IMG/VR virus record: IMGVR_UViG_3300022911_000003
Location: 4,814 to 68,813 of that record
Source of the DNA: a virus
Length of the DNA: 64,000 nucleotides
Reading direction: 5' to 3' (one strand)
The notes under the pieces are model-generated. The model had not been told where the DNA came from, did not search any database, and was given only the letters and a program-made list of their open reading frames with translations. The translations under genes were made by a program, and so were the position numbers. Below are positions 1 to 64,000 of the stretch, piece by piece (the first letter of the stretch is position 1; each line of letters starts with the position of its first letter).

Positions 1-2
1 GA

Positions 3-725
3 GAGGAATGTGTCGCCGCATTGTTGGCGCTGCGAGAATCCTATGAGCGGGATATCAAGGCTCTGAACAACCAACCCATGCCGTTTCAGATGCTGTGCTA
101 CCAGCCCGTGGGATACTCGATCAACGACGGCGACGGCACGGGCATTGTTGACCTCGCGATTCAGGACTGCATCAACCAGTCCCCGTATTTCCACTTCGCC
201 GGGCCAATCTATCACCTGAACTTTGGCCCCGACAATCTCCACCTGACAAACGTGGGCGAGGCGCGTTTTGCCTATACCGTGGGCCGGGCCTATCACCAAC
301 TTGTGGTCGAGGGCCGCGTCCCGGACTGCATCTGGCCCAAATCAGCAACGATGGTACGCGGATCGAACACCCTGACCATCAACTTCACCATTCCGAAGGC
401 GCTGGTCTTCGCCGCAGACTTTGTTCCACAGGCCACGGATCAAGGCTTCTGGGTTGGCGAGTCTGGATCTAAGATCACAGCATCCGGAATTGCTGTCGGG
501 GCGGATGGCGATACAGTGGCAATGGCGCTGGCCTCGCAGCCCACAGCAGGCGTGGTTCGGTACGGCCTGGATTATTTCGGCACAGGCATGACCATTCGCC
601 ACGGCGGTACGGGCAACCTTCGCGACACCACGACAGAACAGACTTTGGTCGATGGCGTCACCTATCCCACGTACCACATTTGCCCGCACTTCGAACTTCC
701 CATCATCATCGTGGAGCCGTCATAA
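3..725 (+). CDS. Tail-associated protein, C-terminal part (SGNH/acetylesterase-like domain), 5' truncated by the window
   Basis: Frame is open to the window edge. PDNLHL resembles the SGNH DxxH motif. Lies directly before the tail fibre gene. Confidence 0.5.
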
Positions 726-1705
726 TGACCGGAGTCCCCTACGTCGAAATCCAAGGCGCACCGTCTTTGCCAGGATCGCCCATCATCCAGCAACTCTATC
801 GCCGTCGTTCCATACCACTTCCGGACCTGCCTGGATCTGCGAAGACATGGCTGCTGGGCGACGACAATACCGCCATGATCGACGCGGCACAGACCAATGC
901 GCTTCAGAGGACGGTGTATATCAGCGTCACGGCCGGAGGTTCTGGCTATACCGGCGCACCAACAGTTGGACTTTCCGGTTATGGCGGCACCGGCATGGCC
1001 GCGACGGCTGTGGTGACGGCCGGCGTAGTCACTGGCGTTATTGTGACCAACCCCGGAGTTGATGCCACGTCTGCACCCACAGTCACCTTCACCCCGACGA
1101 ATGGCGGGACTGGCGCGACAGCCACGGCTCACATTGCTGATCTTCCCGCCTTCAGCGAGGGATACCTGACCTTTGACAGTGGCGCGACACTGGTAGGAAT
1201 CGACGGATATCAAACACCATACGCCGACATAGTCGAGCAGACCGTGGGCTGTATTTTCCAACCCTCATCGGCCAGCGGCGTCATGGTCATCATGGGAACG
1301 GCCAACGGCAATAACGGCCAGGGCGGTGATCTGCTCTACTCGACCAGCGGCGTCCTTACCGTCCGCACCGGCGCCGTCACAACCAACATCACGCCTCCTG
1401 CTGAAGTCGTGGCCGGGTCCTGGGCCTTTGTCGCCATGTCTCATTCCGCAGCAGGCGTTCGTCGCGTCATGTGGGTCGTCGATGGCGCCATAACGGCAAA
1501 CCAGAACACGGGCGTGACAAAGACAGCCGCCACGCCTTCCCGCAGGTTCGCTTTCGGCAATAGCTGCTTCAGCGTGTCGAACGCAACAGGGGCCAAAATG
1601 GCGGCCGGGTTCTATGCCGGATCGCTGCTCAACGACAGCCAAGTCATCGAAATCTACAACCGCTTAAAGGGTGATGTTGTAAGTCGTGGTCTATCAGTGC
1701 TTTAG
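725..1705 (+). CDS. Tail fibre / receptor-binding protein with Gly-Thr repeat and C-terminal LamG (ConA-like) domain
   Basis: ATG at 725 overlaps the upstream [14 protein letters not shown]...GGTGATATA repeats; C-terminal WAFVAMSH...FAFG beta-sandwich pattern. Confidence 0.65.
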
Positions 1706-1735
1706 TACCCGTCCCATAACCAACAGGAGTCTATC

Positions 1736-2014
1736 ATGAACATCACTACCGCTGCCCTTCAAGACCTCATCAATGCCGTCGGCCACGTGTTCCAAAAGCG
1801 CGCCAAGGAACTCGACATTACGGCGCAGGAAGACTTCGCCGAGTCCGACCTGGTCAAGGCCCAAGAAGCCACGACCGCCGAAATCGACAAGCTCAAACGC
1901 CTTTTCGCACAAACTCTCGATCAGGCTAACGTCCAAATCATGCAAGAGGACGGTGCGTTGCGCGAGGAAGGCGAATATGTTGTGATGCCGAAGAGCATTG
2001 GCTGCACCTGCTGA
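1736..2014 (+). CDS. Hypothetical protein
   Basis: CAGGAG RBS; 92 aa ORF in the late operon. Confidence 0.65.
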   Translation: MNITTAALQDLINAVGHVFQKRAKELDITAQEDFAESDLVKAQEATTAEIDKLKRLFAQTLDQANVQIMQEDGALREEGEYVVMPKSIGCTC

Positions 2015-2037
2015 TCGCTGAAAAGGAGTTCGTCGAC

Positions 2038-2523
2038 ATGATAGGCACGATTTTTTTTCTTGTTCTCGGCGCTTTGATTGCGGCGAACTCCATCCTGTCC
2101 ATTTGGTCTCGGGATTCGGCACTTAAACTGACAGCTTTTTTGCTGGCCTTTGATCTCGGGGCCAGTATCGGCCTGCAGCTTTTCATTCAACCGCCTGACA
2201 GGCAGGTCTGGCTCTGCATCGTGGACAGCGCCATCATTTTTATATGGCTCTACAACCGCCACCTTTACGCTGGAAAACCAGTCCTGCGGGCAGGCGTACC
2301 GCTTGGTTATCTTCTGATGATGCTGCTCAGCATCACGTTTATTGTGACCCACGGTCAATCGGTAAGGTTGTCTGAAATCGTTTCGGATGCGATATACATC
2401 TTATTGCTGAGTGTGAATCTCTGGGGCGGAATTCGTAATGCCTTCGCTAAGTTGGGAACTGGCAGCGGGCATAGCGATTGGGCTGTACGCCCTGACCATA
2501 TTCGTGCTGGTGATCGTCGATGA
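2038..2523 (+). CDS. Multi-pass membrane protein
   Basis: AAGGAG RBS; about 5 hydrophobic segments. Confidence 0.65.
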   Translation: MIGTIFFLVLGALIAANSILSIWSRDSALKLTAFLLAFDLGASIGLQLFIQPPDRQVWLCIVDSAIIFIWLYNRHLYAGKPVLRAGVPLGYLLMMLLSITFIVTHGQSVRLSEIVSDAIYILLLSVNLWGGIRNAFAKLGTGSGHSDWAVRPDHIRAGDRR

Positions 2524-2789
2524 GCGAGGACAGCATAGAGACAAAACTGGCCAGACTAGAGGGTCGGTTCGAAGGAAGGATCAAACACCTGGAGACAGTG
2601 GCAAATGATCACCAGGAAACGCTGTATGGAACTGGCGATCACAAAGGTGGCTTGGTCAATGAAATGAAGGACGTGAAGACCGAGAATAAGTACCTTCGCC
2701 TAATTTATGTCCTCGTTACGGCTCTTGTGCTCCCATGGCTCAACGCCCTGCTCGGCAGGATGGGTCTCGGGCCTTTGAGGATTGGATAA
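2520..2789 (+). CDS. Holin/antiholin-like protein (coiled coil plus C-terminal TM helix)
   Basis: ATGA overlap; single C-terminal TM segment; upstream of the endolysin. Confidence 0.5.
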   Translation: MSEDSIETKLARLEGRFEGRIKHLETVANDHQETLYGTGDHKGGLVNEMKDVKTENKYLRLIYVLVTALVLPWLNALLGRMGLGPLRIG

Positions 2790-2799
2790 CCCACAGGTT

Positions 2800-2828
2800 T
2801 TGACAAACGCCGCGTTTCGTCGCACCCT
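2800..2828 (+). promoter_or_regulatory. Possible sigma70-type promoter for lysis genes
   Basis: TTGACA-17 nt-CACCCT in an intergenic gap; the -10 element is weak. Confidence 0.3.
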
Positions 2829-2853
2829 GTCGGCCTGATCAGGGAGTCCCATC

Positions 2854-3204
2854 GTGATTGAAACACCGCAGGACCGGGAAGACCGAATCGTTCAGCGCGT
2901 GCTGGCCTTTGCTACGGTCGCCATCGTTGCCTTCGTCGTGGTCATCCTTATGTTCAAGGAAATCCCGAACAAGAACGAGGTCATGATCGGCACCGTGATC
3001 GGATTTATCTTTGGGAACATGGCCGGGCCTATCTTCCGCAAGATATTCGGCGGCCCTGATTCGGGAACGCGCCAAGCTGTGGCTGCATCCAATGACGTGC
3101 TCAAGACGGCAGTCGCTGCTGCATCTGGCGTCCAAGGAAATCCTGTCGTTGTTCAGGCGCCGGCCGTCGTGACCGTAGAGCCAAATCCCAAGCCCGAGGA
3201 ATAA
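2854..3204 (+). CDS. Holin candidate (2 TM)
   Basis: GGGAG RBS; two TM helices with a hydrophilic C-terminus; precedes the endolysin. Confidence 0.55.
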   Translation: MIETPQDREDRIVQRVLAFATVAIVAFVVVILMFKEIPNKNEVMIGTVIGFIFGNMAGPIFRKIFGGPDSGTRQAVAASNDVLKTAVAAASGVQGNPVVVQAPAVVTVEPNPKPEE

Positions 3205-3206
3205 CC

Positions 3207-3425
3207 ATGACGCTCGCAGCGGCCTATACGGCGCAGTCCGGCACCTATCCCGAGTTCCTGCATGTCCATGACGCCGGCGACACGGTCCGCATCTCGGTTC
3301 GAGGCCCGGCCGTTCCGAACGATGATGGTGTTCTGACCGAAGGACCGACGGTTTCGATGACCATGCCGCGCGACAAGTACGTCAAACTTCTGAAACAAGC
3401 CCTGGAGCAAATGCCCGATGTTTGA
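3207..3425 (+). CDS. Hypothetical protein
   Basis: Tightly packed in the lysis operon. Confidence 0.6.
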   Translation: MTLAAAYTAQSGTYPEFLHVHDAGDTVRISVRGPAVPNDDGVLTEGPTVSMTMPRDKYVKLLKQALEQMPDV

Positions 3426-4026
3426 AACCCTGCAAAAGAACCTCGCGGCCAAGGGCCTGTACGGCGGCGCGATCGACGGCCTCACTGGTCCGAAAACTTA
3501 CTCAGGACTGATCCAGGCCATCGGGGCTCACATTGACCCAGTCAGACTGCCCGAACTGACTCAGGCCTTTTCTTTGAGGCTTGCACAGGGCCACATCGAC
3601 ACAGCGCTCAGGCTGTCGCACTTCATTGCTCAGTGCGCGCATGAGTCTGGCGGGTTCCATTACTGGTATGAGCTCGGCGGCCCGGACTATTTCAAGAAGT
3701 ACGACGGCCGGAAGGATCTCGGAAATACCTATCTCGGAGATGGATACCGATTCCGTGGTCGCGGCATCATTCAGCTTACCGGCCGAAGCAACTATTCCAA
3801 GTATGCCGCTGCTCTCGGCCTGGACCTGATAGGCAATCCCGAACTGGCTGCCACGACCGATGTCGCTGTCAGGATCGCTGTCCAGTTCTGGAACGACCAT
3901 GGTCTGTCAGCGCTTGCCGACAAGGATGACGTTCTGACGATCACGAAGCGAATCAATGGCGGAACCCGCGGACTTGCAGAGCGCAAAGCCTACTTGGTAA
4001 AAATGAAATCACTGTTCGGCATCTGA
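3418..4026 (+). CDS. Endolysin, glycoside hydrolase family 19
   Basis: HFIAQCAHESGGF, FRGRGIIQLTGRSNY and ITKRINGGTRGLAER are GH19 motifs. Confidence 0.92.
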   Translation: MFETLQKNLAAKGLYGGAIDGLTGPKTYSGLIQAIGAHIDPVRLPELTQAFSLRLAQGHIDTALRLSHFIAQCAHESGGFHYWYELGGPDYFKKYDGRKDLGNTYLGDGYRFRGRGIIQLTGRSNYSKYAAALGLDLIGNPELAATTDVAVRIAVQFWNDHGLSALADKDDVLTITKRINGGTRGLAERKAYLVKMKSLFGI

Positions 4027-4028
4027 CC

Positions 4029-4391
4029 ATGTTCAGCGGCATCAAGACCTACCTCCTGATCGGCGCGGCAGTCCTGATCCTCGGAACAGTCGGCGGCCTA
4101 TGGTTCGAGTTCGAACACCGTGGCGCCGAACTGAAAGTGATGAAGGCCGATCTCGCTGCAGCTCAGGCCCGGGCACTGGCTGCGGAGCGCAACATCAAGA
4201 TCGAGACGCAGATCCAGACCGTGACGCGGAAGGTCTATGTCAAAGCCAAGGAGGCTCAAATTGCCGTACAAGCCCAAGACCCGAAATGTGCTGATGCTGG
4301 TCCTTTTATCGACAGTTGGCGTTCTGGGGTTATTCTCGTGCGCAACTCGGCCGGTTCCAGTACCAGTTCCGCTTCCCCCGTCGGTCCTTGA
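4029..4391 (+). CDS. Inner-membrane spanin (Rz-like)
   Basis: N-terminal TM helix then coiled coil; directly after the endolysin. Confidence 0.75.
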   Translation: MFSGIKTYLLIGAAVLILGTVGGLWFEFEHRGAELKVMKADLAAAQARALAAERNIKIETQIQTVTRKVYVKAKEAQIAVQAQDPKCADAGPFIDSWRSGVILVRNSAGSSTSSASPVGP

Positions 4392-4530
4392 ATCGTGCCT
4401 GTCCGGAGATCCCGCTCTGGTAAAGACGGTTCAGGACCTGGCCGTGTTCTCGATCGACCAAGAAGCAGCGCTACAAGCCTGCGAGGCAAAGCGTAAAGCG
4501 CTGGTTGATATCGCCCAGGGCAAGCCTTAG
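4294..4530 (+). CDS. Outer-membrane lipoprotein spanin (Rz1-like), overlapping the i-spanin
   Basis: Signal peptide with lipobox LFSC followed by a Pro-rich segment; overlaps Rz in another frame. Confidence 0.8.
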   Translation: MLVLLSTVGVLGLFSCATRPVPVPVPLPPSVLESCLSGDPALVKTVQDLAVFSIDQEAALQACEAKRKALVDIAQGKP

Positions 4531-4853
4531 CGGACCATTACTGGCGGGAATGATGAGGTGCCTTCCATAAGGCTTGCGCCGGCATTCGCACCATCGTACT
4601 TTTCCTTGAGGCTCAGATACAACGCCACCTCATCAGTGTCAGGCTCGCCATCCCTTAGCTTTCGGTAGAAGACGACACGGACCCGTTTGGGATCTATACC
4701 GTTCTGGTTCTCTGTAATGCAGATGGTCAGGTCTTCGACGGCGCACCCGGCACGACCTGCCACGTCCTGAAAGTCCTTGGTGATCTGGTCCAGGGTCAGT
4801 TTTATGCTATCCCAATTGACTTGATTGAACTCGACGAGTTTCTTGCCGATCAT
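4527..4853 (-). CDS. Hypothetical protein
   Basis: AAGGAG RBS; last gene of the leftward operon. Confidence 0.65.
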   Translation of the reverse strand: MIGKKLVEFNQVNWDSIKLTLDQITKDFQDVAGRAGCAVEDLTICITENQNGIDPKRVRVVFYRKLRDGEPDTDEVALYLSLKEKYDGANAGASLMEGTSSFPPVMVR

Positions 4854-4856
4854 GTT

Positions 4857-5093
4857 CTATCTCCTTGTGGGTGGAATTGACGGTACGCCTTCAGACTGAC
4901 TGGAGCCGCACATCGGAATAGTTACCCAACCATCAGGCGGCGGTTTCAGCTTCATCGACATGAACGGTGGCTCAAGGTCAAACGACTTGGCTGCGACAAC
5001 CTGACCACCCGGGCCGACATAAACAGCCGGCGTTTCAGGCGGGATGTGCCAAGATATCTTGTATCCGTCGCGGAAGGTGTAGAGGGGCTTCAT
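4857..5093 (-). CDS. Hypothetical protein
   Basis: ATGA overlap with the upstream gene (start MKPLYTF). Confidence 0.55.
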   Translation of the reverse strand: MKPLYTFRDGYKISWHIPPETPAVYVGPGGQVVAAKSFDLEPPFMSMKLKPPPDGWVTIPMCGSSQSEGVPSIPPTRR

Positions 5094-5332
5094 CCTTCCC
5101 TCCGGGGAGAATGCTCTCCGACAAGCCAAGCGCAGGCTGCAATTTCCAAGGCGCGCTTGGCCTCAGCTTTTGTAAGTGGCGCGCTTACATCATCTTCGCA
5201 AAGGCTCGCCACCCACCAGTCAGTTTTCGGCGGATGCTTCAGCCAAACGTAGCCAATCATTCGACCATTCCAATACAGCGACCTATCCAGGCGCCATTCA
5301 AAATCAAGTCGCGTCTCGCATGTGTTAGTCAT
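5090..5332 (-). CDS. Hypothetical protein
   Basis: Packed with 4-nt overlaps. Confidence 0.55.
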   Translation of the reverse strand: MTNTCETRLDFEWRLDRSLYWNGRMIGYVWLKHPPKTDWWVASLCEDDVSAPLTKAEAKRALEIAACAWLVGEHSPRREG

Positions 5333-5781
5333 GACCGTCCCCTTCTTTGGCGCTCAATCTCTGCGCTGACCTTTGTCAAGCCTTTTGCTGCATCTTCGGG
5401 AAGGATGCCGCGCTTGCAATGCGGGCAGGCTGGGGCTACCTTTTGTCGGCGCCATATGTCGTCAAAGGCTTTTGCTGCGCGCGAAATCAACGATGCCTGC
5501 TCAGCCTTTTCGACGTTCTCAAGACGCCGTTCAGCTTGGGTCGCGGCGCGATGAAACTGACCCACCACGCCCTCGAAGGCGTCAAACGCTTCCACGTCAT
5601 TTTCGCAATCAGAGCACCATATGCGGCGCTCTCGGCTATCGTACATCAGCTTTCGATGGGCGCATACTGAGGTTGGCCTGCGCGACATGCCGCGAGAAAC
5701 CCTGATATCACCTATATCGACAACCTTGACGCCCGCAAGATACTCTTGAGGAACTATCGGCGGCGTTTTCTGATCGGCCAC
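5329..5781 (-). CDS. Hypothetical zinc-binding phage protein
   Basis: CAH, CSDC and CPHC motifs; GGGAA RBS. Confidence 0.65.
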   Translation of the reverse strand: MADQKTPPIVPQEYLAGVKVVDIGDIRVSRGMSRRPTSVCAHRKLMYDSRERRIWCSDCENDVEAFDAFEGVVGQFHRAATQAERRLENVEKAEQASLISRAAKAFDDIWRRQKVAPACPHCKRGILPEDAAKGLTKVSAEIERQRRGRS

Positions 5782-5784
5782 GGC

Positions 5785-6186
5785 TCATTCCCCTTTGGTA
5801 GTGGGAGAGGCGGGGAGAGGCATCCAGCGACAAAGCCAGTCATCGCCCACGCCCATGCCGGGATACAGCGCCCAGCCCATGTCAAGCCGTCCACTGACGC
5901 CCATATGCTTGATGACAAAGCAGCGGCCTGCCATATGGCTCCAGCGCTCATCAGGAATGTCACCACATTGCGCGATGATCCATGTCCCGTCCTTCGGCGC
6001 GCTTTCCATCGTTCGCCACCCCACCTGTACGGGGGACAACCATTCACGGGCTGCGGTTTCGACAGACCCAATCGCAACCTTTGCCAGAAGATCGCTATCA
6101 TACGGCCACGAAAACTCCTTCGCATCCCGCTGGCGTTCCAGTTCTTGGTCAATCGCCTCGGCTACACAGGCTCGTAACTTATCCAT
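5785..6186 (-). CDS. Phage protein with DUF551-like domain
   Basis: WRTMESAPKDGTWI...WMPLPASP pattern. Confidence 0.7.
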   Translation of the reverse strand: MDKLRACVAEAIDQELERQRDAKEFSWPYDSDLLAKVAIGSVETAAREWLSPVQVGWRTMESAPKDGTWIIAQCGDIPDERWSHMAGRCFVIKHMGVSGRLDMGWALYPGMGVGDDWLCRWMPLPASPTTKGE

Positions 6187-6463
6187 TTTCGCTCTCCCAC
6201 GGAACACGTGACGCAAAAGCTTCGGAAGCATTATCGAGCCGCTTAATTGCCTCTGGGGATTTGTCTTCAAATGCCACTATGCGAGCAGCTATGACCAGTT
6301 CAACAACGTCTGCTTGCAGCTTCACCCCCTCGGAAAGGGCTTCTGATATGGCTGCGAGGGCGTCTGCCTCGGTTATGAAGCGTTTGCCAAGCATTTCGGC
6401 CCCGCTGGTACGGTGCTTCTCCAGCAGTGCTTTGGCCCTAGCCCGTTGTTCTGTGGTGGTCAT
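6179..6463 (-). CDS. Hypothetical protein
   Basis: Overlap-coupled in the operon. Confidence 0.6.
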   Translation of the reverse strand: MTTTEQRARAKALLEKHRTSGAEMLGKRFITEADALAAISEALSEGVKLQADVVELVIAARIVAFEDKSPEAIKRLDNASEAFASRVPWESENG

Positions 6464-7320
6464 GAGGTCGGGTCCTTAATGGCTGAAAGGATAGCGCGGA
6501 GTTCGCAGATAACTGCCATCCGCCAGTTGAAACTTGAGCACCCAAGGGCTGGCTGTTCATGCCCCAAAGGCAATTTCTTGGTACTGGCTTCGTAAGCGTC
6601 GAGAAGTTCCATCGCTACCTTCAGCCTTTCGTCTGGCTGGGGGCGGGTGTAGAGGGGTTGCTCTTCGAAGTCGCGATGGGACCTGTATTTCGAGCCCTCC
6701 GGTAGCGGCTTGTCAGTCAGCGCCCATTGGGTGACACAGATATCCCATCCTAGTTCGTCAGGTATGTTTTTGTACCTATACCTATGACGCCACGCTACCG
6801 ACTCTCCCTCTGTACTGGCCGGCGCAGGGGTGGGCGGATAGACGAAGCCTGCGGGTGCGCGGTCAAGGCGGTAGCGGAAGGTGGTGATCTGCGCAGCAAC
6901 TACGGGTGCGCTCCAGTCCAGGCTGGTGGCCCAGCAATTGGCCTCGCGTCCGTCTGTTTGCCACGCAGCCTTGAATGACCATTCAAATTCCTTTGCCCAC
7001 GGTATCGGGCACTCCCCGCCTGTCCAGTCGAACCATTCAGACCATTGCGGTTCAGGCACAGACTGCATGTAGCCTGACGTGGCTACGGGCTTGGCGAGGG
7101 AGTCGAGTTCATCCTTTGACCACGTTTGGCCTATGTCTCTGCGGCCAAAAACCTCTATGACCTGCTTCATCATCCACAGGATATAGAAAGGCCTATTGCC
7201 ACCGGAAAAGCCGCCGAGGTCATTTTTCTGAAGGTCGGACCAGAGTTGTTCGGCCCGCTTCAAAAGCGCTTTAGCTTCGTCGGTCGTCAAAAGTTCAGGC
7301 GGCTGTCTGGACTCACCCAT
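6460..7320 (-). CDS. Mosaic hypothetical phage protein
   Basis: Contains the WTGGECPIP motif typical of small phage domains; overlap-coupled start. Confidence 0.6.
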   Translation of the reverse strand: MGESRQPPELLTTDEAKALLKRAEQLWSDLQKNDLGGFSGGNRPFYILWMMKQVIEVFGRRDIGQTWSKDELDSLAKPVATSGYMQSVPEPQWSEWFDWTGGECPIPWAKEFEWSFKAAWQTDGREANCWATSLDWSAPVVAAQITTFRYRLDRAPAGFVYPPTPAPASTEGESVAWRHRYRYKNIPDELGWDICVTQWALTDKPLPEGSKYRSHRDFEEQPLYTRPQPDERLKVAMELLDAYEASTKKLPLGHEQPALGCSSFNWRMAVICELRAILSAIKDPTS

Positions 7321-7774
7321 GATCTTCGCTCCGTAGCTTTTCGTGGAGGGAGGCGGCGGCAACGAAGTCGGCAGACCACATTTCAAGCTCGCTGCGACTG
7401 TCGGAAAATGGCGAATACAGACGAAGTTCGCCAGTGCCCGTCTGCCTCTCTAGGCCGTAAAGGGGCGAGGTGTGCTTTTTGCCTGGGTATCTTTCCGTGG
7501 CGACCTTAGCAAACGGCTCCGTCACCTCTGCCGCTTCTTTAACAAGGAAGCGGAGGCGGGAGATGGTGGCGGCGGACTGGTTAGCTTCGCGGACAAGATC
7601 GGTTATGATCTCGTGCGCCTCAGATGCCTTGATAGCCACGCCATCCATAGATGAGCCATACTCCATGGCTTCTTCCACCGCTTCAGATACACTTCCCAGG
7701 AGTTGCCAAGCCTCGTTTTCTGGTGATGCATTCTCCCTTGCCGTTTCAGCCGTCACGTCTTGGATTGGGGTCAT
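7313..7774 (-). CDS. Hypothetical protein
   Basis: ATGA overlaps. Confidence 0.6.
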   Translation of the reverse strand: MTPIQDVTAETARENASPENEAWQLLGSVSEAVEEAMEYGSSMDGVAIKASEAHEIITDLVREANQSAATISRLRFLVKEAAEVTEPFAKVATERYPGKKHTSPLYGLERQTGTGELRLYSPFSDSRSELEMWSADFVAAASLHEKLRSEDHG

Positions 7775-8079
7775 GGTTGATTGTCCTGTAGGGCGGCATC
7801 AAGTTTGGAGGCCATGTCGGGATGCCACGACATGATATTGCGGACCTCAGTCAGGCCGGTCAGCCATGCCAGCGCCTCCCGATCCACCACCACTGCGTTA
7901 GACTTTGGACGGGCGGCGATCATGGCGGTGTAGGACCGCTTCACGCTGTTTGGCGTTGCGTGTCCTATGTGACCTTGATAGGTGCTGGCGCTACTGCCCT
8001 CCGTTGCCATCTCTTCCGTCGCCTTATCAGGCACGATAACGTAGCGCGCCCCGTCCGATGTTTTGCCTTGTGTGGTCAT
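7771..8079 (-). CDS. Hypothetical protein
   Basis: ATGA overlaps. Confidence 0.6.
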   Translation of the reverse strand: MTTQGKTSDGARYVIVPDKATEEMATEGSSASTYQGHIGHATPNSVKRSYTAMIAARPKSNAVVVDREALAWLTGLTEVRNIMSWHPDMASKLDAALQDNQP

Positions 8080-8309
8080 GGGTTTTTGCCTTCAAACGCT
8101 TTCATGTAGTCGGCCTTGGACCACGCCTTGAAGCGGTCAATCCAAGCGCCCAGGCCGTCAGGATCGGTCAATGGGGGCGGCATAGGATCGCCAGTTTCGT
8201 CAATGTAAATTTGACGGCAGCCTTCATGCTGGATGGCAAAGGCGAAGTAACCATCAAAGGTCATTTCGCCGAATGCGATCCGGGCCTCGTCGCGCTGTTC
8301 GTCAGTCAT
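8076..8309 (-). CDS. Hypothetical protein
   Basis: ATGA overlaps. Confidence 0.55.
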   Translation of the reverse strand: MTDEQRDEARIAFGEMTFDGYFAFAIQHEGCRQIYIDETGDPMPPPLTDPDGLGAWIDRFKAWSKADYMKAFEGKNP

Positions 8310-8584
8310 GGCGTTACCGTTGCTTTCAGGATGGCGGCGTCGGAAATGGCAAACGCGGCATTTGCCATGGCGTCGTCAGGGCCGGTAAAGGCTCGCAAGA
8401 GTTCTGACAGAACGATGGTAGCTTTCAGCAGTTCAGGAGCTGCCGCTATCAGGCGGGCCTCGTCCTCTTTGAGGGCGTATGCGACGGGGCCGCCACCATC
8501 GCGTCGAATGGTGAACTGAGATTCGCTGCCATCAAGGTATTCAGGCTGGCCTTCGTCCTCGAAAATCCATTTGTCATTCTGCAT
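8306..8584 (-). CDS. Hypothetical protein
   Basis: ARLIAAAPELL motif common in small phage proteins; start MQNDKW. Confidence 0.65.
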   Translation of the reverse strand: MQNDKWIFEDEGQPEYLDGSESQFTIRRDGGGPVAYALKEDEARLIAAAPELLKATIVLSELLRAFTGPDDAMANAAFAISDAAILKATVTP

Positions 8585-9722
8585 TGGTGGGGGATCCTTC
8601 TTCGTCATCGTCCCAGTCTTGATCGTCATCTGCGCTTTCAGCCGGCGCATTGTCGTCTCGGCCGAACATTTCTTCGAACAGAACATCATCAGGTTCGACG
8701 GCCATATTTACCCTGGCCCATGGCACCGTGCCCCACTGCTCCCGCAGGCGGTGATAGTTGTCACATGCCTTGTTCAGCATCTTCTCGCCCCGCAAGTCGG
8801 TGAAGTCGCCCATCTTCCTGATGATTGGTGTCAGGACCGGTGCCGACGGACTCTTGGCGTTGTTGCTGGTCTTTTTGAAAAACAGGAACGTGAAGCCCCA
8901 TGTCTCGACATCGACCAGGCCCTTGAGCCAGTCCAGTTGCCGCGGGTTGGCGCCGAAGACCAAACCGTTGCGAATCTGGTCTCGCATAAAGACACGAGCG
9001 CGGCTGTAAATGTGCCTTTGCCCGGAGTAGCCCAGATCACGGATTATGCGGATGCAGGTGTAGACGTCTGGGCTTATTCCAAGCGGAACACGCTTTGCCA
9101 TGACGTGTTTGCCCATGCTCTTCAAGTCTATGATCTGGTCCGTCAGAAGCCTATCAAGCCTGGCCCGCATCCTGATTCCATCGAAGGTAAACAGGACTGT
9201 GACCTCGGCGAGACCTCCCTTGATCCACTTCCCGATTTCAGGGTGTGTGTGAACAAGCGCTCCCATAGAGTGGACGTTTTTGTAGGTCTTCGGCTTCAAC
9301 GGAGTTAATCCAAGACGCGCCTGTTCGGCTTTCCAATCTCTGGCGGCCTTTGGAACGTATGAGTCGAACGGTGACTCGACGTAGCGTTCATAAAATGTGT
9401 CGAACCCCTCAAGGACTATAGTATGAAGCGCCCTGCCGAATAGATACTCGTCGTCTCGCTCGCTTTCTTCCCGGTCAGGATTGTCCTTCGACGAATAAAA
9501 CCAATCCTCAGCCGTGTCGCTGGCCAGTATCTTGATGTCGGTCGAGCCGATTCTGTTCTGCACGAAATACAGATAATCGGGCATTCCTATGAAGGTGCCA
9601 TCCGGCAAATTGAAATATAGGTCAATCGCCTCGGCCAGGGTCAGCACGAGGTTGTCAACGTCGCCGTGGTCCTGCGCGACGGACTGGGTTTCTATGAGAG
9701 CGGGGAGCGTTTCTTGTGTCAC
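8574..9722 (-). CDS. PD-(D/E)xK exonuclease VIII (RecE/DUF3799-like)
   Basis: FGRALHTIVLE, RARLDRL and IIDLKS motifs; GGAGG RBS; same operon as RecT. Confidence 0.8.
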   Translation of the reverse strand: MTQETLPALIETQSVAQDHGDVDNLVLTLAEAIDLYFNLPDGTFIGMPDYLYFVQNRIGSTDIKILASDTAEDWFYSSKDNPDREESERDDEYLFGRALHTIVLEGFDTFYERYVESPFDSYVPKAARDWKAEQARLGLTPLKPKTYKNVHSMGALVHTHPEIGKWIKGGLAEVTVLFTFDGIRMRARLDRLLTDQIIDLKSMGKHVMAKRVPLGISPDVYTCIRIIRDLGYSGQRHIYSRARVFMRDQIRNGLVFGANPRQLDWLKGLVDVETWGFTFLFFKKTSNNAKSPSAPVLTPIIRKMGDFTDLRGEKMLNKACDNYHRLREQWGTVPWARVNMAVEPDDVLFEEMFGRDDNAPAESADDDQDWDDDEEGSPTNAE

Positions 9723-9723
9723 A

Positions 9724-9858
9724 TTACCTCCAGAAGCAGTATGTTTTGCTCAGTCCCTCGGCACGACATAGGTTGTATCGCCAGACCTTCAGGCCCACGC
9801 CAAGACTGAGTGCTATAATCGCTATCAGGATTGAAGCCGCTAATTGGAAGCGCTTCAT
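9724..9858 (-). CDS. Small membrane protein (44 aa, not in the ORF track)
   Basis: MKRFQLAASILIAIIALSLGVGLKVWRYNLCRAEGLSKTYCFWR; ATGA overlap fills the gap exactly. Confidence 0.6.
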   Translation of the reverse strand: MKRFQLAASILIAIIALSLGVGLKVWRYNLCRAEGLSKTYCFWR

Positions 9859-10217
9859 ATCGGAAACCCGTCGTCATAGTCTTCGTCCACCTCAGCGAAA
9901 TCCGAGTCGTGGACCTTCGGCGCCGGCAAAGCAGCAGTCTGGCGAGCCCGGCGATATTCCCAAGACTGGGGAGCGTTGTCGAAAGCATATTGCGCCGTGC
10001 AGGTCCGGAACTGATAGATCGACGAGCCTCCGACCAAGACAGGAGTCTTGAACTCACCGTCCTCGATCGGTTCGACTTCGCAGAACTTCTGGCCGAAGCG
10101 TTCAACTTCCTGGTATCGGCCGATGTGACGGACGTGACCAAGGACTTCTACCACGGCATAGTCGCCGTCTGGGTAAGTCTGGGTGGGCTCGGCAGGCATT
10201 TCGATGTCATCAGTCAT
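9855..10217 (-). CDS. Hypothetical phage protein
   Basis: YAVVEVLGH...GGSSIY pattern; acidic tail ending GFPI. Confidence 0.65.
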   Translation of the reverse strand: MTDDIEMPAEPTQTYPDGDYAVVEVLGHVRHIGRYQEVERFGQKFCEVEPIEDGEFKTPVLVGGSSIYQFRTCTAQYAFDNAPQSWEYRRARQTAALPAPKVHDSDFAEVDEDYDDGFPI

Positions 10218-10408
10218 TGCACAGTCCTCGTGGCTGCATCGTTGATAAAGGTGTCGACCAGCAGCCGGGCGTCGACGATCTCAGGTGCTGTTGCGATATG
10301 GCCCGAGCATCCCCATTCCAGAGTAGCGGCCTGAAACGCAGCGCCGCACTTGGTACAGACATATTCGTCAGTGCTGGAAACCCTGACCTTGTGGTGGTAC
10401 TCAACCAT
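10214..10408 (-). CDS. Small zinc-ribbon protein
   Basis: CTKC motif; overlap-coupled. Confidence 0.5.
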   Translation of the reverse strand: MVEYHHKVRVSSTDEYVCTKCGAAFQAATLEWGCSGHIATAPEIVDARLLVDTFINDAATRTVQ

Positions 10409-10553
10409 TGGCCTTCTCCTTGATCCGTTCAAACTCGTTCATGGCCTCGATCGCCGCCTTGGCCAGGTACTCGGAATAACTGCCGTGGACCCGAGCGTTG
10501 AAGGCTTCCAGTGCGATCTTCAGTTCGCGGCTTAGGTATTGAAGTCTGGTCAT
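10401..10553 (-). CDS. Small hypothetical protein
   Basis: ATGA overlap. Confidence 0.5.
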   Translation of the reverse strand: MTRLQYLSRELKIALEAFNARVHGSYSEYLAKAAIEAMNEFERIKEKANG

Positions 10554-10942
10554 TGTCTTGGTGGTTCCAGAGCAAGGCGAGGGCCGTGAAGATATTGCGG
10601 TTCGTCGACCACAGTGAAGTCGGCCCCGACCCACGCCATCATTTCAGCCAACTCTCGCTCTTGGCCCGCAGTCAGGTCTCTGCGGGTTTTCAACTCCCGC
10701 CAGACATGCTGGACGGCCTGCTTCATGTAGTCAGCGGTATAGAACGGCGAGAAACGATAGAACTGAATGTTACGGCCGACGCGAGCCTTGGGCGGGGCAC
10801 AGTGATTCCAGATCATCCTGAAGGTATAAAACAGGTGTCTGGTTTCCATGTCACGTGGAGCGTGCATGTTGTCGTGCCTGTCCTTCCAGCGCCACGTCAA
10901 CGCCGGAACCGATGGGTTTTGTGTCAGAACTGGCTGCATCAT
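10550..10942 (-). CDS. Hypothetical protein
   Basis: ATGA overlaps. Confidence 0.6.
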   Translation of the reverse strand: MMQPVLTQNPSVPALTWRWKDRHDNMHAPRDMETRHLFYTFRMIWNHCAPPKARVGRNIQFYRFSPFYTADYMKQAVQHVWRELKTRRDLTAGQERELAEMMAWVGADFTVVDEPQYLHGPRLALEPPRQ

Positions 10943-11595
10943 CTCGCCCTCATGGCCTGAACCAAATACGGGTCAGTCTCGGCCTGACCCAGATACCAGC
11001 GCACGTAATCGGCCGGCAGGTCTTTGATGGCCATGCCCTTGTGCTTGCCGAACTGCATCACGGTCGGGATGCGGGCTTCCTCGGACATTTGGTATAGGTC
11101 GGCCATGTTGGCGGGATGCAGAACCTCGATCAGTTTTTGCAGCACGAACGCCGTCGCAAGGATGTCTGTCTCGACGCTGTGCGCACTGGCGAAGAATTCC
11201 TTGAACCGGGCCACGTCGAGGTAAGCGACCAACGCCATCAGTTTGTGGCTGTCGAGATCGGGCCATACCTTGCGGGCCAGACAGAGCGTGTCGATGCGCT
11301 TGCAGTCCGGCTTTCCGACAGCGGCCCAGTCAAAGTCCACATTCTGGCCAATCATGTATTCGTGGCCGAAACTGGACATAACGAACGGCTCCCGGTCCGC
11401 AACGTCCTGCTCGGTAATGCCATGAACCGACATGGCGCCGAATTCGATGGGCTTCGTGGGCTTGTAGCGCAATGACCACAGACCGCCGAATGACCATGCT
11501 TCGTCGAACATGACCAACATCTGGCCGTACTCGACGACGGATGGTTCGACAATACCCGTGGTCTCGGTGTCGATCAGGAGTGCTGTTTCGGTCAT
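10939..11595 (-). CDS. DEDDh 3'-5' exonuclease (ExoX-like)
   Basis: LIDTETTG, QNVDFD, IDTL and AHSVETD motifs; C-terminal MQFGKHKG...LPADYVRW domain. Confidence 0.88.
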   Translation of the reverse strand: MTETALLIDTETTGIVEPSVVEYGQMLVMFDEAWSFGGLWSLRYKPTKPIEFGAMSVHGITEQDVADREPFVMSSFGHEYMIGQNVDFDWAAVGKPDCKRIDTLCLARKVWPDLDSHKLMALVAYLDVARFKEFFASAHSVETDILATAFVLQKLIEVLHPANMADLYQMSEEARIPTVMQFGKHKGMAIKDLPADYVRWYLGQAETDPYLVQAMRAR

Positions 11596-12953
11596 TGGTC
11601 ATCCTTCACTTCAACAAAGAACGGGTCGCCGGGGAAGGCATTGGCCCACAACTCCGTGTCGCGAATCGCGGCGTAGAGTTCGTGATCCTGGTCGATGGCG
11701 ATGGCGGCTTCCCACGGCCCGATCTTCTCGTCCCTGAGCCACGTCAGAAGCTGCACGATCTCGTCCCAAGATTTTGCCGCACGGGCACGTTTGATGGCGT
11801 TGGCGATAAGTCCTGCGCTGGGGGCTTGAGTGCCTTCCTGCGAAGTTTGCGGCCCGTCGGCAGGCCCTTCCGGTTCGATAGCTGCTGCCCGATCCGCGTC
11901 AGAGATAGACTGGTCAGAAGGGGTGTCGAGCCGGGGCTCAATAGGGGTGCCGGTTGCAGCATTATTTTCCGGCTCAGATCGTTGCTCAGGCTTGGGTTCG
12001 ACCCGGCCGGTCGGCGGCGGTGAAACAGGTTCTCGCCCAGCGGAATTCCCTTGTTGCTGCTCAGGTTCGCGGCGGCGGTGAGCGTCTTCCCGCCCGGCCT
12101 GTTCTTGGCTAGTACGGTTCGTTGGCGCCTCGGGAATATCGTCAGCCGGATTGTGTGTCAGGGCGACTGTGGTCACGACAGGAACGGCGGCCTGTACCTT
12201 CGTGAAATCGTAGAACGACTCCTCGTTAGCCACGACCGTTTTCAGTTCTTCGAACGGCAGCGTCTTGGACAGGGAGTGAATCGCGGTCTTGATCGACATT
12301 TCGTCTTCGTACTTCGACCAGACGTTGTCTGACTTCGACGCGGCCTTGGCCTTCGCGATCTTCTTCTTCGACAGGGCGCGCATGTGCTGCACGCCGTCCT
12401 TGGTTTCGACGATGCAGTATGACGCGATGATCTTCGGGTTGTCTTCGTTCCGAATTTCCAGAGATGGCTTGTGCTTGATCGAGGGCGCATCGCCGCCCGT
12501 GATGTCATAAAACTCCCCGTCGTAAATCACATCGGTGATGATGCGCTGGACCCGGCCGGTGCGGTACAGGATTTCGACGATGCCCTTGACCATGACCATG
12601 GCCTGGACTTTCTTGATCCACTGCTCCCGGCCGTTGGCGTCCTTGACCTTGGTGCTGTAGATCACCAGCGCGGCCTGCTTGCCATCGGGATTGACGCGGT
12701 ACGTCGCCAACTGGACACATGCCTGAAACAGAGAGGTGCGATCCGCGTTGAGCAGTTCCGGGTCTTTCAGCAGGGCGTTCTTCACGACGCTGACGAATCG
12801 CTTGGCGACATCCATGCCTTGAAGCAGGCCGGCGAGTTCACCCAACCTGTTGTCGAGTTGGCCGATGAACTGCGTCATGGCACCGTGCCTTGTTTCAGTC
12901 GGTGCCGCTGTGGCAGCCTGAGTCGCGACTTGGTTCTTGCCTGGTTCGGCCAT
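11592..12953 (-). CDS. recT: RecT-family recombinase with long low-complexity C-terminal extension
   Basis: RTSLFQACVQLA...NPDGKQAAL and WSKYEDEMSIKTAIH RecT motifs. Confidence 0.85.
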   Translation of the reverse strand: MAEPGKNQVATQAATAAPTETRHGAMTQFIGQLDNRLGELAGLLQGMDVAKRFVSVVKNALLKDPELLNADRTSLFQACVQLATYRVNPDGKQAALVIYSTKVKDANGREQWIKKVQAMVMVKGIVEILYRTGRVQRIITDVIYDGEFYDITGGDAPSIKHKPSLEIRNEDNPKIIASYCIVETKDGVQHMRALSKKKIAKAKAASKSDNVWSKYEDEMSIKTAIHSLSKTLPFEELKTVVANEESFYDFTKVQAAVPVVTTVALTHNPADDIPEAPTNRTSQEQAGREDAHRRREPEQQQGNSAGREPVSPPPTGRVEPKPEQRSEPENNAATGTPIEPRLDTPSDQSISDADRAAAIEPEGPADGPQTSQEGTQAPSAGLIANAIKRARAAKSWDEIVQLLTWLRDEKIGPWEAAIAIDQDHELYAAIRDTELWANAFPGDPFFVEVKDDQ

Positions 12954-12994
12954 TTAGATTCGCTCCGATTGCTGATGTCGGAAAAATCTTACAC

Positions 12995-13022
12995 TTGACG
13001 TGGCACAAAAACAAGTCATATT
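12995..13022 (+). promoter_or_regulatory. Rightward early promoter
   Basis: TTGACG-16 nt-CATATT in the divergent intergenic region. Confidence 0.5.
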
Positions 13023-13030
13023 GTCGCGAA

Positions 13031-13044
13031 ATGTTGCACGTGTC
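13031..13044 (+). promoter_or_regulatory. Repeated 14-bp regulatory motif ATGTTGCAC(G/C)TGTC, copy 1
   Basis: Same motif at 33933-33946 (+, exact) and 32404-32417 (-, one mismatch); all intergenic. Confidence 0.6.
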
Positions 13045-13059
13045 GCATGGAAGATAAAC

Positions 13060-13314
13060 ATGACAACTGAACTTTCCCCAGAAATGGCCGATTTCTTTAT
13101 CCGACTCAGCGTGACTGGAATGACTGAGCCCGAGTTTGGACATCGTGCCAACCTATCTGCTGCCACGCTGCGGCGCTGGCGCAATGGTCGCCCGCCCGAG
13201 GGTAACCGACTCGGCACAGCAGTAGCCGCAGTCAACCAGGTCCTTCGCGAAAAGCGGGACCGCATCGACGAACTTCTCAACGCTGACAAAGGAGTTTCAG
13301 CACATGGCGAATGA
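13060..13314 (+). CDS. Cro-like helix-turn-helix protein
   Basis: EFGHRANLSAATLRRWRNG HTH; first gene of the rightward operon. Confidence 0.65.
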   Translation: MTTELSPEMADFFIRLSVTGMTEPEFGHRANLSAATLRRWRNGRPPEGNRLGTAVAAVNQVLREKRDRIDELLNADKGVSAHGE

Positions 13315-14020
13315 CGAACCCGCTGGCCAAGGCCACAACCGCAGTCCGGAAGATGTCTTCCAAGAGCACCTGAGCCTGGTCCTGCGTCACAAGCGCGGTC
13401 CTCTGGCTCTGGCCAAGGCTGCGTTCGATGCGCAGAAGAAAAAACTGAAGTCCCTGTTGGCCGATGCCAAGAAGGACAACATCAAGTTGGTCCAATTCAA
13501 TCGAACGATCGACGCTCTGGATATGGATGATGAAGACGCTGCTGCGTCCAACTCGCAGGCTCAGCGTCAATATGATATTTGGGCAGGGGTCGACGTCGGT
13601 GAACAACTGGACTGGCTCGAACCCAAGAACCCCAAGCCCAGCGGCAAAACCGATGCCGAGCGCTGGTATCGCAGGGGTTTTGAAGATATCCGCTTCGGCG
13701 CGCTCGACCCCGAAGGCTATATCAATCCTGTCACGGGCAAGGCCGAGCCCGGAATGATCATGCCAGGGTCGCCACCGAAGTACGTCCCGGCCGAAAATAT
13801 CAACGACTGGGCCGACGGCGCCAACGCTGCGAACAAGTTGAACGAAGCCGACTTCCTGGCCCGGTGCGACAAGAAAGCCGACACGCCGGTCGAACAGGCC
13901 GCCAAGAAGGGTCGCAAGGCCAAGGCTACGACGCCGGCCGAAACCACGAAGCCGATCGAGGGCGCTGAACTGTCCGACGAACAGCAGGCCGATCTTGCTG
14001 CCGAGTTCGAAGGCGCCTGA
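13304..14020 (+). CDS. Phage protein with possible GapR/DUF2312-like N-terminal domain
   Basis: GHN...KKKLKSLLADAKKD...MDDED...QYDIWAG resembles the GapR helical pattern. Confidence 0.4.
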   Translation: MANDEPAGQGHNRSPEDVFQEHLSLVLRHKRGPLALAKAAFDAQKKKLKSLLADAKKDNIKLVQFNRTIDALDMDDEDAAASNSQAQRQYDIWAGVDVGEQLDWLEPKNPKPSGKTDAERWYRRGFEDIRFGALDPEGYINPVTGKAEPGMIMPGSPPKYVPAENINDWADGANAANKLNEADFLARCDKKADTPVEQAAKKGRKAKATTPAETTKPIEGAELSDEQQADLAAEFEGA

Positions 14021-14022
14021 CC

Positions 14023-14421
14023 ATGGAAGGAAAATATCACATGCAAACCGCGACCAGACTCCCGACCATCGTCGGCGATCCAACTGCTCACTCTATCGCA
14101 ATGTTCCAGAAGCGTGTCTTTCAGCGCCTGACCAAAGGTCTTGAAGGTGAAGACTTCAAGCGCGAACTAACTCTGGCAAGCCAAACCGAACAAAGAATGC
14201 GTCCTCCCATGGGACGCCTGATTGGTCACGGCCAGCAACTCGCAGCGATTCGCGAGCGAAAAGCAGCCGAAGCAATGCCTACCACCTCTGACTCTGTCGA
14301 TTCGCGTCAGGTGAAGCGCCGCGTCGAACTGAAGGCCCGCAAGAAAACCGCGGCGGCCGAGCGGAAGGCAGCCATCGCCAATCGTCTTCGTCAGACCCGG
14401 AAGAAAACCGGGACAGCATGA
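14023..14421 (+). CDS. Basic hypothetical protein
   Basis: Packed in the operon; Lys/Arg-rich C-terminus. Confidence 0.55.
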   Translation: MEGKYHMQTATRLPTIVGDPTAHSIAMFQKRVFQRLTKGLEGEDFKRELTLASQTEQRMRPPMGRLIGHGQQLAAIRERKAAEAMPTTSDSVDSRQVKRRVELKARKKTAAAERKAAIANRLRQTRKKTGTA

Positions 14422-14858
14422 CGGATCGAAAGCCTGACCTGCAATTGTTCCTTGGCGGCAAAGTCGTCGCCAAGGGACGGGCACGCACCGCAACGCGCAA
14501 GCGATCCGCTGCCAAAGGTGGTGGGACGTGGATCGCTCACATCACCCCTCCTGCCACTGAGAACTACGAGAAGGCGATCAAGGCCGAGGTTCTGAGAATT
14601 CTGCGTGCCCCACTATCTGGTCCACTCTGGGTCAAGGTCATCTTCTACATTGCCCCCCCGAGGTCCTGGTCCAAGAAAGCGCAGGCCGCAGCGGTCGGAA
14701 CCTACGTCGTTTCTAAGCCAGACCTTGATAACTATGTCAAAATATTCGACGGCCTCAACGAGGTGGCGTGGCACGACGATAGCCAGATCGTGAAACTTCA
14801 AGCCGTCAAAAAGTACAGCGAGGCGCCCGGAATGGCTCTCCAGATATTCCGTTTATAA
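14418..14858 (+). CDS. rusA: RusA-family Holliday junction resolvase
   Basis: KPDLDNYVK...WHDDSQIV motif. Confidence 0.9.
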   Translation: MTDRKPDLQLFLGGKVVAKGRARTATRKRSAAKGGGTWIAHITPPATENYEKAIKAEVLRILRAPLSGPLWVKVIFYIAPPRSWSKKAQAAAVGTYVVSKPDLDNYVKIFDGLNEVAWHDDSQIVKLQAVKKYSEAPGMALQIFRL

Positions 14859-14871
14859 CAAGGGGATTTCC

Positions 14872-16095
14872 TTGACACATTCTGATTGCAGCCTCCACCT
14901 CGGAGACTGTCGTGAAGTCATGGCTGCGATGCCGGACAACTCTGTAGACTCGATCGTCTGTGATCCGCCGTATGAAATCGACTTCATGGGCAAAGGTTGG
15001 GACAGGTCTGGCATAGCCTATGATCCTGTGGTCTGGCAGCAATGTCTCAGAGTTCTGAGGCCTGGTGGGCACATGGTCGCGGCGTCTCACGTCAAGACGT
15101 ATCACCGCATGGCAATAGCGATCGAGGATTCCGGGTTTGAGATCCGCGACATGATACCTTGGATCTATTCCAGTGGTTTCCCGAAGAACCATGACGCGGA
15201 GCGCGCCGTGGCTCAGAAGCAATGCGTGCTGCCCGGCCGGCACTTCTCACGCCAGGTTCCGGAAGGTGCAAAGTTCATGGAAGGCGACCACATTTGCCAC
15301 GAGACTGCGGACAGTCTCATATGGAAAGGCTTTGGCACAGCCCTGAAACCGGCCAACGAACCATTCTGTCTGGCCCGCAAGCCACTTGATGGCAGCGTGG
15401 CTGAGAACATCCTGAAATGGGGCGTTGGGGTGCTGAATATCGACGACTGCAGGGTTGGGGATGACGAGGCAGAGCGCGGACGCTGGCCGGCCAACATCAT
15501 TACTGACGGTTCTGAACCGATCACTAGCCAGTTTCCAGAGGTCGCTGCGGGCGGGGGTTTGACTGGTAACGAGCCATCTCGTCCCATGGGCGGCCATGTC
15601 TACGGTGACATGAATGGGCGGCACACGTGGCAGTCCTATGATGACTTCGGATCAGCGGCGCGGTTCTTCTACTGTGCCAAGTCATCTACAGAGGATCGTG
15701 AACACGGCCTTGAAATGCTGGAACACCAGTTGCCGGCTGCTGCGCAGTTCAGGCCGAACCACTTGGAAAAGGCCAATGATGGCGAGGCGGGAAACCCATA
15801 TGGACGGTACAGGAAGCGCAAAAATATCCATCCGACCGTCAAGCCAGTGGGCCTGATGCGATACCTGTGCCGGCTGATCACGCCACGAGGCGGAACGGTA
15901 CTGGACCCTTTTATGGGATCTGGCAGCACGGGCAAGGCAGCGAGGCACGAGATCTTCAAATTCATCGGCATCGACATCACGCCTGAATATTATGAAATCG
16001 CCACCAGACGCCTGAGTGCGGTCGTGGCTCAAATGGATCTATTCCGGCACGTCAAACCCCAAGCCCAGCAACCCAGCATGTTCGGTGACGAATGA
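14872..16095 (+). CDS. Beta-class N6-A/N4-C DNA methyltransferase
   Basis: DPPY (motif IV), HPTVKP and VLDPFMGSGST (motif I). Confidence 0.9.
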   Translation: MTHSDCSLHLGDCREVMAAMPDNSVDSIVCDPPYEIDFMGKGWDRSGIAYDPVVWQQCLRVLRPGGHMVAASHVKTYHRMAIAIEDSGFEIRDMIPWIYSSGFPKNHDAERAVAQKQCVLPGRHFSRQVPEGAKFMEGDHICHETADSLIWKGFGTALKPANEPFCLARKPLDGSVAENILKWGVGVLNIDDCRVGDDEAERGRWPANIITDGSEPITSQFPEVAAGGGLTGNEPSRPMGGHVYGDMNGRHTWQSYDDFGSAARFFYCAKSSTEDREHGLEMLEHQLPAAAQFRPNHLEKANDGEAGNPYGRYRKRKNIHPTVKPVGLMRYLCRLITPRGGTVLDPFMGSGSTGKAARHEIFKFIGIDITPEYYEIATRRLSAVVAQMDLFRHVKPQAQQPSMFGDE

Positions 16096-17402
16096 GTGAG
16101 GCAGAAAATGACCTGGATCTATGTCCCATCAACCTCATCAGTCTGTGTACCGGAGGAGGCGGACTCGATCTCGGATTCGAGTTGGCGGTTCCAGGTGCTC
16201 GAAGCGTCGTGCTGGTCGAGAGGGAAACCTACGCGATCGCGCAACTGGTATCAGCTATGGAAGCGGGGCTTATGGCTCCAGCGCCTGTGTGGAGCGATGT
16301 GTTCACCTTCCGCGGCCGAGACTGGCGTGGCGCAGTGGACGGCGTCATTGGTGGAATCCCGTGCCAACCACACAGTCTCGCTGGCAAGCGACTCGGCGAA
16401 GAAGACGAACGCGATCTCTGGTCCGATGCAAGGCGAATCATCGTCCAGTCCGGGGCGTGGTTCTGCCTCATTGAAAACGTCCGCGGCATGGTCTCATCGG
16501 GCGGACTCGAGCGAGTTTGGCGAGACCTTCGACGGCTTGGTTTCACGGTTGAGGTTGGACTGTTCACGGCGGAGGAAGTCGGCGCCAGTCACGAGCGGGA
16601 GCGAGTCTTCATCCTCGCAGTGGCGAACCCCGACCGACGACTCGAACCGCGGCGGAGCGCAGTCCGGCCTGAAGCGGCTTCAGGCCGGACATACAATGAA
16701 CCTGCAAGATCAAGTGGTGGACTTTCGTGTGGAGTCGGCCAGGCCGACTCCAGCGACACGGGATTACAAGGGCGCGAACTCAGCGGATCACTTGGAGAAC
16801 GGCACGGGTCGGAAGCATCTGGATCAACTGCCAAACTTCGTCCAGCACATTTGGTCGACGCCCAGGGCGTCGGACGGGGAGAAGGGCAGTCCGAATCAGG
16901 ATTTCGGAGCAGGCGGGACACCTTTGCCGGCGCAAGCAGTGCAATGGCAGACGCCGAAGGTGGCGCCGGGGGCCTATACGAGGGACCGCGGCCAGAAAGG
17001 TCAGGAACGCCTGTCCGTCGAGGGACAGGCGCGGAGCGAGACTTGGTCGACACCGTCGGTAGCGGACGTGATGGGGGGCAGGCTGTCTCGGGACCGAGAC
17101 AGGTCGGACGAACTGTTGATGAACGGTCAGGCGGCTTCCCTATCTTCCCACCTGGACCAAATGACTTATCCGGTTGGCGGGATATCCTCGACCGAGCGCC
17201 GGAGTTTGAACCCAGTTTTCGTCGAGTATCTGATGGGTTGGCCTCTCGGATGGACATTGCTCGCGTGGACCGACTTAGGATGCTCGGCAACGGCGTTGTG
17301 CCACTTCAAGCAGCGTATGCGGTCAGAACTCTTGCGCATCGGCTTGCCGCCAGAGGCTCCGCTGGTGCAGCCAGACTTGTTCGGATGATGGACCATGACT
17401 GA
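16092..17402 (+). CDS. C5-cytosine DNA methyltransferase, alpha polypeptide (motifs I-VIII and X)
   Basis: LISLCTGGGGLDLG, GIPCQPHS, IENVRG, HERERVFI and RLRMLGNGVVP. Motif IX is absent from this frame. Confidence 0.88.
   Translation: MSEAENDLDLCPINLISLCTGGGGLDLGFELAVPGARSVVLVERETYAIAQLVSAMEAGLMAPAPVWSDVFTFRGRDWRGAVDGVIGGIPCQPHSLAGKRLGEEDERDLWSDARRIIVQSGAWFCLIENVRGMVSSGGLERVWRDLRRLGFTVEVGLFTAEEVGASHERERVFILAVANPDRRLEPRRSAVRPEAASGRTYNEPARSSGGLSCGVGQADSSDTGLQGRELSGSLGERHGSEASGSTAKLRPAHLVDAQGVGRGEGQSESGFRSRRDTFAGASSAMADAEGGAGGLYEGPRPERSGTPVRRGTGAERDLVDTVGSGRDGGQAVSGPRQVGRTVDERSGGFPIFPPGPNDLSGWRDILDRAPEFEPSFRRVSDGLASRMDIARVDRLRMLGNGVVPLQAAYAVRTLAHRLAARGSAGAARLVRMMDHD
16108..17388 (+). CDS. C5 methyltransferase beta polypeptide nested in the +1 frame (TRD-like repeats and motif IX)
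   Basis: 1.3 kb stop-free overlapping frame with GAGG RBS; five WxTP repeats; RRSLNPVFVEYLMGWPLGWT is motif IX-like. Confidence 0.75.
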   Translation: MTWIYVPSTSSVCVPEEADSISDSSWRFQVLEASCWSRGKPTRSRNWYQLWKRGLWLQRLCGAMCSPSAAETGVAQWTASLVESRANHTVSLASDSAKKTNAISGPMQGESSSSPGRGSASLKTSAAWSHRADSSEFGETFDGLVSRLRLDCSRRRKSAPVTSGSESSSSQWRTPTDDSNRGGAQSGLKRLQAGHTMNLQDQVVDFRVESARPTPATRDYKGANSADHLENGTGRKHLDQLPNFVQHIWSTPRASDGEKGSPNQDFGAGGTPLPAQAVQWQTPKVAPGAYTRDRGQKGQERLSVEGQARSETWSTPSVADVMGGRLSRDRDRSDELLMNGQAASLSSHLDQMTYPVGGISSTERRSLNPVFVEYLMGWPLGWTLLAWTDLGCSATALCHFKQRMRSELLRIGLPPEAPLVQPDLFG

Positions 17403-18765
17403 AACATCAAATCTTGGCAGCGAGCAGGCCCTTCTCGGCACGCTGCTGTACGAGAACGAGGCGCTTGAACTGATCCAGAACGGCTTAAAGCCGGAACACT
17501 TCGCAGAGCCATTCCACCAGAGACTGTTCGCAACGATCCTGGCATGGCGCGATGAGAGGCCGGCCAGGTTGGCGAACCCAACCCTGTTGGCGAAGAAGTT
17601 TGCCGAGGATCAGGCCTACCTCGACTTGGGCGGCATAACTTATTTCGCCGATCTGGTCGACCGCGCCCCTCCTATGGCCAACATCGGCCAGTACGCCCGC
17701 GACATTCTTAACCTGTGGCAGTTGCGCAGGCTCGAGTCGGCCGCGAGCAGGGCGACAGTATTTGATGATGCTCAGGAGGCTATGTCGTTCCTGAGAAAAG
17801 CCGTGGACAGCATCGACGAGGCCAGCCCCGAGGAAGATGACCTTGAGGCGTCCGACACCATTGCTGCGAAGTTTATGGCCCAAATGGGAGACATGGCGAG
17901 GTCTGGGAAGACTCTGGGTCTCAGGTCTGGACTGGCGTCATTCGATGATGTGGTGGGCGGCCTTGTCCCGTCGGACCTGATTATTCTCGCAGGCACGGCG
18001 TCCATGGGCAAGAGTCTGGCCGGCCGATCACTGATCTACAAGGCCGCTGCGGCAAATCCGGACAAACTGTTCCTGATCTACAGCTTGGAAATGCCGAAGT
18101 GGCAGTTGATGGCCCGGACCATCTCGGAACTGGCGTACTGGAAAGGCCAGAAGATTCCGTACCGAAACTACAAGTCTCCGTCGGTCCGGATGCAGGAGGA
18201 CCTGCTGCCGTTTCAGGACATGGTTCCGTCCAATGTGCTGATATCGGAGCGCCGCCGCCTGTCGATGGAGGATATCGAGCGCAGCGTCAGGCGGACAGTC
18301 CGAACCAAAGGCCAGGTCGGGGCATATCTCGTCGACCACATCCATGAACTCAGGGTCGACGACAAAGCCTTCGATCCCTACGGCGAGGCGGCGGGACGGG
18401 CCAAGGTGCTGAATGCTGAACTGGGACTGACGGGTATTTTGCTGAGCCAGTTGAGCCGGGCGGTCCAGGGCCGGGACGGAAAGCGACCCTTGATCTCCGA
18501 CCTGCGACAGTCCGGGTCTTTGGAGCAGAAGGCCGACGTCGTCATGTTCCCATACCGAGAATGGCAGGTCCTGAAAGACGAAAAGCCCCGAAAGGAATCG
18601 GCGCAGCAGGACTGGGAAAACAAGATGGCGGCGGCGAAGAACAAGTTGACCATGATCTATGCCAAGGTCAGGTCCGGAGCGCCCGAGGACCGTGACATGT
18701 GGTGCAACCCGGCCTTCGACACTTTCGCCGATCAAGCCCCGGCCGACACGATCTGGGAGGACTGA
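17395..18765 (+). CDS. dnaB: DnaB-like replicative helicase
   Basis: EQALLGTLL, LIILAGTASMGKS, YSLEMP, LSQLSRAV and DLRQSGSLEQKADVV. Confidence 0.92.
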   Translation: MTETSNLGSEQALLGTLLYENEALELIQNGLKPEHFAEPFHQRLFATILAWRDERPARLANPTLLAKKFAEDQAYLDLGGITYFADLVDRAPPMANIGQYARDILNLWQLRRLESAASRATVFDDAQEAMSFLRKAVDSIDEASPEEDDLEASDTIAAKFMAQMGDMARSGKTLGLRSGLASFDDVVGGLVPSDLIILAGTASMGKSLAGRSLIYKAAAANPDKLFLIYSLEMPKWQLMARTISELAYWKGQKIPYRNYKSPSVRMQEDLLPFQDMVPSNVLISERRRLSMEDIERSVRRTVRTKGQVGAYLVDHIHELRVDDKAFDPYGEAAGRAKVLNAELGLTGILLSQLSRAVQGRDGKRPLISDLRQSGSLEQKADVVMFPYREWQVLKDEKPRKESAQQDWENKMAAAKNKLTMIYAKVRSGAPEDRDMWCNPAFDTFADQAPADTIWED

Positions 18766-18923
18766 GATTTCGGTGGCGTTCTGACGATATTTTGGTAAGA
18801 GTGGCGGGGCGGCGAGGTCCTGAGAAACCTCAACCGCCACATTATCGGCCTGCAAGGAGGGCCGCGCACATGAAAAACAATAGACGACACACGTGTACGA
18901 TTCAAGACGGTCTTTGCTGACCA

Positions 18924-19673
18924 ATGTCTGACGTCGCGACTCTCATTGCAGATATGGTCAAGGGCGGGGTCGATGCCGACCTTATCGGCCGCGTGGCCGC
19001 TGCCTTGGTAGACGCCAAGGGCTCGACCGTGCCTGTCGAAAACTCCAATGATAAACGTCGCGAGAGAAACCGCAGGTATTACGAAAAGCGTCTTAATTCA
19101 GACGACAATAAGACGATTTCAGACGACCAAGACGCTGAAACGTCTAAACCCCCTTTCCCCGCTTCTTCTCCTTCCTGCCCCCCGGATGGTCCCCCTTCCC
19201 TTGCCCCCGAACCCCCTAAACCCATCCCCCCCTTAACCCCCCTTCCTTCCTCATCATCACCCCAAACCCGTTCGGTCATCGCGCGGCCCGAAGGCGATCT
19301 TTTCGAGTTGGAAGTTCAACCGACGGCCAAGCAGGCTGATCAGGAATTGCTGAGCGACTTCGACGTTTTCTGGATGGAATATCCCAGCAAAAAAGCCAAA
19401 CCGAAGGCCGTCGAGTCCTACCGAAAAGCCAGAAAAAAGGCTACGGCGCAGGAAATTCTCAGGGGTTTGGAGGCGTACAAACAACACAAACCTCCTGACC
19501 GAAGTTGGCTTAACCCGACGACATTCCTGAACCAACAACGATGGACAGACGAACATGAACCAGGCCAGCACCAGTCTCACCGTCAGACCTCCGGAGAGCG
19601 AAATCACGAAGGCACAATGCGAGCTTTTGACCTCGCCGATCAGCTTTTTGAACAAAGGAATCGACGCGCTTGA
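18924..19673 (+). CDS. Replication initiator protein
   Basis: RRERNRRYYEK, Pro-rich linker, FDVFWMEYPSKKAKPKA...PTTFLNQQRW. Confidence 0.75.
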   Translation: MSDVATLIADMVKGGVDADLIGRVAAALVDAKGSTVPVENSNDKRRERNRRYYEKRLNSDDNKTISDDQDAETSKPPFPASSPSCPPDGPPSLAPEPPKPIPPLTPLPSSSSPQTRSVIARPEGDLFELEVQPTAKQADQELLSDFDVFWMEYPSKKAKPKAVESYRKARKKATAQEILRGLEAYKQHKPPDRSWLNPTTFLNQQRWTDEHEPGQHQSHRQTSGERNHEGTMRAFDLADQLFEQRNRRA

Positions 19674-20040
19674 GCGAAACCTGAGCGACGTCGAAAATCG
19701 GGATGAGATTCGGCGCGAGGCCCGTCTTGTCCTGCTGGCCCAGACTCCAGGCACTAGGTCCGAGATCAAGGAGATCGTGTTTCGAATCCTGAACCACTAC
19801 GAAAGCTTTGATCGACGTTCGATCGAGTCCAAGGCGATGCTGGTCGACGACTGGCTCGAGTCGTTGGCGGAGTGGCCGGCCGACGTTCTGCGGGGCATGG
19901 CAAAGGCTTGGCGCGAGAATCCGAAGTCGGAATATTTTCCGACCGTGGGCAAGGTCATCGACGAAATCCCGGCGCAGTTCAAGGATCGCTACAAGGCGAT
20001 GTATTCCGCGCAGCAGGTCGCTAAGCAGGAGTGGTTCTAA
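19555..20040 (+). CDS. Hypothetical protein (helicase loader/inhibitor-like position)
   Basis: DWLESLAEWPADVL...W...YFPTVG pattern; follows the initiator; start uncertain. Confidence 0.5.
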   Translation: MNQASTSLTVRPPESEITKAQCELLTSPISFLNKGIDALERNLSDVENRDEIRREARLVLLAQTPGTRSEIKEIVFRILNHYESFDRRSIESKAMLVDDWLESLAEWPADVLRGMAKAWRENPKSEYFPTVGKVIDEIPAQFKDRYKAMYSAQQVAKQEWF

Positions 20041-20834
20041 TGGCTGAAACTACAGGAATTTCGTGGACTGATTCTACAATCAACTTCTGGATAGGGTGCA
20101 CAAAAGTTGGACCTGGGTGTCAAAATTGCTACGCCGAGGCGATGAATCACAGGTTCGGCGGCGGCAACTGGGGTGCAGGAGCGCCGCGTAAGCGCACGGC
20201 TCAGGCCACGCGCAACAACCTGCTCAAGTGGCAGCGCGAGGCGGATAAGACCGGGGTCCGTCGAAAGGTGTTCATCAACTCCATGTCGGACTTCTGGGAC
20301 AACGAAGTGCCGATAGAATGGCGCGAGGAAGACGCCGTGGTCATGGCGGCGTGCGACGGTCTGGATCTGCAACTCGTGACGAAGCGGATTGGAAATGTGC
20401 CGAAACTCCTGCCAAGGGCGTGGTCGTCACATTGGCCAGCACATGTTTGGCAGATGATCACGGTCTGCAATCACGATGAATATTTGCGGGACACTCCCAA
20501 ATTGGCACCCGTTATCGACATGGGCTGCAAAGTCACAGGCCTGTCTGCCGAGCCGCTTCTTGGTCCAATCAGGGTAGGCGCCTATGCGGATATGCTTAAA
20601 TGGGTAATCGTCGGCGGTGAGTCTGGAAGCTTCGCGCGGCGCTACAATATCGAATGGGCCATGGATATCGCTGATAATTGCAGCCAATATGGCATCGCAT
20701 TTTTCCATAAGCAACTCGGCTCAAGACCTGTCGGCGTTGATGGCCGGCCGATCTACACCAAGGATAGGTCTGGAACGCATAGCGGTGATTGGCCTAAGAA
20801 TTTGTGCCGGCAAGAATTCCCGGTGGCCGCATGA
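20040..20834 (+). CDS. DUF5131 / phage Gp37Gp68 family protein
   Basis: TGISWTDSTINFWIGCTKVGPGCQNCYA, VFINSMSD and WVIVGGESG. Confidence 0.88.
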   Translation: MAETTGISWTDSTINFWIGCTKVGPGCQNCYAEAMNHRFGGGNWGAGAPRKRTAQATRNNLLKWQREADKTGVRRKVFINSMSDFWDNEVPIEWREEDAVVMAACDGLDLQLVTKRIGNVPKLLPRAWSSHWPAHVWQMITVCNHDEYLRDTPKLAPVIDMGCKVTGLSAEPLLGPIRVGAYADMLKWVIVGGESGSFARRYNIEWAMDIADNCSQYGIAFFHKQLGSRPVGVDGRPIYTKDRSGTHSGDWPKNLCRQEFPVAA

Positions 20835-21298
20835 CTCCCGAACTTGAAGCCGCGTATCGCCGCATCGCCGTGCTCGAGTCTGAACTGGCTGTGTATCGCG
20901 GCCGTGACGTGTCTGAAGTATCCGTTACCGAGACTGACCGTGTCGTCGCTGTATTCGGGATCACTAAGCAGGGCGCCGAAGTTCTGATCTCTCTCGCCAA
21001 GCACCCCGATATTCTGATGAACGCGGATCGCTTTGACAAGGTGTTTCCAAGGCCAGACGACGAATTTCGCGAAACGAACCACCTCAAGGTGGTGATTTGC
21101 CGGATCAGGAAAAAGGTTCCTGGTTCGATCGACACGCATCACGGTTATGGCTACCGGATCAATAAGGACTGGTTGGAATTTAATCGGGACGTGTTTTCCC
21201 TGCCAAAACCGCTGGACGTGACCCAGAGACTTCCCGACAGACACCTTGAGGGCTTCCGCCGCGCATCGCTGAGCGCGGAACACCAACAGGCTTCCTGA
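20831..21298 (+). CDS. Orphan OmpR/PhoB-type winged-helix DNA-binding protein
   Basis: LKVVICRIRKKV...IDTHHGYGYRI; no receiver domain. Confidence 0.75.
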   Translation: MTPELEAAYRRIAVLESELAVYRGRDVSEVSVTETDRVVAVFGITKQGAEVLISLAKHPDILMNADRFDKVFPRPDDEFRETNHLKVVICRIRKKVPGSIDTHHGYGYRINKDWLEFNRDVFSLPKPLDVTQRLPDRHLEGFRRASLSAEHQQAS

Positions 21299-21314
21299 CA
21301 AGTTTACGGAGAAT

Positions 21315-21611
21315 ATGAAAATGATCGAATTTGAATGCCGGGAACAAAAAGGCCGGGTCTTTGGCTATATCAGCCCAGATGCCCCAGAGCCGATGCGCGC
21401 CATAGCCATCCTTCAGATCCAGACTTTCGGGAAAAACCCGGCCTGGGAAAACATGTCGACCAAAATCGGACCTGACATGGAACTTGCCATGGAACAAGTG
21501 CGGGACAACTGGATCGCCGCACGCGAGAAAGAAGTCGCAAAGAAGGGCAATTATGCCGAAGCGGCTCGGAAGCGGGCCGAAATAGCCGCAGCGAGGAAAT
21601 CAGCAGCATGA
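21315..21611 (+). CDS. Hypothetical protein
   Basis: GGAG RBS; operon packing. Confidence 0.6.
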   Translation: MKMIEFECREQKGRVFGYISPDAPEPMRAIAILQIQTFGKNPAWENMSTKIGPDMELAMEQVRDNWIAAREKEVAKKGNYAEAARKRAEIAAARKSAA

Positions 21612-21799
21612 AAACCGCTGGAATAGCCATAGACAATTGGAAACTTCCAACTTTCAAGCGCATCCTTGAAGGGGCAGGTTACGAATTCACCCAGCATCCA
21701 GGTCTGACAGAGGGTACATTGCTGCTCAAGGTTAAGACTGAATTTATAGCTGACCTTCAGCCTTTCGTTGAACAAGCAAACAGGGAGTGCCGCACATGA
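21608..21799 (+). CDS. Hypothetical protein
   Basis: ATGA overlaps. Confidence 0.6.
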   Translation: MKTAGIAIDNWKLPTFKRILEGAGYEFTQHPGLTEGTLLLKVKTEFIADLQPFVEQANRECRT

Positions 21800-22131
21800 C
21801 CGAACCCAAGATCACTTTGGCAGATGGTTCGCCAGTTACATCTGATCACCGAGAGATTGGTCCTTCTGGGCAGCAAAAGGGATATATCGTTCTGGACGCC
21901 GAGGAACGCGCCAAGGGCTTCGTCAGGCCATACCGCGATGCTTACAGGCATCTGGCGTGCAAATCCATTACGACGATGAGCCGTTCAATTGCCGAGACCT
22001 ATGCCAGGCAGCCGGATTTTTATGGCGGCACTTTCTGCTCCAATTGCCGAGCACACTTCCCTGTCGGCGAAGACGGCCAGTTCACTTGGTACGAAATGGA
22101 CGGGACTGAAGGTCCGAAAGTCGGGACGTGA
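21796..22131 (+). CDS. Conserved phage protein with zinc-binding motif
   Basis: HLAC...TYARQPDFYGGTFCSNC. Confidence 0.7.
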   Translation: MTEPKITLADGSPVTSDHREIGPSGQQKGYIVLDAEERAKGFVRPYRDAYRHLACKSITTMSRSIAETYARQPDFYGGTFCSNCRAHFPVGEDGQFTWYEMDGTEGPKVGT

Positions 22132-22382
22132 TGGGTTGTCAGGTCGTCAAGATGCCTAGCGGAGGTAACGCCTTTGTCTGCGGCCCCACGGCGAGATGCA
22201 AGTGCGGGTCCAAAGCGACTGCATTGTGCGACTGGAAGGTGCCGACAAAGAAGTCTGGAACCTGTGACGCAAAACTCTGTGCCAAATGCAGTTACGAACC
22301 GGCGCCAGACAAAGACCTATGTGCGAAACATGCAAAAGAATGGCTCGTAAAGCCACCTAACCCGAAAGACCAATCATCATGA
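22128..22382 (+). CDS. Cys-rich small protein
   Basis: Multiple Cys (CKC, LCD, CDAKLCAKC, LCAKH). Confidence 0.6.
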   Translation: MMGCQVVKMPSGGNAFVCGPTARCKCGSKATALCDWKVPTKKSGTCDAKLCAKCSYEPAPDKDLCAKHAKEWLVKPPNPKDQSS

Positions 22383-22708
22383 CCACTGAGACAGAAGTGA
22401 AGATCGGAGACCGCGTGAAGGTCGAGTTTGAGGCTGAGGTTTATGCTGTTGGAACTAAAAAACTCATTCTTATTGTGGGTGATGGCGACCGATGCGATAT
22501 CAGCAAGAAGCACGCCACCATTACCCGAATAGCCCCACCTGCCAAGCCTCTTGAGGTGGGGGAGACGGTCCTTTGGGACAACAAGCCTCACACCATTGCG
22601 GCTATAGGTGCAAACACGATCTGCATCAGGGACAAACGGGACAACCTAGGCTTCATATCGCCAAAGGGCATTACCCGTCCTGACGGCACCCCCATCGCAA
22701 ACCCATAG
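22379..22708 (+). CDS. Hypothetical protein (SH3-like beta repeats)
   Basis: ATGA overlap; two KIGDRV / EVGETV-like repeats. Confidence 0.55.
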   Translation: MTTETEVKIGDRVKVEFEAEVYAVGTKKLILIVGDGDRCDISKKHATITRIAPPAKPLEVGETVLWDNKPHTIAAIGANTICIRDKRDNLGFISPKGITRPDGTPIANP

Positions 22709-22721
22709 AAGGAGAAGAGGG

Positions 22722-22916
22722 ATGGGTACCATTCGTACGCCGTTAGAGATGAAACTTTGGGCCACACTGAAGCGCATTTCTTCCTATGACTCACCCGATC
22801 GCTTGCGTCGGAATAGCGAGCGCGACTACGCATACGAGAACGTCATTGCCGAAGCCAAGCAAGCCATTAAGCGTTTGCGTGTCCCTAAGTCCCAACCCCC
22901 TAAACAGAAGGAATGA
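22722..22916 (+). CDS. Hypothetical protein
   Basis: GAGGG RBS. Confidence 0.55.
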   Translation: MGTIRTPLEMKLWATLKRISSYDSPDRLRRNSERDYAYENVIAEAKQAIKRLRVPKSQPPKQKE

Positions 22917-23203
22917 AAAGGATGAGTGAGTGGCAAATCCTCCCGACAAGGAAAACCAAGGTTCGGCTCAGCGCCTGTCCGCCCGGCCTGTTCCTGTTCA
23001 AGGGAACATTGGGCTTCAAGACCGAGTACGGCGCATCCACACCCCGCGACATGGGCGGAGGCAAATTCGAATACGTGTTGCTTCACCGTTCTGACGCCTA
23101 TTGTGTGTCAAGCGGAGAGGTATTTTGGGGTGGCGCGAAGACGAGCGAAGAGATCGACAATCTGCTTGTTCTGCCAGTTTGCGCAGTGCCAGCAGCCCAA
23201 TGA
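22913..23203 (+). CDS. Hypothetical protein
   Basis: ATGA overlap; last rightward gene. Confidence 0.55.
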   Translation: MKRMSEWQILPTRKTKVRLSACPPGLFLFKGTLGFKTEYGASTPRDMGGGKFEYVLLHRSDAYCVSSGEVFWGGAKTSEEIDNLLVLPVCAVPAAQ

Positions 23204-23235
23204 AAAACCGCCACACTCTCGCATGACGGTCTTCG

Positions 23236-23637
23236 CTACCTATTCGTATTGCCTGCGTCGGATCTGGAATATTTGAGCCGGTCGCGCCGGGCCTCAACCA
23301 GGTCCGCCACGGCATCAATGACCCTGGCTTTCTCGACCGGCATATTGTGAAACGCCAAGATCCAGTCCGCCATTTCCAGCAGTAGAAGTTCCTGCATCTC
23401 GTCGTCGAGGTGGATCGGCCCAGTTTCCTTTGCGCCGGCCGATACGATATCGTCACTGGCCCAGAATATGACCGGCAGGCTTTGCCAGTCCGGGCCGCGC
23501 TGATCCAACTTTTCCGCACCTTTGATGTAGGCCAGAAAAGCCGGGTCATCCGCTGCGGACAGCATCAGAGTTTCGAGGCTGATATGGCGATTAAGGTAGG
23601 CCGCCCAGGTGTGCTCCCATGTATGGTTTAGCGTCAT
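23236..23637 (-). CDS. Hypothetical protein
   Basis: ATGA overlap; end of the leftward operon. Confidence 0.55.
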   Translation of the reverse strand: MTLNHTWEHTWAAYLNRHISLETLMLSAADDPAFLAYIKGAEKLDQRGPDWQSLPVIFWASDDIVSAGAKETGPIHLDDEMQELLLLEMADWILAFHNMPVEKARVIDAVADLVEARRDRLKYSRSDAGNTNR

Positions 23638-23936
23638 CCCGTCAACTCCCTGTCGATGCGTTCATCCCTGATCCGGTCTGGGCACAGGCCCGTGTCATAG
23701 TCGTGGTTCTGGGCCAGGTATTCCAGCAGGTTTTCCATCTCCTTGTTGCCCAGTTCAACTTCCGGGGCTCCGCTGTGGTCGACCACGTTGATGATGTCGA
23801 ACTCGTCGTCGCAGCCGGGCTCCTCCCAAGTCTGGTCGTAACCCTTCACGAAGTCGTAGGTCACGGTGACGATGAACTCGACGTAGTCCTCGCCGGCTTC
23901 GCGCTCGAAGGCGTACTGGGTCTGGTGGCGGGTCAT
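23634..23936 (-). CDS. Acidic hypothetical protein
   Basis: ATGA overlaps. Confidence 0.6.
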   Translation of the reverse strand: MTRHQTQYAFEREAGEDYVEFIVTVTYDFVKGYDQTWEEPGCDDEFDIINVVDHSGAPEVELGNKEMENLLEYLAQNHDYDTGLCPDRIRDERIDRELTG

Positions 23937-24385
23937 GCCAGCACTCGATAAGCTTTGGCGACGTACTTACCCCACCACGGAGCAAGGTATGACTCGACCG
24001 ATGCATGGCAGGCGTAGAGATGGGCGATCTTCCCATGCCGGGCATGTGCCCCAGTGCCTTCGGTCATGATGGCAACGTGGTTTCGGAAGTACGGCATCCA
24101 ATCCGTCACATGAAAAGTTATCAGGTCGCCGGGCCGTGCATCCCTGAGCATAATTTCCACTGCGGGTAGGGGCATGTCTTGGCCCACCTCTGTCCAGTCG
24201 GCCGGGAAGTCGATCTGGGGAAGTCTGGCGTGGCTCAGCACCATGTTGACGAAGGCGCGGCAGTCTTGGAGGTCGCCGACTTTCGGAATGTTGACACGGT
24301 ACGGCATACTGGACCGCGCCATCAGTTGAGCCGAGCGGATCAGCCGGCGCAAGGCTTCATCGCGTTCAAGGTCTGTCTGGGTCAT
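23933..24385 (-). CDS. NlpC/P60-like cysteine hydrolase (second, non-tail copy)
   Basis: PYR...QDCRAFV...ADW...RPGDLITF...NHVAI...AH parallels the tail NlpC/P60 at 60798. Confidence 0.6.
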   Translation of the reverse strand: MTQTDLERDEALRRLIRSAQLMARSSMPYRVNIPKVGDLQDCRAFVNMVLSHARLPQIDFPADWTEVGQDMPLPAVEIMLRDARPGDLITFHVTDWMPYFRNHVAIMTEGTGAHARHGKIAHLYACHASVESYLAPWWGKYVAKAYRVLA

Positions 24386-24672
24386 TGGAACAGCCCCGCA
24401 TAGATATGCCAAAAGAAAGGTCCGTCCTGAACCGTGCCGACATAGGATACCAACCCGAGGCCCGGAACGAAGTCGTCGAACGGATGGCCCGTGCCGATGA
24501 AAAAGCACGTCATGGTTCTCGTGTCGCTCTGTCCAACAGTCTTTTCGACATACAGCGTAGGCTGGCCGTCGCGCAGTTGCGCCCCGAGAATCTGGGTGTC
24601 GAGCGGGACAAGGAGGCGGTTTCCTAGTCCGGGAGTATAGGCCGGCACGGGGTAGTGGTGGATGACTTTCAT
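24382..24672 (-). CDS. Small conserved phage protein
   Basis: IHHYPV...GTGHP...YVGTVQDGPFFWHIY. Confidence 0.65.
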   Translation of the reverse strand: MKVIHHYPVPAYTPGLGNRLLVPLDTQILGAQLRDGQPTLYVEKTVGQSDTRTMTCFFIGTGHPFDDFVPGLGLVSYVGTVQDGPFFWHIYAGLFQ

Positions 24673-25088
24673 GCCTCGATCTCCTGATTGTGCAGGCAGC
24701 GCGCCAGAGCCAGAACCGCTTTGCGCAGCGCTGGTGTCTGTATGCCGATCATGTGCCGCGCCAGTTCCACGCCTTCGGTAGTTATCAGAAACTGGGAAAC
24801 GGCAGTGTCGTCGGAAACATTGAAGGGGTCGGCGCCGATCATCTGGTCATAGCCGTCAAAGAAATAGGACGGCGGGACTTGCAGAAACTGAGCTGTGCGA
24901 TACAGGACAGAAGCACTGACGCGGTTGCGGCCGCGCTCGTATTTTTGCACCTGATGAAAGGTCCTTCCGAGAGCATCGCCGAGTTTTTCCTGCGATAGGT
25001 TCAGCATCTTGCGCCGCAGTCTGATCCGGCTGCCGACATGGACGTCGATAGGATCTGGGCCATCTGCGATAATGGTTTCGTGTTTCAT
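24669..25088 (-). CDS. XRE-family HTH transcription factor of alphaproteobacterial chromosomal type
   Basis: PDPIDVHVGSRIRLRR...SQEKLG...QVQKYERGRNRVSAS...FFDG. Confidence 0.88.
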   Translation of the reverse strand: MKHETIIADGPDPIDVHVGSRIRLRRKMLNLSQEKLGDALGRTFHQVQKYERGRNRVSASVLYRTAQFLQVPPSYFFDGYDQMIGADPFNVSDDTAVSQFLITTEGVELARHMIGIQTPALRKAVLALARCLHNQEIEA

Positions 25089-25119
25089 AGCATTTTCTCC
25101 GGTGGGGGTGGGATACGCT

Positions 25120-25509
25120 TTAATCCGCCGTCCTGTGGCGCTGTAACTGCATCAGGGCGACCTTGAAATGCGCCGACTGGGGATCGGCATGATTGGCTTC
25201 GAACCAGCGCCGGTAGTCTTCGATCTCGGCCTCGGACAAAGGCGTTTCGCCCAGGTCCGTGCGCTGGATGATCAGGCCGTTGCGGTGGAAGTACTTGATC
25301 GAGTGATGCGGCGGGATGGTTTTGCTGGCTACGACATAACCGCCAACGACTTCATGCAGGTTGTCTTTTTCCGTCACCGTGACCTGGACCCCGTTGTGCG
25401 AGAAGCAGACCGGGACGTGGTGCACCTTGGCCAACTTGATCGCCAGTTCGGCCGCCTTCTCGATCGAGGTGCCGGCGTTGAGACCGAGCGTGATGCTTTC
25501 GATGCCCAT
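25120..25509 (-). CDS. Hypothetical protein
   Basis: Operon packing. Confidence 0.6.
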   Translation of the reverse strand: MGIESITLGLNAGTSIEKAAELAIKLAKVHHVPVCFSHNGVQVTVTEKDNLHEVVGGYVVASKTIPPHHSIKYFHRNGLIIQRTDLGETPLSEAEIEDYRRWFEANHADPQSAHFKVALMQLQRHRTAD

Positions 25510-25754
25510 CAGACCTGCTCCCTGTTCTTGGTCATGACGGTTTCCGAGCCTTCAATGGCGCGGCGCAGCAAGGCGATGGGCTCGGCCAGCGGCTCGGGAA
25601 TGACGCCGTCCATGCGATCAACCAGGGCGACGATGTCCTTGGCGTAGCGCATCACGGGCCAGGTTCCGGTGCGGAACAGGCTCAGTTCGCGATTGGAACT
25701 GGCCAGTTCGTTTTCAAGGCGCTGGATGGTTTGTTTGGCGGTCTCGGTTTTCAT
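25509..25754 (-). CDS. Hypothetical protein
   Basis: CAGGAG RBS before MKTETAK. Confidence 0.6.
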   Translation of the reverse strand: MKTETAKQTIQRLENELASSNRELSLFRTGTWPVMRYAKDIVALVDRMDGVIPEPLAEPIALLRRAIEGSETVMTKNREQV

Positions 25755-25821
25755 GGGAAATCTCCTGTGATTTCGTCTGGTGGGGTAGATCAAGCATCAA
25801 GGGCGCGCTTGACGGGGTGGG

Positions 25822-26661
25822 TCATGCGGGGACCATCTTCTTCTTGTGGGCGACCAAGGCTGCCTGCGCAGAGTCCGCATAGCCCTGCAAACGCTGTAAC
25901 TCAGCGGCATCTGCCTTCACACGGTAAGCATCCACTAGGCTGCGTACTTTTGCCGGTACTTCGATGCCCCAGCGGTCGGCGCGCCTAACGGATATCTCGG
26001 CAGCATAGAGCCTGCCGTCTGGCGTCAACGTCTTGTCGAGTTCGGCCAATTCGGCCGATATGATGGCAAGGCGTTGAGCCTCCGCATCCTCGACGCCAGA
26101 ACACAGCATCGCCCAGCGCCACTCGCCTGAACCATCTCGCCACTTGTTGATATTCCAGTTGAGGTTGCCCTTGGTGTCTCCAAATAACGAGACGAGGGGT
26201 AGCTTCTTTTCCCAATTGTCCCTACCGCCGTCACCTTCAATGGTATGCAGGTCAGCAATAGCCGTTATTTGGTAGTCGCCGTTCTTTTCGTGCAAAACGT
26301 GCGTTATTCGGCCTTCAATAAAAGTGAGCAGACGCTCAAATGTTGGGCTATGCTTTGACGCATCGGAAAGCCGCTTTTCAAGGGCTGAACGTTCAGCTCC
26401 GATCTGATCCAGTTCGGCGCGGCGCTTTTCTACTCTGGCAGTTAGTTCGACAACCTTTTCTTCCAGAACCCCCACGGGAGGCTTTGGAAATACTTCTGGC
26501 CACGTCGTCGTCGCGCCCCAGTCCCTATCTTCTTCGCCTTCCCACCCATAGGTAATGACCTCGGGCGTGACGTAATGGATGCCGTTCAGGATCCCTTCGT
26601 AGCGGGCCTTTTCGCCAGCGCGGTTATAGACGGTCGCACCTGTTTTTATTTTTTCGCTCAC
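25822..26661 (-). CDS. Conserved hypothetical phage protein
   Basis: TAGGAG RBS; KLPLVSLFGDTKGNLNWNINKWRDGSG motif. Confidence 0.7.
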   Translation of the reverse strand: MSEKIKTGATVYNRAGEKARYEGILNGIHYVTPEVITYGWEGEEDRDWGATTTWPEVFPKPPVGVLEEKVVELTARVEKRRAELDQIGAERSALEKRLSDASKHSPTFERLLTFIEGRITHVLHEKNGDYQITAIADLHTIEGDGGRDNWEKKLPLVSLFGDTKGNLNWNINKWRDGSGEWRWAMLCSGVEDAEAQRLAIISAELAELDKTLTPDGRLYAAEISVRRADRWGIEVPAKVRSLVDAYRVKADAAELQRLQGYADSAQAALVAHKKKMVPA

Positions 26662-26688
26662 GTTCTCGTCTCCTATGTTTGCTGGGGG

Positions 26689-27108
26689 TTAATGGGCCGT
26701 GGCCCGGTTGATGGCGTGCTTTAAAACGAAATATGCGGCCCTGTGTTCCATGAACCGAATTTCTGCATTTTCCGTTGACATGCCTGCTTGAAGCTTGCGG
26801 CGTGCCTCCTCCATCGCCTCCAGCATGTCATCCATCGTGTCCATGAGGCGGTTGTGGTCGACAGTCCGGCCGAGATAGTTCTGCAGCGCCGTGACGAACT
26901 CGCCGTCGGTGCCCCGATTCGACTTAGCCTCGCCCACGATGAGAAACCGCTGCGTATGGGGCCACCAGTCCGCCACAAACTTGCCGTCGCGCCGGACCTG
27001 CCAGTGGTACGGGTCGCACTGCTTCAGCGTGCCGATTGCCTCGATGGCGGTACGGATTGCCACGGCGGGGGTATATGCCGGTTGCGGCTTTGACCTGGAC
27101 CGGCTCAT
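26689..27108 (-). CDS. Hypothetical protein
   Basis: ATGA overlap. Confidence 0.6.
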   Translation of the reverse strand: MSRSRSKPQPAYTPAVAIRTAIEAIGTLKQCDPYHWQVRRDGKFVADWWPHTQRFLIVGEAKSNRGTDGEFVTALQNYLGRTVDHNRLMDTMDDMLEAMEEARRKLQAGMSTENAEIRFMEHRAAYFVLKHAINRATAH

Positions 27109-27500
27109 GTCCGCACCGCCACGACAGGGTTGATGCTGGTCACGGTGATGGCCGCCGGATCGACAGCCAGAATGCGGGACTGATAAATCTGAGCCTCGAT
27201 CCCAGCTTCCAGTGCGTTAAACGCGGCCCAATCCATCCAACCGGCCGTCTTGGGCGAAACGAACTCGACACGAAACGCGGTCTTGGCTTTCGGCGCCGGT
27301 TCGGTTTGGTCGACGTAGGACTCGGTCGCTGCGGCCAGAACGCTGTCGAAGGCAAGACCGTCGCGGTCGCAGAGGTGCATGATGGCGCAGAGCAGGCCAG
27401 ACATCGGTGTCTTGTATTCGAAGTCGCGCTGTATTTCGCAATACCTAGAAAGCGCGACTTCGGCTCCTAAAGCTTGCTGCGGAATTGAAACGTCAGGCAT
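27105..27500 (-). CDS. Hypothetical protein
   Basis: AAGGAA RBS before MPDVS. Confidence 0.6.
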   Translation of the reverse strand: MPDVSIPQQALGAEVALSRYCEIQRDFEYKTPMSGLLCAIMHLCDRDGLAFDSVLAAATESYVDQTEPAPKAKTAFRVEFVSPKTAGWMDWAAFNALEAGIEAQIYQSRILAVDPAAITVTSINPVVAVRT

Positions 27501-27538
27501 GTCGATTTTCCTTGAGGGGGGTGAAGGCGGGTGGTCGT

Positions 27539-27754
27539 TCATTGTATTTCTCCGCCGATCATTTTTCCCTGATATGGAGACATGTCCCCATCGAAAGGGC
27601 GAGCATTGGACAGCGCGGGAAAACCGTCACTCGTGCACTTTTCGCAATGCTGGATGTCGTGCGAAGGCTCCATTGCAACAAAGTCGTAAATGTACGCCCA
27701 CGAGCCTTTCGACATGAACCGTCCGCACCGTGAACAGTTGTAAACGTACATCAC
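27539..27754 (-). CDS. Small zinc-ribbon protein
   Basis: CSRC and CEKC motifs. Confidence 0.55.
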   Translation of the reverse strand: MMYVYNCSRCGRFMSKGSWAYIYDFVAMEPSHDIQHCEKCTSDGFPALSNARPFDGDMSPYQGKMIGGEIQ

Positions 27755-28110
27755 CCCCCTCCTGTTGAGATAGAAAGAGCGGCGTCGATCATTTCAACGG
27801 TGGGGCGGAAATCGTAATCGTGGCCGGTCAGTGTCGAAAACCCACACGCCATTTTGATTGACGCTCGCGCCTTGGCCAAAGCCTCCCGTAACCCTTGGTT
27901 ATCTGAGAGGAGCTTATCCCGCTGTGTGGCTGTCTCAGGGGCGGAGGCGAAGAGTTCGGCTATCTCTTCCCGGTCCTTTGCAGTTCCGCGCACATCAACG
28001 GAATGTTCCGTCACCGGACCAATATTCCAAGCGATGACGCGACCCATGGCCTCGAAGGCCGGTCTGTATCCCCACTTCACCCCGTGATACCATTTCGTTT
28101 CCATCGTCAT
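27751..28110 (-). CDS. Hypothetical protein
   Basis: AAAGGA RBS. Confidence 0.6.
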   Translation of the reverse strand: MTMETKWYHGVKWGYRPAFEAMGRVIAWNIGPVTEHSVDVRGTAKDREEIAELFASAPETATQRDKLLSDNQGLREALAKARASIKMACGFSTLTGHDYDFRPTVEMIDAALSISTGGG

Positions 28111-28132
28111 TCCAATTCCTTTCAGATTTCCG

Positions 28133-28414
28133 TCAGAGGGGGAGGGACACGGCCCAGCGGATCAGCTTGGCGTCGGAATCCATGGGGCGAACGTGACTCA
28201 CCGGCCTTACCGAGTAGTCAAACGTGGTGCCCTTTTTGGCATTGTCGGCCAAGGTATCAAGGCAGACGCCGGCCAGGTAGTTCGCCCTGGACTCGTCGCC
28301 GCACGTGAATTGCATGACGACGTCGGTGCCCTGGTGAGACGTCTTGAACAGCTTGACCAACCATTCCGCGCCGAAGTTTGGATCAGGCTGTTGTGCTGGC
28401 TCAGTCATGGCCAA
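28133..28414 (-). CDS. Hypothetical protein
   Basis: Operon packing. Confidence 0.55.
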   Translation of the reverse strand: MAMTEPAQQPDPNFGAEWLVKLFKTSHQGTDVVMQFTCGDESRANYLAGVCLDTLADNAKKGTTFDYSVRPVSHVRPMDSDAKLIRWAVSLPL

Positions 28415-28688
28415 ACTTCCTTTTCAGACGTTGAAATTCTGCATATTCAGGGTCAAGTCTGGCCTCGGATTCCTTGACGGCATTATCTGCCTTGTCCCGG
28501 TACGGCATGAGGAAGTCGGGAAAGATTCCGGCGCGGCCCTGTTCGTAGGCCTTGACCTGGTTCAGAAGGTCTCTGCATCCGCCATCGTCCTGCCGCCCGC
28601 CATAGCCTGCGTTTTCGCGGCGAGCCGCAGCATCGGCGGCACATATGGACAGCGCAGAGTCGATCAACTCCTTGTGCTTGTCAGTCAT
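28401..28688 (-). CDS. Hypothetical protein
   Basis: Overlap-coupled; LDPEYAEFQRLKRKF C-terminus. Confidence 0.6.
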   Translation of the reverse strand: MTDKHKELIDSALSICAADAAARRENAGYGGRQDDGGCRDLLNQVKAYEQGRAGIFPDFLMPYRDKADNAVKESEARLDPEYAEFQRLKRKFGHD

Positions 28689-28854
28689 GGCGCGCGTCCA
28701 GTCCAAGCACGTGCTGCAGCCCGGCCAGGTCGAACGGATCGGGCTCGGCGCTGATCAAGTCCAGGTCCATCAGACTGATTTCGCGATGGTCCGAAAAATC
28801 TTCGCCGTGGCTGAATTCCGCTACGGGGGTGGTGCGGTAGTGCTGAAGTGGCAT
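28681..28854 (-). CDS. Small hypothetical protein
   Basis: CAGGAG RBS before MPLQHY. Confidence 0.5.
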   Translation of the reverse strand: MPLQHYRTTPVAEFSHGEDFSDHREISLMDLDLISAEPDPFDLAGLQHVLGLDARHD

Positions 28855-28895
28855 TTTGGGTCTCCTGTGAAGTTTGGGTGAGATTTGGAAGGTGG

Positions 28896-29336
28896 TTAAG
28901 CGGCTTCGGCTGATATGGCGGCTAGGATTTCGTTGAATGCCTGTTCCGCGGCGCTGCGAAACGGCGCGATCATCCGCATGTGGCTTGCGATTTCGTCCGT
29001 CATGCGGGTCACGCCGCCTTCGTATCCAGGGTGCAGGTTGCATTTGCCCGACATACTGAACGGCGATGGATGGCGCGCGCCGGGCTTCATGTAGCCGTCA
29101 GGGCTGACCAGTTCCGGGTCGCGGTGCCGGCAGGCCAACCACGGCGCCATGTATTCGCCGCGGGGGAGGTGCGAGGCACGAAACAGAATGATTTCAACCC
29201 GTCCCGTTGCGCCGTAGGGCATGACCCACTTGGCCGAGTCGTCGGTATAGGGCACAGACTCGCCCAGAACCTTGGTCAAAATCTGGGTAGCGATGGCCCC
29301 GAACGCGCGGGCCGTGACTCGTGACATGCCTTTCAT
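28896..29336 (-). CDS. Hypothetical protein
   Basis: AGAGGA RBS before MKGMSR. Confidence 0.6.
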   Translation of the reverse strand: MKGMSRVTARAFGAIATQILTKVLGESVPYTDDSAKWVMPYGATGRVEIILFRASHLPRGEYMAPWLACRHRDPELVSPDGYMKPGARHPSPFSMSGKCNLHPGYEGGVTRMTDEIASHMRMIAPFRSAAEQAFNEILAAISAEAA

Positions 29337-29389
29337 GGCGTGGTTTCCTCTACAGGGGGTGGTCGGGTTAAGCGAAAGGGGTGGGTGGG

Positions 29390-29998
29390 TTACTCGGGGT
29401 AGTACATCCATGCCGTGATATCGGACATGTGATAGCCGTCCGGGCCGGTCATTACCCAATGCAGTTGCGGTTCGTCGTCGGGATCAATGCGCCAGTCCTG
29501 CAGCTTTGCCGAACCGCGCCAACCCTTTCCGTCCCTGACCAGGCAGAGCCGGGAGTATTTCGCGCCCAACTTGTGCGGGTCGTCAGGCTCGTGTGACAGG
29601 GGCGGCAGTATCGAAACCGGAGTCCAGGTCTGACCCGGCTGCGCCACAGTCTCGGCGCCTTTGGCCGCTGCAATGGCGGCGCGGGCGTGGTCAACCTCGG
29701 CCAGTCGCTCCTTCAATAGGTCGCCGGTCCCGTCGTATTCGTTGTGTATCTCGCTATCCCAAGCCGCCACGAGTTTGACCAGAGCGGACAGCAGGTCAGG
29801 AGCAGCCGCGGCGAGCCTAAGCACATCGGTGCCATATTCCAGCATCACGCCGTTGATTCTCGGGTCAAAAAGGTCTGTGTCGCCGTGGCGAACCATGAGC
29901 GAATGAACCGGAATCCCCAGTGGGCGCTCCGCTTCGGACTCGTTGAACCTGTTGGCGACGTGCCACGGCCCGGAGAGGATTTCCTGTTTCGTTTTCAT
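29390..29998 (-). CDS. Mosaic hypothetical protein
   Basis: LAAAAPDLL motif; ATGA overlap. Confidence 0.6.
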   Translation of the reverse strand: MKTKQEILSGPWHVANRFNESEAERPLGIPVHSLMVRHGDTDLFDPRINGVMLEYGTDVLRLAAAAPDLLSALVKLVAAWDSEIHNEYDGTGDLLKERLAEVDHARAAIAAAKGAETVAQPGQTWTPVSILPPLSHEPDDPHKLGAKYSRLCLVRDGKGWRGSAKLQDWRIDPDDEPQLHWVMTGPDGYHMSDITAWMYYPE

Positions 29999-30477
29999 GC
30001 TGCGATTTCCGTTGCGGGGGGTGGCAGGATTTCAACCCTGACCCTGTTGTTGCGGCGAACTTTTTTCAGGCGCTTGTCGACGAAGGCTTGAGCGTACATC
30101 GTCCCGGTTTCGGTTGCAGCTTCGCGCCGCGCCGTAGAGAGGCTGTCAAGCCAGTTGAACAACAGGAGATAGGCGTCTTGCTCGGGCAGATTCATGAACA
30201 GGGCGCGCAGCCGCTTGGCTTGGAAGTCGATGCACCACGTCTCAGAGCCGCCGCCGTGGTTTACCAGGATGTAAAGCCCGGACTCGTGCTCGCCGCACAT
30301 TTCCGTTGCAAGCCGGATATCGTGGCTTGAGAAGTCGGTCTTGTCGAAGACGCGCGACTCCCTGGTGGGGCAGGGATGCAGCAGGACCTTGTAACGGTCG
30401 TGGAACGTGTCGGGGACGGGGTGCCAGACAGATGGCGTTTTGTAACCGTGGCCGGCGTTGATAAATCCTCTAGTCAT
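29995..30477 (-). CDS. Hypothetical protein
   Basis: TGGAG RBS. Confidence 0.6.
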   Translation of the reverse strand: MTRGFINAGHGYKTPSVWHPVPDTFHDRYKVLLHPCPTRESRVFDKTDFSSHDIRLATEMCGEHESGLYILVNHGGGSETWCIDFQAKRLRALFMNLPEQDAYLLLFNWLDSLSTARREAATETGTMYAQAFVDKRLKKVRRNNRVRVEILPPPATEIAA

Positions 30478-30546
30478 ATTTAGACTCCATCGAAAGGGGT
30501 TGAGACTTCATCAAGGGGGACTCAGCGAATCCCCCGAAATCAAGGC

Positions 30547-30786
30547 TCAAAGGCGGTAACGAGAAATTAGGCGCTTGACTGTTAATCCGTCCTCAATCGT
30601 CGGGACGCCGGAGACACGAAACACCGCGACACAGCGAGCGCCGCTACGGTCTGTTTCGCAAAGGCTCCACCCCTGCGGCAACTTGTCGACGTGGCGACCT
30701 GCTCCGGATTCCAGCGCGCGCCAGACAGTCAATGCGTCCCGCGTACCAAAGGCAATCTTCAGATCAGACCAAGGCAAATTTTCCAT
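30547..30786 (-). CDS. Hypothetical early protein
   Basis: TAGGAG RBS. Confidence 0.55.
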   Translation of the reverse strand: MENLPWSDLKIAFGTRDALTVWRALESGAGRHVDKLPQGWSLCETDRSGARCVAVFRVSGVPTIEDGLTVKRLISRYRL

Positions 30787-30869
30787 TGCGGGGGACTCCT
30801 AGTGTGCCAGCAGATAAAGACAGGGAAGGCCGAAGAACGCGGCCAAGGCGATGAATTCGAGAAAGCGGG

Positions 30870-31187
30870 TCAAGGTAAAAGGCTCTGACCGCGGCGACCT
30901 ACCGGGATTAGGTGGCCCGTCGGGCTATTCGGATTTTTGATGTACCGCGCGGCGCGACGTGACACGGCCCGGACGTCGCCGGCAGACTCGAACTCGGCTT
31001 TCCGGCTCAGCTTGCCCGGCGCGTGCGTCTCATTCCAGGCCCGGCAATGGCGCCGTGCTTCGTCTTCCGTGACGCCCTGGGGATGGCCCGCGCGAGACTT
31101 GCGGCCCGCGCTCGGCTCAAGACCACCCGGCCAATCCTTATTGACGGCCCACCAGGTACGCGAAAAGCAGTTGAATTTTTCGGACAT
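30870..31187 (-). CDS. Hypothetical early protein
   Basis: CAGGAG RBS. Confidence 0.65.
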   Translation of the reverse strand: MSEKFNCFSRTWWAVNKDWPGGLEPSAGRKSRAGHPQGVTEDEARRHCRAWNETHAPGKLSRKAEFESAGDVRAVSRRAARYIKNPNSPTGHLIPVGRRGQSLLP

Positions 31188-31215
31188 GTCCGGACTCCTG
31201 ATTCAGTGAAGGGGG

Positions 31216-31725
31216 TTAAAGGTAGATCAGGCCATCGTCGCCCAGATAGGGCTCGCACTCGCCGGCAACTTTGGCCGCAGCGTCAAGCGCGCTGGCATAG
31301 GGTTCGGGCCAGTCGCCGTCACAAAATCCGCAGCCGTGGCCCTGCCGAGTCATCCAAAAGTCATGCCCGGCCTGTGTCGAGACACCGCCACACGACTCGA
31401 ACAGGTCGCCTAGTTCCTCGTTATCCTCGGCGTTCCTGACGGATGTGTAAGCCGGGGTGCATTGGAACGCCTGACAATCGGCAATAATGCTGGTCAGGGC
31501 TTCGGGCGACAGATCGGAAAAGCCTTTGTCTGTCAGGTGGCGGCCATCGCCCGACTCGGTGAAAAACATGGCTTCGATATAGGCCTGTGTGAAGGTGTCC
31601 AAGTCACACCACGATAGCGGCCCGAATTTGTCGTCTGACCTATAACGGCCTACATAAGTGCGCATGGCTGGATTGCTGTCTGGCTGTTCAACCTTGCCGC
31701 TGGTATCCATTTGGAATTGTGGCAT
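31216..31725 (-). CDS. Conserved early phage protein
   Basis: AAGGAG RBS; AGHDFWMTRQGHGCGF motif. Confidence 0.7.
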   Translation of the reverse strand: MPQFQMDTSGKVEQPDSNPAMRTYVGRYRSDDKFGPLSWCDLDTFTQAYIEAMFFTESGDGRHLTDKGFSDLSPEALTSIIADCQAFQCTPAYTSVRNAEDNEELGDLFESCGGVSTQAGHDFWMTRQGHGCGFCDGDWPEPYASALDAAAKVAGECEPYLGDDGLIYL

Positions 31726-31755
31726 GTCGTGACTCCTTAAACCGTGACGGGTGGG

Positions 31756-32106
31756 TTAGCGATAAACGCACAGGGCGCGGGTGTAGTCCGTGCCGCAAAT
31801 GGGTTGCGAGTCGACATACAGCGTGGCGCCGCGCGGATCGGATTGCAGGTAGCCGTGCAGACCCAGGGCGGCGACTTCGGCCAAAAGCTTGCGCTCCGCC
31901 GTTTCGGTGCGCTTTTCATAGGCCGGGGTGTTCGCCCACGGATAGGAACAGGTTGCCTCGTACCGCTTGCGCAGCGACTCGGCCATGCGGGCCAAGGCGT
32001 CATAGGTCAGGCGGGCTTGCGGCGGGAACAGTTTGGAATGCACCAACTCGGCGAACCGTTCGCGGCGGCGCTCCAGGTCGACGGAGTCGGGGTTTAGCTT
32101 AATCAT
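31756..32106 (-). CDS. Hypothetical early protein
   Basis: GAAGGA RBS; QSDPRGATLY motif. Confidence 0.65.
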   Translation of the reverse strand: MIKLNPDSVDLERRRERFAELVHSKLFPPQARLTYDALARMAESLRKRYEATCSYPWANTPAYEKRTETAERKLLAEVAALGLHGYLQSDPRGATLYVDSQPICGTDYTRALCVYR

Positions 32107-32146
32107 GGCGTGAATCCTTCTGAGGGGGGGGATCGGCCTTGAGGGT

Positions 32147-32335
32147 CTAGGCTTCAGATTGAAAGGCAACGTCAATTTCAAAGCGGTTGCCGTTGGCGTC
32201 GAAAATGTCGTCTTCACTGACTTGGAAAATGATTTTGCCGGCACGATTGCGAAACGAGAGCATGTTGCCGTTTGCGTTCTGTGTGATTTCAACAATCGAC
32301 TTGATATTTATAGAGGATAGCGCCTTGCGTGTCAT
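32147..32335 (-). CDS. Small early protein
   Basis: First gene after the leftward promoter; CAGGA RBS. Confidence 0.5.
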   Translation of the reverse strand: MTRKALSSINIKSIVEITQNANGNMLSFRNRAGKIIFQVSEDDIFDANGNRFEIDVAFQSEA

Positions 32336-32385
32336 AGTCTTGCGGTCCTGTTAGGTTGTGGCGTTTCGCCGTTGCGTTGAAACAG

Positions 32386-32417
32386 GGTATGACAGAGAAA
32401 ATGGACAGGTGCAACAT
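32386..32417 (-). promoter_or_regulatory. Leftward early promoter containing the repeated motif
   Basis: Minus strand reads atgTTGCACctgtc, then a 17-nt spacer to CATACC. Confidence 0.5.
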
Positions 32418-32897
32418 AAAAAGACATCGTGTCGTAAAATAATTGCATCAAACGCTTTTCAGGGACTCAAGCCATATCAGGCAAGAAGGGAAGCGCGTTA
32501 CATGTGCCAGACATAGGCGCGGGAGCGTGCCACGCGGCGCGCCAGCCGGGGGCGGACGCTATAGAGCACCAGGTCAACGCCATGGCGCCTCCAGTCAACC
32601 GCTTTCGGCACAGACCCGCCGCACGGCCCATAAACTTCGCAGGACAACCCAGAACCGCGTCGACCGCCTCAACGCGGCCCGACGATCCGCCAAAGCCCGT
32701 CAGCGCTAAACCTGCCAGCCTCACGCGCCCCAACTCGCGCAAGACTCAAACCAGACCCAAAGTGAGCGCATCTACACAGACACATGATAGAGCGCTATCA
32801 CATACCAAAGGGCGCGCAGCGCCCGCAGGGTGATGACGAAACAAAGAAACAGGATTACATAACAAACAGCAGGCAAAAGCACCGGAGCAATAAAGCC

Positions 32898-33356
32898 ATG
32901 ACATTTCACGCCAATATAACGCCCGACGAAAAAAGCGACATCGTAACAAGAGCATGTGAACACGTCGCAAATGGACAAAGCCTCCGCGCCTTCTGCCGTA
33001 AGGAAAAACTGCCGTATTCAAGCGTTTATGACTGGTGTTCGGAGGCAACGCTTAACGGTCAATCCCCGCTCGTGCGGGCGCGCCAAGTCGGAACGCATTC
33101 CCTTGCGGATCAATGCTTAGAAGAGGCTGAGTCGATGACTTCGGAGAACTACCAGGCCAAAAAGGCAAAGGTTGACGCAATTCTCAGATTGGCCGGCAAA
33201 TGGAACAAGGCAGACTACGGCGAAGGCCCTCTTGTGGCCATTGATAACCGGCAGATGCCTGATTGGTCCATGCTGTCTGATGATGCCAGGGAGCAGGTGA
33301 AGGCGGCCCTTGCGGCGAAGGTTCAAGCCCTGCCGGCGCCTGATCGGTCATCCTGA
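32898..33356 (+). CDS. terS: Terminase small subunit (HTH type)
   Basis: ANGQSLRAFCRKEKLPYSSVYDW...RARQVG...LADQC...KVDAILRLAGKWNKADYG. Confidence 0.8.
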   Translation: MTFHANITPDEKSDIVTRACEHVANGQSLRAFCRKEKLPYSSVYDWCSEATLNGQSPLVRARQVGTHSLADQCLEEAESMTSENYQAKKAKVDAILRLAGKWNKADYGEGPLVAIDNRQMPDWSMLSDDAREQVKAALAAKVQALPAPDRSS

Positions 33357-33473
33357 CAGCGCTCTAAGCCGTTAAGGGCGGTCAAAATAGCCTCTTGTGT
33401 GTTTTATGGCTCGCCGTTATCAAGCGTCAAAATGATATGTCACGCCGTTAAGGCCTGTCACCATGAAGACGAT

Positions 33474-33725
33474 ATGAAAAACGAAGAAAAACCCGACTGG
33501 CTGAAGCGTGCCGCACAGCTTCGCAGGACTGAGTTAATTTGGATTGATGGCGTGAGCGAGTCGACGGTTCGCCGCGGCCTTCGTGAATTGCCTGGTAAAT
33601 GGCTGATCAGGAACCGCGGCAAGTTCCTTTATGTGATCCGTGGCGCGATGCCTAATCTCAAGCTCAGCCGCACCCGATCGACTCCGCCGAATACTGCCGG
33701 CCTGAAGCGTGGCGCATCTACCTAA
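33474..33725 (+). CDS. Small basic protein, possibly HTH
   Basis: GVSESTVRRGL HTH-like segment. Confidence 0.4.
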   Translation: MKNEEKPDWLKRAAQLRRTELIWIDGVSESTVRRGLRELPGKWLIRNRGKFLYVIRGAMPNLKLSRTRSTPPNTAGLKRGAST

Positions 33726-33932
33726 ACCGCGTCCGGGGGGCTGTCTGATTTTCCTCTGAGGGGGTGCGGGCGCCGGCAGGTCCGCGGCTATGCGTTCCCC
33801 CGTGCGCAGGTGTGCGCCCGTCTCTATGGGAGTCCGCGCACGTGCACGTGTAGGCCGCTTGAGCTGCCCTTGCGTCTGACCAACTTGCCTCCCGCTATGC
33901 CGTGAAAATAAATTGCGCCATGTGTACGAAAT

Positions 33933-33963
33933 ATGTTGCACGTGTCCTATTTTCTGGTATCTT
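33933..33963 (+). promoter_or_regulatory. Rightward early promoter containing the repeated motif
   Basis: atgTTGCACgtgtc, then a 16-nt spacer to TATCTT; upstream of a gene with CAGGAGG RBS. Confidence 0.55.
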
Positions 33964-34009
33964 GTGAACGTCAACCGAATTTGACGGATCAAACAGGAGG
34001 CTTAAGGCC

Positions 34010-34411
34010 ATGCAATCTCACATGATGATATCTGACACTGACGGGCATTTGTACGACACACGGACTCCGGGCTGGCATTTGTTGCCGCCGTTGCGCCGTC
34101 ACTATCGCCAGACATATCTCGACATAGATTCGGTAAAGGCATTGAAAGCCACCCTGCGCAACGGCGCGTTTACCGGAGTCGGCGGGTATCCGCTGTATTT
34201 CATAACGTCCGACGGCGCGGCTTTGTCGTTCGACTCCGTTCGCTCCGAATTCCGCAACGTGGCGGAGTCCATTGCCCAGCGCTCAAATGATGGTTGGCGA
34301 GTCGTGGCTTGCACTATCAACTATGAAGACTCGGACCTGACTTGCGACCATTCAGGAAAGCCTATCCCTTCAGCCTATGGAGAAGACACGCAAGAGGAGT
34401 CGGCACAATGA
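34010..34411 (+). CDS. Conserved early phage protein
   Basis: CAGGAGG RBS; GGYPLYFITSDGAALS motif. Confidence 0.75.
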   Translation: MQSHMMISDTDGHLYDTRTPGWHLLPPLRRHYRQTYLDIDSVKALKATLRNGAFTGVGGYPLYFITSDGAALSFDSVRSEFRNVAESIAQRSNDGWRVVACTINYEDSDLTCDHSGKPIPSAYGEDTQEESAQ

Positions 34412-34620
34412 CACAAAAGACCTATTCCGCCTTTCAGCTTTCATCCGGTCTATGGGCCGTGGAAGTCACGACAAAAGGCACACAGGCCAATGGCAAGCCT
34501 TGGCGCTCGACCTATACCCCCGGCCTGCGCCACGCCTCACAGGAAGCCGCGCAGGGCTGGATAGATCAACAGACCGAGTCACCGTGGTTCGCTCTGGCAA
34601 AGGGGATTGTGGCGCTGTGA
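34408..34620 (+). CDS. Hypothetical early protein
   Basis: GAGGAG RBS; ATGA overlap. Confidence 0.6.
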   Translation: MTQKTYSAFQLSSGLWAVEVTTKGTQANGKPWRSTYTPGLRHASQEAAQGWIDQQTESPWFALAKGIVAL

Positions 34621-34901
34621 CGTACGACGAATGGAAGGCCGCACTGCAGGCCAATGAACAGGCCATGGATAGGGCCGCAGATATCGCCAACGCTTACCCA
34701 CGTGGCCCTATGGGCTTGACGCTGGAGTCCAGCAAGGACTCGGCATGGCATGACGCTATGCGCACAATCGAGCTTGGCAGGACCATACGCATGAGACTGC
34801 ATAGGCACTGCAAGGCGTACAGCAAGCGCTCGCAAGAGGAGGCGCGCCTCGCACTACAGGCCAAGCGGGCCGCTATAGTAGCTGCGCAGGTGTCGGCATG
34901 A
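34617..34901 (+). CDS. Hypothetical early protein
   Basis: GTGA overlap. Confidence 0.55.
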   Translation: MTYDEWKAALQANEQAMDRAADIANAYPRGPMGLTLESSKDSAWHDAMRTIELGRTIRMRLHRHCKAYSKRSQEEARLALQAKRAAIVAAQVSA

Positions 34902-35086
34902 ACGCCCTTATCGCAGCCATTGAGGCACGGGCCGAACACTGCGCCACGATGTCACCGGAACAGGCGCGAATCAGTGACGCTTACAACCTCTCAGACTTGG
35001 CAAGGCAGCCAAGAGAGGCTTTCAGGTGTGAAGGGGAGGCCGTGGCCATATTGCGGGCTCTGCGACATTCTGAGGGGGACGGATAG
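34898..35086 (+). CDS. Hypothetical early protein
   Basis: ATGA overlap; followed by a terminator. Confidence 0.55.
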   Translation: MNALIAAIEARAEHCATMSPEQARISDAYNLSDLARQPREAFRCEGEAVAILRALRHSEGDG

Positions 35087-35089
35087 GGG

Positions 35090-35116
35090 CAGGGGGTAGC
35101 CCACCCCCCTGTTTTT
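35090..35116 (+). terminator. Intrinsic terminator
   Basis: CAGGGGG-loop-CCCCCTG followed by TTTTT. Confidence 0.7.
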
Positions 35117-35160
35117 GTGGAAGGCGGCACCCCGTCGACCAGGCAATGACTGCCCCCCAC

Positions 35161-35222
35161 CTCAAATTTCTACAATTTTTTCTGGATCAAAAAATGGCTA
35201 TTTCCGACATTTGTGAAATGAG
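35161..35222 (+). repeat. AT-rich ~60-bp imperfect direct repeat, copy 1 (copy 2 at 35903-35962)
   Basis: ctcaaat..cta.aatttt...caaaaaa.g.ctatt...at.tgtgaaATGa; each copy ends on a start codon. Confidence 0.65.
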
Positions 35223-35712
35223 GCGCTTTGCTACGACTTCGGAGGATGGTCTGTATCGCACATGGTTGGTGCGGAAGTGGGACGTTGAACTTCCGACGCT
35301 CTATGTCGTGATGCTCAATCCGTCGACGGCCGATGGCACCAAGGATGATCAGACTGTTCGCCGGCTGATCTTCTTCGCCACGCTCTGGGGCTTCGGCGCG
35401 GTCTGCGTTGCCAATCTCTTCACCTTCCGGGCAACGCAGCCGGGCGAGCTTTATCTGTGCGCCGATCCCTTCGGCCCGGATCGCGACCGCTGCCTTGAAA
35501 ATGCTGTGCAGGGCGCTACCGTACCTGGGAGCAAGCTTGTCGTGGCGTGGGGCGCGAACAGGGCCGTCCAAGACTTCGCCGCCGTCGGGCCGTTGGGCAT
35601 CTATGCCGGACGCTATGGCGTGCCGCTTTACTGCTTCGGCAAGAACGCTGATGGCAGTCCTAAACACCCCTGTCGACTGCCCAACAGCACTGAACTTGAA
35701 AGGTGGCGCTGA
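35218..35712 (+). CDS. DUF1643 family protein
   Basis: VMLNPSTADGTKDDQTVRR...NLF...VVAWG...PKHP. Confidence 0.85.
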   Translation: MRRFATTSEDGLYRTWLVRKWDVELPTLYVVMLNPSTADGTKDDQTVRRLIFFATLWGFGAVCVANLFTFRATQPGELYLCADPFGPDRDRCLENAVQGATVPGSKLVVAWGANRAVQDFAAVGPLGIYAGRYGVPLYCFGKNADGSPKHPCRLPNSTELERWR

Positions 35713-35713
35713 A

Positions 35714-35896
35714 ATGACCCCTTTACAAAAGAAGCTATGTGCCAGTGGTGCATTGGTTTTGGCGTGGATCTGCTCGATATGTTTGGGGGCTTTTGCCGGT
35801 TCTGGCTTCTGGTACGTCTTCTGGGAACAGTCTGCTGGATTTTGCGCCGGCACGTGGTGGTGCGTTTGGAACATGTGGCGCCCTGGTTCGGAGTGA
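35714..35896 (+). CDS. Small membrane protein
   Basis: Hydrophobic 60 aa ORF between two genes. Confidence 0.5.
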   Translation: MTPLQKKLCASGALVLAWICSICLGAFAGSGFWYVFWEQSAGFCAGTWWCVWNMWRPGSE

Positions 35897-35902
35897 TTTC
35901 CT

Positions 35903-35962
35903 CTCAAATCTATAATTTTAAAATTCCCACCAAAAAAGACTATTCGGAGATATGTGAAATGA
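35903..35962 (+). repeat. AT-rich ~60-bp imperfect direct repeat, copy 2
   Basis: Matches 35161-35222; contains TATAAT. Confidence 0.65.
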
Positions 35963-36570
35963 CAACCACAGACATTTTACGCGGCCGGATTGAGGGTAAG
36001 ACTGGGGTTATCGGTGCGACCTGCATCACGAGATCAGGTTTGTATTTCGATTTCGTCGACCCGCAACCGGATCAGATCACGATCGAGGACATTGCATGGG
36101 GCTTGTCTCAGACCTGTCGTTTTGGTGGGCAGTGTCTGGAATACTATTCCGTGGCTCAGCACAGCATCTTGGTCAGTCAGATCGTTCCGCACGAACATAG
36201 ACTGGCTGGTCTGATGCACGACGCGGCCGAGGCTTATATCGGGGACATGGTCGGTCCGTTGAAGCAGTTGATTCCGGATTTCAAGGTGATCGAGAAGCGG
36301 ATCGAGGCGGTGATATTCGCCAAGTTCGGCATCGCTCTGCCTCTCGACCCCAGCATCAAGCACGCCGATCTGCGGCTGTTGCGCACCGAGCAGCGCGATT
36401 TGACTGCGGGCAGTGGCGAAAACTGGAACGGCTTGGACCGGTATGCCCCGTTGCCTTTTCCGATCCGTGCCATGAAGCCCTTGGCCGCCTTCGTAGCGTT
36501 CCTGAGCCTGTGGGACAGTTACAATGGTAATGCGGTCGGAATAACGATCAGAAACAGAAAAGCCAAATGA
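35959..36570 (+). CDS. HD-domain phosphohydrolase (YfbR-like 5'-deoxynucleotidase)
   Basis: IEDIAWGLS...RFGG...YSVAQHS...LMHDAAEAYIGD. Confidence 0.9.
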   Translation: MTTTDILRGRIEGKTGVIGATCITRSGLYFDFVDPQPDQITIEDIAWGLSQTCRFGGQCLEYYSVAQHSILVSQIVPHEHRLAGLMHDAAEAYIGDMVGPLKQLIPDFKVIEKRIEAVIFAKFGIALPLDPSIKHADLRLLRTEQRDLTAGSGENWNGLDRYAPLPFPIRAMKPLAAFVAFLSLWDSYNGNAVGITIRNRKAK

Positions 36571-37034
36571 CCGAATCCGTTTCCCGCCCTGTCCTGGCCC
36601 AGATCCGTCAGGTTTTGCAGTTCAAGTCGTATGCCACGATTGCTGAAATTGCGAGTTATGCCGGCGTGCCTCGAAAGCACGTGCTGGACGTCGTGGTCCG
36701 GAACGGCACGATGGTCTATCGCGATGCGAAGACTGGCCGGATAACTCGGTTGGATGTCCGGACAGCGCTTCGTGACCGTCTGTGGCAGTCCGGGGCCTAT
36801 TACCGGGTCGAGAGTTACGGGGCATGGTGCCACGAGGGATATTGCCTGAAGTGGGTGGGCCACGACGACCTGACCTCGGCTTTGTCACAGCGCATTACCC
36901 AGGGCGGTCTGGGCGACTCTTGGACCACCTCGATCGTTTTTGACACGCCTGAGAACCGGGCAGCGGTTGAGGCGGCCGGGCTTGCGTTGTGGGACGAGGC
37001 TTTGGTCGACGATTCGGATTGGAAGGAGGACTGA
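36567..37034 (+). CDS. Hypothetical protein with N-terminal HTH-like segment
   Basis: ATGA overlap; ATIAEIASYAGVPRKHV. Confidence 0.6.
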   Translation: MTESVSRPVLAQIRQVLQFKSYATIAEIASYAGVPRKHVLDVVVRNGTMVYRDAKTGRITRLDVRTALRDRLWQSGAYYRVESYGAWCHEGYCLKWVGHDDLTSALSQRITQGGLGDSWTTSIVFDTPENRAAVEAAGLALWDEALVDDSDWKED

Positions 37035-37035
37035 A

Positions 37036-37317
37036 ATGGCGTTTGTGTCGAACCGCTATCTGAACTTGGCGAAGATCGCGCCGGGCGAGCCTGGGTTTTC
37101 TCTGGACCACGGCGCCTTGGTCGAACTAGGGGATGGACGCAGGGCTAAGATCATGCCGGCTCTACGGACCGGCATGCGCTACGCAATCACTGAGACAGCA
37201 CCACCGAGTCGGATTTGTTTATGGGACGATGGCAGTTGTGTTGATGGCTATAGCAGTCTGAACGTGGCGTTCCTGCTTGCGTCGACACTTGCCCTAAAGG
37301 AAGACCGAAATGATTGA
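37036..37317 (+). CDS. Hypothetical protein
   Basis: GGAGGA RBS. Confidence 0.6.
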   Translation: MAFVSNRYLNLAKIAPGEPGFSLDHGALVELGDGRRAKIMPALRTGMRYAITETAPPSRICLWDDGSCVDGYSSLNVAFLLASTLALKEDRND

Positions 37318-37609
37318 ACCCTGGATACCCGGTGCTGACGAGTGGAGCATTCCTGAGCCGGCCGGGACGGTTGTGGATCTGTTGTTGGACGATGGCGATG
37401 TGATCCTTGGGGTGGTGCTGGGTGCTGCGAATAAGTTGGTCACGACTCAGTCCGGCCGCCTTTTGATGTTCGCCGACGGTCCCGATGACCGCCGCCCTTT
37501 TTGGACCGACGTCGTGGCGTACCGCAAGTCCCGGCCCGATGCTCGCGAGGCCCGGATTGCTCAGTTCCGCGAGTTGTTGAAAACCGAGCCCGAGAAGGAG
37601 ATGGCATGA
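37310..37609 (+). CDS. Hypothetical protein
   Basis: Overlap-coupled. Confidence 0.6.
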   Translation: MIEPWIPGADEWSIPEPAGTVVDLLLDDGDVILGVVLGAANKLVTTQSGRLLMFADGPDDRRPFWTDVVAYRKSRPDAREARIAQFRELLKTEPEKEMA

Positions 37610-37932
37610 CCCTGACGACAAAACCCAACAGGTCGACCGTCACAGTAAACCGGATCGCCAAGACATCGTCGGCGCCAGTCCTTGCGGGCACGCCCCATCC
37701 CGTCCTGATCGTGGTTCCGGCCGGGGCTTACGCGATTCAGAAGTTGTTCGATCCGAAAGTCCTGCTGTGCCGGCGCATGGGCGACACCTATGGCCTGCGG
37801 GTCAGGGCCATCATCGTGATCGAGTCTGCGTTTCGGGGCACGAACAAGACCCCGCCCGATCTGTGGCAAAAAGAAATTGCCAAACTCAAAATGAGATTGG
37901 TCAATCCGGCTGATCCCATCATCTTCATCTGA
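37606..37932 (+). CDS. Hypothetical protein
   Basis: ATGA overlap; AAGGAG RBS. Confidence 0.55.
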   Translation: MTLTTKPNRSTVTVNRIAKTSSAPVLAGTPHPVLIVVPAGAYAIQKLFDPKVLLCRRMGDTYGLRVRAIIVIESAFRGTNKTPPDLWQKEIAKLKMRLVNPADPIIFI

Positions 37933-37943
37933 AAGGAAATCCT

Positions 37944-38231
37944 ATGCCACCCCGCTACATCAACATCCTGGACCACGAGATCGACCTGGAGCGGGTCAGT
38001 TACGTCGGGCCAGTGGTCGAAATCACCAACATGCCAGCCATGGCCTACTTCAACGTCATCATCGACGGCGCCTGTCCGGTCATAAATCCGGAAGAAGGAC
38101 TCGCCCAGGCCCGCGAAGCCCTGCTGACGGCGTGGCGCGAGTACCGCAGTCAACCCGTCGAAAAGCCTGCCTCGGTTCCGGCGTCGGCCAAACCTGCCTT
38201 CAAGGCCATGAGCAAAAAGGAAAAACCATGA
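37944..38231 (+). CDS. Hypothetical protein
   Basis: AAAGGA RBS. Confidence 0.6.
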   Translation: MPPRYINILDHEIDLERVSYVGPVVEITNMPAMAYFNVIIDGACPVINPEEGLAQAREALLTAWREYRSQPVEKPASVPASAKPAFKAMSKKEKP

Positions 38232-39007
38232 CACCTGAAAAGCCCATCCAGTTCAACCCGGCCATGGTCACCGCCTTGATGCGTGACACCGATCCGAAGA
38301 CGCAGACGCGGCGATGCGTAGGTCTCGATTCCGTCAATGCATCCCCGGATATTTGGCATAAGCCGGAATGGGACGAACGCCGCCGCGGCTTCATGTTTTG
38401 GTTCATTGGTGATCAAACCCATGCCGAGTTCGTCAAGTCACCCTTTGTTGTCGGAGGGCGCGCGTGGGTCCGAGAAGCCTATTACCAGCGCGGCCATTGG
38501 GAGACGCATCACCACCTGTTGACCAAGGGCGGCATGATGAAATGGCACTTTCTACCCGATGAGGAATTTGTCCTTTTCGATCCGCCTGGAAGCCAGGATA
38601 TTCGCCTCGCCCGGAACCGTAAGGACCCGTCGACCACGGCATGGCACAAGCGCCTCGCCCGCTTCATGCCGCGCCGGTACAGCCGGACCATGCTGGAAAT
38701 CACTGATGTCCGCATCGAGCGCCTGCAGAACATCAGCGAAGCCGACGCCAAGGCCGAAGGTGTCGAACCCCTTGATTTCGAACGCGATGAGCGGGACGAA
38801 ACCGTATGCCCGACCTGCGGAGGAACACGCCTACATGGTGCCTTGGGACATAACCTGGGTGTCATGGAAGTGGATTGCGTCGATTGCGACACCCACAAAA
38901 AGCGATATCGTCACCTCTGGGACAGCATCAACGGTGCCGACCCGGCCAAGTGCTGGGCCGCGAATCCCTGGGTCTGGGCAATTTCATTCAAAAGGATCGA
39001 ACAATGA
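38228..39007 (+). CDS. ASCH/PUA-like phage protein with zinc-finger insertion
   Basis: KPIQFNPAMV...KTQTRR...WVREA...FMPRRYSR...VRIERLQNISEADAKAEG...NPWVWAISF; CPTC and CVDC insertion. Confidence 0.7.
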   Translation: MTPEKPIQFNPAMVTALMRDTDPKTQTRRCVGLDSVNASPDIWHKPEWDERRRGFMFWFIGDQTHAEFVKSPFVVGGRAWVREAYYQRGHWETHHHLLTKGGMMKWHFLPDEEFVLFDPPGSQDIRLARNRKDPSTTAWHKRLARFMPRRYSRTMLEITDVRIERLQNISEADAKAEGVEPLDFERDERDETVCPTCGGTRLHGALGHNLGVMEVDCVDCDTHKKRYRHLWDSINGADPAKCWAANPWVWAISFKRIEQ

Positions 39008-39348
39008 ACCATCTCCCCGAAATCCTGTTCGCAGGCGCTATAATTGTCGTCGCGATTGGTTGTGTCGTAGCCCTTGATCGTCGAAACCGAACGACCCTTC
39101 AGTCCGGTGGCCCTAAAGAGACCGAAGACGGATACCCCGTCAAGGATCAGGCTTGGACAGAAACAGATGCCGAGTCGGCCGATGTGCACATCGAAACCCT
39201 GTCGCTGTTCCAACTATCCAGCAGGCGCGATGCTCTCATTGCCAGGCGAGAGTTGGCCCGGCAGCGTAAGCGGGCTCACCGCAAGTTTGACGCCGATATA
39301 GAAGCCGTTGAGGCCCGAATGAAAGCGTTCGGTTGGGTCAAGTCGTAA
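39004..39348 (+). CDS. Membrane-anchored hypothetical protein
   Basis: N-terminal TM helix; ATGA overlap. Confidence 0.6.
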   Translation: MNHLPEILFAGAIIVVAIGCVVALDRRNRTTLQSGGPKETEDGYPVKDQAWTETDAESADVHIETLSLFQLSSRRDALIARRELARQRKRAHRKFDADIEAVEARMKAFGWVKS

Positions 39349-39560
39349 TGGGACGGGTACTGCACTTCAAAAAGCCGGAACCTGTTGTAGAGCCGCTTGC
39401 CGAGGTCATGGTCGTGATCAGCGTTACGGCTCGGGTCAAGGCCCGGCACGAAGACGTTATGAAAACGGCTCAGGCCATCGTGCTCGAAATCTGCGAAGAC
39501 GCGCACCTCTTGGGATGGACCTCGATCGAAGGCGAAGTCATCACCGACGGCTCTACATGA
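39348..39560 (+). CDS. Hypothetical protein
   Basis: TAATG overlap. Confidence 0.55.
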   Translation: MGRVLHFKKPEPVVEPLAEVMVVISVTARVKARHEDVMKTAQAIVLEICEDAHLLGWTSIEGEVITDGST

Positions 39561-39814
39561 GCCGGCCGACAGGAAAACCGGAATATAGGCTCGTCCTGGA
39601 AGCGGTACGGGACGAGATTCGCCACTTCGGCGCCACGGCAGAACTCGTGGTCGAGATGCCGCACCCCAAGATCGTTGTCACGCTTCAGGGCCTGACGCGG
39701 AAAATGGCTTTCGCCGGCAGTCCGAGGCGGGGTCAAGAAGACCAACTCCGTGCCATAAGACGTCAGGCCCGGCAGAAAATCGACGAAATGTGGATAGAGA
39801 TTACAGCGCTATGA
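39557..39814 (+). CDS. Small basic protein, possibly HicA-like fold
   Basis: PHPKIVV...FAGSP pattern; ATGA overlap. Confidence 0.4.
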   Translation: MSRPTGKPEYRLVLEAVRDEIRHFGATAELVVEMPHPKIVVTLQGLTRKMAFAGSPRRGQEDQLRAIRRQARQKIDEMWIEITAL

Positions 39815-39850
39815 TGCCTTGACCCGACCGCGTTGTGGCGCAATACCTAT

Positions 39851-39933
39851 CCCGTGTCGCGCTACCCTTCCCCCCAGGTCGAGGCACGACACATCGGGCC
39901 GCTGGTTCTCCGGATCAGCGGTCCTTTTCTTTT
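39851..39933 (+). ncRNA. Candidate small RNA with C-rich loop and its own terminator
   Basis: TTGACC-16-CAATAC upstream (39819); stem TGTCG/CGACA with loop CTTCCCCCCA; terminator GGGCCGCTGGT/ATCAGCGGTCC plus T-tract. Confidence 0.45.
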
Positions 39934-40098
39934 GCCATCCCCTGTGGATTGGGGGTAGGATTGAGACTGTGCGAAGCGGATACAGGAGTCCGTCGCAATG
40001 ACCTGCTGAATGCCTCTTTTTGTGCGTCCTTTGGATCGACACGGATTTGGGGCAACTGAAGACAGCGACCGCACACTCCCCATCTAGGGGATAGGAGA

Positions 40099-40333
40099 TT
40101 GCCTTCGGGCTATGATACCTGGCCGATCCGCAAGGGTCATAAATCCGTGACAGTTCCGCAAGGGGTCAGCGCGGTATAGAGAAGCGCCGATGGACAGCGC
40201 TCTGCCCCCGTCGAAAGGCGGGGGAGCAAGTTTTGCCTTCGGGCTAGTGAGGTTTGACCCAACGCATATGCGACAGGCCAGCACCTGTTTCTCTGCTGGG
40301 AGAGAAGGGTCAAGCATTTTTGCCTTCGGGCTA
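40099..40333 (+). repeat. Three exact copies of TTGCCTTCGGGCTA (40099, 40233, 40320)
   Basis: Read directly from the sequence; each forms a GCC-UUCG-GGC hairpin. Confidence 0.95.
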
Positions 40334-40338
40334 TGAGA

Positions 40339-40436
40339 TTGAGCGGCGGCGTTGACGGAAACGCGGCAAAACTAGATGCGTGGGCTACCCGGCGAGTGCT
40401 AGGTCCACTAGCCGGTATCCAATCCGGCCCGCTCAA
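40339..40436 (+). ncRNA. tRNA-like element with expanded anticodon region
   Basis: TTGAGCGG/CCGCTCAA acceptor stem, GCGT/ACGC D-arm, GCCGG-TATCCAAT-CCGGC T-arm. Confidence 0.6.
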
Positions 40437-40460
40437 TACCTCCCCGCTCTGTCGGGAATG

Positions 40461-40524
40461 AAGTGGATCGACTAGCGGTAAGTCACCCGTATAGGGCTTC
40501 GTAGGTTCAAATCCTGCTCCACTC
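40461..40524 (+). ncRNA. tRNA-like element with truncated anticodon arm
   Basis: AGTGGA/TCCACT stem, GACT-AGCGGTA-AGTC D-arm, CCC-GTATA-GGG mini arm, GTAGG-TTCAAAT-CCTGC T-arm; no encoded CCA. Confidence 0.7.
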
Positions 40525-40530
40525 GTGAAT

Positions 40531-40566
40531 CGCCAGGGGCTTCGGTCTCTGGCGGTTTTCTTTTTA
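40531..40566 (+). terminator. Intrinsic terminator closing the RNA locus
   Basis: CGCCAGGGGC-TTCG-GTCTCTGGCG followed by GTTTTCTTTTT. Confidence 0.85.
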
Positions 40567-40607
40567 TTGGTCCATGATGTGCGTCTGGCCGGGGAAGGAT
40601 CAGCATC

Positions 40608-40913
40608 ATGCACTACACCATGAGTCCAATTGTCGCCGTGGTCGTCGCGTTCTCTTACGTGATCTTCACGGTCCTGACCGTGTTGCATATCCGGGTCATT
40701 AAGCAAGACCGGGAATCCAGACTTATCTCTGCGGCCCTGATTGTAAAATGCAGTGCCTTGGCTTTTCTGTTTATGTCGTGGCTTATTCCGGACCATCCCT
40801 GGGTCAGCAGCATGAAAAATGTGCTCGGCTCCGTTGCTGCGGCCAGCCTGATCCTTCTTATCATGCTCAATTACCCAAAAATGGTCGCCGACCTGCTCGC
40901 AAAGAGGGGTTGA
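40608..40913 (+). CDS. 3-TM membrane protein
   Basis: GAAGGA RBS; three hydrophobic helices. Confidence 0.65.
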   Translation: MHYTMSPIVAVVVAFSYVIFTVLTVLHIRVIKQDRESRLISAALIVKCSALAFLFMSWLIPDHPWVSSMKNVLGSVAAASLILLIMLNYPKMVADLLAKRG

Positions 40914-40917
40914 GCCT

Positions 40918-41124
40918 GTGACGCATGACCTATCGTCTCAACTCACCGGGCCTCTGGGTGGGGCGCTGGCATTGGCCTTCGGTGCCGGATGTACCGCGGG
41001 TTGGGGCTTTGCCCACGTCTTCATAATCGCCGAAGCCAAAAAACGAATCAGCAAACTTGAAAGCCAGGTCGAGAGTCTTCAGGGCGAGGTAAAAAATATC
41101 CTGCGCGATCAGATCCGGCGCTGA
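40918..41124 (+). CDS. Small membrane protein with coiled coil
   Basis: GAGGGG RBS; TM segment then heptad repeat. Confidence 0.6.
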   Translation: MTHDLSSQLTGPLGGALALAFGAGCTAGWGFAHVFIIAEAKKRISKLESQVESLQGEVKNILRDQIRR

Positions 41125-41191
41125 AAATCAACGTCTGTACGCCGCGTCAAAATAGCCGTATCGTCCCGGCATCAATTTTGGGAGACGGGTC

Positions 41192-41458
41192 ATGGGTAAA
41201 GCATACGGAAGGCAGAGCGCGGAAATCCTGACTGGTTCTGCGGGCTGTATCGTCGAAACCGGCACGACGGCTGTCACCGGAAACTTTTACGCCATTCAGG
41301 TCATGAACGACGCGACGTTCTCGCTGCTTACCGATACCACGGCGACTGGCGATGCCATGACAGGATTCGCGATCCCGGCCGGCATGACGATCTACGGCAA
41401 CTTTACAGCCTTCACCCTAACCTCGGGCAAGGTCCGGGCCTACACCAAGGCGACCTAG
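41192..41458 (+). CDS. Head spike base-like virion protein
   Basis: 88 aa beta-rich protein directly before a gene starting MLGLGVG, as in the RcGTA spike base/fibre pair. Confidence 0.5.
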   Translation: MGKAYGRQSAEILTGSAGCIVETGTTAVTGNFYAIQVMNDATFSLLTDTTATGDAMTGFAIPAGMTIYGNFTAFTLTSGKVRAYTKAT

Positions 41459-41460
41459 TA

Positions 41461-42252
41461 ATGCTGGGTCTTGGCGTAGGAATGCAGTCCGATCGAGGTC
41501 TGTCGTCGCCGTACCATACCGGCGCCAGGGCATATTTCCTTGCCATGACGACTCAACCCGACGCGGCGCGCAAGGCTCTGATCGACACGCTGTTCAAAGG
41601 GTTGGAATCGGACGGAACGCTGCCCCTGCTCGACTGGCTCTGCCTTCTCGCATCGCACGACTCGCAGTCCGGCCTGCTGAACGCGAAACAACCCAGCAAA
41701 ACCGGAACTCTCGTCGGGACCGTCACATTTACGGCGGACAAGGGCTTCAAGGGCGACGGATCGACGGGCTACATCCTGCTTGAAAATGCGCAGGCCGCGG
41801 GCAATCAGTCCAGCACAAACAGCGCATCCCAAGGCGTGTATTGCAACCTGTCGGTCGGCACTGGTTTTGTGGGACACATGGGTAAGCTCGCCAGTTCGGC
41901 CGGGAATATTCTTGCCCGGGCCACGGCCGGCGCCGAAACGTTCAGGCTCAACGACTCGGCCTCGGACCAGTCCCAACTCAATACCGGATCGCACCTTGGC
42001 CACCGCTACAGCGTCAGGCCAAGCGCGGCGGTCAAGCGTGCATTTTTCAACGGGGCTCGGGTTGCAGACCTGACTACGGCCTCGACCAGCGCTTCGAACT
42101 CGCCCATGGTTCTGCTTCAGGCCGCTGGTGGCTCGTTCTCAAGCGACCAACTCGGCGCGGCTTGGTCCGGTGGCGGCATGACCGATACCCAGGCCAATGC
42201 GGTCCATACCCGGCTCGACACCTATTTGCGGGCCATCGGCGCGGGATATTGA
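41461..42252 (+). CDS. Head spike fibre with lectin/LamG-like domain
   Basis: N-terminal MLGLGVGM resembles the GLGLGL anchor of the RcGTA head fibre; ConA-like C-terminal region. Confidence 0.55.
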   Translation: MLGLGVGMQSDRGLSSPYHTGARAYFLAMTTQPDAARKALIDTLFKGLESDGTLPLLDWLCLLASHDSQSGLLNAKQPSKTGTLVGTVTFTADKGFKGDGSTGYILLENAQAAGNQSSTNSASQGVYCNLSVGTGFVGHMGKLASSAGNILARATAGAETFRLNDSASDQSQLNTGSHLGHRYSVRPSAAVKRAFFNGARVADLTTASTSASNSPMVLLQAAGGSFSSDQLGAAWSGGGMTDTQANAVHTRLDTYLRAIGAGY

Positions 42253-42308
42253 TTCGCATCGCAACCTTATGCCGCCTGTCCCATTTTCAGGCGCATTTGG
42301 AGGCCACC

Positions 42309-42479
42309 ATGACTGTCGCAATCCTTATCTTCGCCCTCGTCGTCCTGCTTATCGTCGGAACTGTGATCTGGGCTATTCAGACCTACTTGCCGATCGAGGC
42401 CACGTTCAAGAACCTGATCTCGTTCGTCCTGGTCATCATCGGCGTCGTGCTCGTGGCTCAGAGGGCAGGGGTGTTTTGA
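42309..42479 (+). CDS. Small 2-TM membrane protein
   Basis: GGAGG RBS; 56 aa, hydrophobic. Confidence 0.65.
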   Translation: MTVAILIFALVVLLIVGTVIWAIQTYLPIEATFKNLISFVLVIIGVVLVAQRAGVF

Positions 42480-43129
42480 CGCTTCTCCGGCGCGAACATG
42501 TCTGGTTGCCGCCGATGGTTGTCCAGCAATGGCAGGGTTTTGGCGTATTTTGTAGCGCTTGTCCCGTCGATTGAATTAGCATTGGCCGCCGCCGCCATCT
42601 TGATTCTCCGGCCAGTATTGACCCGGCCTATGTGCAGATAGCATCCCACTGCGGCACAGAAATTGCCCCAGACCTGCATCTTCTCAATCTTGTATTCTGT
42701 CGAACCACCAAGAAAAATCCCGACGTCAGGCCTAACTAGGTGCCGAACGTCGTCAGGTGTCATGCCGTCCTGAACGGCGATCAGGAGCAACGGTGCCCTT
42801 CCCCTTAGTCGCGGCAACCATTCGGCCAGCAGTCGCATGGTGTCGTCTCGATCGCCGACTGTATCTGGAATGACGACAAAATCGCAGTCGGCACCAAGTT
42901 GGTCGACCATCTGCTCAAAGCGCCTCTCCCGTTCGGCATCAAAGGGATAGCTTTTCCCCAAGCCATCACGAAGACCTTCCTGAAAATCTGTCCACCGGCC
43001 GTTATCCAGGCAATACGAGAAGCCGTAGGTATTCCAGGCTCCTGTCCGAGAAACAAGAAGTCGCCAACCAGCGCTTTTCAACGCGGCCAAATTTCGTTTC
43101 GTTCCGGTGACTGAGGCGTAGGGAATCAC
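42458..43129 (-). CDS. TGT/DpdA-like base-exchange (transglycosylase-fold) protein
   Basis: LDNG, IPDTVGD, AVQDG, FLGG, HIGRVNT and SIDGTS fall in the order of TGT-fold motifs. Confidence 0.6.
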   Translation of the reverse strand: MIPYASVTGTKRNLAALKSAGWRLLVSRTGAWNTYGFSYCLDNGRWTDFQEGLRDGLGKSYPFDAERERRFEQMVDQLGADCDFVVIPDTVGDRDDTMRLLAEWLPRLRGRAPLLLIAVQDGMTPDDVRHLVRPDVGIFLGGSTEYKIEKMQVWGNFCAAVGCYLHIGRVNTGRRIKMAAAANANSIDGTSATKYAKTLPLLDNHRRQPDMFAPEKRQNTPAL

Positions 43130-43368
43130 TCCCGTATCGTCTCGATCTCAACGCCATGATGGAACGCTTTCAAGACCTGACGAGTGCCGGGAAATCTGGC
43201 CCACAACCGATCAGCCAACTTCTCGTGAAAATCGACACCGCCAGATTCGGTCGCTTTCAAAATATCTTCAACCATAATAACTAAGTTGGTGGTCATTTCG
43301 AGAAGGTATGTCACCTCGATCCCATTGCTTGGGCAAGTTCTGGAAAATGTTCTGCGATATGTGTTCAT
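43126..43368 (-). CDS. Minimal QueF-like T-fold protein (80 aa)
   Basis: F..TCP, VE and FHE motifs; GTGA overlap with the TGT-like gene. Confidence 0.5.
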   Translation of the reverse strand: MNTYRRTFSRTCPSNGIEVTYLLEMTTNLVIMVEDILKATESGGVDFHEKLADRLWARFPGTRQVLKAFHHGVEIETIRE

Positions 43369-43412
43369 GGTGGTCGTGCTCGCGCGCTCGGGTTGATCAG
43401 TCACAGTAAGCC

Positions 43413-43672
43413 ATCCGGTACTCCCCTCCCACCAAATCGGCCGTCTCGGCCTTACGGGAGTTTTACCGGATCTTAGGGAGCCTAGCGCTTGAAACCACTG
43501 TATAGCTGAACTGACTTTTTTACGGTGGCCCACACCGGCGACGGGGTTCGTGTGTTCAGTTTTTCCGTAGGCCGCTATTGAGGCTTTTCGGGAAGGTCGG
43601 ATGCCCCGCATTTTATTGCGGTTGAGTGCCCTCAGTGATCGGCCCCTTCATCCGGGGGACAACGGTGGGCAC
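43413..43672. ncRNA. Structured intergenic RNA / leader upstream of the TGT-like operon
   Basis: Stems ATCCGGTA/TACCGGAT, CTCCC/GGGAG, GGCCG/CGGCC, CTGAAC/GTTCAG, CCGCA/TGCGG and GTGCCC/GGGCAC. Confidence 0.4.
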
Positions 43673-43694
43673 CTACATCTAAAACTTGGGGTTC

Positions 43695-43723
43695 TTGATT
43701 TTGACATAAGCAAAATCTATAGT
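43695..43723 (+). promoter_or_regulatory. Strong sigma70-type (late) promoter with inverted repeat in the spacer
   Basis: TTGATT-17-TATAGT; GATTTTG-N7-CAAAATC palindrome at 43697-43717. Confidence 0.65.
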
Positions 43724-43770
43724 AACCAAGGAAAGCGTCGGACTGGTGCGAACAGACGATAGCTTTATGG

Positions 43771-43809
43771 GCCGGTCGGGGGATTGAAACCCGGCCGGCT
43801 CTTCGTCTT
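43771..43809 (+). terminator. Leader terminator downstream of the late promoter
   Basis: GCCGGTCGGG/CCCGGCCGGC hairpin followed by TCTTCGTCTT. Confidence 0.45.
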
Positions 43810-43878
43810 GATGCTCCAAAATCTCGCCCCTCGTCAAGCCCCTTGATCGTCGGCCGATTCGCGGCGCATATTTTCCCC

Positions 43879-44136
43879 ATGTCCGATAAGCAGAAAAAAT
43901 TTGTGAGGTGCGTCGATGTGCTGGACCGCAACCAGTACTACGACCAATGCACCAAGGAACCGACGGGACTGATTCATGACCCCGTTGTTCCGGGCCTGAC
44001 GTTGGGCCGTATCTATCTCGTGACGAGCGAGGCGCCTGACTATTTCCGAATCACCAATGACCTTGGCGAGAAGGACTCGGGCTATTTCAAGCACCGCTTC
44101 GAGGTCATGCGGGTCAATCCAGAGGTCGTGTCGTGA
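43879..44136 (+). CDS. Hypothetical protein
   Basis: GTGA overlap with terL. Confidence 0.55.
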   Translation: MSDKQKKFVRCVDVLDRNQYYDQCTKEPTGLIHDPVVPGLTLGRIYLVTSEAPDYFRITNDLGEKDSGYFKHRFEVMRVNPEVVS

Positions 44137-45737
44137 GAACTGATCCGCGCCAGGGCAAGACCCAAGAAGAGGCGATGCTCGAATCGCTTCTCGCATGGGA
44201 GCAAAACCGCGCCCAAGAGAAGATGCTCATTGAGGCACAGCGCGAGGGGGAGCGAATCAGGGAAGAGTGCCACCGTTTGATCGGCTTCATCGGCCACGCT
44301 TGGAGAATACTTGAGCCAGTAGCTGAGTTGAAAATAGGGTGGGCCATTGATGCGATGGCTGAGCACCTGGAGGCTATCCACTATCGCTACATCAAAAACC
44401 TCCTGACCAACGTTCCACCCGGGATGCTTAAGTCATTGATGACAAACGTGTTTTTTCCAGCTTGGGAATGGGGTCCAAAGGATAGGTCAGATATGCGTTA
44501 TGTCTGCACCAGTTACGGCCTGGACCTTACGAACCGTGATGGAGAGAAGTTTCTCAGACTGATCACGTCGGAATGGTATCAGACGCTTTGGACCCCGGTT
44601 AACGTAACAAAATTTGCGGTCGATAATATTGGGAACTCAAACACTGGCGTCAGAATCGGGGTTCCGTGGTCAAAGAGTATGGGGCGCCGGGGCGGCAGGT
44701 TTATGTTCGATGACCCGCATGACCTGCTTAATGCCGAAGCCGATGACCAGCGCGCCACGACAGTTCGTCTGTTCAAGGAAGGCGCATCGTCCCGACTGAA
44801 TGACCCTGAGACCGATTCGATGATCGGAATCATGCAGCGCCTAAATCAGGGTGACATCTCGGGTTACATTCTGGAAAACGACCCGAGTTACACCCACCTC
44901 ATGTTGCCGCAGGAGTTCGAGCCGGAGCGGAAGTGCATCACGTATCGCAAGGACGGCACCAAACTGTTCGAGGACCCGAGAACAAAGGAAGGTGAGCTCG
45001 TCTTCCCCGAACGTTTCAACAGGGCCTATGTCGATTTCCGGAAGAGCGCCAAAGGTATTGGTGCCTACGCCTACGCCGCTCAAGATCAACAGCGCCCCAC
45101 ACCTCGCGGCGGCGGCTTGTTCCAGAAGACATGGTTCGATAAGAGGACGGTTCAGCGCGTCACTGACCTGCCGGCCAAGATCGTTCGCACGGTCCGGGCA
45201 TGGGACTTGGCCGCGACCGACCTGAAAGCGCTGCAAACCACAGGCGCCAGATCGGCCGGGGTCAAGATGGCGAAACTGGCCAATGACGAATACGCCATCC
45301 TGGGATGCGTGGCTCGGGGGTACGGCCCGGCCAAGGTCAAGGCCCTGATGAAGACCACAGCCAAGGCCGACGGCAAGGGTGTGGAAATTTCTGCGCCGCA
45401 AGATCCGGCTCAGGCTGGCAAGGTGCAGCGTGCCGACATCATCAAGTCGCTGGCCGGCTTCACCGTCAGCGTCACGACAGAATCGGGTGACAAGGCTGCG
45501 CGTTTCACGCCATTTTCGGTCCAGTGCGAAGAAGGAAATGTCTGGATCGTCGACGGGCCTTGGGTTCAGGAATTCTTCGAAGAACTTGAGCCGTTTCCAA
45601 ATGGGAAGCGCAAGGACATCGGCGATGCCTGCTCCCGCGCCTTCGGTCACCTGACCACGAAGCGCCAGCGCAGACCTGTCTCAACAGCAGGCACGGTGGC
45701 GATTCTGCTCCAAGCCGAGGCCGACGCGGAAGCCTGA
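44133..45737 (+). CDS. terL: Terminase large subunit
   Basis: NVPPGMLKS (Walker A), MFDDPHD (Walker B), IMQRLN, RAWDLAAT and FPNGKRKDIGDA nuclease motifs. Confidence 0.92.
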   Translation: MRTDPRQGKTQEEAMLESLLAWEQNRAQEKMLIEAQREGERIREECHRLIGFIGHAWRILEPVAELKIGWAIDAMAEHLEAIHYRYIKNLLTNVPPGMLKSLMTNVFFPAWEWGPKDRSDMRYVCTSYGLDLTNRDGEKFLRLITSEWYQTLWTPVNVTKFAVDNIGNSNTGVRIGVPWSKSMGRRGGRFMFDDPHDLLNAEADDQRATTVRLFKEGASSRLNDPETDSMIGIMQRLNQGDISGYILENDPSYTHLMLPQEFEPERKCITYRKDGTKLFEDPRTKEGELVFPERFNRAYVDFRKSAKGIGAYAYAAQDQQRPTPRGGGLFQKTWFDKRTVQRVTDLPAKIVRTVRAWDLAATDLKALQTTGARSAGVKMAKLANDEYAILGCVARGYGPAKVKALMKTTAKADGKGVEISAPQDPAQAGKVQRADIIKSLAGFTVSVTTESGDKAARFTPFSVQCEEGNVWIVDGPWVQEFFEELEPFPNGKRKDIGDACSRAFGHLTTKRQRRPVSTAGTVAILLQAEADAEA

Positions 45738-45801
45738 TTGTGCCGTTTCCGGTTTGCGTATAGGCTCCGCCTCGTAAAAACCCCTACAGGACGTCTCGGG
45801 C

Positions 45802-47181
45802 ATGGCGAAATTCGACATTTGGAACGGCGGCCTGATCGATCAGCGCCCCAACCGCGTCTCGCCTTTTGAGGAAGCGGGACGTTCCGGAACGGCAATTTAC
45901 AACGGATACGTCTATAGCGGCGAACGAAACGCCAAGGTCCAGGGCAGGACGAGGTACGAAACGGCTCAAGACGTTCTGGTCAACTCCGCCGTGGTCGGCG
46001 CCGGGATGAGGTTTTTCCTGGATCTGGTGTCATACCCGAAATGGAGCACGGTTGCGGCCGGCGCCGAGAAGGACGGAAAAGCTTCGGATGAAGCGAAGCG
46101 CGTTGCGGACTTTGTCACGGAGCAGCGCGAAAGCCTTACCGATTCCTGGGCCAGATGCGTGCGCCGCATGGCAGCGTCTCGGTTCTACGGCTTTGGCATC
46201 CACGAATGGACCGCAGTAAAAATACAGGAAGGGCAATGGTCCGGCTCGATCGGCATGGAAAGCCTCGAGTCCCGGCCTTGGCAAACCATAGAGCAATGGG
46301 ACACGAACCTCCAAGGCACGGTCTATGGCGTGGTGCAGCGGGTCCTAAATTCTGCCGAGTCGGACTGTTACATCCCTCGTGGAAAGTTTGTTTACCTCGT
46401 CGACGATGCTTTCAGCGACAGCCCGGAAGGCATCGGACTTTGGCGCCACCTGGTCGAGCCATATGAGCGGTTCAAGGCGTACTGCAAGATCGAATCCATG
46501 GGCTTTGAGCGCGACCTGCGCGGAATTCCGGTCGGCTATGCCCCGTTGGGCGACTACGAACTGGACGGCCTGACGGCGGAGCAGATCGCGGCCAAGATCA
46601 AGCCTCTGACCGATTTCGTTTCGCTGCAGGCCAAGAAGTCCGATACCGCCATTGTGCTCGACTCGTCGACCTATGTCAGCCAGGGCGAGACACAGGACTC
46701 GGTCAGTCCGGTCAAGAAATACGGCATCGAACTCATGACGGCCTCGGGCAACGGTTTTGCCGACATCGGGAATGCCATTGACCGGGCTCAGTACCAGATG
46801 GCCCTGCTGTGCGGAACCGAAACCATGCTGACCGGCGCGGGCCGCGAGGGGAGCCGAGCCCTGAGCGATTCGCAGGCCAAGGCCCTTTCCATGCGGGTCG
46901 ATAGTTGTGCCGGCGACATTGTGGCAGCGACGAACCGGGACTTCATCGCGCCCCTGATGCGCCTCAACAACATCCCCCGTGAACTGTGGCCCAAGGCCAA
47001 GATCGAGTCGTCGCAATACACCGACGTCCTGACCAAGTCGCAGTTGCTGGTCAATCTGGCGAACGCCGGGGCTGTGTTGTCACCAGAAGACCCGGCCGTG
47101 AATGAACTCAGGCTGGAGGCCGGACTGCTTGCCGCTGCGGGAGACATCATGTCGCTCGATGCCATGAATACGGGGAAATAG
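45802..47181 (+). CDS. Portal protein
   Basis: Position after terL; 459 aa; FYGFGIHE, GIGLWR and ERDLRGIPVG motifs. Confidence 0.85.
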   Translation: MAKFDIWNGGLIDQRPNRVSPFEEAGRSGTAIYNGYVYSGERNAKVQGRTRYETAQDVLVNSAVVGAGMRFFLDLVSYPKWSTVAAGAEKDGKASDEAKRVADFVTEQRESLTDSWARCVRRMAASRFYGFGIHEWTAVKIQEGQWSGSIGMESLESRPWQTIEQWDTNLQGTVYGVVQRVLNSAESDCYIPRGKFVYLVDDAFSDSPEGIGLWRHLVEPYERFKAYCKIESMGFERDLRGIPVGYAPLGDYELDGLTAEQIAAKIKPLTDFVSLQAKKSDTAIVLDSSTYVSQGETQDSVSPVKKYGIELMTASGNGFADIGNAIDRAQYQMALLCGTETMLTGAGREGSRALSDSQAKALSMRVDSCAGDIVAATNRDFIAPLMRLNNIPRELWPKAKIESSQYTDVLTKSQLLVNLANAGAVLSPEDPAVNELRLEAGLLAAAGDIMSLDAMNTGK

Positions 47182-47182
47182 G

Positions 47183-47686
47183 ATGACCTTCGTCACCATT
47201 ACCGGATCTGAAACCCAGTACCCGACCTATGCCGACATCGGCATGGCCAATGACTACATGCTTGCAGTCTTCGGGCCGCTGGGCACGGCATGGCGTGCCA
47301 CGGATTACGACACATTGTCGCGCGCCCTTGCAACGGGGTACAGGCAACTGAACCTTCTGTCATGGACCACGGGTTATGCCGAAGACCCTGACTGGCAACT
47401 CGCCATCGTCTCAGCCAATATCGAATACGCCGCGGCCCTGGTCGAGGGCAGTTTCACGGATCAGCAGACCCAGTTGGCCAGCGGCACCAAGCGCCTCAAA
47501 GCCGACACGGCGGAGATCGAGTATTTCAAGGTCTTCACCCGAGCAGGCCCGGCCCTGAATTTGCCAAGAACGGTCTATGACTTGATCAAGCCATGGTTGG
47601 CAGCGACGTCCGGCGCCGCACCGGGCTACTCATCCGGAACCGATGGATGCAGCGCTTTCAAATACGACTACCGCCAGTACTTTTAG
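47183..47686 (+). CDS. Head-tail connector (DnaT-like domain family)
   Basis: YADIGMANDY...ALATG...KRLKADTAEIEYF. Confidence 0.65.
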   Translation: MTFVTITGSETQYPTYADIGMANDYMLAVFGPLGTAWRATDYDTLSRALATGYRQLNLLSWTTGYAEDPDWQLAIVSANIEYAAALVEGSFTDQQTQLASGTKRLKADTAEIEYFKVFTRAGPALNLPRTVYDLIKPWLAATSGAAPGYSSGTDGCSAFKYDYRQYF

Positions 47687-47695
47687 GAGCCTGTC

Positions 47696-48259
47696 ATGAC
47701 CTCTGCCCTCGTTATCGGTTGCGCCTCGTGCGTCTGGGAAGACGCTGAAAAGGCCATGAAGCTGTTCAAGCCTGACATGATCGTCGCAGTGAACCATATC
47801 GGCATCGACTGGCCCGACCGCGTCGACCACTGGGCAACGTGCCACGTCGATCTTTTTCCGGCATGGATGGAACAGCGCGCCGCCAAGGGCTACGAGCCTG
47901 CCGGCCAACTCTGGACCAACAATACCAAGATCGGCCAGTTGCCTCCAGAATTGAAGGGACTCGGCATCAAGGGCGTGGAGTACTGGGACGGATCAAGCGG
48001 GGCGCTCGGGGCGCTTGCCGCGATCGAGGCCGGAGCGGATCGAGTCGTTCTGGCCGGCGTCCCACTGACCAATGGGCCGCATTACTACGAGGGCGACCAC
48101 TTTACCTGGGACGCGACGTATCAGCGGATGTGGAACTATAATTACCTGAAGTTCGACGACAAGGTCCGCAGTGTTTCTGGTTGGACCCGTGAACTTCTGG
48201 GCCAACCGATCAAGTCATGGTTCAAAAATGCCGTTCGACCAGATCCAGAAGAAGTCTGA
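47696..48259 (+). CDS. Possible glycosyltransferase-like Rossmann protein (GT29/MAF-like) in the head module
   Basis: ALVIG, VAVNH, HW, GSSG..ALAA..GADRVVLAGVPL and HYY pattern. Confidence 0.4.
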   Translation: MTSALVIGCASCVWEDAEKAMKLFKPDMIVAVNHIGIDWPDRVDHWATCHVDLFPAWMEQRAAKGYEPAGQLWTNNTKIGQLPPELKGLGIKGVEYWDGSSGALGALAAIEAGADRVVLAGVPLTNGPHYYEGDHFTWDATYQRMWNYNYLKFDDKVRSVSGWTRELLGQPIKSWFKNAVRPDPEEV

Positions 48260-49211
48260 GGCGTTAAAGCTTCTCGAAACACTGCTCGACCGTCAGGAAG
48301 CGAAGGTCCGGGCCGCGTTCATGGACTTCGTGCGCCGGGTTTCGTCCGATGAAGTGATTCGCGCCATTGCCGATCTGGTCCAGCGTGGCCAGGTGACTGA
48401 GGCTCTGGCTATCATCGGGTATGAAGGTGCCAGTCTCGGCACCGCAGCCAATGCCGTTTTTCTCGGTTCGGCCCAGACCGAGGCTGAGGCGCTGGTCGAC
48501 CAGTTGCGCCGCTTGGCTCCTCGTGCCGGATTGGCCTTCAATCCCTTCGACAGCACCTTGGCAGCCATTGCACGTCAGACGGGCCTCCGGTTTGTTCAGG
48601 AAACGACCCAGTCGCAGCAAAACACGATACTGGATGCCCTGAGCCGAAACATAGGCGGCGATGTGCGGCAGACCGCCCGCGCGATCCGCAGCGCCATCGG
48701 CCTGACCACGGCACAACAGGACTCGGTCAGGCGGTACAGAAACCTGCTCGAAACCGGGTCGCGCCGAGCCGTTGAGGTTGCGTTGCGGGACAAGCGTTTC
48801 GACTCCAGCGCCAGTCGTGCCGCAGAGGGTTTGGCCCTTGATCCGGCCAAGATTGACCGCATGGTCGAGCGCTACAGGCAGAACTTCGTTGCGTATCGCG
48901 CCACCGTCATTGCCAGGACCGAAGGCGGGCACCTGTTCGGCGTGGCACGAGAGGCCGGGTTCCGGCAGATGCTGCAGCAGGCCGGGATTGCAGAGTCACG
49001 CGGCGAAAAGGGATGGCGCACCCGGCGCGATGCCTTGGTGCGAGACCTGCATGAGCCTATGGACGGTGTCTGGGTCGGACTGAACCAGGTCTTCACCATG
49101 CCGAACGGTGAGGTTTGCTACAGGCCCAAGGACCCATCACTGAGCGCCAAGAACAGGTGTTCGTGCCGCTGCCTTCACCAGTTCAGCATCAGGTCGGATT
49201 CGGGCATGTAG
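48228..49211 (+). CDS. Minor head morphogenesis protein (SPP1 gp7 / Mu gpF-like)
   Basis: RATVIARTE...KGWRT..D..VR..H..MDG...F...NRCSCRC. Confidence 0.8.
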   Translation: MPFDQIQKKSEALKLLETLLDRQEAKVRAAFMDFVRRVSSDEVIRAIADLVQRGQVTEALAIIGYEGASLGTAANAVFLGSAQTEAEALVDQLRRLAPRAGLAFNPFDSTLAAIARQTGLRFVQETTQSQQNTILDALSRNIGGDVRQTARAIRSAIGLTTAQQDSVRRYRNLLETGSRRAVEVALRDKRFDSSASRAAEGLALDPAKIDRMVERYRQNFVAYRATVIARTEGGHLFGVAREAGFRQMLQQAGIAESRGEKGWRTRRDALVRDLHEPMDGVWVGLNQVFTMPNGEVCYRPKDPSLSAKNRCSCRCLHQFSIRSDSGM

Positions 49212-49310
49212 GGTGCCTTCAGACCCGATTTACGGGCATTTTAACGACCCCCTTGCAAAACAAAAAAATACTGTCACCCTGAATGCAAGTTCTCAGGGCC
49301 TTTTCCCGGC

Positions 49311-50297
49311 ATGTCCAAACCCTTCACCTCGCTCGATTATTCGCCGAGTTTCACGGCCGAGGGTGACATGCGCCTGCTCGCGAAGGGCAAGACATCCCCG
49401 CTTTACGTTTTCCGCAGCGTGGTCAACACCGCTGATATCGTGTCGTGGGCCAAGGCTCAGGGTTTCGCATCCGTGGTCGATCCGGCCGAGTTGCACGTGA
49501 CAGTCATCTACTCCAAGTCCCCGGTCGACTGGTTCAAGTTCGGTGAGAATTGGAGCGGCGACGAAAAGGGCCAACTGACGATCAATGCCGGGGGGCCGCG
49601 CGCCGTCGAAAAACTCGGTGACAAGGGCGCAGTCGTCCTGATGTTCGCCTCGTCGCAGTTGTCGTGGCGCAATCGCTCGGCTGTAGAAGACCTTGGTGCG
49701 TCGTGGGACTATCCAGAGTATCAGCCTCATATCACGATCACCTATGCCGCGGGCGGCCTGGACCTGACTGAGGTAGAGCCCTACACCGGCAAGATAGTCC
49801 TCGGCCCTGAGATGTTCGAGGACATCGACGACAACTGGTCCGACACCGTTGTTGAAGTCAGCGATGTGCACGAGGTTTCCAAGATCCAGTGCCGCATCGC
49901 CAAGGTCGACGACTCGCTCGGCATCGTGTTCGGTTGGGCCATTGTGTCCAGCGTCGACGGCGAGCCGTACTATGACCTGAACATCGACAAGTCCGGTGAG
50001 CGCGTCCCGGAGCACATTCCGGAGCAGGCCATGCTCAAGGCCGCCGTTCCGTTCGCCGAGGGTGAGCGACCGGCCAACGACATGCACGACGGCCCTGATG
50101 TCGGCACCTATCCATTCATCATGCCCCTGACTGACGACATCGCCAAGGCATTCGGTATTGAGTGCGACAAGCGCGGCCTGATGATCGGGTTCAAGCCCAC
50201 CGATAAGGCGCTGCTGAAGCAATTTGCCGATGGCACCAGGACTGGCTTTTCGATCGAAGGTCACCGCGTCAAAGTTACGGAGCACGCCAGTGCCTAA
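49311..50297 (+). CDS. Acb1-like 2H phosphoesterase fused to an XkdF-like prohead protease domain
   Basis: LHVTVIYS and YQPHITITY (two HxT motifs); C-terminal GIVFGWA...NDMH...TGFSIEG. Confidence 0.75.
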   Translation: MSKPFTSLDYSPSFTAEGDMRLLAKGKTSPLYVFRSVVNTADIVSWAKAQGFASVVDPAELHVTVIYSKSPVDWFKFGENWSGDEKGQLTINAGGPRAVEKLGDKGAVVLMFASSQLSWRNRSAVEDLGASWDYPEYQPHITITYAAGGLDLTEVEPYTGKIVLGPEMFEDIDDNWSDTVVEVSDVHEVSKIQCRIAKVDDSLGIVFGWAIVSSVDGEPYYDLNIDKSGERVPEHIPEQAMLKAAVPFAEGERPANDMHDGPDVGTYPFIMPLTDDIAKAFGIECDKRGLMIGFKPTDKALLKQFADGTRTGFSIEGHRVKVTEHASA

Positions 50298-51213
50298 GCC
50301 CAGCAAGACTCGCGTGCTTCACGAACTGAGCCTGACCAAGATCGCCGCCGTGGACCTGCCGTGCCAGGAACACGCCCAGGTCACGATCATCAAGAATTCC
50401 GACTCCAAGTCGGCAAAGCCCGGTCAGTCCGGCGAAACAGACGAAGGAAACCATATGTCTGTCATTACGAAAATGCTGGGTCTGAAGGACGATGCCAGCG
50501 CGGCCGAAATTGATACGGCCTTTACCAAGTACGCCGAGGACAACAAGACCTCCGTTGACCGTCTCTCCCAGGTCGAAAAGGCTCTGGCGGAACAGTCCCT
50601 GCTCGCCGGCATGTCCGACGAGTCACGCGTTCATTACAACGACCTGGCCAAGTCGGCGCCGGCCGATGCCGAAGCTTTTGGCAAGATGACCGAGGCCGAA
50701 CGCAAGGCCAAACTCGACGCCGCGAAGGCCGGTGATGAGGTCTGCAAAATGGCCGACGGCACCGAAATCTCCAAGCGCGCTGTCGGCGATGCCAGTTTCG
50801 CGATATTCAAGAAGATGGCGGAAGAAATCAAGGCCGGTGCCGAGGAACGCGCTGAACTGGCCAAGGCCGCCGCTGATGCCGACATCGAAAAGCGCATCAA
50901 GGTCGACTTCGCCAATATTCCGGGCGACGGCAGCGATCTCGCCAAGGTTCTGCGTCTCGCAAAGGCCGCTCCGGATGCCACCAAGACGGCCTTCGAAAAT
51001 ATCCTGAAGGCGTACAACACGCTGCTGGGCCAAGCCATGGTTCGCAAGGGCCACAGCGATCCGAAGGTTGATCCGGAAGATCCGGAATCACAACTGGACG
51101 TCATGGCAAAGGCGTGCGCCAAGGCTGAAAAGATCACCGAAGACGAAGCTTTCGCCAAGGTGCTCCAAACCCCCGAGGGTCGCGAGCTCTACGCTCGTAT
51201 GGACACTCAGTAA
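50290..51213 (+). CDS. Scaffold protein with N-terminal protease-like segment
   Basis: LHELSLTKIAAVDLPCQEHAQVTIIK then a helical Ala/Lys/Glu-rich region; precedes the capsid genes. Confidence 0.7.
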   Translation: MPKPSKTRVLHELSLTKIAAVDLPCQEHAQVTIIKNSDSKSAKPGQSGETDEGNHMSVITKMLGLKDDASAAEIDTAFTKYAEDNKTSVDRLSQVEKALAEQSLLAGMSDESRVHYNDLAKSAPADAEAFGKMTEAERKAKLDAAKAGDEVCKMADGTEISKRAVGDASFAIFKKMAEEIKAGAEERAELAKAAADADIEKRIKVDFANIPGDGSDLAKVLRLAKAAPDATKTAFENILKAYNTLLGQAMVRKGHSDPKVDPEDPESQLDVMAKACAKAEKITEDEAFAKVLQTPEGRELYARMDTQ

Positions 51214-51240
51214 CCCCGCGCCGCCAGAAGGAGCATTATC

Positions 51241-51672
51241 ATGGCTGACAATACCAACGACAACCTGACCGTCACGGTCCAACTGACCTCGAACGTTGCC
51301 GGCGCCCTGCTTCGCCGTTTCGTGACCTGGGAAACGTCTTCGCCGAACTTCCGCGAAGTCATCACGGCGGTTCCGGCTGCTGCTACGGGCCGCATGGTCC
51401 CCGGCATTCTGGCCGAGGCGATTGATACAACTCTCGCCGACGGGTTCTACAACTCCAGCATCGTCATTCCGGGCGGCATTACCGAAGTCCTGTGCGGCGA
51501 AACCATCACCCAGGGCGCTCCGGTTCGTGTGGGCGGCTACTCCGCTGAAACCGACGGCGCGGCCTATATCGCCAATGCCACGGGCGACGTCATCGTCGGG
51601 TGGGCATCACAAGACTGCACCGCAGGCAACATCCTGACCTTCAACTTCGTCGGCTACGCTGGCGTGATCTAA
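51241..51672 (+). CDS. Capsid decoration/cement protein
   Basis: AAGGAG RBS; GETITQGAPV...DGAA...VGWA...AG pattern. Confidence 0.65.
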   Translation: MADNTNDNLTVTVQLTSNVAGALLRRFVTWETSSPNFREVITAVPAAATGRMVPGILAEAIDTTLADGFYNSSIVIPGGITEVLCGETITQGAPVRVGGYSAETDGAAYIANATGDVIVGWASQDCTAGNILTFNFVGYAGVI

Positions 51673-51698
51673 CCCACGACCGAAAGGAAACTCCTCAG

Positions 51699-52721
51699 AT
51701 GCCTATCATCCAACCCGGCCGTGCAGACGTTCACGTCAATCGTCCGCTAACCTCGATCAGCATCGCCTACATGCTGAATACCGACGACTTTGTTGCCGGC
51801 AAGACCTTCCCGGTCGTGCCGGTCGATAAGCAGTCCGACCTGTATTATGTCGTCGATGCTGAGCGTGAAATGCTGCGCGACATTATGCAAGAGCGTGCTC
51901 CTGCGACCGAGTCCGACGGCATGACGTTCAAGTTGTCGACCAACCCGTACTTCGCCCGGAAATACTCGCTGCACCACGACATCCCGGATGAAGTTCGTGA
52001 CAATGCCGATGATCCGCTTGATATGGACCAGATGACGACTCAGGCCCTGACCCAGTCAGCCCTGATCCGTCGCGAAGTCCTGTTCAACACGTCGTTCTTC
52101 ACCGCAGGCAATCCGGGCGATACCTGGACCTTCGACGTCGACGGCGTTTCGTCGGGCGCCTCGACTGCGGCTGCATTCGATCCGACTGACAATGCGAACA
52201 ACCAGAAACTTCAGTGGAACGATGCGGCCTCGACGCCGATCGAGGACATTCGTCAGGGCAAGCGCTACGTCAAGGCCCGTACCGGCCTGCGCCCCAACGT
52301 CCTGACGCTTCAGGAAACGGTCTATGACACGCTGCTGGATCACCCCGACATCGTGGGTCGCATAGACCGCGGTCAGACCAGCGGTGCCGCAATGGCAAAC
52401 CGTGTGACCCTGGCCCAACTGTTCGAGGTCGACGAAGTCCTCGTCATGGGCGGCGTCAAGAACTCGGCTCAGAAGGGCGCCACTGCCTCGATCGGTTTCA
52501 TCGGCGGCAAGAACGCCTTGCTGTCGTACCGCCCCCCGGCACCTGGACGCATGGTCGCTTCGGCGGGGTACTGGTTCGACTGGAAGAACGGTCGCGCGCG
52601 TGGCATCCGCAAGTTCCGCATGGAACTGAAGGATGCAGATCGTCTGGAATATACCGATTACATGGCCCCGACGAAAATCGGCGCCGACCTCGGTTATTTC
52701 TTTGGCGCGATTGTGGCCTAA
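51699..52721 (+). CDS. Major capsid protein
   Basis: 340 aa; DVHVNRPLTSISIAY...FPVVPVDKQSDLYY; position in the head module. Confidence 0.85.
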   Translation: MPIIQPGRADVHVNRPLTSISIAYMLNTDDFVAGKTFPVVPVDKQSDLYYVVDAEREMLRDIMQERAPATESDGMTFKLSTNPYFARKYSLHHDIPDEVRDNADDPLDMDQMTTQALTQSALIRREVLFNTSFFTAGNPGDTWTFDVDGVSSGASTAAAFDPTDNANNQKLQWNDAASTPIEDIRQGKRYVKARTGLRPNVLTLQETVYDTLLDHPDIVGRIDRGQTSGAAMANRVTLAQLFEVDEVLVMGGVKNSAQKGATASIGFIGGKNALLSYRPPAPGRMVASAGYWFDWKNGRARGIRKFRMELKDADRLEYTDYMAPTKIGADLGYFFGAIVA

Positions 52722-52725
52722 GACC

Positions 52726-53172
52726 ATGTCGCTCCGCAACAGACACTGGAAGCAGCGCTTTGACCCGACGGCTCAGTTCGTCTGGAACAAGGCAATGCTC
52801 TGGGCAGGCGAGAACGTGAAGGTTGGCGACCCGATTCCGGATGAGTTGAAGGCAAACGATAACCGCCTTCGCCGCTTCTGGGAGTCGGGCGCTATCCAAC
52901 TGGCCGGCTTCGAGGCACCAGACGTCACGACCGGCCAGGCACCGGAACCAGAGCCTGAGCCCGAAGAAGATGATCCGAGCCATATGAACGGCCCGGACGA
53001 AGACCTGTCCGAGGAAGGCGCCGATGACTCGCCTGCCCCAGACCAAGACACCGCCAACTGGCGCGACCTGTCGTACAAGGCCAAACTCGCTCTGGCGCGC
53101 ACATACGGCCTTGAGGGTCGCAATCCCGGCGCTGAAGACCTCGACGCCTATCTGGAGACCAAGATTGTCTGA
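52726..53172 (+). CDS. Acidic hypothetical head-region protein
   Basis: Directly after the MCP; C-terminal small helical domain. Confidence 0.6.
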   Translation: MSLRNRHWKQRFDPTAQFVWNKAMLWAGENVKVGDPIPDELKANDNRLRRFWESGAIQLAGFEAPDVTTGQAPEPEPEPEEDDPSHMNGPDEDLSEEGADDSPAPDQDTANWRDLSYKAKLALARTYGLEGRNPGAEDLDAYLETKIV

Positions 53173-54029
53173 TGGCATCCTTCCTCGAAGGCACACTGGC
53201 GAAAGCACTGGATCGCGGCTTTAAAGGTACGTCCCTTGTCGGCCAAGTGTATCGCCGCGTCGTTCTTCCGGAGTTCGGAATCGATGAATACGGAAAGCCG
53301 CGCGCACGCCAGGGTAACATCTGGGACTGCCGCGGCTTTCTGAGTCGCTGGAAAGACTCGTTCCGCAATCCCGGTGTTCGGGCCGATACACAGGTCAACA
53401 TTTTCGCCGCCAGTCTCCCGGATGGTATCGAGCCCCTGAAGGACGACATGGTACAGTTCCGTGGGGACTGGTATCAGTTGTCTCAGGTCCGGGTCGATCC
53501 GGCTCTGGCACTGTGGATCTGCCCCGCGACAGTCGCGACAATTCCGACCGACCTGACATCAGACGAAGACATCAATGAGGACCTGAACATGGCAATCGTA
53601 AATAATCCCAGGCCCACGTTCAAAGTCGCGATGATCGAGGATCAGGCCGTTCCGGCTAATACAGCGACGGTTGTGGCGTTTGACACGGTCAGAAACGATA
53701 TCCAGTCCGGTTTCTCGACCGTGGCGCATAACTATGCCGTGCCGGCCGACGGCATTTATATGTTCTCGTCCCAGGTCATCGTGAACTCGGCCGAGGACTC
53801 GACCCTGATCTGGATCAAGCTCTATAAAAACGGCGTGGCGTGCAGCGAGACGGAATCGCCGTGGCACAACGACTGGGAGAATGGCCGCCTTGTGGTGAAG
53901 TTTACGACCCAGCAGCAGTGTATCGAGGACGATGTCATTGATGTCCGTATCTATGCCACTGCAGCGGGCCTGACGGCCGAGGGTGGAACCTGCGAATTTA
54001 ACGGTGCCTTTGTCGGGGCCTCGGCATGA
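53172..54029 (+). CDS. Head closure protein fused to a C1q-like domain
   Basis: N-half has the head-tail joining pattern; C-half VAFDTV..D....F......Y.VPADGIYMFS...LYKNG...DVIDVR...FNG is C1q-like. Confidence 0.65.
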   Translation: MASFLEGTLAKALDRGFKGTSLVGQVYRRVVLPEFGIDEYGKPRARQGNIWDCRGFLSRWKDSFRNPGVRADTQVNIFAASLPDGIEPLKDDMVQFRGDWYQLSQVRVDPALALWICPATVATIPTDLTSDEDINEDLNMAIVNNPRPTFKVAMIEDQAVPANTATVVAFDTVRNDIQSGFSTVAHNYAVPADGIYMFSSQVIVNSAEDSTLIWIKLYKNGVACSETESPWHNDWENGRLVVKFTTQQQCIEDDVIDVRIYATAAGLTAEGGTCEFNGAFVGASA

Positions 54030-54469
54030 CCCTGACGTGGAACGACGGATTGAAGGTCAGGATCGCTGAAGCGGCCGAGGTCGGCTGCCTTCTGGCTGCT
54101 GAGAAGGTCATGGAGGCTGGTAACGACCTGATTCGGAGCGGACCAAAGACCGGGGCCGTCTATGACACGCTGTTTTTCACCCGAGGCTCTGGTTCTGAAC
54201 GGCAGATCATCCCTTACGGCGAGCGCGACCCACATCAAGCCTCGGCACCGGGCGAAGCGCCGGCCTATGACACTGGGGAACTGGTTGCGAAGTCCCGAAC
54301 CAATGCCATTCCGGGCGGGGGACAGGCCGAGTGGTATGCCGACTATGCCATCTATCTCGCCCGAGGCACGGATCGTATCGCACCCCGGCCATTCGACACG
54401 CTGGCCTTGGAACGCGAGCAAGACAATATCCGCGACATCGTCAACCGCACCGTGGCGGAGGCGCTGTAA
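54026..54469 (+). CDS. Neck / tail completion protein (HK97 gp10-like)
   Basis: HQASAPGEAPAYDTGEL...YAIYL..GT..IAPRPF. Confidence 0.75.
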   Translation: MTLTWNDGLKVRIAEAAEVGCLLAAEKVMEAGNDLIRSGPKTGAVYDTLFFTRGSGSERQIIPYGERDPHQASAPGEAPAYDTGELVAKSRTNAIPGGGQAEWYADYAIYLARGTDRIAPRPFDTLALEREQDNIRDIVNRTVAEAL

Positions 54470-54912
54470 TGATTTCTCTGGCCGAAGCGATCCGCACTGC
54501 GATTCTCGCCAATGACGCCGTGACGCGCCATTTGGACAAGTGGAACGGCGTGCCGGCCGTCATGATCAATGACGAGCGCCCCCCTGCCGATCTGCCCGAC
54601 CGATTCGTGGTGATCGGCCCTCCGGGCGGCACGCTGGCCCGACCGTTGATGAACAAGAACGTCGACTATTTCACGCGGCAGGTCTCTGCTTTTGGGGAGC
54701 AGCCAGGCGATCAGAAGAAGATGAATATGGCGGCCGAGGCGATTCGGACCATGTTTCATCGCCAGCGCCAAAGCCTTGTCGTGGATGGGTTTAAGGTGGT
54801 GCATGTGCTTTGCACCTGGCCCGTTCCAGCACCGACGTCCGACGTCAACAGAATTGGCAGAATGGTCATGATGAACGTTCTGCTTGAAGAAAACCAGCCA
54901 GTTGTAGCATAA
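54469..54912 (+). CDS. Tail terminator protein
   Basis: Position before the tail tube gene; size and beta pattern fit. Confidence 0.6.
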   Translation: MISLAEAIRTAILANDAVTRHLDKWNGVPAVMINDERPPADLPDRFVVIGPPGGTLARPLMNKNVDYFTRQVSAFGEQPGDQKKMNMAAEAIRTMFHRQRQSLVVDGFKVVHVLCTWPVPAPTSDVNRIGRMVMMNVLLEENQPVVA

Positions 54913-54971
54913 CAGCGCTGTCTGATGCCCTGAACCGGCCCTTTGGCAAGGCATATTGAGGAGCCTTAACC

Positions 54972-55451
54972 ATGACGATCAGCACCTTGAATGGGACCAC
55001 GGTTTTCATCAGCAGCGCCACCGTTACTGACACGACCGATACCATCACCGAATTCGCTGCCCTGACCTGGACCGAAATCGGCGAAGTCGAGAATATCGGC
55101 GCGTTCGGCGATTCGTCCAACGAAGTCACGTTTGCCAACCTGAAGAACGGCCGGGTCCGGAAGTACAAGGGTATGCGCAACGCTGGCACGACGACACTGA
55201 CGGTCGGCGCCGATCCGGCCGACGCGGGTCAGGATGCGATGGACGCGGCGCAGGAGTACGACGGTGCGCTGGACTACGCTTTCAAGTTTGTCTACAACGA
55301 TGCCATCACCTTTGCCGGGACGCCGACGATCAAATATGCCCGCGGCAAGGTGATGTCGGCTCCGGTTCAAAACGGCGGGTCCGACACCGTGAACCGCAAG
55401 CAGTACAACATCGGCATCAATTCGAAACTGTACGAAAAGCCTGCCACCTAA
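54972..55451 (+). CDS. Major tail tube protein
   Basis: WTEIGEVENIGAFG...KYKGMRNAG...DAGQ. Confidence 0.85.
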   Translation: MTISTLNGTTVFISSATVTDTTDTITEFAALTWTEIGEVENIGAFGDSSNEVTFANLKNGRVRKYKGMRNAGTTTLTVGADPADAGQDAMDAAQEYDGALDYAFKFVYNDAITFAGTPTIKYARGKVMSAPVQNGGSDTVNRKQYNIGINSKLYEKPAT

Positions 55452-55479
55452 GCCCTGATTTCACCCACTGTCACCGGAG

Positions 55480-55857
55480 ATGACAATGACCGAACCCCTG
55501 ATCGACTCGCTCGACGTAACCCTGAACGTCGGCGGCAAAGATGTCGTTCTGGCCTGTACCTTGGAGGCCGCCCGGAAACTCAGCCGTGGCGGCCTTATCA
55601 ACAGGATGCACGCCATTTCCCAGCACGACCTTGAAGTCTACATCGACACCATCGCGATTGGCGCCGGGATGGAGGACAATGAACTCCTGCCCCAGGCCGT
55701 GTTCGAAACCGGGATGCGTGCTTTGGAAGTCAAGGTTTCGGAATTCTTGTACAACATCAACAATCCGAACCGGCACAAAGAAGAAGCCGCAGCCAAGGCC
55801 GCTGCTGAAGCCGCGAAGGGCAAAAAGGCCAAGACGGACCCCCAGCCGACGGCCTGA
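55480..55857 (+). CDS. Tail assembly chaperone (G-like)
   Basis: Lies between the tube and tape-measure genes. Confidence 0.7.
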   Translation: MTMTEPLIDSLDVTLNVGGKDVVLACTLEAARKLSRGGLINRMHAISQHDLEVYIDTIAIGAGMEDNELLPQAVFETGMRALEVKVSEFLYNINNPNRHKEEAAAKAAAEAAKGKKAKTDPQPTA

Positions 55858-56117
55858 CGCCGGAGCAATACTACGACCGCCTCCTGGCTCGTGCCATGGG
55901 GCGGTTGCATTATACGCAGGCTCAGGCCCTTAAGTGTCACGTCGTCGCGCTGGAACAGGCGCTTGAATTCGATCAGGACCGGGACGTAGCGCTTCACGAG
56001 ATCATCTGGTATGCCAATGGCGGTACGAAACCGCTGTATCCGAACCGAAAGGCGTCCGTGACGAAAAAACTTTCGGCCCCAGACGCCAAATCGGCGCTCC
56101 GGAACAACATACGATGA
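55809..56117 (+). CDS. Tail assembly chaperone (T-like), probably reached by a -1 frameshift
   Basis: The -1 frame is open from 55809: ...LTPEQYYDRLLARAMGRLHYT... Confidence 0.5.
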   Translation, partial: SREGQKGQDGPPADGLTPEQYYDRLLARAMGRLHYTQAQALKCHVVALEQALEFDQDRDVALHEIIWYANGGTKPLYPNRKASVTKKLSAPDAKSALRNNIR

Positions 56118-56126
56118 GGCGCCGGC

Positions 56127-59100
56127 ATGGTTGATGTTCCCGAACTCGGTACGGTCAAGGTCTCGATCATTGGGGACCTGACCCAGTTCACCAGCGCCGA
56201 GGCCGAGGCAAAGACCCGGTCGAAAAACCTGTCGGATCAGATGACGGCCGACGCCAAGAAGATTTCCGACGCCATGGGCGTGAACATGAAGTTGTTCGCG
56301 AACTATGTGAAGTCGGGGACTGGCGATGCGGCGCAGGCCAACAAAGTCGCGCTTGATGCCATGGGCGTCAACTGGACCATGTTCAATCGCAACGTCCGCG
56401 CCATGGAGGCACAGCGTGCGGCCGAGGCCCGGCAGACTGCGTCTGAAATTACCCGTGCGAACCGAGAAGCCAGTCAGTCGTCTGAAAAGGCGGCCCGCGA
56501 TGCGATGCGGGTCACGAAGGAAAATCAGGCCGCCGTTCGCCAACTGATCAATACGTTCGACGTGATGCACGCCGCCGAGCTTCGAACCGAAGATGCGTTG
56601 CGCGAAATCAACCGATTGAAGGGCATGGGCCTGATTTCGGATGAAAAGGCGATCGTGCTGCAAAAGGAGGCTGCAAATCAACTGGAGCGCTACAAGCGTT
56701 CCCAGCAGTCGAGCAGCGGTCTCAAGGGCCACCAACTCACGAACCTGTCGTATCAGGCCAATGACGTCATCTCCGGTCTGATGATGGGGCAGAACCCGGG
56801 TCAGATCGCGGCACAGCAGGGCGGCCAGATTTTCCAGATCCTGCAACAGTCCGAAGGCGGGGTGATGCGTGGCCTGGCCGGTGTCGGTGGCGCTGTTGGC
56901 AAATTCCTGATCAATCCCTTCACCCTGGCAGTTGGCGCGATAGGTGGTGCGGCCGCAGCCCTCGGCGCCCTGACGGCTCGGGCTCAGGACACCGATGCTG
57001 TCATTCGCAAGTTCACCGGCCTATCAGAGGTGTTTGGATCTGGTGGTCCGTATGACCCGAAGAAAATCGAAGCCTCGGCCCGAGCACTGGACGTCTACGG
57101 CGGCAAGTTCAAGGATATTCAGGCCGAACTCCAGACCTCCATGACCCAAGGAATCTCGGCCGGCGCGCTGGAAAGCTTTGGCCGCACTGCGGAGCATGTC
57201 GCAAAGGTCACGGGCGTTGACGTGAAACAGGCAGCCGACTCGATGGCGCGCGGTTTCACCGGGGGTTGGGAGCAGGTCAAGGCTCTGGATCAGCAGATGA
57301 ACTTCCTGAGCCTGACCGAGGCCAAGCACATCAAGTCGCTGTTCGAGGATCACAGGGCCAGCGAGGCGCGCAACGAGTCGTACCGCATCTTCGCCGAGAA
57401 GTACGGCAAAGCCTATAACGACACGTTGTCACAGGCAGACCTGCTCACCAATTCCCTCGCTTCGTCGTGGAATCGCATGGTCGAGGCCATGGGTAACTTT
57501 GGTCCAGTCACAGCCGCTACCAGTGCCATCGGCGGGCTTATTGACCAGATGACGAACTGGATGCTGCGGTATGCCCAGATCACAAACCTCGCCAAGCCGA
57601 ATCTTGAAAAGCGTCACGCTATGGATTTGGGCGACAGCATCAAGGCGTTCAACGATAAGGGAAAGGCACAGGCCGAGTATGACGAATACATGGCGAAGAA
57701 CGGCGATCATATAAATGAGCCGTCTTATCGCTATTCCTATGCCATGGCGAAAAAGAAGTTGGACGAAGCCAGCGGTAAAAAGGTTGTTGCCGATGCACGG
57801 TTGTTCGAATCTACAGGTGCTCTGACCGCCCTGAACGCACCGGCAAATACCGGTGACATCATGACCAAGGGTGCGTCGGACAAAGCCGCGTTCTATGCCG
57901 AGGGCAAGGGTAAGAAGGCGCCAAAGGAAAAGTTGTCCGATGATGAGCGCGAGGTAAAGCGCGCCATCGAGAGCGTCGAGAAACTGACCGCTGCGACCAA
58001 GGTCCAGAGCCAGGCCCGCGCCGACAACAATCAACTGATCGCGATGGGCGTGATCACGACCGAGGATGCGAACCGCGCCGCCGAAATCACGGCCAAGACT
58101 TCGCAGTACCAGGACGCGCTTGATGCCGAGGCTAAGACGACCAAGACTGACCTGAAGGATAAGGTCGCGGCCCTGACGATCGAGTTGAAGAAGCAGCAGG
58201 ATCTGGAAATCGAGTCGTCGATCTGGAAAACGGTCGAGGCTCAGAACAAACAGAACGCTGAACTGGATCTCGAACTCAGTCTGCTCGGCGCCACGAACCG
58301 GGAGCGCGCCGTTGCGATCGCTCAGGCCCAGGCCATCCGCAGCATCAAGGAGGCCGGTGGCGACCCGAACAGCGATGCGGGTCTGGCCCAAATCGCAGGT
58401 GCTGTGGCCGGGGCGAACAAGGGTGCCGATATCCAGAGCGGCACGTTCATGAAGCAGCAGAGCGATGCGCTGAGGGCTCAGACTCAGGAATGGGACATCG
58501 CTCGGGCCACGATGTACATGACCCGGCAAGAGGCTGCGGCGTATCGCAAGGAGCAGGAACTTCTGAACCAGGCCACGAATCAGGGGATCGACCTGACCAA
58601 GGCCCAGAAGGACCAGATTCACGACATGGCGACGGCCTATAGCCAAGGCACGGCCGCGATGGAGAAGGCTCAGGCCATTCAGGACCTGATCAAGACCGGC
58701 TCTCAGACCCTGGAACAGGCCATCGAAGACATTGCGCTCAACGGCAAGAAAGGCAACGAAGTCCTGTGGGACATGGTCAAGGCTTTGGATGCCGCTGTTA
58801 TCAAGGCCGCATTGCTCGGCGAAGGCCCGCTGGCGCAGTTGTTCGGCACGTCGAAAAACGGCGGCTTGCTGGGCATGATCGGCAATGGCACAGGCGGCGG
58901 GAGCGGTGGCGGCCTATCTGGAATCATCAGCGGCCTCTTCGGCGGCGGAAATACCGGCCCGGCCGCCTCGACCGGAACGTTCGGCATGGACACGTACCAA
59001 CTTCATGACGGTGGCGTGGCCGCACTGCACGGTATGCCGCGCATCGTGCATCCCTCGGTGTTCCAGAACGCGCCGAAGTTCCACGAGGGCAGGCTGAAGC

Positions 59101-59300
59101 CCAACGAACTGCCGGCCATTCTCGAAGACGATGAGGTGGTACTGAACCGTGGGCAACAGTCTGCGCTGCGGAAGAAGATGGGTGGACAGACCGTGCATAT
59201 CCACTACCACGGCATTCAGGACGCTGAATCTGTCAAGCGCAACGAACGGCAACTGGCAAATGGCGCGGCTCGGGCCTTGGGCCAGACAGGGAGAGGTTAA
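56127..59300 (+). CDS. Tail tape measure protein
   Basis: 1057 aa, helical; NLSYQANDV..G...GQNP..IAAQQGGQI lambda-type TMP motif. Confidence 0.92.
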   Translation: MVDVPELGTVKVSIIGDLTQFTSAEAEAKTRSKNLSDQMTADAKKISDAMGVNMKLFANYVKSGTGDAAQANKVALDAMGVNWTMFNRNVRAMEAQRAAEARQTASEITRANREASQSSEKAARDAMRVTKENQAAVRQLINTFDVMHAAELRTEDALREINRLKGMGLISDEKAIVLQKEAANQLERYKRSQQSSSGLKGHQLTNLSYQANDVISGLMMGQNPGQIAAQQGGQIFQILQQSEGGVMRGLAGVGGAVGKFLINPFTLAVGAIGGAAAALGALTARAQDTDAVIRKFTGLSEVFGSGGPYDPKKIEASARALDVYGGKFKDIQAELQTSMTQGISAGALESFGRTAEHVAKVTGVDVKQAADSMARGFTGGWEQVKALDQQMNFLSLTEAKHIKSLFEDHRASEARNESYRIFAEKYGKAYNDTLSQADLLTNSLASSWNRMVEAMGNFGPVTAATSAIGGLIDQMTNWMLRYAQITNLAKPNLEKRHAMDLGDSIKAFNDKGKAQAEYDEYMAKNGDHINEPSYRYSYAMAKKKLDEASGKKVVADARLFESTGALTALNAPANTGDIMTKGASDKAAFYAEGKGKKAPKEKLSDDEREVKRAIESVEKLTAATKVQSQARADNNQLIAMGVITTEDANRAAEITAKTSQYQDALDAEAKTTKTDLKDKVAALTIELKKQQDLEIESSIWKTVEAQNKQNAELDLELSLLGATNRERAVAIAQAQAIRSIKEAGGDPNSDAGLAQIAGAVAGANKGADIQSGTFMKQQSDALRAQTQEWDIARATMYMTRQEAAAYRKEQELLNQATNQGIDLTKAQKDQIHDMATAYSQGTAAMEKAQAIQDLIKTGSQTLEQAIEDIALNGKKGNEVLWDMVKALDAAVIKAALLGEGPLAQLFGTSKNGGLLGMIGNGTGGGSGGGLSGIISGLFGGGNTGPAASTGTFGMDTYQLHDGGVAALHGMPRIVHPSVFQNAPKFHEGRLKPNELPAILEDDEVVLNRGQQSALRKKMGGQTVHIHYHGIQDAESVKRNERQLANGAARALGQTGRG

Positions 59301-59926
59301 TGGCTTTTCACGATATCCTATTCCCGCTCGACATCGCGTCAGGCGCTTCCTGCACCAAGACCCGGATGACACAGAAGGTCATGCTGAAATCCGGCCACGA
59401 GGAGCGCAATGGACTTTGGGCCGACGCCAAGCGCCAGTACGATGTTTCGGTGGGCTCGAACGAAGCGGGCCAGGTCGACGAACTGAATGCGTTCTGGGAA
59501 GGCCGCCGTGGCGAACTGTACTCGTTCCGGTTCAAGGACTATTCCGACTTCCAGTCCTGCGCCCTGACCGGCACAATCAGTCGCACGGATCAGGTATTGG
59601 GCACAGGCAATGGTGTCCTGACCGAATTTCAGTTGGTCAAGACCTATGCCGATGATGTCCTGCCTTATGTCCGGACCATCACGAAGCCTGTAGACGGAAC
59701 GGTTGTGGTTGCAGTCGCAGGAACTCTGGTCGACCCGGGCGACTATGTCGTGGACTATCTCACCGGCATAGTCACGTTCGATACCGCGCCGGCATCGGGC
59801 AGCGTCACGGCCGGGTTTGAGTTCGACGTCCCGGTCAGGTTCGATGGCGAAATCAGTTTCGTCATGATCACCCCGGAACTGGCTGACGCGGCGCAGGCCC
59901 GGCTCATCGAGGATCGTGGCGCATGA
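59300..59926 (+). CDS. Distal tail protein (DUF2460, GTA-like)
   Basis: FHDILFP...SGHEERN..W...F..RRG.LYSFRFKDY.D...GFEFDVPVRFD. Confidence 0.9.
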   Translation: MAFHDILFPLDIASGASCTKTRMTQKVMLKSGHEERNGLWADAKRQYDVSVGSNEAGQVDELNAFWEGRRGELYSFRFKDYSDFQSCALTGTISRTDQVLGTGNGVLTEFQLVKTYADDVLPYVRTITKPVDGTVVVAVAGTLVDPGDYVVDYLTGIVTFDTAPASGSVTAGFEFDVPVRFDGEISFVMITPELADAAQARLIEDRGA

Positions 59927-60801
59927 GATCATATTCACCCCAGTTCGCGGCGCATCTCGCATCGAAGACCACGACGCTTTGTCATTGCTGGCAGATCATC
60001 CGGGCCGACGGCACCGTCCTGGGTTTCACGGACCACGACAACAATCTGGAATTCCTTGGCGTGACGCATGAAGCATCGTCTGGCTTCACCGGCTCTGTTG
60101 CGGAGCAGAACCTGCAACTCAATGTCGACAACATGGACATCGAGGGGTTTCTCGACAGTGCGAACATCACGGACGAGGACGTGGCAGCGGGCAAGTATGC
60201 CAGCGCCGAGGTTCTGGTGTTCTGGGTCAATCACCAGGACGTCAGCACGTTCCACTTGCTGGGCCGATCGACCATTACCCAGATCCGCAGGTCCGGCATC
60301 CATTTCGTATTCGAAGTGTCTGGTCTGGCCCAACAGCTTCAGCAGACCGTGGGATCGCAATACCAGCGCCGCTGCAGCGTAAGCCTTGGGTCAGAGAAAT
60401 GCGGCGTCGACCTGAACGATTCGGACTTCAAAGGCAGCGGCACAGTGACTTCCGTCGTGGGCCAGAACATCACGGCGTCGGGACTGGATGCTTATGCCGA
60501 CGGGTGGTTCACTGGCGGGGTTGTTTTCTTCGCAGACGGCACGGTAAACCGCGTCAAACTTCACCAGAAGGCCAATTCGATCGTCACGCTGACATTATGG
60601 CAGGTCACGGCATCCGCGCCTGATGGGGGAGATTTATTCGACGTCACGGCGGGGTGCGATAAACTGATCCAGACCTGCAACACGAAGTTCGCCAATCGGG
60701 AAAACTTTCGCGGGTATCCCAGGATTCCAGGAAATGATAAAATAGCTGACTATCCGGCGCAGGGCGACTCGGGCAACGACGGTTTGAGCCTATTCAGATG
60801 A
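59923..60801 (+). CDS. Baseplate hub protein (DUF2163, GTA-like)
   Basis: TTLCHCW...DG..LGFTDHD...GCDK...C..KF.N..NFRGYP.IPG.D. Confidence 0.9.
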   Translation: MRSYSPQFAAHLASKTTTLCHCWQIIRADGTVLGFTDHDNNLEFLGVTHEASSGFTGSVAEQNLQLNVDNMDIEGFLDSANITDEDVAAGKYASAEVLVFWVNHQDVSTFHLLGRSTITQIRRSGIHFVFEVSGLAQQLQQTVGSQYQRRCSVSLGSEKCGVDLNDSDFKGSGTVTSVVGQNITASGLDAYADGWFTGGVVFFADGTVNRVKLHQKANSIVTLTLWQVTASAPDGGDLFDVTAGCDKLIQTCNTKFANRENFRGYPRIPGNDKIADYPAQGDSGNDGLSLFR

Positions 60802-61238
60802 CCAGCATTGCAGAACAAGTTGTAGCAGAGGCCCTGACCTGGGTCGGAACGCCATACCGCCATCAGTGCCATCACAAGGGTCTGGGGTCCGATTGCTTGG
60901 GCCTTGTACGCGGCGTTTATGAAAACGTGACTGGAAATGCGACGGAAACCCCACCGCCATATGCCGCGGACTGGGGCATTTCCAACAACGGCGAGATGAT
61001 GATTGACGCGGCGCATCGCTATCTCGTGGCGGATGACTGGAAAAAGGGTGATGAGTTCAGGCCCGGCCAGGTTCTGATATTCCGCTGGCGCCGGTCCAGT
61101 GCGGCGACTCACGCAGCTATCGTGGTATCACCCACCCAAATGCTGCATAGCTACAACGGCCTGAACACCCAAGTCGTGACAATCTCTGACTTTTGGACGA
61201 AGATGATCGCCGGAGTTTTCCGTTTCCCAGAGGCATAG
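60798..61238 (+). CDS. Tail-associated NlpC/P60 peptidase (GTA-like)
   Basis: WVGTPYRHQ...G.DCLGLVRGV...H.AI...MLHSY. Confidence 0.9.
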   Translation: MTSIAEQVVAEALTWVGTPYRHQCHHKGLGSDCLGLVRGVYENVTGNATETPPPYAADWGISNNGEMMIDAAHRYLVADDWKKGDEFRPGQVLIFRWRRSSAATHAAIVVSPTQMLHSYNGLNTQVVTISDFWTKMIAGVFRFPEA

Positions 61239-64000
61239 ATGTCCAGCGCAATTCTATCGACTGCCGGAAGCTTTATCGGCGGTGCCATCGGAGGTCCGCT
61301 CGGGGCAGCAATTGGTGGGGCTATTGGTGCTGCGGTCGGCGGCGCCATTGATCGGCAAATCTTTGCCCCAAGCGTCAAAGGCCCGCGCCTGGACACGGCC
61401 CAGATCACAAGCTCGGCCGAGGGCGCTGCGATCAATCGACTGGCAGGCACGATGCGCTGTGGCGGGGAGATGATCTGGGCCACGAGGTATCGCGAGACGA
61501 AGAAGACCGAATCATCGGGCGGCAAGGGCGGGCCGAAGTCCACGACCTATGCCTATGCCTGTAGCTTTGCCGTGGCGTTCTGCGAAGGCTCCGCCGCAAC
61601 GACCCTTGGCCGGGTCTGGGCCGATGGCAAAGTTCTGGATCTGTCAAAGTTCACGTACCGTTTCTACCCCGGCTCCGAATCGCAAACCCCGGACAGCCTG
61701 ATCGAGTCGATCGAGGGCGCGGCCAACACCCCGGCGTATCGCGGCACGGCATACCTCGTATTCGAGTACATGCCTCTGGGCGACTTTGGAAATCGCATCC
61801 CGCAGATCACGGCCGAAATCACGGTTCCGGTAGAACGAAGCGATTCAGCAGCGGCCAAGATCCGGGGCGTGACCCTTATCCCGGCCACCGGCAGTTTCGC
61901 CTATGCCATAGAGCCGTTCCTGAACGTGTCACATCCCGTCGAGACTCTGAACGAAAATGTCCACATGAGTTCGGGCCGGGCCGATGTTCTGGAAAGCCTG
62001 GACCAACTCGACGCCGGCCTGCCCAACTGCGACACCGTAGCAATTGTCGTGGCATGGTTCGGCGATGACCTGCGCTGCGCCACGTGCGACATCAAGCCCC
62101 GGATCGCGCTTGATCCCAGTCTTCAGGACACGGCCGCCTGGCTTCCGCGCGACTGGGAAGTGGCAGGACTCGGCGCGGCCGATGTCGATACCGTGTCCCA
62201 GACCAGCGGTGCCAGTGCGTTCGGCTCGACACCGGACGATCAATCCGTGAAGGACTGCATCAATGAGTTGCGGAGCCGCGGCAAAAGGATCGTGTTCTAC
62301 CCCTTCATTCTGATGGACATTCCGACCGGCAACGCGCTGCCTGATCCCTACGGCGGCTCGGAACAGGCCGCATACCCCTGGCGCGGCCGTATAACTTGCA
62401 CCCCTGCCCCGTCAGAGGTCGGGACGGTAGACAAGACCGCCACGGCCGGGACGCAGGTCTCCGCCTTTTTCTCAGGCACCTGGGGCTACGAGAATTTCAT
62501 CACGCACTATGCCAACCTGTGCGACGATGCTGGTGGCGTTGATGTGTTCCTGATCGGCTCGGAACTGGTCGGCCTGACCAGCGTCAGATCAGATGCCAGC
62601 ACCTATCCCTTTGTCGCGGACCTCGTCAGTCTGGCCGCCACGGTCAAAGGCATCCTGCCCACCACGGACGTCAGCTATGCCGCGGACTGGTCCGAGTATC
62701 ACAGCCACCGACCCACGGATGGATCTGACGACGTCTATTTCAACCTGGACCCGCTCTGGTCAGACGCCAATATCGACTTCATCGGTATCGACGCCTACTT
62801 CCCCCTGACCGATCATCGCCTTGATACGGCCCAGAGTATCTACGACACGGCCTATATCCAGCAAGGAATCGAAGGCGGGGAGTATTTCGACTGGTACTAC
62901 GCCTCGGATGCAGACCGCGTGGCCGGGACGAGGACGACGATCACGGATGGCGCGTATGACAAGCCATGGGTCTTTCGCCAGAAAGACATGCGCAACTGGT
63001 GGCGATCGGACCACTATGACAGGCCGGCCGGGACTGAAGCAGGTTCCCCGACGGATTGGGTTCCGGGCGACAAGCCGATCTGGTTCACCGAATTTGGCTG
63101 CCCCGCCGTCAATCGTGGCACGAACCAACCCAATGTGTTTTCCGACCCCAAGTCATCGGAGAGCGCCTATCCCTACTTCTCGACCGGGGCACGCGACGAC
63201 TTGATCCAGCGCCGGTTCTATGACGCTGTTGTGGATTACTGGAGCGCCAATGCGTACACCTTCGAAAACTCCGGCGGTGTCGCGGATTACAACTCCCTAA
63301 AAACGGACTTGGGACATGCAGATGGTTACTTCGCCAACCTGAATTCCATCAAACGAGATAACGGCTACGTTTTTTACCCCGCCCGTTTTACGTCATCTTT
63401 CAATGCACAACTCTCCGGTGAGTTTAACTCTGCTGGACAGTTGGTCGTTACCATGTCCCAAACCGACAGAAGCGGAACATATGACATTGACGAGGTATTG
63501 AATATTGGGGCCATGGCAGTTGGGCAATATGTAGTCTTGAACTTTGTCGATGCTCCGTCGTTTTATTATTATTGCCGAATCAAAAGCCTGATTACGCGGT
63601 ACGTTGCCAATTATTCCGGAACCGCTGTCAGCGTTCTTGTGTTCGGCGCCGATGTAGTTTCTCTCGCCGATGATGGTGCGGCTCTGGGATACATGGTCGA
63701 GCCGGCCAATATGATCGCATGGACCTGGGACGCACGGCCATACCCCGTCTTTCCGCAACTCCTTTCGGCCTGGTCCGACGGCGCGAACTACCAGACCGGG
63801 CACTGGATCAATGGCCGGATCGGCGCCTCGTCAGGCCTTGGCGACCTCATCCTGAAGATATGCGCCAGGACGATCGACACGACACTGATCGACACGTCGC
63901 TCGTCTCTGGAGAATCGGTAACGGGATATCTCGTGTCGCAACTCTCGTCGCCTCGTGATGATCTGGCACCGTTACTGTCGATCTACGCCGTCGATGCCCA
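61239..64000 (+). CDS. Megatron / host-specificity tail protein with GTA TIM-barrel domain, 3' truncated
   Basis: GPRLD...YPWRGRIT...SYAADWSEY...KPIWFTEFGCPA..RGTNQPNVF.DPKSSES...WDARPYP.FP...W.DG.NY..GHW.NGR. No stop before the window end, so it is absent from the ORF track. Confidence 0.9.
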   Translation, partial: MSSAILSTAGSFIGGAIGGPLGAAIGGAIGAAVGGAIDRQIFAPSVKGPRLDTAQITSSAEGAAINRLAGTMRCGGEMIWATRYRETKKTESSGGKGGPKSTTYAYACSFAVAFCEGSAATTLGRVWADGKVLDLSKFTYRFYPGSESQTPDSLIESIEGAANTPAYRGTAYLVFEYMPLGDFGNRIPQITAEITVPVERSDSAAAKIRGVTLIPATGSFAYAIEPFLNVSHPVETLNENVHMSSGRADVLESLDQLDAGLPNCDTVAIVVAWFGDDLRCATCDIKPRIALDPSLQDTAAWLPRDWEVAGLGAADVDTVSQTSGASAFGSTPDDQSVKDCINELRSRGKRIVFYPFILMDIPTGNALPDPYGGSEQAAYPWRGRITCTPAPSEVGTVDKTATAGTQVSAFFSGTWGYENFITHYANLCDDAGGVDVFLIGSELVGLTSVRSDASTYPFVADLVSLAATVKGILPTTDVSYAADWSEYHSHRPTDGSDDVYFNLDPLWSDANIDFIGIDAYFPLTDHRLDTAQSIYDTAYIQQGIEGGEYFDWYYASDADRVAGTRTTITDGAYDKPWVFRQKDMRNWWRSDHYDRPAGTEAGSPTDWVPGDKPIWFTEFGCPAVNRGTNQPNVFSDPKSSESAYPYFSTGARDDLIQRRFYDAVVDYWSANAYTFENSGGVADYNSLKTDLGHADGYFANLNSIKRDNGYVFYPARFTSSFNAQLSGEFNSAGQLVVTMSQTDRSGTYDIDEVLNIGAMAVGQYVVLNFVDAPSFYYYCRIKSLITRYVANYSGTAVSVLVFGADVVSLADDGAALGYMVEPANMIAWTWDARPYPVFPQLLSAWSDGANYQTGHWINGRIGASSGLGDLILKICARTIDTTLIDTSLVSGESVTGYLVSQLSSPRDDLAPLLSIYAVDA

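Follow-up and report, generated by a model that had tools for sequence, protein, structure and literature searches.

Can a single 1.3 kb segment of phage DNA encode both chains of one enzyme, read in two frames from the same strand? The question arises in the window (the whole 64,000 nt stretch analysed here, positions 4,814 to 68,813 of IMG/VR record IMGVR_UViG_3300022911_000003), where a preliminary description proposed a C5 DNA methyltransferase encoded by two fully overlapping reading frames. The open-reading frame coordinates and the motif positions bear out this layout. Frame 0 (which we refer to as alpha) starts at an ATG, and frame +1 (beta) encodes 430 aa if read from a GTG (16096..17388) or 426 aa if read from the ATG at 16108; from this ATG beta lies wholly inside alpha on the same strand, an overlap of ~1.28 kb in a region of 59-63% G+C (Table 1). 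Beta is, as had been claimed, about as long as alpha. It had also been expected that annotation would miss beta, and one chain is indeed unrecorded, but the called protein of the window's own record (P0121, 426 aa) has the same length as beta; beta would seem to be the chain annotated at source, and alpha, the catalytic chain, the one missed. We consider it probable that the two frames, over the full length of this DNA segment, encode the two subunits of one C5 DNA cytosine methyltransferase.

Table 1. Features of the two overlapping reading frames, with positions in the window
Feature	Position	Strand	Content or basis
Start region	16092..16111	+	Sequence: alpha ATG 16092, GAGG 16098-16101, beta ATG 16108
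Alpha open-reading frame, frame 0, 436 aa	16092..17402	+	Putative catalytic large domain with motifs I-VIII, unstructured linker, C-terminal region with motif X
Alpha motif I (NLISLCTGGGGLDLG), AdoMet-binding loop	16131..16175	+	Translation; aligned to HaeIII residues 1-20; invariant columns
Alpha motif IV (GIPCQPHS), catalytic cysteine	16353..16376	+	Pattern search; columns invariant in 32 homologues
Alpha motif VI (IENV)	16470..16481	+	Pattern search and alignment of homologues
Alpha motif VIII (HERERVFILAV)	16590..16622	+	Homologue alignment; comparison with single-chain enzymes
Alpha linker, low complexity, G+R+S+A = 55%	16638..17141	+	Composition; pLDDT 26-37; no stops
Alpha C-terminal conserved region (FPPGP..W...PE.EP.FRRV.DGLASR.D..RVDRLRMLGNGVVP...)	17142..17399	+	Alpha-phase substitutions; invariant columns; predicted beta interface
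Alpha motif X (LGNGVVP)	17283-17306	+	Invariant in 32 homologues
Beta open-reading frame, frame +1, 426 aa	16108..17388	+	WxTP modules, motif IX-like segment, conserved tail
Beta N-terminal region, overprinted on alpha catalytic domain	16108..16620	+	Stop depletion; fixed alpha codons; AF2
Beta WxTP modules, target-recognition-like region	16621..17196	+	Pattern search; beta-phase substitutions; alignment to DillTech15 gp66
Beta motif IX-like segment (RRSLNPVFVEYLMGWPLGWT)	17197..17256	+	Low diversity at all three codon positions
Beta C-terminal tail (LLAWTD..CS.T.L..FKQRMRS.L..LGLP.EAP..Q..LFG) and stop	17257..17388	+	Conserved in beta alignment; part of predicted interface
Beta-phase substitutions	16107-16151 and 16741-16965		
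Alpha-phase substitutions	16152-16646, 17142-17186 and 17277-17321		
Dual-phase substitutions	17187-17231		

Alpha was described as holding motifs I, IV, VI, VIII and X around a low-complexity middle without motif IX, and the pattern positions agree; by these five motifs it can be assigned as a putative catalytic chain of a C5 DNA cytosine methyltransferase. Only residues 14-181 match Pfam PF00145 (profile positions 2-165, 93 bits, motifs I-VIII), and the chain aligns to HaeIII residues 1-160. Neither a target recognition region nor motif IX was found in alpha, whose middle ~170 residues are unalignable and predicted to be unstructured; AF2 gives confident stretches at residues 12-180 and 400-436 and a pLDDT of ~30 over residues 183-353. 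Homologues of alpha number >2392, mostly at 97% coverage. In relatives the linker varies in both sequence and length and its middle cannot be aligned, yet it is always stop-free.

Just past motif VIII, homology to single-chain enzymes moves into the +1 frame. Beta, for which we found 524 homologues (mostly 99% coverage, 40-55% identity) and 3892 clusters of the beta part at 50% identity, contains WxTP modules starting at 16621, 16741 (a degenerate RPTP), 16852, 16945 and 17044, which align with the xPTPxAxDxxG modules of Mycobacterium phage DillTech15 gp66. The motif IX-like pattern R-R-x-L-N-P-x-F-x-E-x-L-M-G-W-P-x-G-W follows, collinear with F.EWMMGWP.GW of the single-chain relatives. The +1 frame had been said to end in this segment, which is present, but a further 43 residues follow it. 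A weak second alignment to HaeIII (-1.3 bits, not significant alone) places the HaeIII motif IX collinear with the beta segment, and is the only one in which HaeIII IGNAVP aligns with alpha motif X. When the pieces are joined, the alpha-beta-alpha three-piece chimera is collinear with DillTech15 gp66 (35% identity) and Arthrobacter phage MidnightRain gp84 (28%). Both proteins have the same order of parts (catalytic motifs, xPTPxAxDxxG modules, F.EWMMGWP.GW as motif IX, GNGVVP as motif X) in a single frame, and they lack the beta-type N-terminal region and the alpha-type linker. Splicing in the beta piece extends the PF00145 match from profile positions 2-165 to 2-316 (of 324), at a gain of 5 bits only, and the two chains match adjoining parts of phrog_1008 (beta 72-383 to profile 33-279, alpha 379-420 to profile 286-323). 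PF00145 was not found by Pfam in the ten longest beta-like matches, and the five members that do carry it are fusions of alpha-N to beta rather than canonical single chains. A few such natural fusions are present in databases.

The collinearity of the chimera and its full-length Pfam match would also be expected if one chain were made by programmed ribosomal frameshifting at two sites, with a +1 shift near 16620 following motif VIII and a -1 shift near 17258 following motif IX; this would restore an actinophage-like single-chain enzyme. We regard this as very unlikely. Frameshifting gives no reason for beta to be open over its first 175 codons, or alpha over its middle 170, as both are in ~90% of the loci compared below; moreover, beta-phase selection acts on the start codon of beta and the residues just after it, and an alpha-phase block (17142-17186) lies upstream of motif IX. 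Neither junction of the window has an in-frame X_XXY_YYZ heptamer, and two efficient shifts in one gene would be unprecedented.

Conservation of the two frames was compared in 85 related phage and prophage loci at 40-60% identity, which are kin to each other so that their counts are not independent (a single-protein search of genome contigs gave 6 loci only). Nearly all 85 place motifs IV, VI and X in one frame, with WxTP modules and motif IX in the frame +1 to it, the modules numbering 0 to 6 per locus. Both frames are open gene-long in ~77 of them (about 90%), and stops that break the +1 frame in homologues, which the preliminary description had named as evidence against its proposal, are absent from these ~77. 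Over the catalytic part, synonymous shuffles of 54 related loci predict ~2 to 3 stops in the +1 frame, and none is present (the single stop that this test counts per locus is the TGA at the junction). Against shuffles, too, the N-terminal region of beta has 0 stops in 73 loci (1.79 expected), and the alpha frame over the middle has 0 stops in 50/50 loci (3.7 expected).

Long spurious open-reading frames do arise in DNA as G+C-rich as this, for example an antisense frame at 16589..17290, and one could therefore suppose that a single frame is translated and that the other is open as a side effect of composition or biased codon use. The remaining frames speak against this. Stops in the third frame fall close to the shuffled values (4.0 observed vs. 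5.0; 6.7 vs. 6.0), and the +2 and antisense frames carry stops as the shuffles predict. In 74 loci, picked for having both frames open, the median share of the gene taken up by the longest stop-free stretch is 1.00 in frame 0 and 0.98 in +1, against 0.25 in +2 and 0.29-0.39 in antisense. The +1 frames of DillTech15 gp66 and MidnightRain gp84 hold 13 stops each at a G+C of 63-67%. With the alternating substitution phase and the fixed rare codons set out next, these comparative data largely refute the by-product reading, which we consider highly improbable.

Substitution phase and codon choice show that selection acts on both frames. Along the gene, the most variable codon position alternates in the order beta, alpha, beta, alpha, dual, alpha (Table 1), and the motif IX-like segment is doubly constrained because it overlaps conserved alpha residues. 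Alpha also keeps fixed, sometimes rare, synonymous codons by which invariant beta residues are preserved: R42-G43-K44, W51, M68, R153, D155 and R159. For example, GAG-AGG-GAA at 16218-16226 occurs in 71-74 of the 74 loci, GAT at 16296 in 70/70, and the alpha leucine at 16245 is encoded by CTG or TTG, with CTC and CTT never used, whereby beta W51 is kept in 74/74. Towards the 3' end, the alpha codons GCG 17319, GCA 17367 and CTT 17376 are fixed and preserve R, Q and L of beta. The +2 frame served as the control for synonymous-site conservation, flanking genes being unsuitable; neighbouring genes are not conserved among the loci, with the N6 methyltransferase present in 6 and DnaB in 11.

In the start region, the alpha ATG overlaps the stop of an upstream N6/N4 methyltransferase gene (ATGA), and the beta frame is open from the GTG immediately past that gene's TGA. 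The sequence agrees with the claim that the +1 frame is stop-free and has its own GAGG ribosome binding site and ATG, the GAGG lying 6 nt before the latter. Across the family the start consensus reads NTG-A-ATG-TGG-CTC-TAC-GTC-CC; 56/85 loci have NTGAATG exactly, and 69/74 have a Shine-Dalgarno-like 4-mer upstream of the start; the start codons of alpha and beta are usually only 4 nt apart, with a single Shine-Dalgarno sequence. The window, with starts 16 nt apart and a separate GAGG for beta, is an atypical member. The family N-terminus of beta, MW(L/I)YVP, is kept through beta-synonymous changes. An internal start at beta M68 was set aside, as the GGAG preceding it is not conserved and is too close.

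Beta could also be translated without being a methyltransferase subunit, as an independent overprinted protein such as a DNA-binding or regulatory factor, with alpha acting alone or inactive. Its N-terminal region offers some grounds for this, as do short family members with none or one WxTP module. Invariant residues R-G-K, W and M are maintained there through alpha codon choice, and AF2 predicts a small helical fold with confidence for ~50 residues (pLDDT 87-96 at residues 20-70, numbered from 16096), although only ~16153-16365 is confident. A fold search with the beta model, in which residues 18-100 were effectively compared, found no known fold (Z ≤3.6), and an ESM Atlas search with the N-terminal region returned viral hypothetical proteins only. 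Bulk conservation of the region is 0.485 vs. 0.324 in shuffles, against 0.426 vs. 0.299 in the +2 control, an excess little above that of the control; most of the region may be spacer. An independent protein is nevertheless an unlikely account of beta as a whole, since its middle and motif IX share homology with an internal portion of single-chain C5 methyltransferases and with phrog_1008, alpha is without any recognition region or motif IX of its own, and the binding predicted between beta and the C-terminal region of alpha stands up to its controls.

This binding was examined by structure prediction of the heterodimer, a check proposed in the preliminary description. The alpha-beta complex scored 0.86 and the best control 0.00; that mark is reached by 58/80 solved complexes and 2/110 mismatched pairs, frequencies which apply here only roughly owing to the custom alignments used for the alpha-beta prediction. 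The alpha C-terminal region forms the predicted beta-facing interface. On the beta side, the predicted interface is mainly motif IX and the tail, because the recognition region is poorly modelled (pLDDT 43 in the complex and <50 in beta's own model). The prediction supports alpha-beta binding.

We infer that both frames are translated and that their products form a heterodimer with methyltransferase activity. In this two-subunit enzyme alpha would supply the large domain, with motifs I-VIII, a ~170-residue linker and a C-terminal part with motif X, and beta the small domain, with the recognition region of WxTP modules, motif IX and the tail. The alpha linker would be a mere out-of-frame reading of the beta recognition region, just as the N-terminal ~170 residues of beta would be an out-of-frame reading of the alpha catalytic domain. 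In the family at large, a single ribosome landing site with one Shine-Dalgarno sequence may start both chains, alpha at the NTG and beta at the nearby ATG; in the window, coupling to the stop of the upstream gene would serve the alpha ATG, and the beta ATG would use its own GAGG. Both frames would be stop-free throughout because neither can have a stop between the shared start and its own functional part, and the chains would assemble via the alpha C-terminal region and the beta motif IX plus tail. A stronger version, that the locus is an obligate full-length dual-coding unit in which the beta N-terminal region, which arose by overprinting of the catalytic domain, is now a folded domain with its own function and the number of WxTP modules sets or multiplies target specificity, is one that we put forward only tentatively and think rather doubtful. 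Signs of such a domain are the invariant R-G-K, W and M residues, the high AF2 confidence for ~50 residues and the lack of a match to known folds described above.

Provided that both chains are made, the same-strand overlap is complete over 1.3 kb, with both frames open in ~90% of 85 loci; no paper on family-wide dual coding of C5 methyltransferases came up in literature searches, nor did a description of a longer conserved same-strand overlap in phages. M.EcoHK31I, a single case from 1995, would become one member of a widespread methyltransferase design. Annotation would systematically drop one subunit, and the methylation and anti-restriction capacity of phages as judged from annotation would then be wrong for the family. 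Since single-frame ancestors are known, the family shows the refolding of one gene into two frames, and as the parts under selection can be mapped frame by frame, it may serve as a model for overprinting. It would also offer naturally split enzymes for targeted-methylation engineering.

M.EcoHK31I of E. coli HK31 (recognition sequence YGGCCR; Lee, Kam and Shaw 1995) has been proven to consist of two chains, of which beta is encoded in another frame inside the alpha gene (PMC2836561, PMC3404938), and these sources agree with its having been cited as the precedent for motif IX supplied from an alternative frame. The window would share with it a C5 methyltransferase of two polypeptides, and shares an alpha that has motifs I-VIII plus X, along with a beta nested in the alpha gene. 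By its description, M.EcoHK31I has a small beta with motif IX only and an alpha that retains the recognition domain (PMC2836561, PMC3404938). The beta of the window, unlike that of M.EcoHK31I as described, is alpha-sized, begins beside the alpha start and has a whole recognition-like region, an extra N-terminal region and a tail, and its alpha has an unstructured linker. The split had been likened to that of M.EcoHK31I; in the window, the WxTP region is in beta as well as the motif IX-like segment, and the split is therefore at the boundary of large and small domains and is not that of M.EcoHK31I.

M.AquI (CYCGRG) is a two-subunit C5 methyltransferase with a natural split in the variable region after motif VIII (PMC3404938), where the break in the window also lies, and whose two chains reconstitute one enzyme. 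Fragments of M.SssI give the best complementation if the cut falls between motif VIII and the recognition domain (PMC3404938). The M.AquI beta contains motifs IX and X, whereas in the window motif X is in alpha and the genes overlap completely; full-length frame overlap is not named for M.AquI in PMC3404938. Long same-strand overprinted genes are known from viruses and bacteria (reviewed in PMC8227390, with Pseudomonas examples in PMC8850804), and as in these, one stretch of DNA here would yield two proteins, with each frame limiting the synonymous sites of the other. The locus differs from other overprinted genes in that the overlap is complete, the functional parts are interleaved, and both products are apparently parts of one enzyme.

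Alpha and beta are co-extensive open-reading frames on the same strand (ORF list); the IMG/VR virus record from which the window is taken has 70,956 bases. Pfam PF00145 matched only residues 14-181 of alpha, that is motifs I-VIII, and no Pfam family matched beta. The preliminary description was accurate on both frames, on the motifs and GAGG, and on beta spanning nearly the whole gene at about the length of alpha, though not on where beta ends, as 43 residues follow the motif IX-like segment. The gene sits in an early or replication module; RecT, exonuclease, RusA and DUF5131 around methyltransferases form a typical temperate-phage recombination and replication module. The alpha stop (17400-17402) falls inside the start of the DnaB gene (ATG 17395), which begins 7 nt past the beta stop (17386-17388), so termination of either chain could be coupled to DnaB translation.

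Features of the dual-coding gene and its surroundings, with the frame read in each aligned block (window positions)
Feature	Position	Strand	Remark
RecT (PF03837) and RNase T-like exonuclease	10939-12953	minus	
RusA (PF05866)	14418-14858		
N6/N4 DNA methyltransferase (PF01555)	14872-16095		directly upstream of dual-coding gene
Alpha ORF, frame 0	16092-17402	plus	436 aa
Beta ORF, frame +1	16096-17388	plus	430 aa from GTG, 426 aa from ATG 16108
GAGG	16098-16101		6 nt upstream of ATG 16108
Alpha GIPCQ	16353		
Alpha IENV	16470		
Alpha LGNGV	17283		
Beta WxTP motifs (four)	16621, 16852, 16945, 17044		
Beta degenerate RPTP	16741		
Beta motif IX-like segment	17197-17256		RRSLNPVFVEYLMGWPLGWT
Antisense ORF	16589-17290	minus	233 aa, over WxTP module region
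Beta-phase block	16107-16151		conserved beta N-terminus MW(L/I)YVP
Alpha-phase block	16152-16646		catalytic domain
Beta-phase block	16741-16965		WxTP modules
Alpha-phase block	17142-17186		FPPGP..W
Dual block	17187-17231		motif IX over PE.EP.FRRV; low variability at all three codon positions
Alpha-phase block	17277-17321		motif X
DnaB	17395-18765		downstream of dual-coding gene
DUF5131	20031-20834		

Alpha drew more than 2392 homologues, named DNA cytosine methyltransferase and most with 97% coverage, mainly from Rhizobiales plus a Synechococcus phage, and beta drew 524, most with 99% coverage at 40-55% identity and all unnamed or ‘hypothetical’; beta residues 176-430 alone matched 3892 clusters (50% identity). 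We retrieved 6 genome and 80 virus loci, 85 of them analysable, and in nearly all of these motif IX and the WxTP modules lie one frame on from motifs IV, VI and X, the two ORF ends nearly coinciding in most. Conservation of both frames in homologues, proposed earlier as a check, held: both were open under strict criteria in 77 of 85 loci. The compared sequences thus indicate that the layout is a family trait and no accident of the window. The exceptions (related loci L056, L061, L078, L052, L073, L044, L065, L084 and L071) have the appearance of copies that decayed or were rearranged. L056 has beta shortened to 144 aa with a start reading MRLYVP, L061 and L078 have motifs IX and X shifted into other frames, and these three may be decaying. 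Across loci L008-L087 the WxTP modules number from none (L066, L070) to six (L051, L067) and alpha linker length varies in step, which points to gain and loss of whole modules.

We built a chimera of alpha 16092-16619, beta 16621-17256 and alpha 17259-17399 with one X per break. It lengthened the PF00145 match, which for alpha covers positions 2-165 of the 324-position profile, to 2-316 (98.2 vs. 93.2 bits). On phrog_1008, annotated as DNA methyltransferase, beta 72-383 aligned to profile positions 33-279 and alpha 379-420 to 286-323. In tblastn against phage records, actinophage ‘DNA methyltransferase’ genes spanned, as a single stretch, the beta modules through motif IX to alpha motif X. Two such single-chain relatives, Mycobacterium phage DillTech15 gp66 (447 aa) and Arthrobacter phage MidnightRain gp84 (484 aa), carry PF00145 at the N-terminus, are collinear with the chimera when aligned (35% and 28% identity, respectively), and both run from catalytic motifs through xPTPxAxDxxG modules to F.EWMMGWP.GW and GNGVVP; their +1 frames each hold 13 stops, at 67% and 63% G+C. 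A profile of 30 chimeras scored 63.6 bits against HaeIII (alpha profile, 59.6); a further alignment, not significant by itself, paired RRSLNPLFVEWLMGWPPGWT...LGNGVVP with HaeIII RRLTVRECARVQGFPDDF...IGNAVP (motifs IX and X). On this evidence the family descends from an ordinary single-chain enzyme whose recognition region through motif IX is now in the +1 frame. That beta is instead an independent protein is unlikely, because beta is homologous to the interior of single-chain enzymes and is predicted to form the complex with alpha described below. Single-ORF fusions also occur among the database proteins (P0244, P0308, P0352, P0325 and P0104); three of the five pass from an alpha N-terminus into the beta frame at differing crossover points, P0104 goes from a beta-frame start (MWLYVP) into alpha, and such fusions may reflect genuine variation, indels or errors of sequencing.

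When the frame under selection was shuffled synonymously, ~2 to 3 stops were expected across the catalytic part in the +1 frame, where none was seen, and 3.7 across the middle in the alpha frame, where 50 of 50 loci had none; the third frame held 4.0 and 6.7, about as shuffles predict. The longest open stretch, as a median across 74 loci picked because both frames are open, took up 0.25 of the gene in the +2 frame and 0.29-0.39 in the antisense direction. Stops are depleted in the alpha and beta frames alone, and these frame-specific controls leave a purely compositional origin of the second open frame with hardly any probability. Antisense frames are open over up to 0.98-1.00 of the gene in a few of the 74 relatives, and the window’s antisense ORF is probably a by-product of the plus-strand double constraint.

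In a codon-by-codon alignment of 74 non-redundant loci, the most variable codon position indicated the frame read (table). Synonymous alpha codons are constrained at particular sites (beta residues counted from 16096): GAG-AGG-GAA at 16218-16226, present in 71 to 74 of 74 loci, preserves beta R42-G43-K44, AGG being the rarest arginine codon elsewhere in these genes; the leucine at 16245 is CTG or TTG, never the commoner CTC or CTT, and beta W51 is preserved in 74/74 loci; GAT at 16296 preserves M68; GAG 16551, GGA 16557 and GCG 16569 preserve R153, D155 and R159; and GCG 17319, GCA 17367 and CTT 17376 are fixed in the tail. Distant-pair identity over the whole beta N-terminal region was 0.485 vs. 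0.324 in shuffles, an excess only slightly larger than that of the control +2 frame (0.426 vs. 0.299), so selection there acts on openness and a small number of residues, not the entire sequence. A double programmed frameshift yielding one chain is very improbable: both frames are open end to end, the beta start is under selection, no in-frame slippery heptamer was found at either junction in the window, and the selection blocks interleave such that one chain reading them all would need at least four frameshifts.

The family start consensus is NTG-A-ATG-TGG-CTC-TAC-GTC-CC, with exact NTGAATG in 56 of 85 loci (GTG 33, ATG 15, TTG 8) and a Shine-Dalgarno-like 4-mer immediately upstream in 69 of 74, so that alpha and beta start 4 nt from each other downstream of a single ribosome binding site, the stronger start codon usually being that of beta. 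The window is a variant, with a separate GAGG for beta ATG 16108 and alpha ATG 16092 sharing ATGA with the stop (TGA) of the N6/N4 methyltransferase gene upstream. That TGA is in the beta frame, which opens at the very next codon (from 16096), and its readthrough would fuse the two proteins in the window; the junction is not a family trait, because neighbours differ at other loci. The window’s own stored protein, P0121 (426 aa), equals beta at 16108-17385, and no identical alpha was among the alpha homologue hits, so it seems that the annotation of the record lists beta, as a hypothetical protein, and omits the catalytic chain. One chain does seem to have been missed, as first claimed, but it is seemingly alpha, not beta.

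AlphaFold2 modelled alpha residues 12-180 with moderate to high confidence and 400-436 confidently; the pLDDT of 26-37 over 183-353 predicts an unstructured linker. Beta was confident only at ~20-90 (pLDDT 87-96 for 20-70), with motif IX moderate and the WxTP module region below 50, and no solved fold matched the N-terminal model (Z at most 3.6). The heterodimer prediction proposed in the preliminary description, run with full alpha and beta 170-430, scored 0.86 in three runs against 0.00 for the best control. Of 80 solved complexes 58 attain this score, as do 2 of 110 mismatched pairs, counts that are only rough here because custom alignments were used; the fold of the beta partner is itself uncertain. 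Confident contacts joined alpha 22-60, 160-167 and 351-416 to beta 342-418, placing the motif I and motif X side of alpha against motif IX and the tail of beta, and the model supports alpha-beta binding. The gene is best read as probably encoding a two-subunit enzyme, in which alpha would be the large domain and beta the small domain, both would initiate at one site, and the passenger segment of each chain would be the functional part of the other read out of frame.

Our literature search found no published description of a dual-frame methyltransferase family. The closest case is M.EcoHK31I, and the precedent cited for it at the outset is borne out: its beta, in another frame of the alpha gene, supplies motif IX, while alpha retains the recognition domain along with motifs I-VIII and X (PMC2836561, PMC3404938). 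In M.AquI the break follows motif VIII, with motifs IX and X in beta, and for M.SssI fragment complementation works best if the cut falls between motif VIII and the recognition domain (PMC3404938), the same boundary as used here. The present family differs from the known cases in its full-length overlap, a recognition region in beta, an overprinted beta N-terminal region with invariant residues, and its size.

Follow-up and report, generated by a model that had tools for sequence, protein, structure and literature searches.

A phage cytosine methyltransferase gene with two interleaved reading frames and an exchangeable repeat array, probably encoding a two-chain enzyme

A C5 cytosine methyltransferase gene of this virus is open in two overlapping reading frames, and selection alternates between them. 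One frame (alpha) holds the catalytic motifs, while the other (beta) holds tandem repeats in the place where such enzymes have their variable (TRD) region. The repeat array evolves as a cassette: phages whose catalytic cores are nearly identical have gained, lost, and exchanged modules. We think it probable, at roughly 60%, that the two frames encode a two-chain enzyme in which alpha is the catalytic large domain and beta a small recognition domain that carries the array. By the window, we mean the whole stretch of 64,000 nucleotides that was analysed. The two frames and the catalytic motifs are:

16092..17402, plus strand: alpha ORF (436 aa), large-domain chain of a C5 cytosine methyltransferase (PF00145, phrog_363)
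16108..17388, plus strand: beta ORF, in the +1 frame relative to alpha, 426 aa from the ATG at 16108 (open from 16096; stop at 17386-17388)
16143..16622, plus strand: catalytic motifs I-VIII of alpha; variability peaks at codon position 3 of alpha, which marks this frame as the selected one
16143-16175, plus strand: alpha motif I, LCTGGGGLDLG
16350-16391, plus strand: alpha motif IV, GGIPCQ..
16470-16481, plus strand: alpha motif VI, IENV
16587-16622, plus strand: alpha motif VIII, SHERERVFILAV

Alpha starts at an ATG that overlaps the TGA of an upstream N6 methyltransferase gene (ATGA). Its amino acids 14-181 match PF00145 (Pfam, E = 2.6e-26), and a match to phrog_363 covers amino acids 9-414. 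The C5 methyltransferase motifs I, IV, VI, and VIII (FxGxG, PCQ, ENV, and QxRxR) are all present, in order, on this one chain; they are followed by a stop-free, unconstrained linker, a FPPGP block, and, at the C terminus, motif X (GNxVxP, here LGNGVVP, 17262-17321). The variable region and motif IX, which belong between motifs VIII and X, are not in the alpha chain: the conserved sequence there is in the +1 frame. When we compared a low-GC relative of alpha to the PDB with phmmer, the matches were limited to the catalytic half of M.HhaI and M.HaeIII.

Beta has a GAGG at 16098-16101, 6 nucleotides ahead of its ATG. All 52 of 52 clade members start beta with ATG (consensus NTGA-ATG-TGG), and most loci among those listed share a Shine-Dalgarno-like site upstream of it. 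Gene callers have called the beta frame (over 500 clusters), and the related family includes 28,406 cluster representatives at E <= 1e-10. Beta begins with a leader that shadows the catalytic part of alpha; after this come the array, a block that resembles motif IX, and a tail with a helix and a terminal QxxLF. Pfam gave no family for beta or for C-terminal pieces of either frame, and searching all PDB sequences with a profile HMM of beta gave only chance matches, to the MS2 coat protein.

The array has five units, as the first-pass annotation had claimed, and they are in the +1 frame:

16621..16740, plus strand: module 1, WRTPTDD...LQDQVV... (LQDQV at 16702-16716), type 'i', divergent; its W codon lies inside the end of alpha motif VIII
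16741..16851, plus strand: module 2, RPTPATRDYKG...LPNFVQHI, type 'I'
16852..16944, plus strand: module 3, WSTPRASDGEKGSPNQ...LPAQAVQ, with WSTP at its head (LPAQA at 16924-16938), type 'A', the commonest type with 45 members
16945..17043, plus strand: module 4, WQTPKVAPGAY...LSVEGQARSET (LSVEGQA at 17011-17031), type 'b'
17044..17196, plus strand: module 5, WSTPSVAD...LLMNGQA (LLMNGQA at 17113-17133) and the linker to motif IX, type 'D', always the last module

Four of the heads are WxTP and one is RPTP; not one of 20,000 residue shuffles gave four W.TP in 430 aa. The units are spaced by 40, 37, 31, and 33 aa, much as had been described (30-40 aa with L..QV- or QA-like ends), and the ends are LQDQV, LPNFVQ, LPAQA, LSVEGQA, and LLMNGQA. 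Are these units homologous? When profiles of the module types were compared, adjacent units aligned over their full length for units 2 and 3 (76%, 25 columns), 3 and 4 (64%, 31 columns), and 4 and 5 (89%, 31 columns), while unit 1 matched the others only over its first 12 or so residues (1-10% probability). There are therefore four clearly homologous repeats and a divergent first unit that shares only the head. The array lies after alpha motif VIII, which ends at 16622, and before the motif-IX-like block of beta, so its assignment to the TRD position stands, and the same placement is found in single-frame relatives (below).

Both frames are kept open in relatives. Among 117 non-redundant related loci, and with expectations from synonymous shuffles, the beta frame had 17 stops within the catalytic region of alpha (248 expected; none in 110 loci) and the alpha frame had 18 stops within the array (360 expected; none in 114 loci). 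The third frame, as a control, had 508 stops in the catalytic region (617 expected) and 492 in the array (452 expected). These loci were retrieved through beta, which is a source of bias; in 51 loci that were fetched through alpha alone, which lowers this bias without abolishing it, there were 44 stops in the +1 frame and 592 in the third frame. In some relatives with lower GC content (the L067 group), alpha is interrupted within the array and beta is uninterrupted. In about 35 loci the beta stop, and hence the end of its tail, lies beyond the alpha stop.

Whole-segment pairwise identity is too coarse to tell the frames apart in the array, so we used codon-phase entropy and dN/dS instead. Along the window's gene, the most variable nucleotide position changes frame six times: the constraint is on alpha for motifs I-VIII, on beta for the modules, on alpha for FPPGP, on beta for RRSLNPVFVEYLMGWPLGWT, on alpha for motif X, and on beta for QPDLF. 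The last four are:

17145..17177, plus strand: FPPGPNDLSGW block, where constraint returns to alpha
17197..17256, plus strand: RRSLNPVFVEYLMGWPLGWT of beta, motif-IX-like; no other stretch of beta is as conserved, and it is predicted to dock onto alpha
17262..17321, plus strand: alpha motif X region, RVDRLRMLGNGVVPLQAAYA, with alpha as the selected frame
17368..17385, plus strand: C terminus of beta, QPDLFG, with a clamp-binding-like Q-x-x-L-F one residue before the end

Over 16618-17112, variability is highest at codon position 3 of beta, and within orthologous module types from related loci, dN/dS was 0.14-0.28 in the beta frame, 1.5-2.7 in the alpha frame, and 1.4-1.95 in the third frame. 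So within module types it is beta that is constrained, and alpha is not the more conserved frame. The earlier idea that selection acts on beta across the whole segment holds as far as 17112; from 17113 to 17202, which includes FPPGPNDLSGW, alpha dominates. The idea that the alpha linker is neutral holds for its sequence: its amino acid identity across the array is at the level of a non-coding frame, and its sequence is unconstrained, yet it is held free of stops, so it is not fully neutral. The 170-residue leader of beta has an amino acid conservation of 0.51, as compared to 0.46 for a non-coding frame. Because the leader is barely more conserved than a non-coding frame, part of beta is passenger sequence.

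As an aside, we find this gene to be an unusually clear example of two long overlapping genes on the same strand with interleaved constraint.

As had been suggested, modules are gained and lost; they are also swapped. Each of 115 proteins had between 1 and 8 modules, which fell into 35 types and were arranged in 106 architectures. (Single-linkage clustering chained 357 of 464 modules into one group, so the types are from community detection.) The median module is 35 aa long. In pairs of loci whose catalytic domains are at least 75% identical, the arrays are just 32% identical. Only type 'D' is bound to a position, which is the last. It is this behavior of the array (the number of modules, their types and architectures, and their swapping between nearly identical cores) that is new.

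Some relatives have the same parts in a single chain. Gene product 71 of Mycobacterium phages WillSterrel and IrishSherpFalk (P0121) also has LLPTPxxxDG modules and a LNPxFxEWMMGWPxGW block, followed by GNGVVPQQA, but it is in a single frame throughout and has no full-length second ORF. In these single-frame relatives, the modules and the LNPxFxEWMMGWPxGW block lie between motifs VIII and X of one chain. Arthrobacter phage MidnightRain is intermediate, with the modules in the +1 frame and motif IX back in alpha. (Scanning the genome contigs with a single protein had at first given no match.) By pattern and position, RRSLNPVFVEYLMGWPLGWT resembles RKLSPLECWRLQAFDDEDF of M.SPBetaI, but it has no significant alignment to a canonical enzyme; we call it motif-IX-like on the basis of pattern, position, and its predicted docking. 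The ShiLan/HNH insertion in actinophage methylases (PMC11855218), which we considered, is a different phenomenon.

There are also precedents for splitting a C5 methyltransferase in two. Lee, Kam & Shaw reportedly described the two-polypeptide enzyme M.EcoHK31I in 1995. M.EcoHK31I (E. coli HK31, YGGCCR) is a natural two-polypeptide C5 methyltransferase and both chains are needed (PMC2836561, PMC3404938). Like our gene, it has a second ORF in another frame within the methyltransferase gene; we compared the two by these descriptions. M.EcoHK31I has its TRD in alpha and its beta is a short internal ORF, whereas here beta covers the whole gene from an adjoining start codon, contains all of the variable region in the form of repeats, and has a clamp-binding-like peptide at its end. 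M.AquI (CYCGRG) also has two chains and is split in the variable region, but its beta has motifs IX and X (PMC3404938), whereas here motif X stays with alpha. The split in our gene therefore follows the boundary between the large and small domains.

The most likely role of the array is as the DNA-recognition part of the enzyme. We infer that both frames are translated and that their products form a heterodimer. This DNA would yield beta as a further protein, beginning at its own ATG next to the start of alpha. It would read through the catalytic part as a leader, with a sequence largely set by alpha, and would then supply the modules, the motif-IX-like RRSLNPVFVEYLMGWPLGWT, a helix, and the clamp-motif-like QPDLF peptide. 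Alpha would supply motifs I-VIII and X, which is to say the large catalytic domain, and its stop-free linker would merely be the other reading of the array. Alpha and beta would assemble into one enzyme with a large domain and a small recognition domain, and the array, which fills the variable region, is probably the part that recognizes DNA.

Structure prediction gives some support to the pairing. For alpha with residues 165-426 of beta, the complex prediction scored 0.87 (the best of three controls scored 0.00), a mark that 58 of 80 solved complexes and 2 of 110 mismatched pairs attain, although the pass may reflect likeness to known folds because single-chain C5 methyltransferases have been solved. 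At least 38% of contacts recur between runs, and the pLDDT of the partner is 44 or higher. The predicted interface joins residues 363-414 of beta to residues 22-60, 162-167, and 351-416 of alpha; among the listed contacts of lowest expected error, none joins residues that are encoded by the same nucleotides. For the array itself, AlphaFold2 was not informative. Beta alone had a mean pLDDT of 60, a pTM of 0.28, and pLDDT values of 40-72 within its modules; for P0121, the single-chain relative, the module region had a pLDDT of 31-56. Because confidence was low in both contexts, no folded recognition domain is demonstrated, and these models do not separate one domain from many mini-domains. Foldseek with P0121 confirmed the methyltransferase fold and nothing more.

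The tail of beta may bind the sliding clamp. The consensus for binding to the beta clamp is QLxLF at protein C termini (PMC4549789), and beta similarly has a candidate Q-x-x-L-F pentapeptide (QPDLF, 17368-17382) one residue from its C terminus that is conserved across clades. Of 115 beta proteins, 74 have the pattern Q-x-x-[LMF]-[FLW] within their last 10 residues, as compared to 0.6% of other windows and no alpha tails. In the literature available to us, we found no report that ties a clamp-binding motif to a bacterial or phage C5 methyltransferase. DNMT1 is coupled to PCNA, and a clamp-binding tail on beta would add a prokaryotic parallel to this replication-coupled methylation.

Could each WxTP module be an autonomous TRD, so that one chain methylates several motifs and modules add or remove protected sites? 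The array is in the TRD position, 1 to 8 modules of 35 types are combined almost freely (with only the last type bound to its position), and arrays are swapped between nearly identical cores, all of which would fit. Also, by eye, the module heads (PTPTAxDxKG) look like the T-L core of TRDs, whose conserved TL dipeptide is described in PMC2790894, and in M.SPBetaI a distance of about 47 aa separates SPTLTTMGGG from AFTVNTIDRHG. The Bacillus phage enzymes M.SPRI, M.Phi3TI, M.SPBetaI, and M.H2I are similar in that these orphan methyltransferases have tandem short units between motifs VIII and IX, with different sets of units in different phages (references listed in PMC8936443). They differ in being single polypeptides in one frame, with units about 47 aa apart rather than 31-40 aa, and in that their multispecificity is proven, whereas here it is putative. 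The likeness to these enzymes that the first-pass annotation pointed to is not a matter of detectable homology: hhalign of the beta profile against M.SPBetaI gave a probability of 0.05%, and tblastn with beta found no Bacillus phage. (A literature search for the motif strings found nothing relevant.) Furthermore, the modules, with their median of 35 aa, are shorter than the M.SPBetaI spacing, no module folds with confidence, and a shared conserved head fits a repeated structural role equally well. We consider autonomous TRDs to be possible but unlikely.

A more elaborate proposal, in which beta plugs into alpha as a multispecific part, seems to us speculative and rather unlikely as a whole. 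The WxTP modules would act as autonomous mini-TRDs, each showing a different DNA motif to the single catalytic chain. Held at the sliding clamp by the QxxLF tail, the enzyme would methylate nascent phage DNA at several motifs during its synthesis. Phages would trade cassettes of modules to follow the restriction enzymes of their hosts, and, since the genes overlap, neither the catalytic nor the recognition chain could be inherited or expressed without the other.

Alternatively, the modules might not read sequence at all. They could form a flexible repeat arm that gives general affinity for DNA, relaxed specificity, or contact with another partner, and module turnover would then be the neutral growth and shrinkage of a low-complexity-like region. 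The low AlphaFold2 confidence for the array in two contexts is consistent with this, as are the proteins that carry just one module, and m5C methyltransferases of relaxed specificity are known from alphaproteobacterial prophages (PMC5537653), which we liken to ours by description. On the other hand, there is strong purifying selection within module types (the dN/dS of 0.14-0.28), the types are conserved across distant loci, and the array takes the place of the only region of the enzyme that could recognize DNA. So we think that a flexible arm is improbable.

It is very improbable that ribosomal frameshifting makes a mosaic polypeptide, from the N-terminal part of alpha into the modules by a +1 shift and back to motif X of alpha. 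The resulting order (motifs I-VIII from alpha, the modules and motif IX from beta, and X from alpha) would be that of a canonical single-chain methyltransferase, and single-frame relatives do exist, but the constraint changes frame six times rather than two, beta is open through the whole catalytic region with a conserved ATG and a MWLYVP start, its own C-terminal motif is conserved, and the junctions have no shared slippery sequence or stop; we rejected this reading on these grounds. We also rejected, as hardly credible, the idea that beta is an untranslated shadow frame that is open owing to GC-rich codon usage: the gene is 61% G+C and the leader of beta does resemble out-of-frame sequence, but the third frame has 5-32 stops in the same genes, in relatives with 46-49% G+C both frames still run for about 300 codons without closing, and the array has a coding signature that is specific to beta.

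If, as in the two-chain reading that we prefer, the array is the recognition part, then nature would offer, in this very large family, a system whose DNA-methylation specificity sits on a separate, modular, and exchangeable chain. This would be relevant to understanding how phages escape restriction. It may also be of interest for enzyme engineering, as split C5 methyltransferases such as M.EcoHK31I already serve as platforms for targeted methylation. For annotation, it matters that usually one of the two real genes goes unnoticed or the name is given to the wrong frame, as with gp46 of Acidovorax phage Alfacinha1; in the records that we examined, the second frame was mostly unannotated or labelled "hypothetical".

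The alpha/beta gene sits inside the replication module of a 70,956-base IMG/VR phage record, of which the window is a part. Its two reading frames are on the same strand and overlap completely:

14418-14858: RusA, replication module
14872-16095: N6/N4 DNA methyltransferase (PF01555, DPPY motif), directly upstream of the alpha/beta gene
16092-17402: alpha ORF, C5 cytosine methyltransferase, 436 aa
16096-17388: beta ORF, +1 frame (open from 16096; start codon ATG, 16108; stop codon, 17386-17388)
17395-18765: DnaB helicase, after the alpha/beta gene

Residues 14-181 of alpha match PF00145 in Pfam (E = 2.6e-26), and its C-terminal part is motif X (LGNGVVP); a Pfam search of beta found no family. 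PHROG profiles that are annotated as DNA methyltransferase (phrog_1008) match the middle of beta and then the end of alpha, in succession. We propose that the gene most likely encodes a two-polypeptide C5 methyltransferase in overlapping frames, whose recognition chain bears a modular repeat array. As laid out below, the repeats described by the first-pass annotation are confirmed, and its interpretation of them is supported in part.

Both frames are real and conserved. A co-extensive pair with beta in alpha's +1 frame is also found in Synechococcus phage Yong-M2-251, Burkholderia phage phi1026b, and Acidovorax phage Alfacinha1, and in 151 of the 166 viral and bacterial loci that we fetched, which are chiefly prophages of Rhizobiales and other Alphaproteobacteria. 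For 117 non-redundant loci, stops in one frame were counted after we had shuffled synonymous codons in the other, selected frame. (The module array is the run of [W/R]xTP repeat units in beta, from 16621 to the motif-IX-like block.)

Stop codons observed and expected after synonymous shuffling of the selected frame
Alpha's catalytic region, beta frame: 17 observed, 248 expected; zero stops in 110 of 117 loci
Alpha's catalytic region, third frame (control): 508 observed, 617 expected
Module array, alpha frame: 18 observed, 360 expected; zero stops in 114 of 117 loci
Module array, third frame (control): 492 observed, 452 expected

In the 51 loci that were retrieved via alpha alone, the +1 frame contains 44 stops (mostly beta's own stop) versus 592 in the third frame. 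Even in relatives with 46-49% G+C, both frames are open for about 300 codons. A profile of beta found 28,406 cluster representatives at E ≤ 1e-10 among 1.84 billion; gene callers have often picked up beta without giving it a name.

In the window, the ATG of beta comes 16 nt after that of alpha and is preceded by a separate GAGG. The 57-locus clade described below differs slightly, with NTGA-ATG-TGG as its start region: the upstream stop and the start of alpha overlap, and the ATG of beta comes immediately after. Beta begins with ATG in 52 of 52 clade members, most of the loci listed have a Shine-Dalgarno-like site upstream, and the start motif M(x)W[LI][YF][VIL]P is conserved. The TGA of the upstream N6/N4 methyltransferase overlaps alpha's ATG (as ATGA) and is also in the frame of beta; the reading frames of three methyltransferases therefore converge within 20 bases.

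The deposited "cytosine-specific methyltransferase" of Acidovorax phage Alfacinha1 (gp46; retrieved locus L003, 2993-4126) is the beta frame, and the catalytic motifs are in a frame (2956-4110) that has no annotation. In phi1026b (locus L002, 2990-5110), beta lacks a stop at the end of the methyltransferase gene and continues in frame into a ParB-like partition gene, so that the ORF reaches 706 aa; in records of related Burkholderia phages, the region is annotated as a chromosome partitioning protein. Arthrobacter phage MidnightRain gp84 (locus L004, 534-1988) has an intermediate layout, with xPTP modules in a 307-aa +1-frame ORF whose start is internal to the gene (886-1809) and the LSPRFTEWMMGLPDGWVT block and motif X in the annotated frame.

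For a clade of 57 loci, we read the selected frame of each segment from the codon position with the greatest nucleotide variability:

16123-16617: alpha selected, motifs I-VIII
16618-17112: beta selected, modules
17113-17202: alpha selected, FPPGPNDLSGW
17203-17247: beta selected and very conserved, SLNPVFVEYLMGWPL
17248-17337: alpha selected, motif X
17338-17382: beta selected, C-terminal tail

Alpha hands over to beta at 16618, which is the point of the first W, whose codon lies inside alpha's motif VIII. The handover junctions have no slippery site in common. Within orthologous module types, dN/dS (NG86) is 0.14-0.28 in beta, versus 1.5-2.7 in alpha and 1.4-1.95 in the third frame. The first-pass annotation had proposed that the array is selected in beta while alpha carries a neutral linker. 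The first half holds. As for the second, alpha's sequence is indeed unconstrained there, but the frame is kept free of stops. In a lower-GC group (locus L067 and relatives), many stops break alpha inside the array while beta continues for 509 aa, which confirms that the linker in alpha lacks a separate function. In this group (L067 1197-2730, also L072, L074, L079, L136, L141, and L144), a 188-aa alpha ORF with motifs I-VIII stops just past motif VIII, and WPPGP...GNGVVP is on an 88-aa ORF that has a separate ATG. With beta, these would be a three-piece enzyme, unless the pieces are joined in another way.

Beta's leader (16108-16620) is without a coding signature of its own: conservation over the first ~170 residues is 0.51, versus 0.46 in the non-coding frame, and only stop avoidance and the start motif stand out. 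AlphaFold2 places helices with pLDDT above 80 at residues 30-60 and 141-158 (426-aa numbering), which may be a real fold or a covariation artefact imposed by alpha.

In C5 methyltransferases, the large domain comprises motifs I-VIII and X, while the small domain, which makes base-specific contacts, comprises the variable region and motif IX (PMC3404938; PMC2790894). By this division, alpha would be the large domain and beta the small domain. Gp71 of Mycobacterium phages IrishSherpFalk and WillSterrel has modules of the same kind (LLPTPxxxDGxGG) and the block RLNPAFPEWMMGWPTGWVT in a single frame, where they follow motif VIII and precede GNGVVPQQA. The modules are thus in the variable region of a genuine C5 methyltransferase. 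This agrees with the earlier proposal that the array is in the target-recognition position. There is a natural precedent for a second chain from another frame: the beta chain of M.EcoHK31I, with motif IX, is encoded inside the alpha gene (PMC2836561, PMC3404938). Complex prediction favours binding of alpha to beta 165-426, with a score of 0.87 (best of three controls, 0.00). Of 80 solved complexes, 58 attained this mark, as did 2 of 110 mismatched pairs. Since single-chain methyltransferases have been solved, resemblance to known folds may account for the result. The runs have at least 38% of contacts in common and partner pLDDT of at least 44. On the beta side, the predicted interface comprises residues 363-414, which are the motif-IX-like block and the helix after it; on the alpha side, it comprises 22-60, 162-167, and 351-416. 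As a side observation from the literature, a putative m5C methyltransferase of Sinorhizobium prophage Phi2LM21, p23, which may or may not belong to the dual-frame family, lies in the replication module beside an m6A methyltransferase and showed no activity in E. coli when produced on its own (PMC5537653).

As first described, W/R-x-T-P occurs in beta at 16621, 16741, 16852, 16945, and 17044 (spacings of 40, 37, 31, and 33 aa), and every unit closes with an L..Q[VA] or L..GQA segment. None of 20,000 residue shuffles matched beta's four W.TP. In profile-profile comparisons of module types built from relatives, the window's units 2-5 align with each other over 25-31 columns (76%, 64%, and 89%), and the likeness of unit 1 is limited to its first dozen residues. 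The array's architecture is i-I-A-b-D.

The modules could form a composite target-recognition domain, a relaxed-specificity arm, or a truly multispecific array. We think the last of these, in which each module reads its own site, unlikely; the case for it is one of analogy. M.SPBetaI, a multispecific Bacillus phage enzyme, has two recognition cores (SPTLTTMGGG and AFTVNTIDRHG) about 47 aa apart, followed by motif IX, RKLSPLECWRLQAFDDEDF, and on visual comparison the PTPTAxDxKG heads of the modules look like the first core, but hhalign detected no homology to this protein (probability 0.05%). AlphaFold2 gives the modules low confidence, both in beta and in a single-chain relative.

The array turns over by cassette exchange, as expected of a specificity determinant. 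We extracted 464 modules (median 35 aa) from 115 proteins, with 1-8 per protein (mode 4). These include 35 types that have four or more members, and there are 106 distinct architectures; only the last type, adjoining motif IX, is bound to its position. Locus pairs with at least 75% identical catalytic domains average only 32% identity in their arrays. For instance, the catalytic domains of the retrieved loci L013 and L016 share 91% identity, and their arrays (151 and 136 aa) share 26%. Repeat number and content vary across homologues, in line with the gain and loss of modules that the first-pass annotation had inferred.

Finally, beta ends in QPDLFG (17368-17385), which fits the beta-clamp-binding consensus QLxLF, a motif that is typically C-terminal (PMC4549789). 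Of 115 beta proteins, 74 have Q-x-x-[LMF]-[FLW] within their final 10 residues, against 0.6% of other beta windows. The stricter Q-x-[ASDGTNE]-[LM]-F occurs in 62, of which 56 have exactly one residue after the F, and no alpha tail has either pattern. The linker preceding the motif varies between clades. The tail suggests that methylation might be coupled to replication. Its conservation is also an independent argument that translation of beta runs to the very end, and at about 35 loci that end lies past alpha's stop.

Follow-up and report, generated by a model that had tools for sequence, protein, structure and literature searches.

The locus described here raises the question of what a phage encodes in a stretch of about 600 nt from which credible genes are absent and through which one short hairpin is repeated in exact copies. 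It lies in 64,000 nt of DNA (hereafter the window, meaning the whole stretch that was analyzed), which is part of the 70,956-nt IMG/VR record IMGVR_UViG_3300022911_000003, estimated to be 78% complete. The DNA of the window is present in two leaf-litter metagenome runs, and as the sequence is identical between them, the second sample holds no natural variation that could be used; a look-up of sequencing runs gave none of RNA. A tailed phage is confirmed by replication, recombination, methylase, and packaging genes (TerL and portal included). Its TerL is at most 43% identical to those of cultured phages, among which Rhizobium and Erythrobacter phages are nearest, and the named homologues found in a large protein collection belong chiefly to Hyphomicrobiales and other alphaproteobacteria. 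The locus, which we call the array, lies in the gap from 39814, where the upstream gene stops, to 40608, where the following one starts; on its 5' side it borders on the gene that ends the upstream block, and on its 3' side on a set of small membrane-protein genes. ARAGORN with default settings found no canonical tRNA in the 64-kb window.

Coding status, strand, and layout of the array

The absence of a credible ORF, noted in the initial annotation, is upheld by codon usage. All ORFs inside 39835-40566 score negative (-0.23 to -0.38 bits/codon, with GC2 at least as high as GC3), among them a minus-strand ORF of 219 aa (40137-40796) for which Pfam returned no match; the genuine genes of the phage score +0.08 to +0.50, with GC3 well above GC2. 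In the 632 nt of the array, hairpins capped by UUCG or GNRA (stem of at least 3 bp) number nine on the plus strand and zero on the minus strand. Genome-wide, this class of hairpin occurs at 1.8 per kb on either strand, and the array is the densest 632-nt segment in the 64 kb. Both strong intrinsic terminators lie on the plus strand as well, and together with the one-sided distribution of the tetraloop hairpins this points to a feature that belongs to the level of RNA and is read from the plus strand.

The fold of the whole region is more stable than those of its shuffled versions (z = -3.0, 20 shuffles). The folded modules that had been proposed reappear in our predictions, as the folds of separate pieces and the joint fold of all 632 nt agree on the same locally closed modules. 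The proposed start, 39935, is the first base past the terminator at 39896-39934, and the terminator proposed for the other end is present and strong (14 bp and a U run, 40527-40566). We conclude that this is a real and neatly organized structured-RNA locus, which is non-coding, lies on the plus strand, and extends over about 630 nt. Its features, with the upstream region that leads into it, are the following.

39818..39895, plus strand: promoter-like CTTGAC ... CTATCC, then a hairpin with a C-rich loop; leader or small RNA (from sequence)
39850-39934, plus strand: leader fold (z = -3.7), outside the array but feeding into it
39896..39934, plus strand: terminator T1, 13-bp stem and U run
39939..39960, plus strand: delimiter p0, CCCC/GGGG hairpin, then UAGGA
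39961..40076, plus strand: module 0, several hairpins and many GGA motifs; fold least well defined (predicted folds; no Rfam match)
40077..40096, plus strand: delimiter p1, UCCCC/GGGGA hairpin, then UAGGA (pair probability 0.97)
40099..40115, plus strand: delimiter p2, repeat copy 1, UUGCCUUCGGGCUA and UGA
40115..40232, plus strand: module 1, stem-closed domain with two GCAA hairpins, a GAAA-capped hairpin, and a U run (no Rfam match)
40233..40250, plus strand: delimiter p3, repeat copy 2, UUGCCUUCGGGCUA and GUGA
40252..40315, plus strand: module 2, mini cloverleaf of 64 nt, closed by a 9-bp stem and bearing three hairpins (predicted fold)
40320..40336, plus strand: delimiter p4, repeat copy 3, UUGCCUUCGGGCUA and UGA
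40335..40442, plus strand: module 3, junction predicted to be wired like a tRNA (helices p 0.83-0.99; z = -2.3)
40443..40461, plus strand: delimiter p5, CCCG/CGGG hairpin, then AAUGA
40461..40525, plus strand: module 4, tRNA-family sequence with truncated anticodon arm, nearest to tRNA-Gln (Rfam RF00005)
40527..40566, plus strand: terminator T2, 14-bp stem, cUUCGg loop, and U run (z = -5.6, p 0.99)

No large-RNA family in Rfam matches the array, which the initial annotation had been unable to assign: in Rfam 15, searched at the gathering score across the window and at E <= 10 within the region, GOLLD, ROOL, and OLE were not found, and modules 0-3 gave nothing at E <= 10 against all Rfam families. 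The riboswitch, T-box, and other leader families in Rfam gave no match to the array. A tmRNA was considered and rejected, as ARAGORN called none at default and reported a "permuted tmRNA" only at -ps70, without a recognizable tag, and Rfam found none.

Repeated delimiters and the modules between them

Three exact TTGCCTTCGGGCTA copies had been reported, and they stand at 40099, 40233, and 40320, all on the plus strand. Allowing up to 2 mismatches brings up no further copy in the 64 kb, and the GCCTTCGGGC core has just one additional occurrence in the 71-kb record. Copies 1 and 3 are identical across 17 nt, the start-to-start spacings are 134 and 87 nt, and the modules between the identical delimiters have no sequence in common. 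The repeats belong to a wider pattern in which a G+C hairpin of 3-4 bp is followed at once by UAGGA, UAUGA, UAGUGA, or AAUGA ahead of every module; the sites of this hairpin and UAKGA-type delimiter are at 39939, 40077, 40101, 40235, 40322, and 40443, which makes six in 0.67 kb, where the rest of the window (both strands) would predict 0.13. As the pattern was set after the three repeats had been seen, the fair count is three extra, non-identical sites against about 0.1 expected. The 3-bp UUCG hairpins of the repeats are marginal in themselves (-4.2 kcal/mol; p at most 0.65 in the joint fold). Sequence and not stability is thus what the repeats conserve, pointing to a protein or another RNA that recognizes them, and an exact repeated delimiter could serve as a processing signal.

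Several other explanations of the repeats were considered. As sigma-70 promoters they were rejected, since in the sequence the -35 element is missing at the right distance. In a CRISPR array, or an RNA anti-CRISPR that mimics one, a Cas-type hairpin, repeats about 23-37 nt long, and evenly sized spacers would be expected; the repeats here have 14-17 nt and a 3-bp stem and are unevenly spaced (134 and 87 nt), and genuine CRISPR arrays with a UUCG core, which turned up as chance matches in our searches, look different from the array. The repeats could also be read at the level of DNA, as 14-17-bp sites bound by a protein (origin iterons, operators, or packaging sites, for example), and it is in keeping with this that no clearly ORF-free stretch in this part of the genome is larger than the one that holds these exact direct repeats. 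We nevertheless consider a DNA element highly improbable: the distances of 134 and 87 bp are irregular and wide, the signals of RNA type (UUCG, GNRA, T-loop, terminators) are all on one strand, one module is a tRNA-family sequence (see below), and an AT-rich unwinding region was not found.

Between the delimiters, the predicted folds differ from module to module. The two GCAA loops ascribed to module 1 are found again, capping 5-bp hairpins at 40125-40138 and 40153-40166, a similar pair which arose from an internal 22-nt repeat. The GAAA-capped hairpin in the same module (domain fold z = -3.1), which had been described as one of 12 bp, has 8 contiguous bp instead (40205-40224, p 0.98). For module 2, the cloverleaf with kissing loops that had been put forward is consistent with the predicted four-way junction (z = -3.9), in which the adjacent loops CCAGC and GCUGG are complementary; this junction makes up 42% of the ensemble of the module, and its helices have p 0.70-0.99 in the full-length fold. 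Module 3 is predicted to consist of a closing stem of 9-12 bp, a D-like 5-bp hairpin whose loop contains GG, a central arm that is enlarged, and a last, T-like hairpin (5 bp, 8-nt loop), which abuts the closing stem.

From sequence and predicted folds, modules 2, 3, and 4 have a common wiring, which runs from the closing stem through a 2-nt linker to the first hairpin and through a 1-nt linker to the central arm, and ends in a 5-bp hairpin stacked on the closing stem. The helices of modules 2 and 3 hold p > 0.8-0.99 in the joint fold of all 632 nt. When the tRNA model was run on 40230-40450, which covers modules 2 and 3, there was no match at E <= 10, and the likeness of these two modules to tRNA is one of predicted wiring only. 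Where the initial annotation had counted two tRNA mimics, the one in module 4 is borne out by a match to the tRNA family, and module 3 is tRNA-shaped in its wiring alone.

Module 4 and the tRNA family

Module 4 (40461-40525) matches RF00005 with 33.7 bits (gathering score 29; E 4.5e-6) over model positions 1-71, a match that appears only in a 96-nt search with relaxed filters, the 64-kb and 1-kb Rfam searches having filtered it out. The module aligns to the tRNA model end to end and departs from it in one place only, where 5 nt stand for 11 positions of the anticodon stem-loop. Its anticodon arm has 11 nt (3 bp and a 5-nt loop) compared with 17 in tRNA, and it lacks the 5-bp anticodon stem and 7-nt loop that present an anticodon; with the arm cut back to this extent, module 4 cannot decode. 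ARAGORN rejected the module at default and called it at -ps80 (anticodon undetermined). The module keeps U8, a D-loop of AGCGGUA (A14, G15, G18G19), G15-C48, U54U55C56, G53-C61, and a T-loop of UUCAAAU, and as these nucleotides of the elbow are kept, the contacts of the L-shape are all intact. The acceptor stem has 6-7 bp, the D-stem 4 bp, the variable region 4 nt ending in C, and the T-stem 5 bp; there is an A1-C72 mismatch, and CCA is not encoded. Among 57 distinct tRNAs called by ARAGORN in the collected loci, the nearest is tRNA-Gln(UUG) with a score of 61 (49 for the runner-up), and the likeness resides in the D-arm and the T-arm.

Judged by these sequence features, module 4 is a mimic of the tRNA body that does not decode. 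The suggestion that the array may be a new family is corrected for module 4, which is a plain, though truncated, member of the Rfam tRNA family; the remaining modules fit no Rfam family. Since module 4 belongs to the tRNA family, the array is best seen as tRNA-derived and not as a wholly new class of RNA.

The cloverleaf of module 4 accounts for 53% of its own ensemble, but the predicted partner of its T-arm in the full-length fold is 39952-39976. This pairing bears on the question of whether the array is one large, ornate RNA that works as a whole, as GOLLD, ROOL, or OLE do. A predicted duplex of 21 bp (39952-39976/40497-40520, p about 0.9) would close the array, and the fold of the whole region beats its shuffles, as given above. 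The duplex is, however, marginal against genomic controls (about 3% of control windows, p about 0.03), and a long-range helix closing the 5' and 3' ends was therefore rejected as a significant feature. Moreover, it would destroy the tRNA fold of module 4, all other high-probability helices are local, and no large-RNA family in Rfam matches. A single large RNA is thus unlikely in our estimate.

Search for relatives of the array, its leader, and the phage Ro60 loci

Homologues of the array were sought by several routes. By blastn against phages and plasmids, no homologue was obtained, and nhmmer and blastn against 80 TerL-related viral loci gave nothing related. The exact 14-mer has 87 single chance matches in IMG/VR, tRNA variable arms among them, and searches of IMG/VR and JGI metagenomes for two-copy hairpin patterns returned CRISPR arrays, coding repeats, and terminators only. 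With nhmmer and blastn, the array is also missing from the fetched contig parts of the three closest TerL relatives in the large protein collection (58-67% identity; four contigs covered). The proteins that flank the array have no relatives, or relatives in other contexts, and offered no route to a homologous array. The locus is, in this respect, a single orphan example.

A pattern describing genes like tRNA-Gln in which the anticodon region is shortened gave nine matches in IMG/VR, of which two are plausible analogues (L306:2546-2616 and one in L298). The first lies in a large AT-rich phage, within a row of odd tRNA-like genes; it has the D-arm of module 4 except for one compensated pair, a mini-hairpin of 4 bp with GUAA, and a T-arm. 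The same pattern in GTDB genomes found ordinary class II tRNAs and tmRNAs only.

The region upstream of the array is better represented. A promoter-like element and a short terminated leader recur in the TerL relatives L404 and L405, a likeness judged by eye; a MAFFT alignment did not anchor the element or the leader, and Rfam gave only weak matches to C-rich-loop sRNAs for the upstream leader of our phage. In L404 (58% TerL identity), the sole relative readable through to the next gene, the leader is directly followed by that gene. As the array is missing from the contig parts covered and L404 keeps the leader without it, the array looks like a lineage-specific addition. This observation bears on two further explanations.

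The array could act in cis as a leader of the downstream genes, i.e., as a structured region for read-through or antitermination. Lambdoid phages have tRNA-bearing late leaders, which offer a comparison by position. The array does lie between the promoter-like site with T1 and the next plus-strand genes, T2 ends a mere 42 nt short of the start codon at 40608, and a leader of promoter and terminator recurs, by eye, in the relatives. In L404, however, the leader does without the array, which is accordingly an add-on that such control does not need, and leader families (riboswitch, T-box, or other) give no match; we therefore regard a cis-acting leader as very unlikely.

Alternatively, the array could be what was once a tRNA gene cluster of the phage, now decaying and without function. 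A deletion sets module 4 apart from a tRNA, and in principle a single loss of 6 nt from an ordinary tRNA could yield it, which counts against the reading that we prefer (see below). Likewise, modules 2 and 3 are cloverleaf-shaped in prediction and no longer score as tRNA, and the nearest relatives are without the array in the contig parts covered. Against decay, the three delimiters are identical over 14-17 nt although the intervening modules are unrelated in sequence, the excess of UUCG/GNRA-capped hairpins on one strand is strong, the stems of the modules are near perfect, and in module 4 the nucleotides of the L-shape contacts are all intact and the stub of the anticodon arm is a clean hairpin. 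On balance, we find a functionless remnant unlikely.

While collecting comparable loci, we made several observations on phage Ro60 genes. In a contig whose TerL N-terminal domain is 51% identical to that of our phage, a tRNA-like array of about 600 nt, free of ORFs, stands directly upstream of a Ro60/TROVE gene; its YrlA match is partial. A total of 19 phage Ro60 loci were collected and Rfam was run on 11 of them, which gave YrlA-type matches in seven, most of them directly upstream of Ro60, and tRNA clusters in two. The YrlA matches score 31-54 bits with the same tool as was used on the array. These phage Ro60/TROVE loci with YrlA arrays represent the known Rsr-Y RNA system.

Could the array be a cluster of Y RNA-like molecules of YrlA type, working with a Ro60/Rsr protein? 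In its favor are the arrays of tRNA-mimicking Y RNAs, also of about 600 nt, that other phages carry directly upstream of TROVE/Ro60, one of them in the contig with the 51% identical TerL N-terminal domain. YrlA is, however, absent at E <= 10 from every part of 39700-40700, and a TROVE match is absent at E <= 1 from the 70,956-nt record (from which about 22% of the genome is missing). Module 4 has the normal order of arms and not the T-arm before the D-arm as in YrlA, the GGUUACUUC-type motif of the Ro60-linked arrays is missing here, and nhmmer and blastn of the array against the 19 Ro60 loci revealed no sequence similarity. Membership in this group was rejected, and we hold such a role to be extremely improbable.

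A possible precursor of tRNA look-alikes among known systems

The reading that we prefer, to which we give about an even chance, is that the plus-strand unit is one precursor for several non-decoding tRNA look-alikes of the kind of T4 rnaC/rnaD and T5 RNA2/RNA3. A polycistronic precursor had been among the proposals of the initial annotation, and in the predicted folds the separately closed modules and repeated delimiters suit a precursor better than one large fold. The array would be transcribed as a single precursor, begun at a weak promoter (39932-39961) or reached by read-through of T1, and would then be cut by the tRNA-processing enzymes of the host, with RNase P cutting the acceptor-like stems on their 5' side and enzymes of RNase E type acting in the U-rich linkers. 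The delimiters may keep the folds from interfering with one another and mark where the cuts fall. Once released, the look-alikes could occupy or distract a host factor that recognizes the body of a tRNA, be it a defense nuclease or a modification or processing enzyme, in an action that would parallel that of the T4 and T5 tRNA-like stable RNAs. A decoy role against tRNA-cleaving or RNA-sensing host defenses, as suggested at the outset, is possible. A bolder proposal, which we put forward as a long shot, is that the array follows a new grammar of RNA operons, in which the short G+C hairpin and UAKGA before each module are read by a dedicated endonuclease of the phage or host, freeing tRNA-body mimics and kissing-loop cloverleaves that would act jointly as a counter-defense or as titrators of tRNA-binding host factors.

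The locus is unusually clean for study, with no working tRNAs around it and with terminators of its own, and it brings together one clear tRNA minus its anticodon and two cloverleaves that are progressively less tRNA-like. If the RNAs are made and processed, it could become a test bed for what a tRNA body without an anticodon does for a phage, with a decoy for tRNA-targeting defenses and a sink for processing or modifying enzymes as the candidate roles, and also for how such precursors are cut.

Among known systems, GOLLD and ROOL are large structured non-coding RNAs of phages, often found beside tRNAs. Each forms one large conserved fold, whereas the array is a chain of small, locally closed modules. 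The phage arrays of YrlA (RF02553) with Ro60/Rsr resemble it in holding several tRNA-mimicking non-coding RNAs within a similar total length, and differ in that the T-arm of YrlA precedes its D-arm and module 4 has the normal order of a tRNA. In eukaryotes, mascRNA and menRNA are the tRNA-like 3' modules of MALAT1 and MEN-beta and are recognized by RNase P (PMC11693755). They share with module 4 the look of a tRNA, a shortened anticodon arm, and a 3'-terminal position in a longer non-coding transcript. They are, however, nuclear, and the module serves to form the 3' end of the upstream RNA, whereas in the array a terminator follows the module and several modules stand in a row.

The closest likeness in kind is to the classical tRNA-like stable RNAs, T4 rnaC and rnaD (species 1 and 2), and to their counterparts in T5, whose record NC_005859 lists, inside a tRNA cluster, a "tRNA-like stable RNA with unknown functions" (rna2) and a "putative tRNA-like RNA" (rna3). 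To our knowledge, non-decoding tRNA-like RNAs of phages have been known since T4 and T5 with no function assigned. As in T4 rnaC/rnaD and T5 rna2/rna3, small RNAs are encoded by the phage in a tRNA-like fold that offers no usable anticodon, a description that applies to module 4, and they are arranged head-to-tail with other small RNA genes. The T4 and T5 RNAs sit within clusters of working tRNAs, whereas the 64-kb window around the array is free of canonical tRNAs; there is no similarity in sequence between the two, and the identical hairpin delimiters and the pair of terminators are the array's own.

Possible leader and genes around the array

The non-coding RNA array (window 39935-40566, + strand) is preceded by a possible leader whose layout, compared by eye, recurs on contigs of relatives of the large terminase (TerL), where TTGACC-N16-CTATCC or CTATAT is followed by CGTGTCGGGA and a terminator. 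The element and its counterparts are as follows.

Window 39818-39934: promoter-like CTTGAC ... CTATCC, then a hairpin whose loop is C-rich (CCCUUCCCCCC) and a strong terminator
L404, 2972-3090: copy of the layout
L404, ~7578-7612: copy of the layout
L405, ~2915-3040: copy of the layout

This recurrence suggests a common type of phage promoter/leader. The element at window 39818-39934 may be either a leader that is short and terminated or a small RNA. The C-rich-loop sRNA families 6C, sX13, and mmgR gave only weak Rfam matches for window 39818-39934.

Other genes of the window are listed here.

Window 40608-41124: small membrane-protein genes directly after the array
Window 3418-4026 and 32784-33356: GH19-type lysis enzyme and Sf6-type small terminase

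The GH19-type enzyme is the sole recognisable lysis enzyme of the window, and both it and the small terminase are distant from TerL (44133). Among the membrane proteins just downstream of the array, the 101-aa protein has no assignable family and the 68-aa protein has a LapA-like match below threshold; naming them holins would be guesswork. On the + strand at about 20000-20800, inside or near DUF5131 and OmpR-like genes, stable-tetraloop hairpins number 3 in 632 nt, a local count that ranks second in the window.

Long-range pairing with module 4

The 5' part of the array (window 39952-39976) is complementary over ~21 bp to the T-arm half of module 4 (40497-40520), the tRNA-family match with a shortened anticodon arm. 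This pairing prevails in the predicted full-length fold (p about 0.9) and is only marginally unusual, being reached in ~3% of genomic control windows. It could, as an alternative pairing, hide module 4 in the uncut precursor.

Arrays and repeats in other loci

The IMG/VR locus IMGVR_UViG_3300023201_000034 (760-2764) carries a ~600-nt array of tRNA-like/Y RNA-like units without ORFs, with GGTTACTTC present three times and a partial match (31 bits) to YrlA, the Y RNA-like family partnered with Ro60/Rsr; a TROVE/Ro60+vWA gene lies directly downstream, and a tRNA with anticodon CUA comes next. Among 19 related phage Ro60 loci, 11 were scanned against Rfam; YrlA-type matches were found in seven, for the most part on the upstream side of the Ro60 gene, and tRNA clusters in two.

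A pattern scan also located the UGCCUUCGGGCU core of the delimiter within 36-nt CRISPR repeats of metagenome contigs (L236, L239, L243, L246, L253, L258), where its presence was selected for, the core being the search criterion. Nothing else ties these contigs to the phage of the window.

Likeness to tRNA-like genes and CsrA/RsmA sites

In IMGVR_UViG_3300027749_000049 (2090-2720), non-canonical tRNA-like genes stand in a row, sharing the acceptor AGTCAGG/CCTGACT and varying in their anticodon-region inserts; ARAGORN called a single one, as tRNA-SeC. One unit closely resembles module 4, with a D-arm of the same type, a T-arm, and the anticodon arm replaced by a 4-bp GUAA mini-hairpin. GGA/GGAU motifs are abundant in module 0 (window 39935-40098), several within predicted loops, and one hairpin, CGGA-UACAGGAG-UCCG, is by motif resemblance a candidate binding site of the CsrA/RsmA type.
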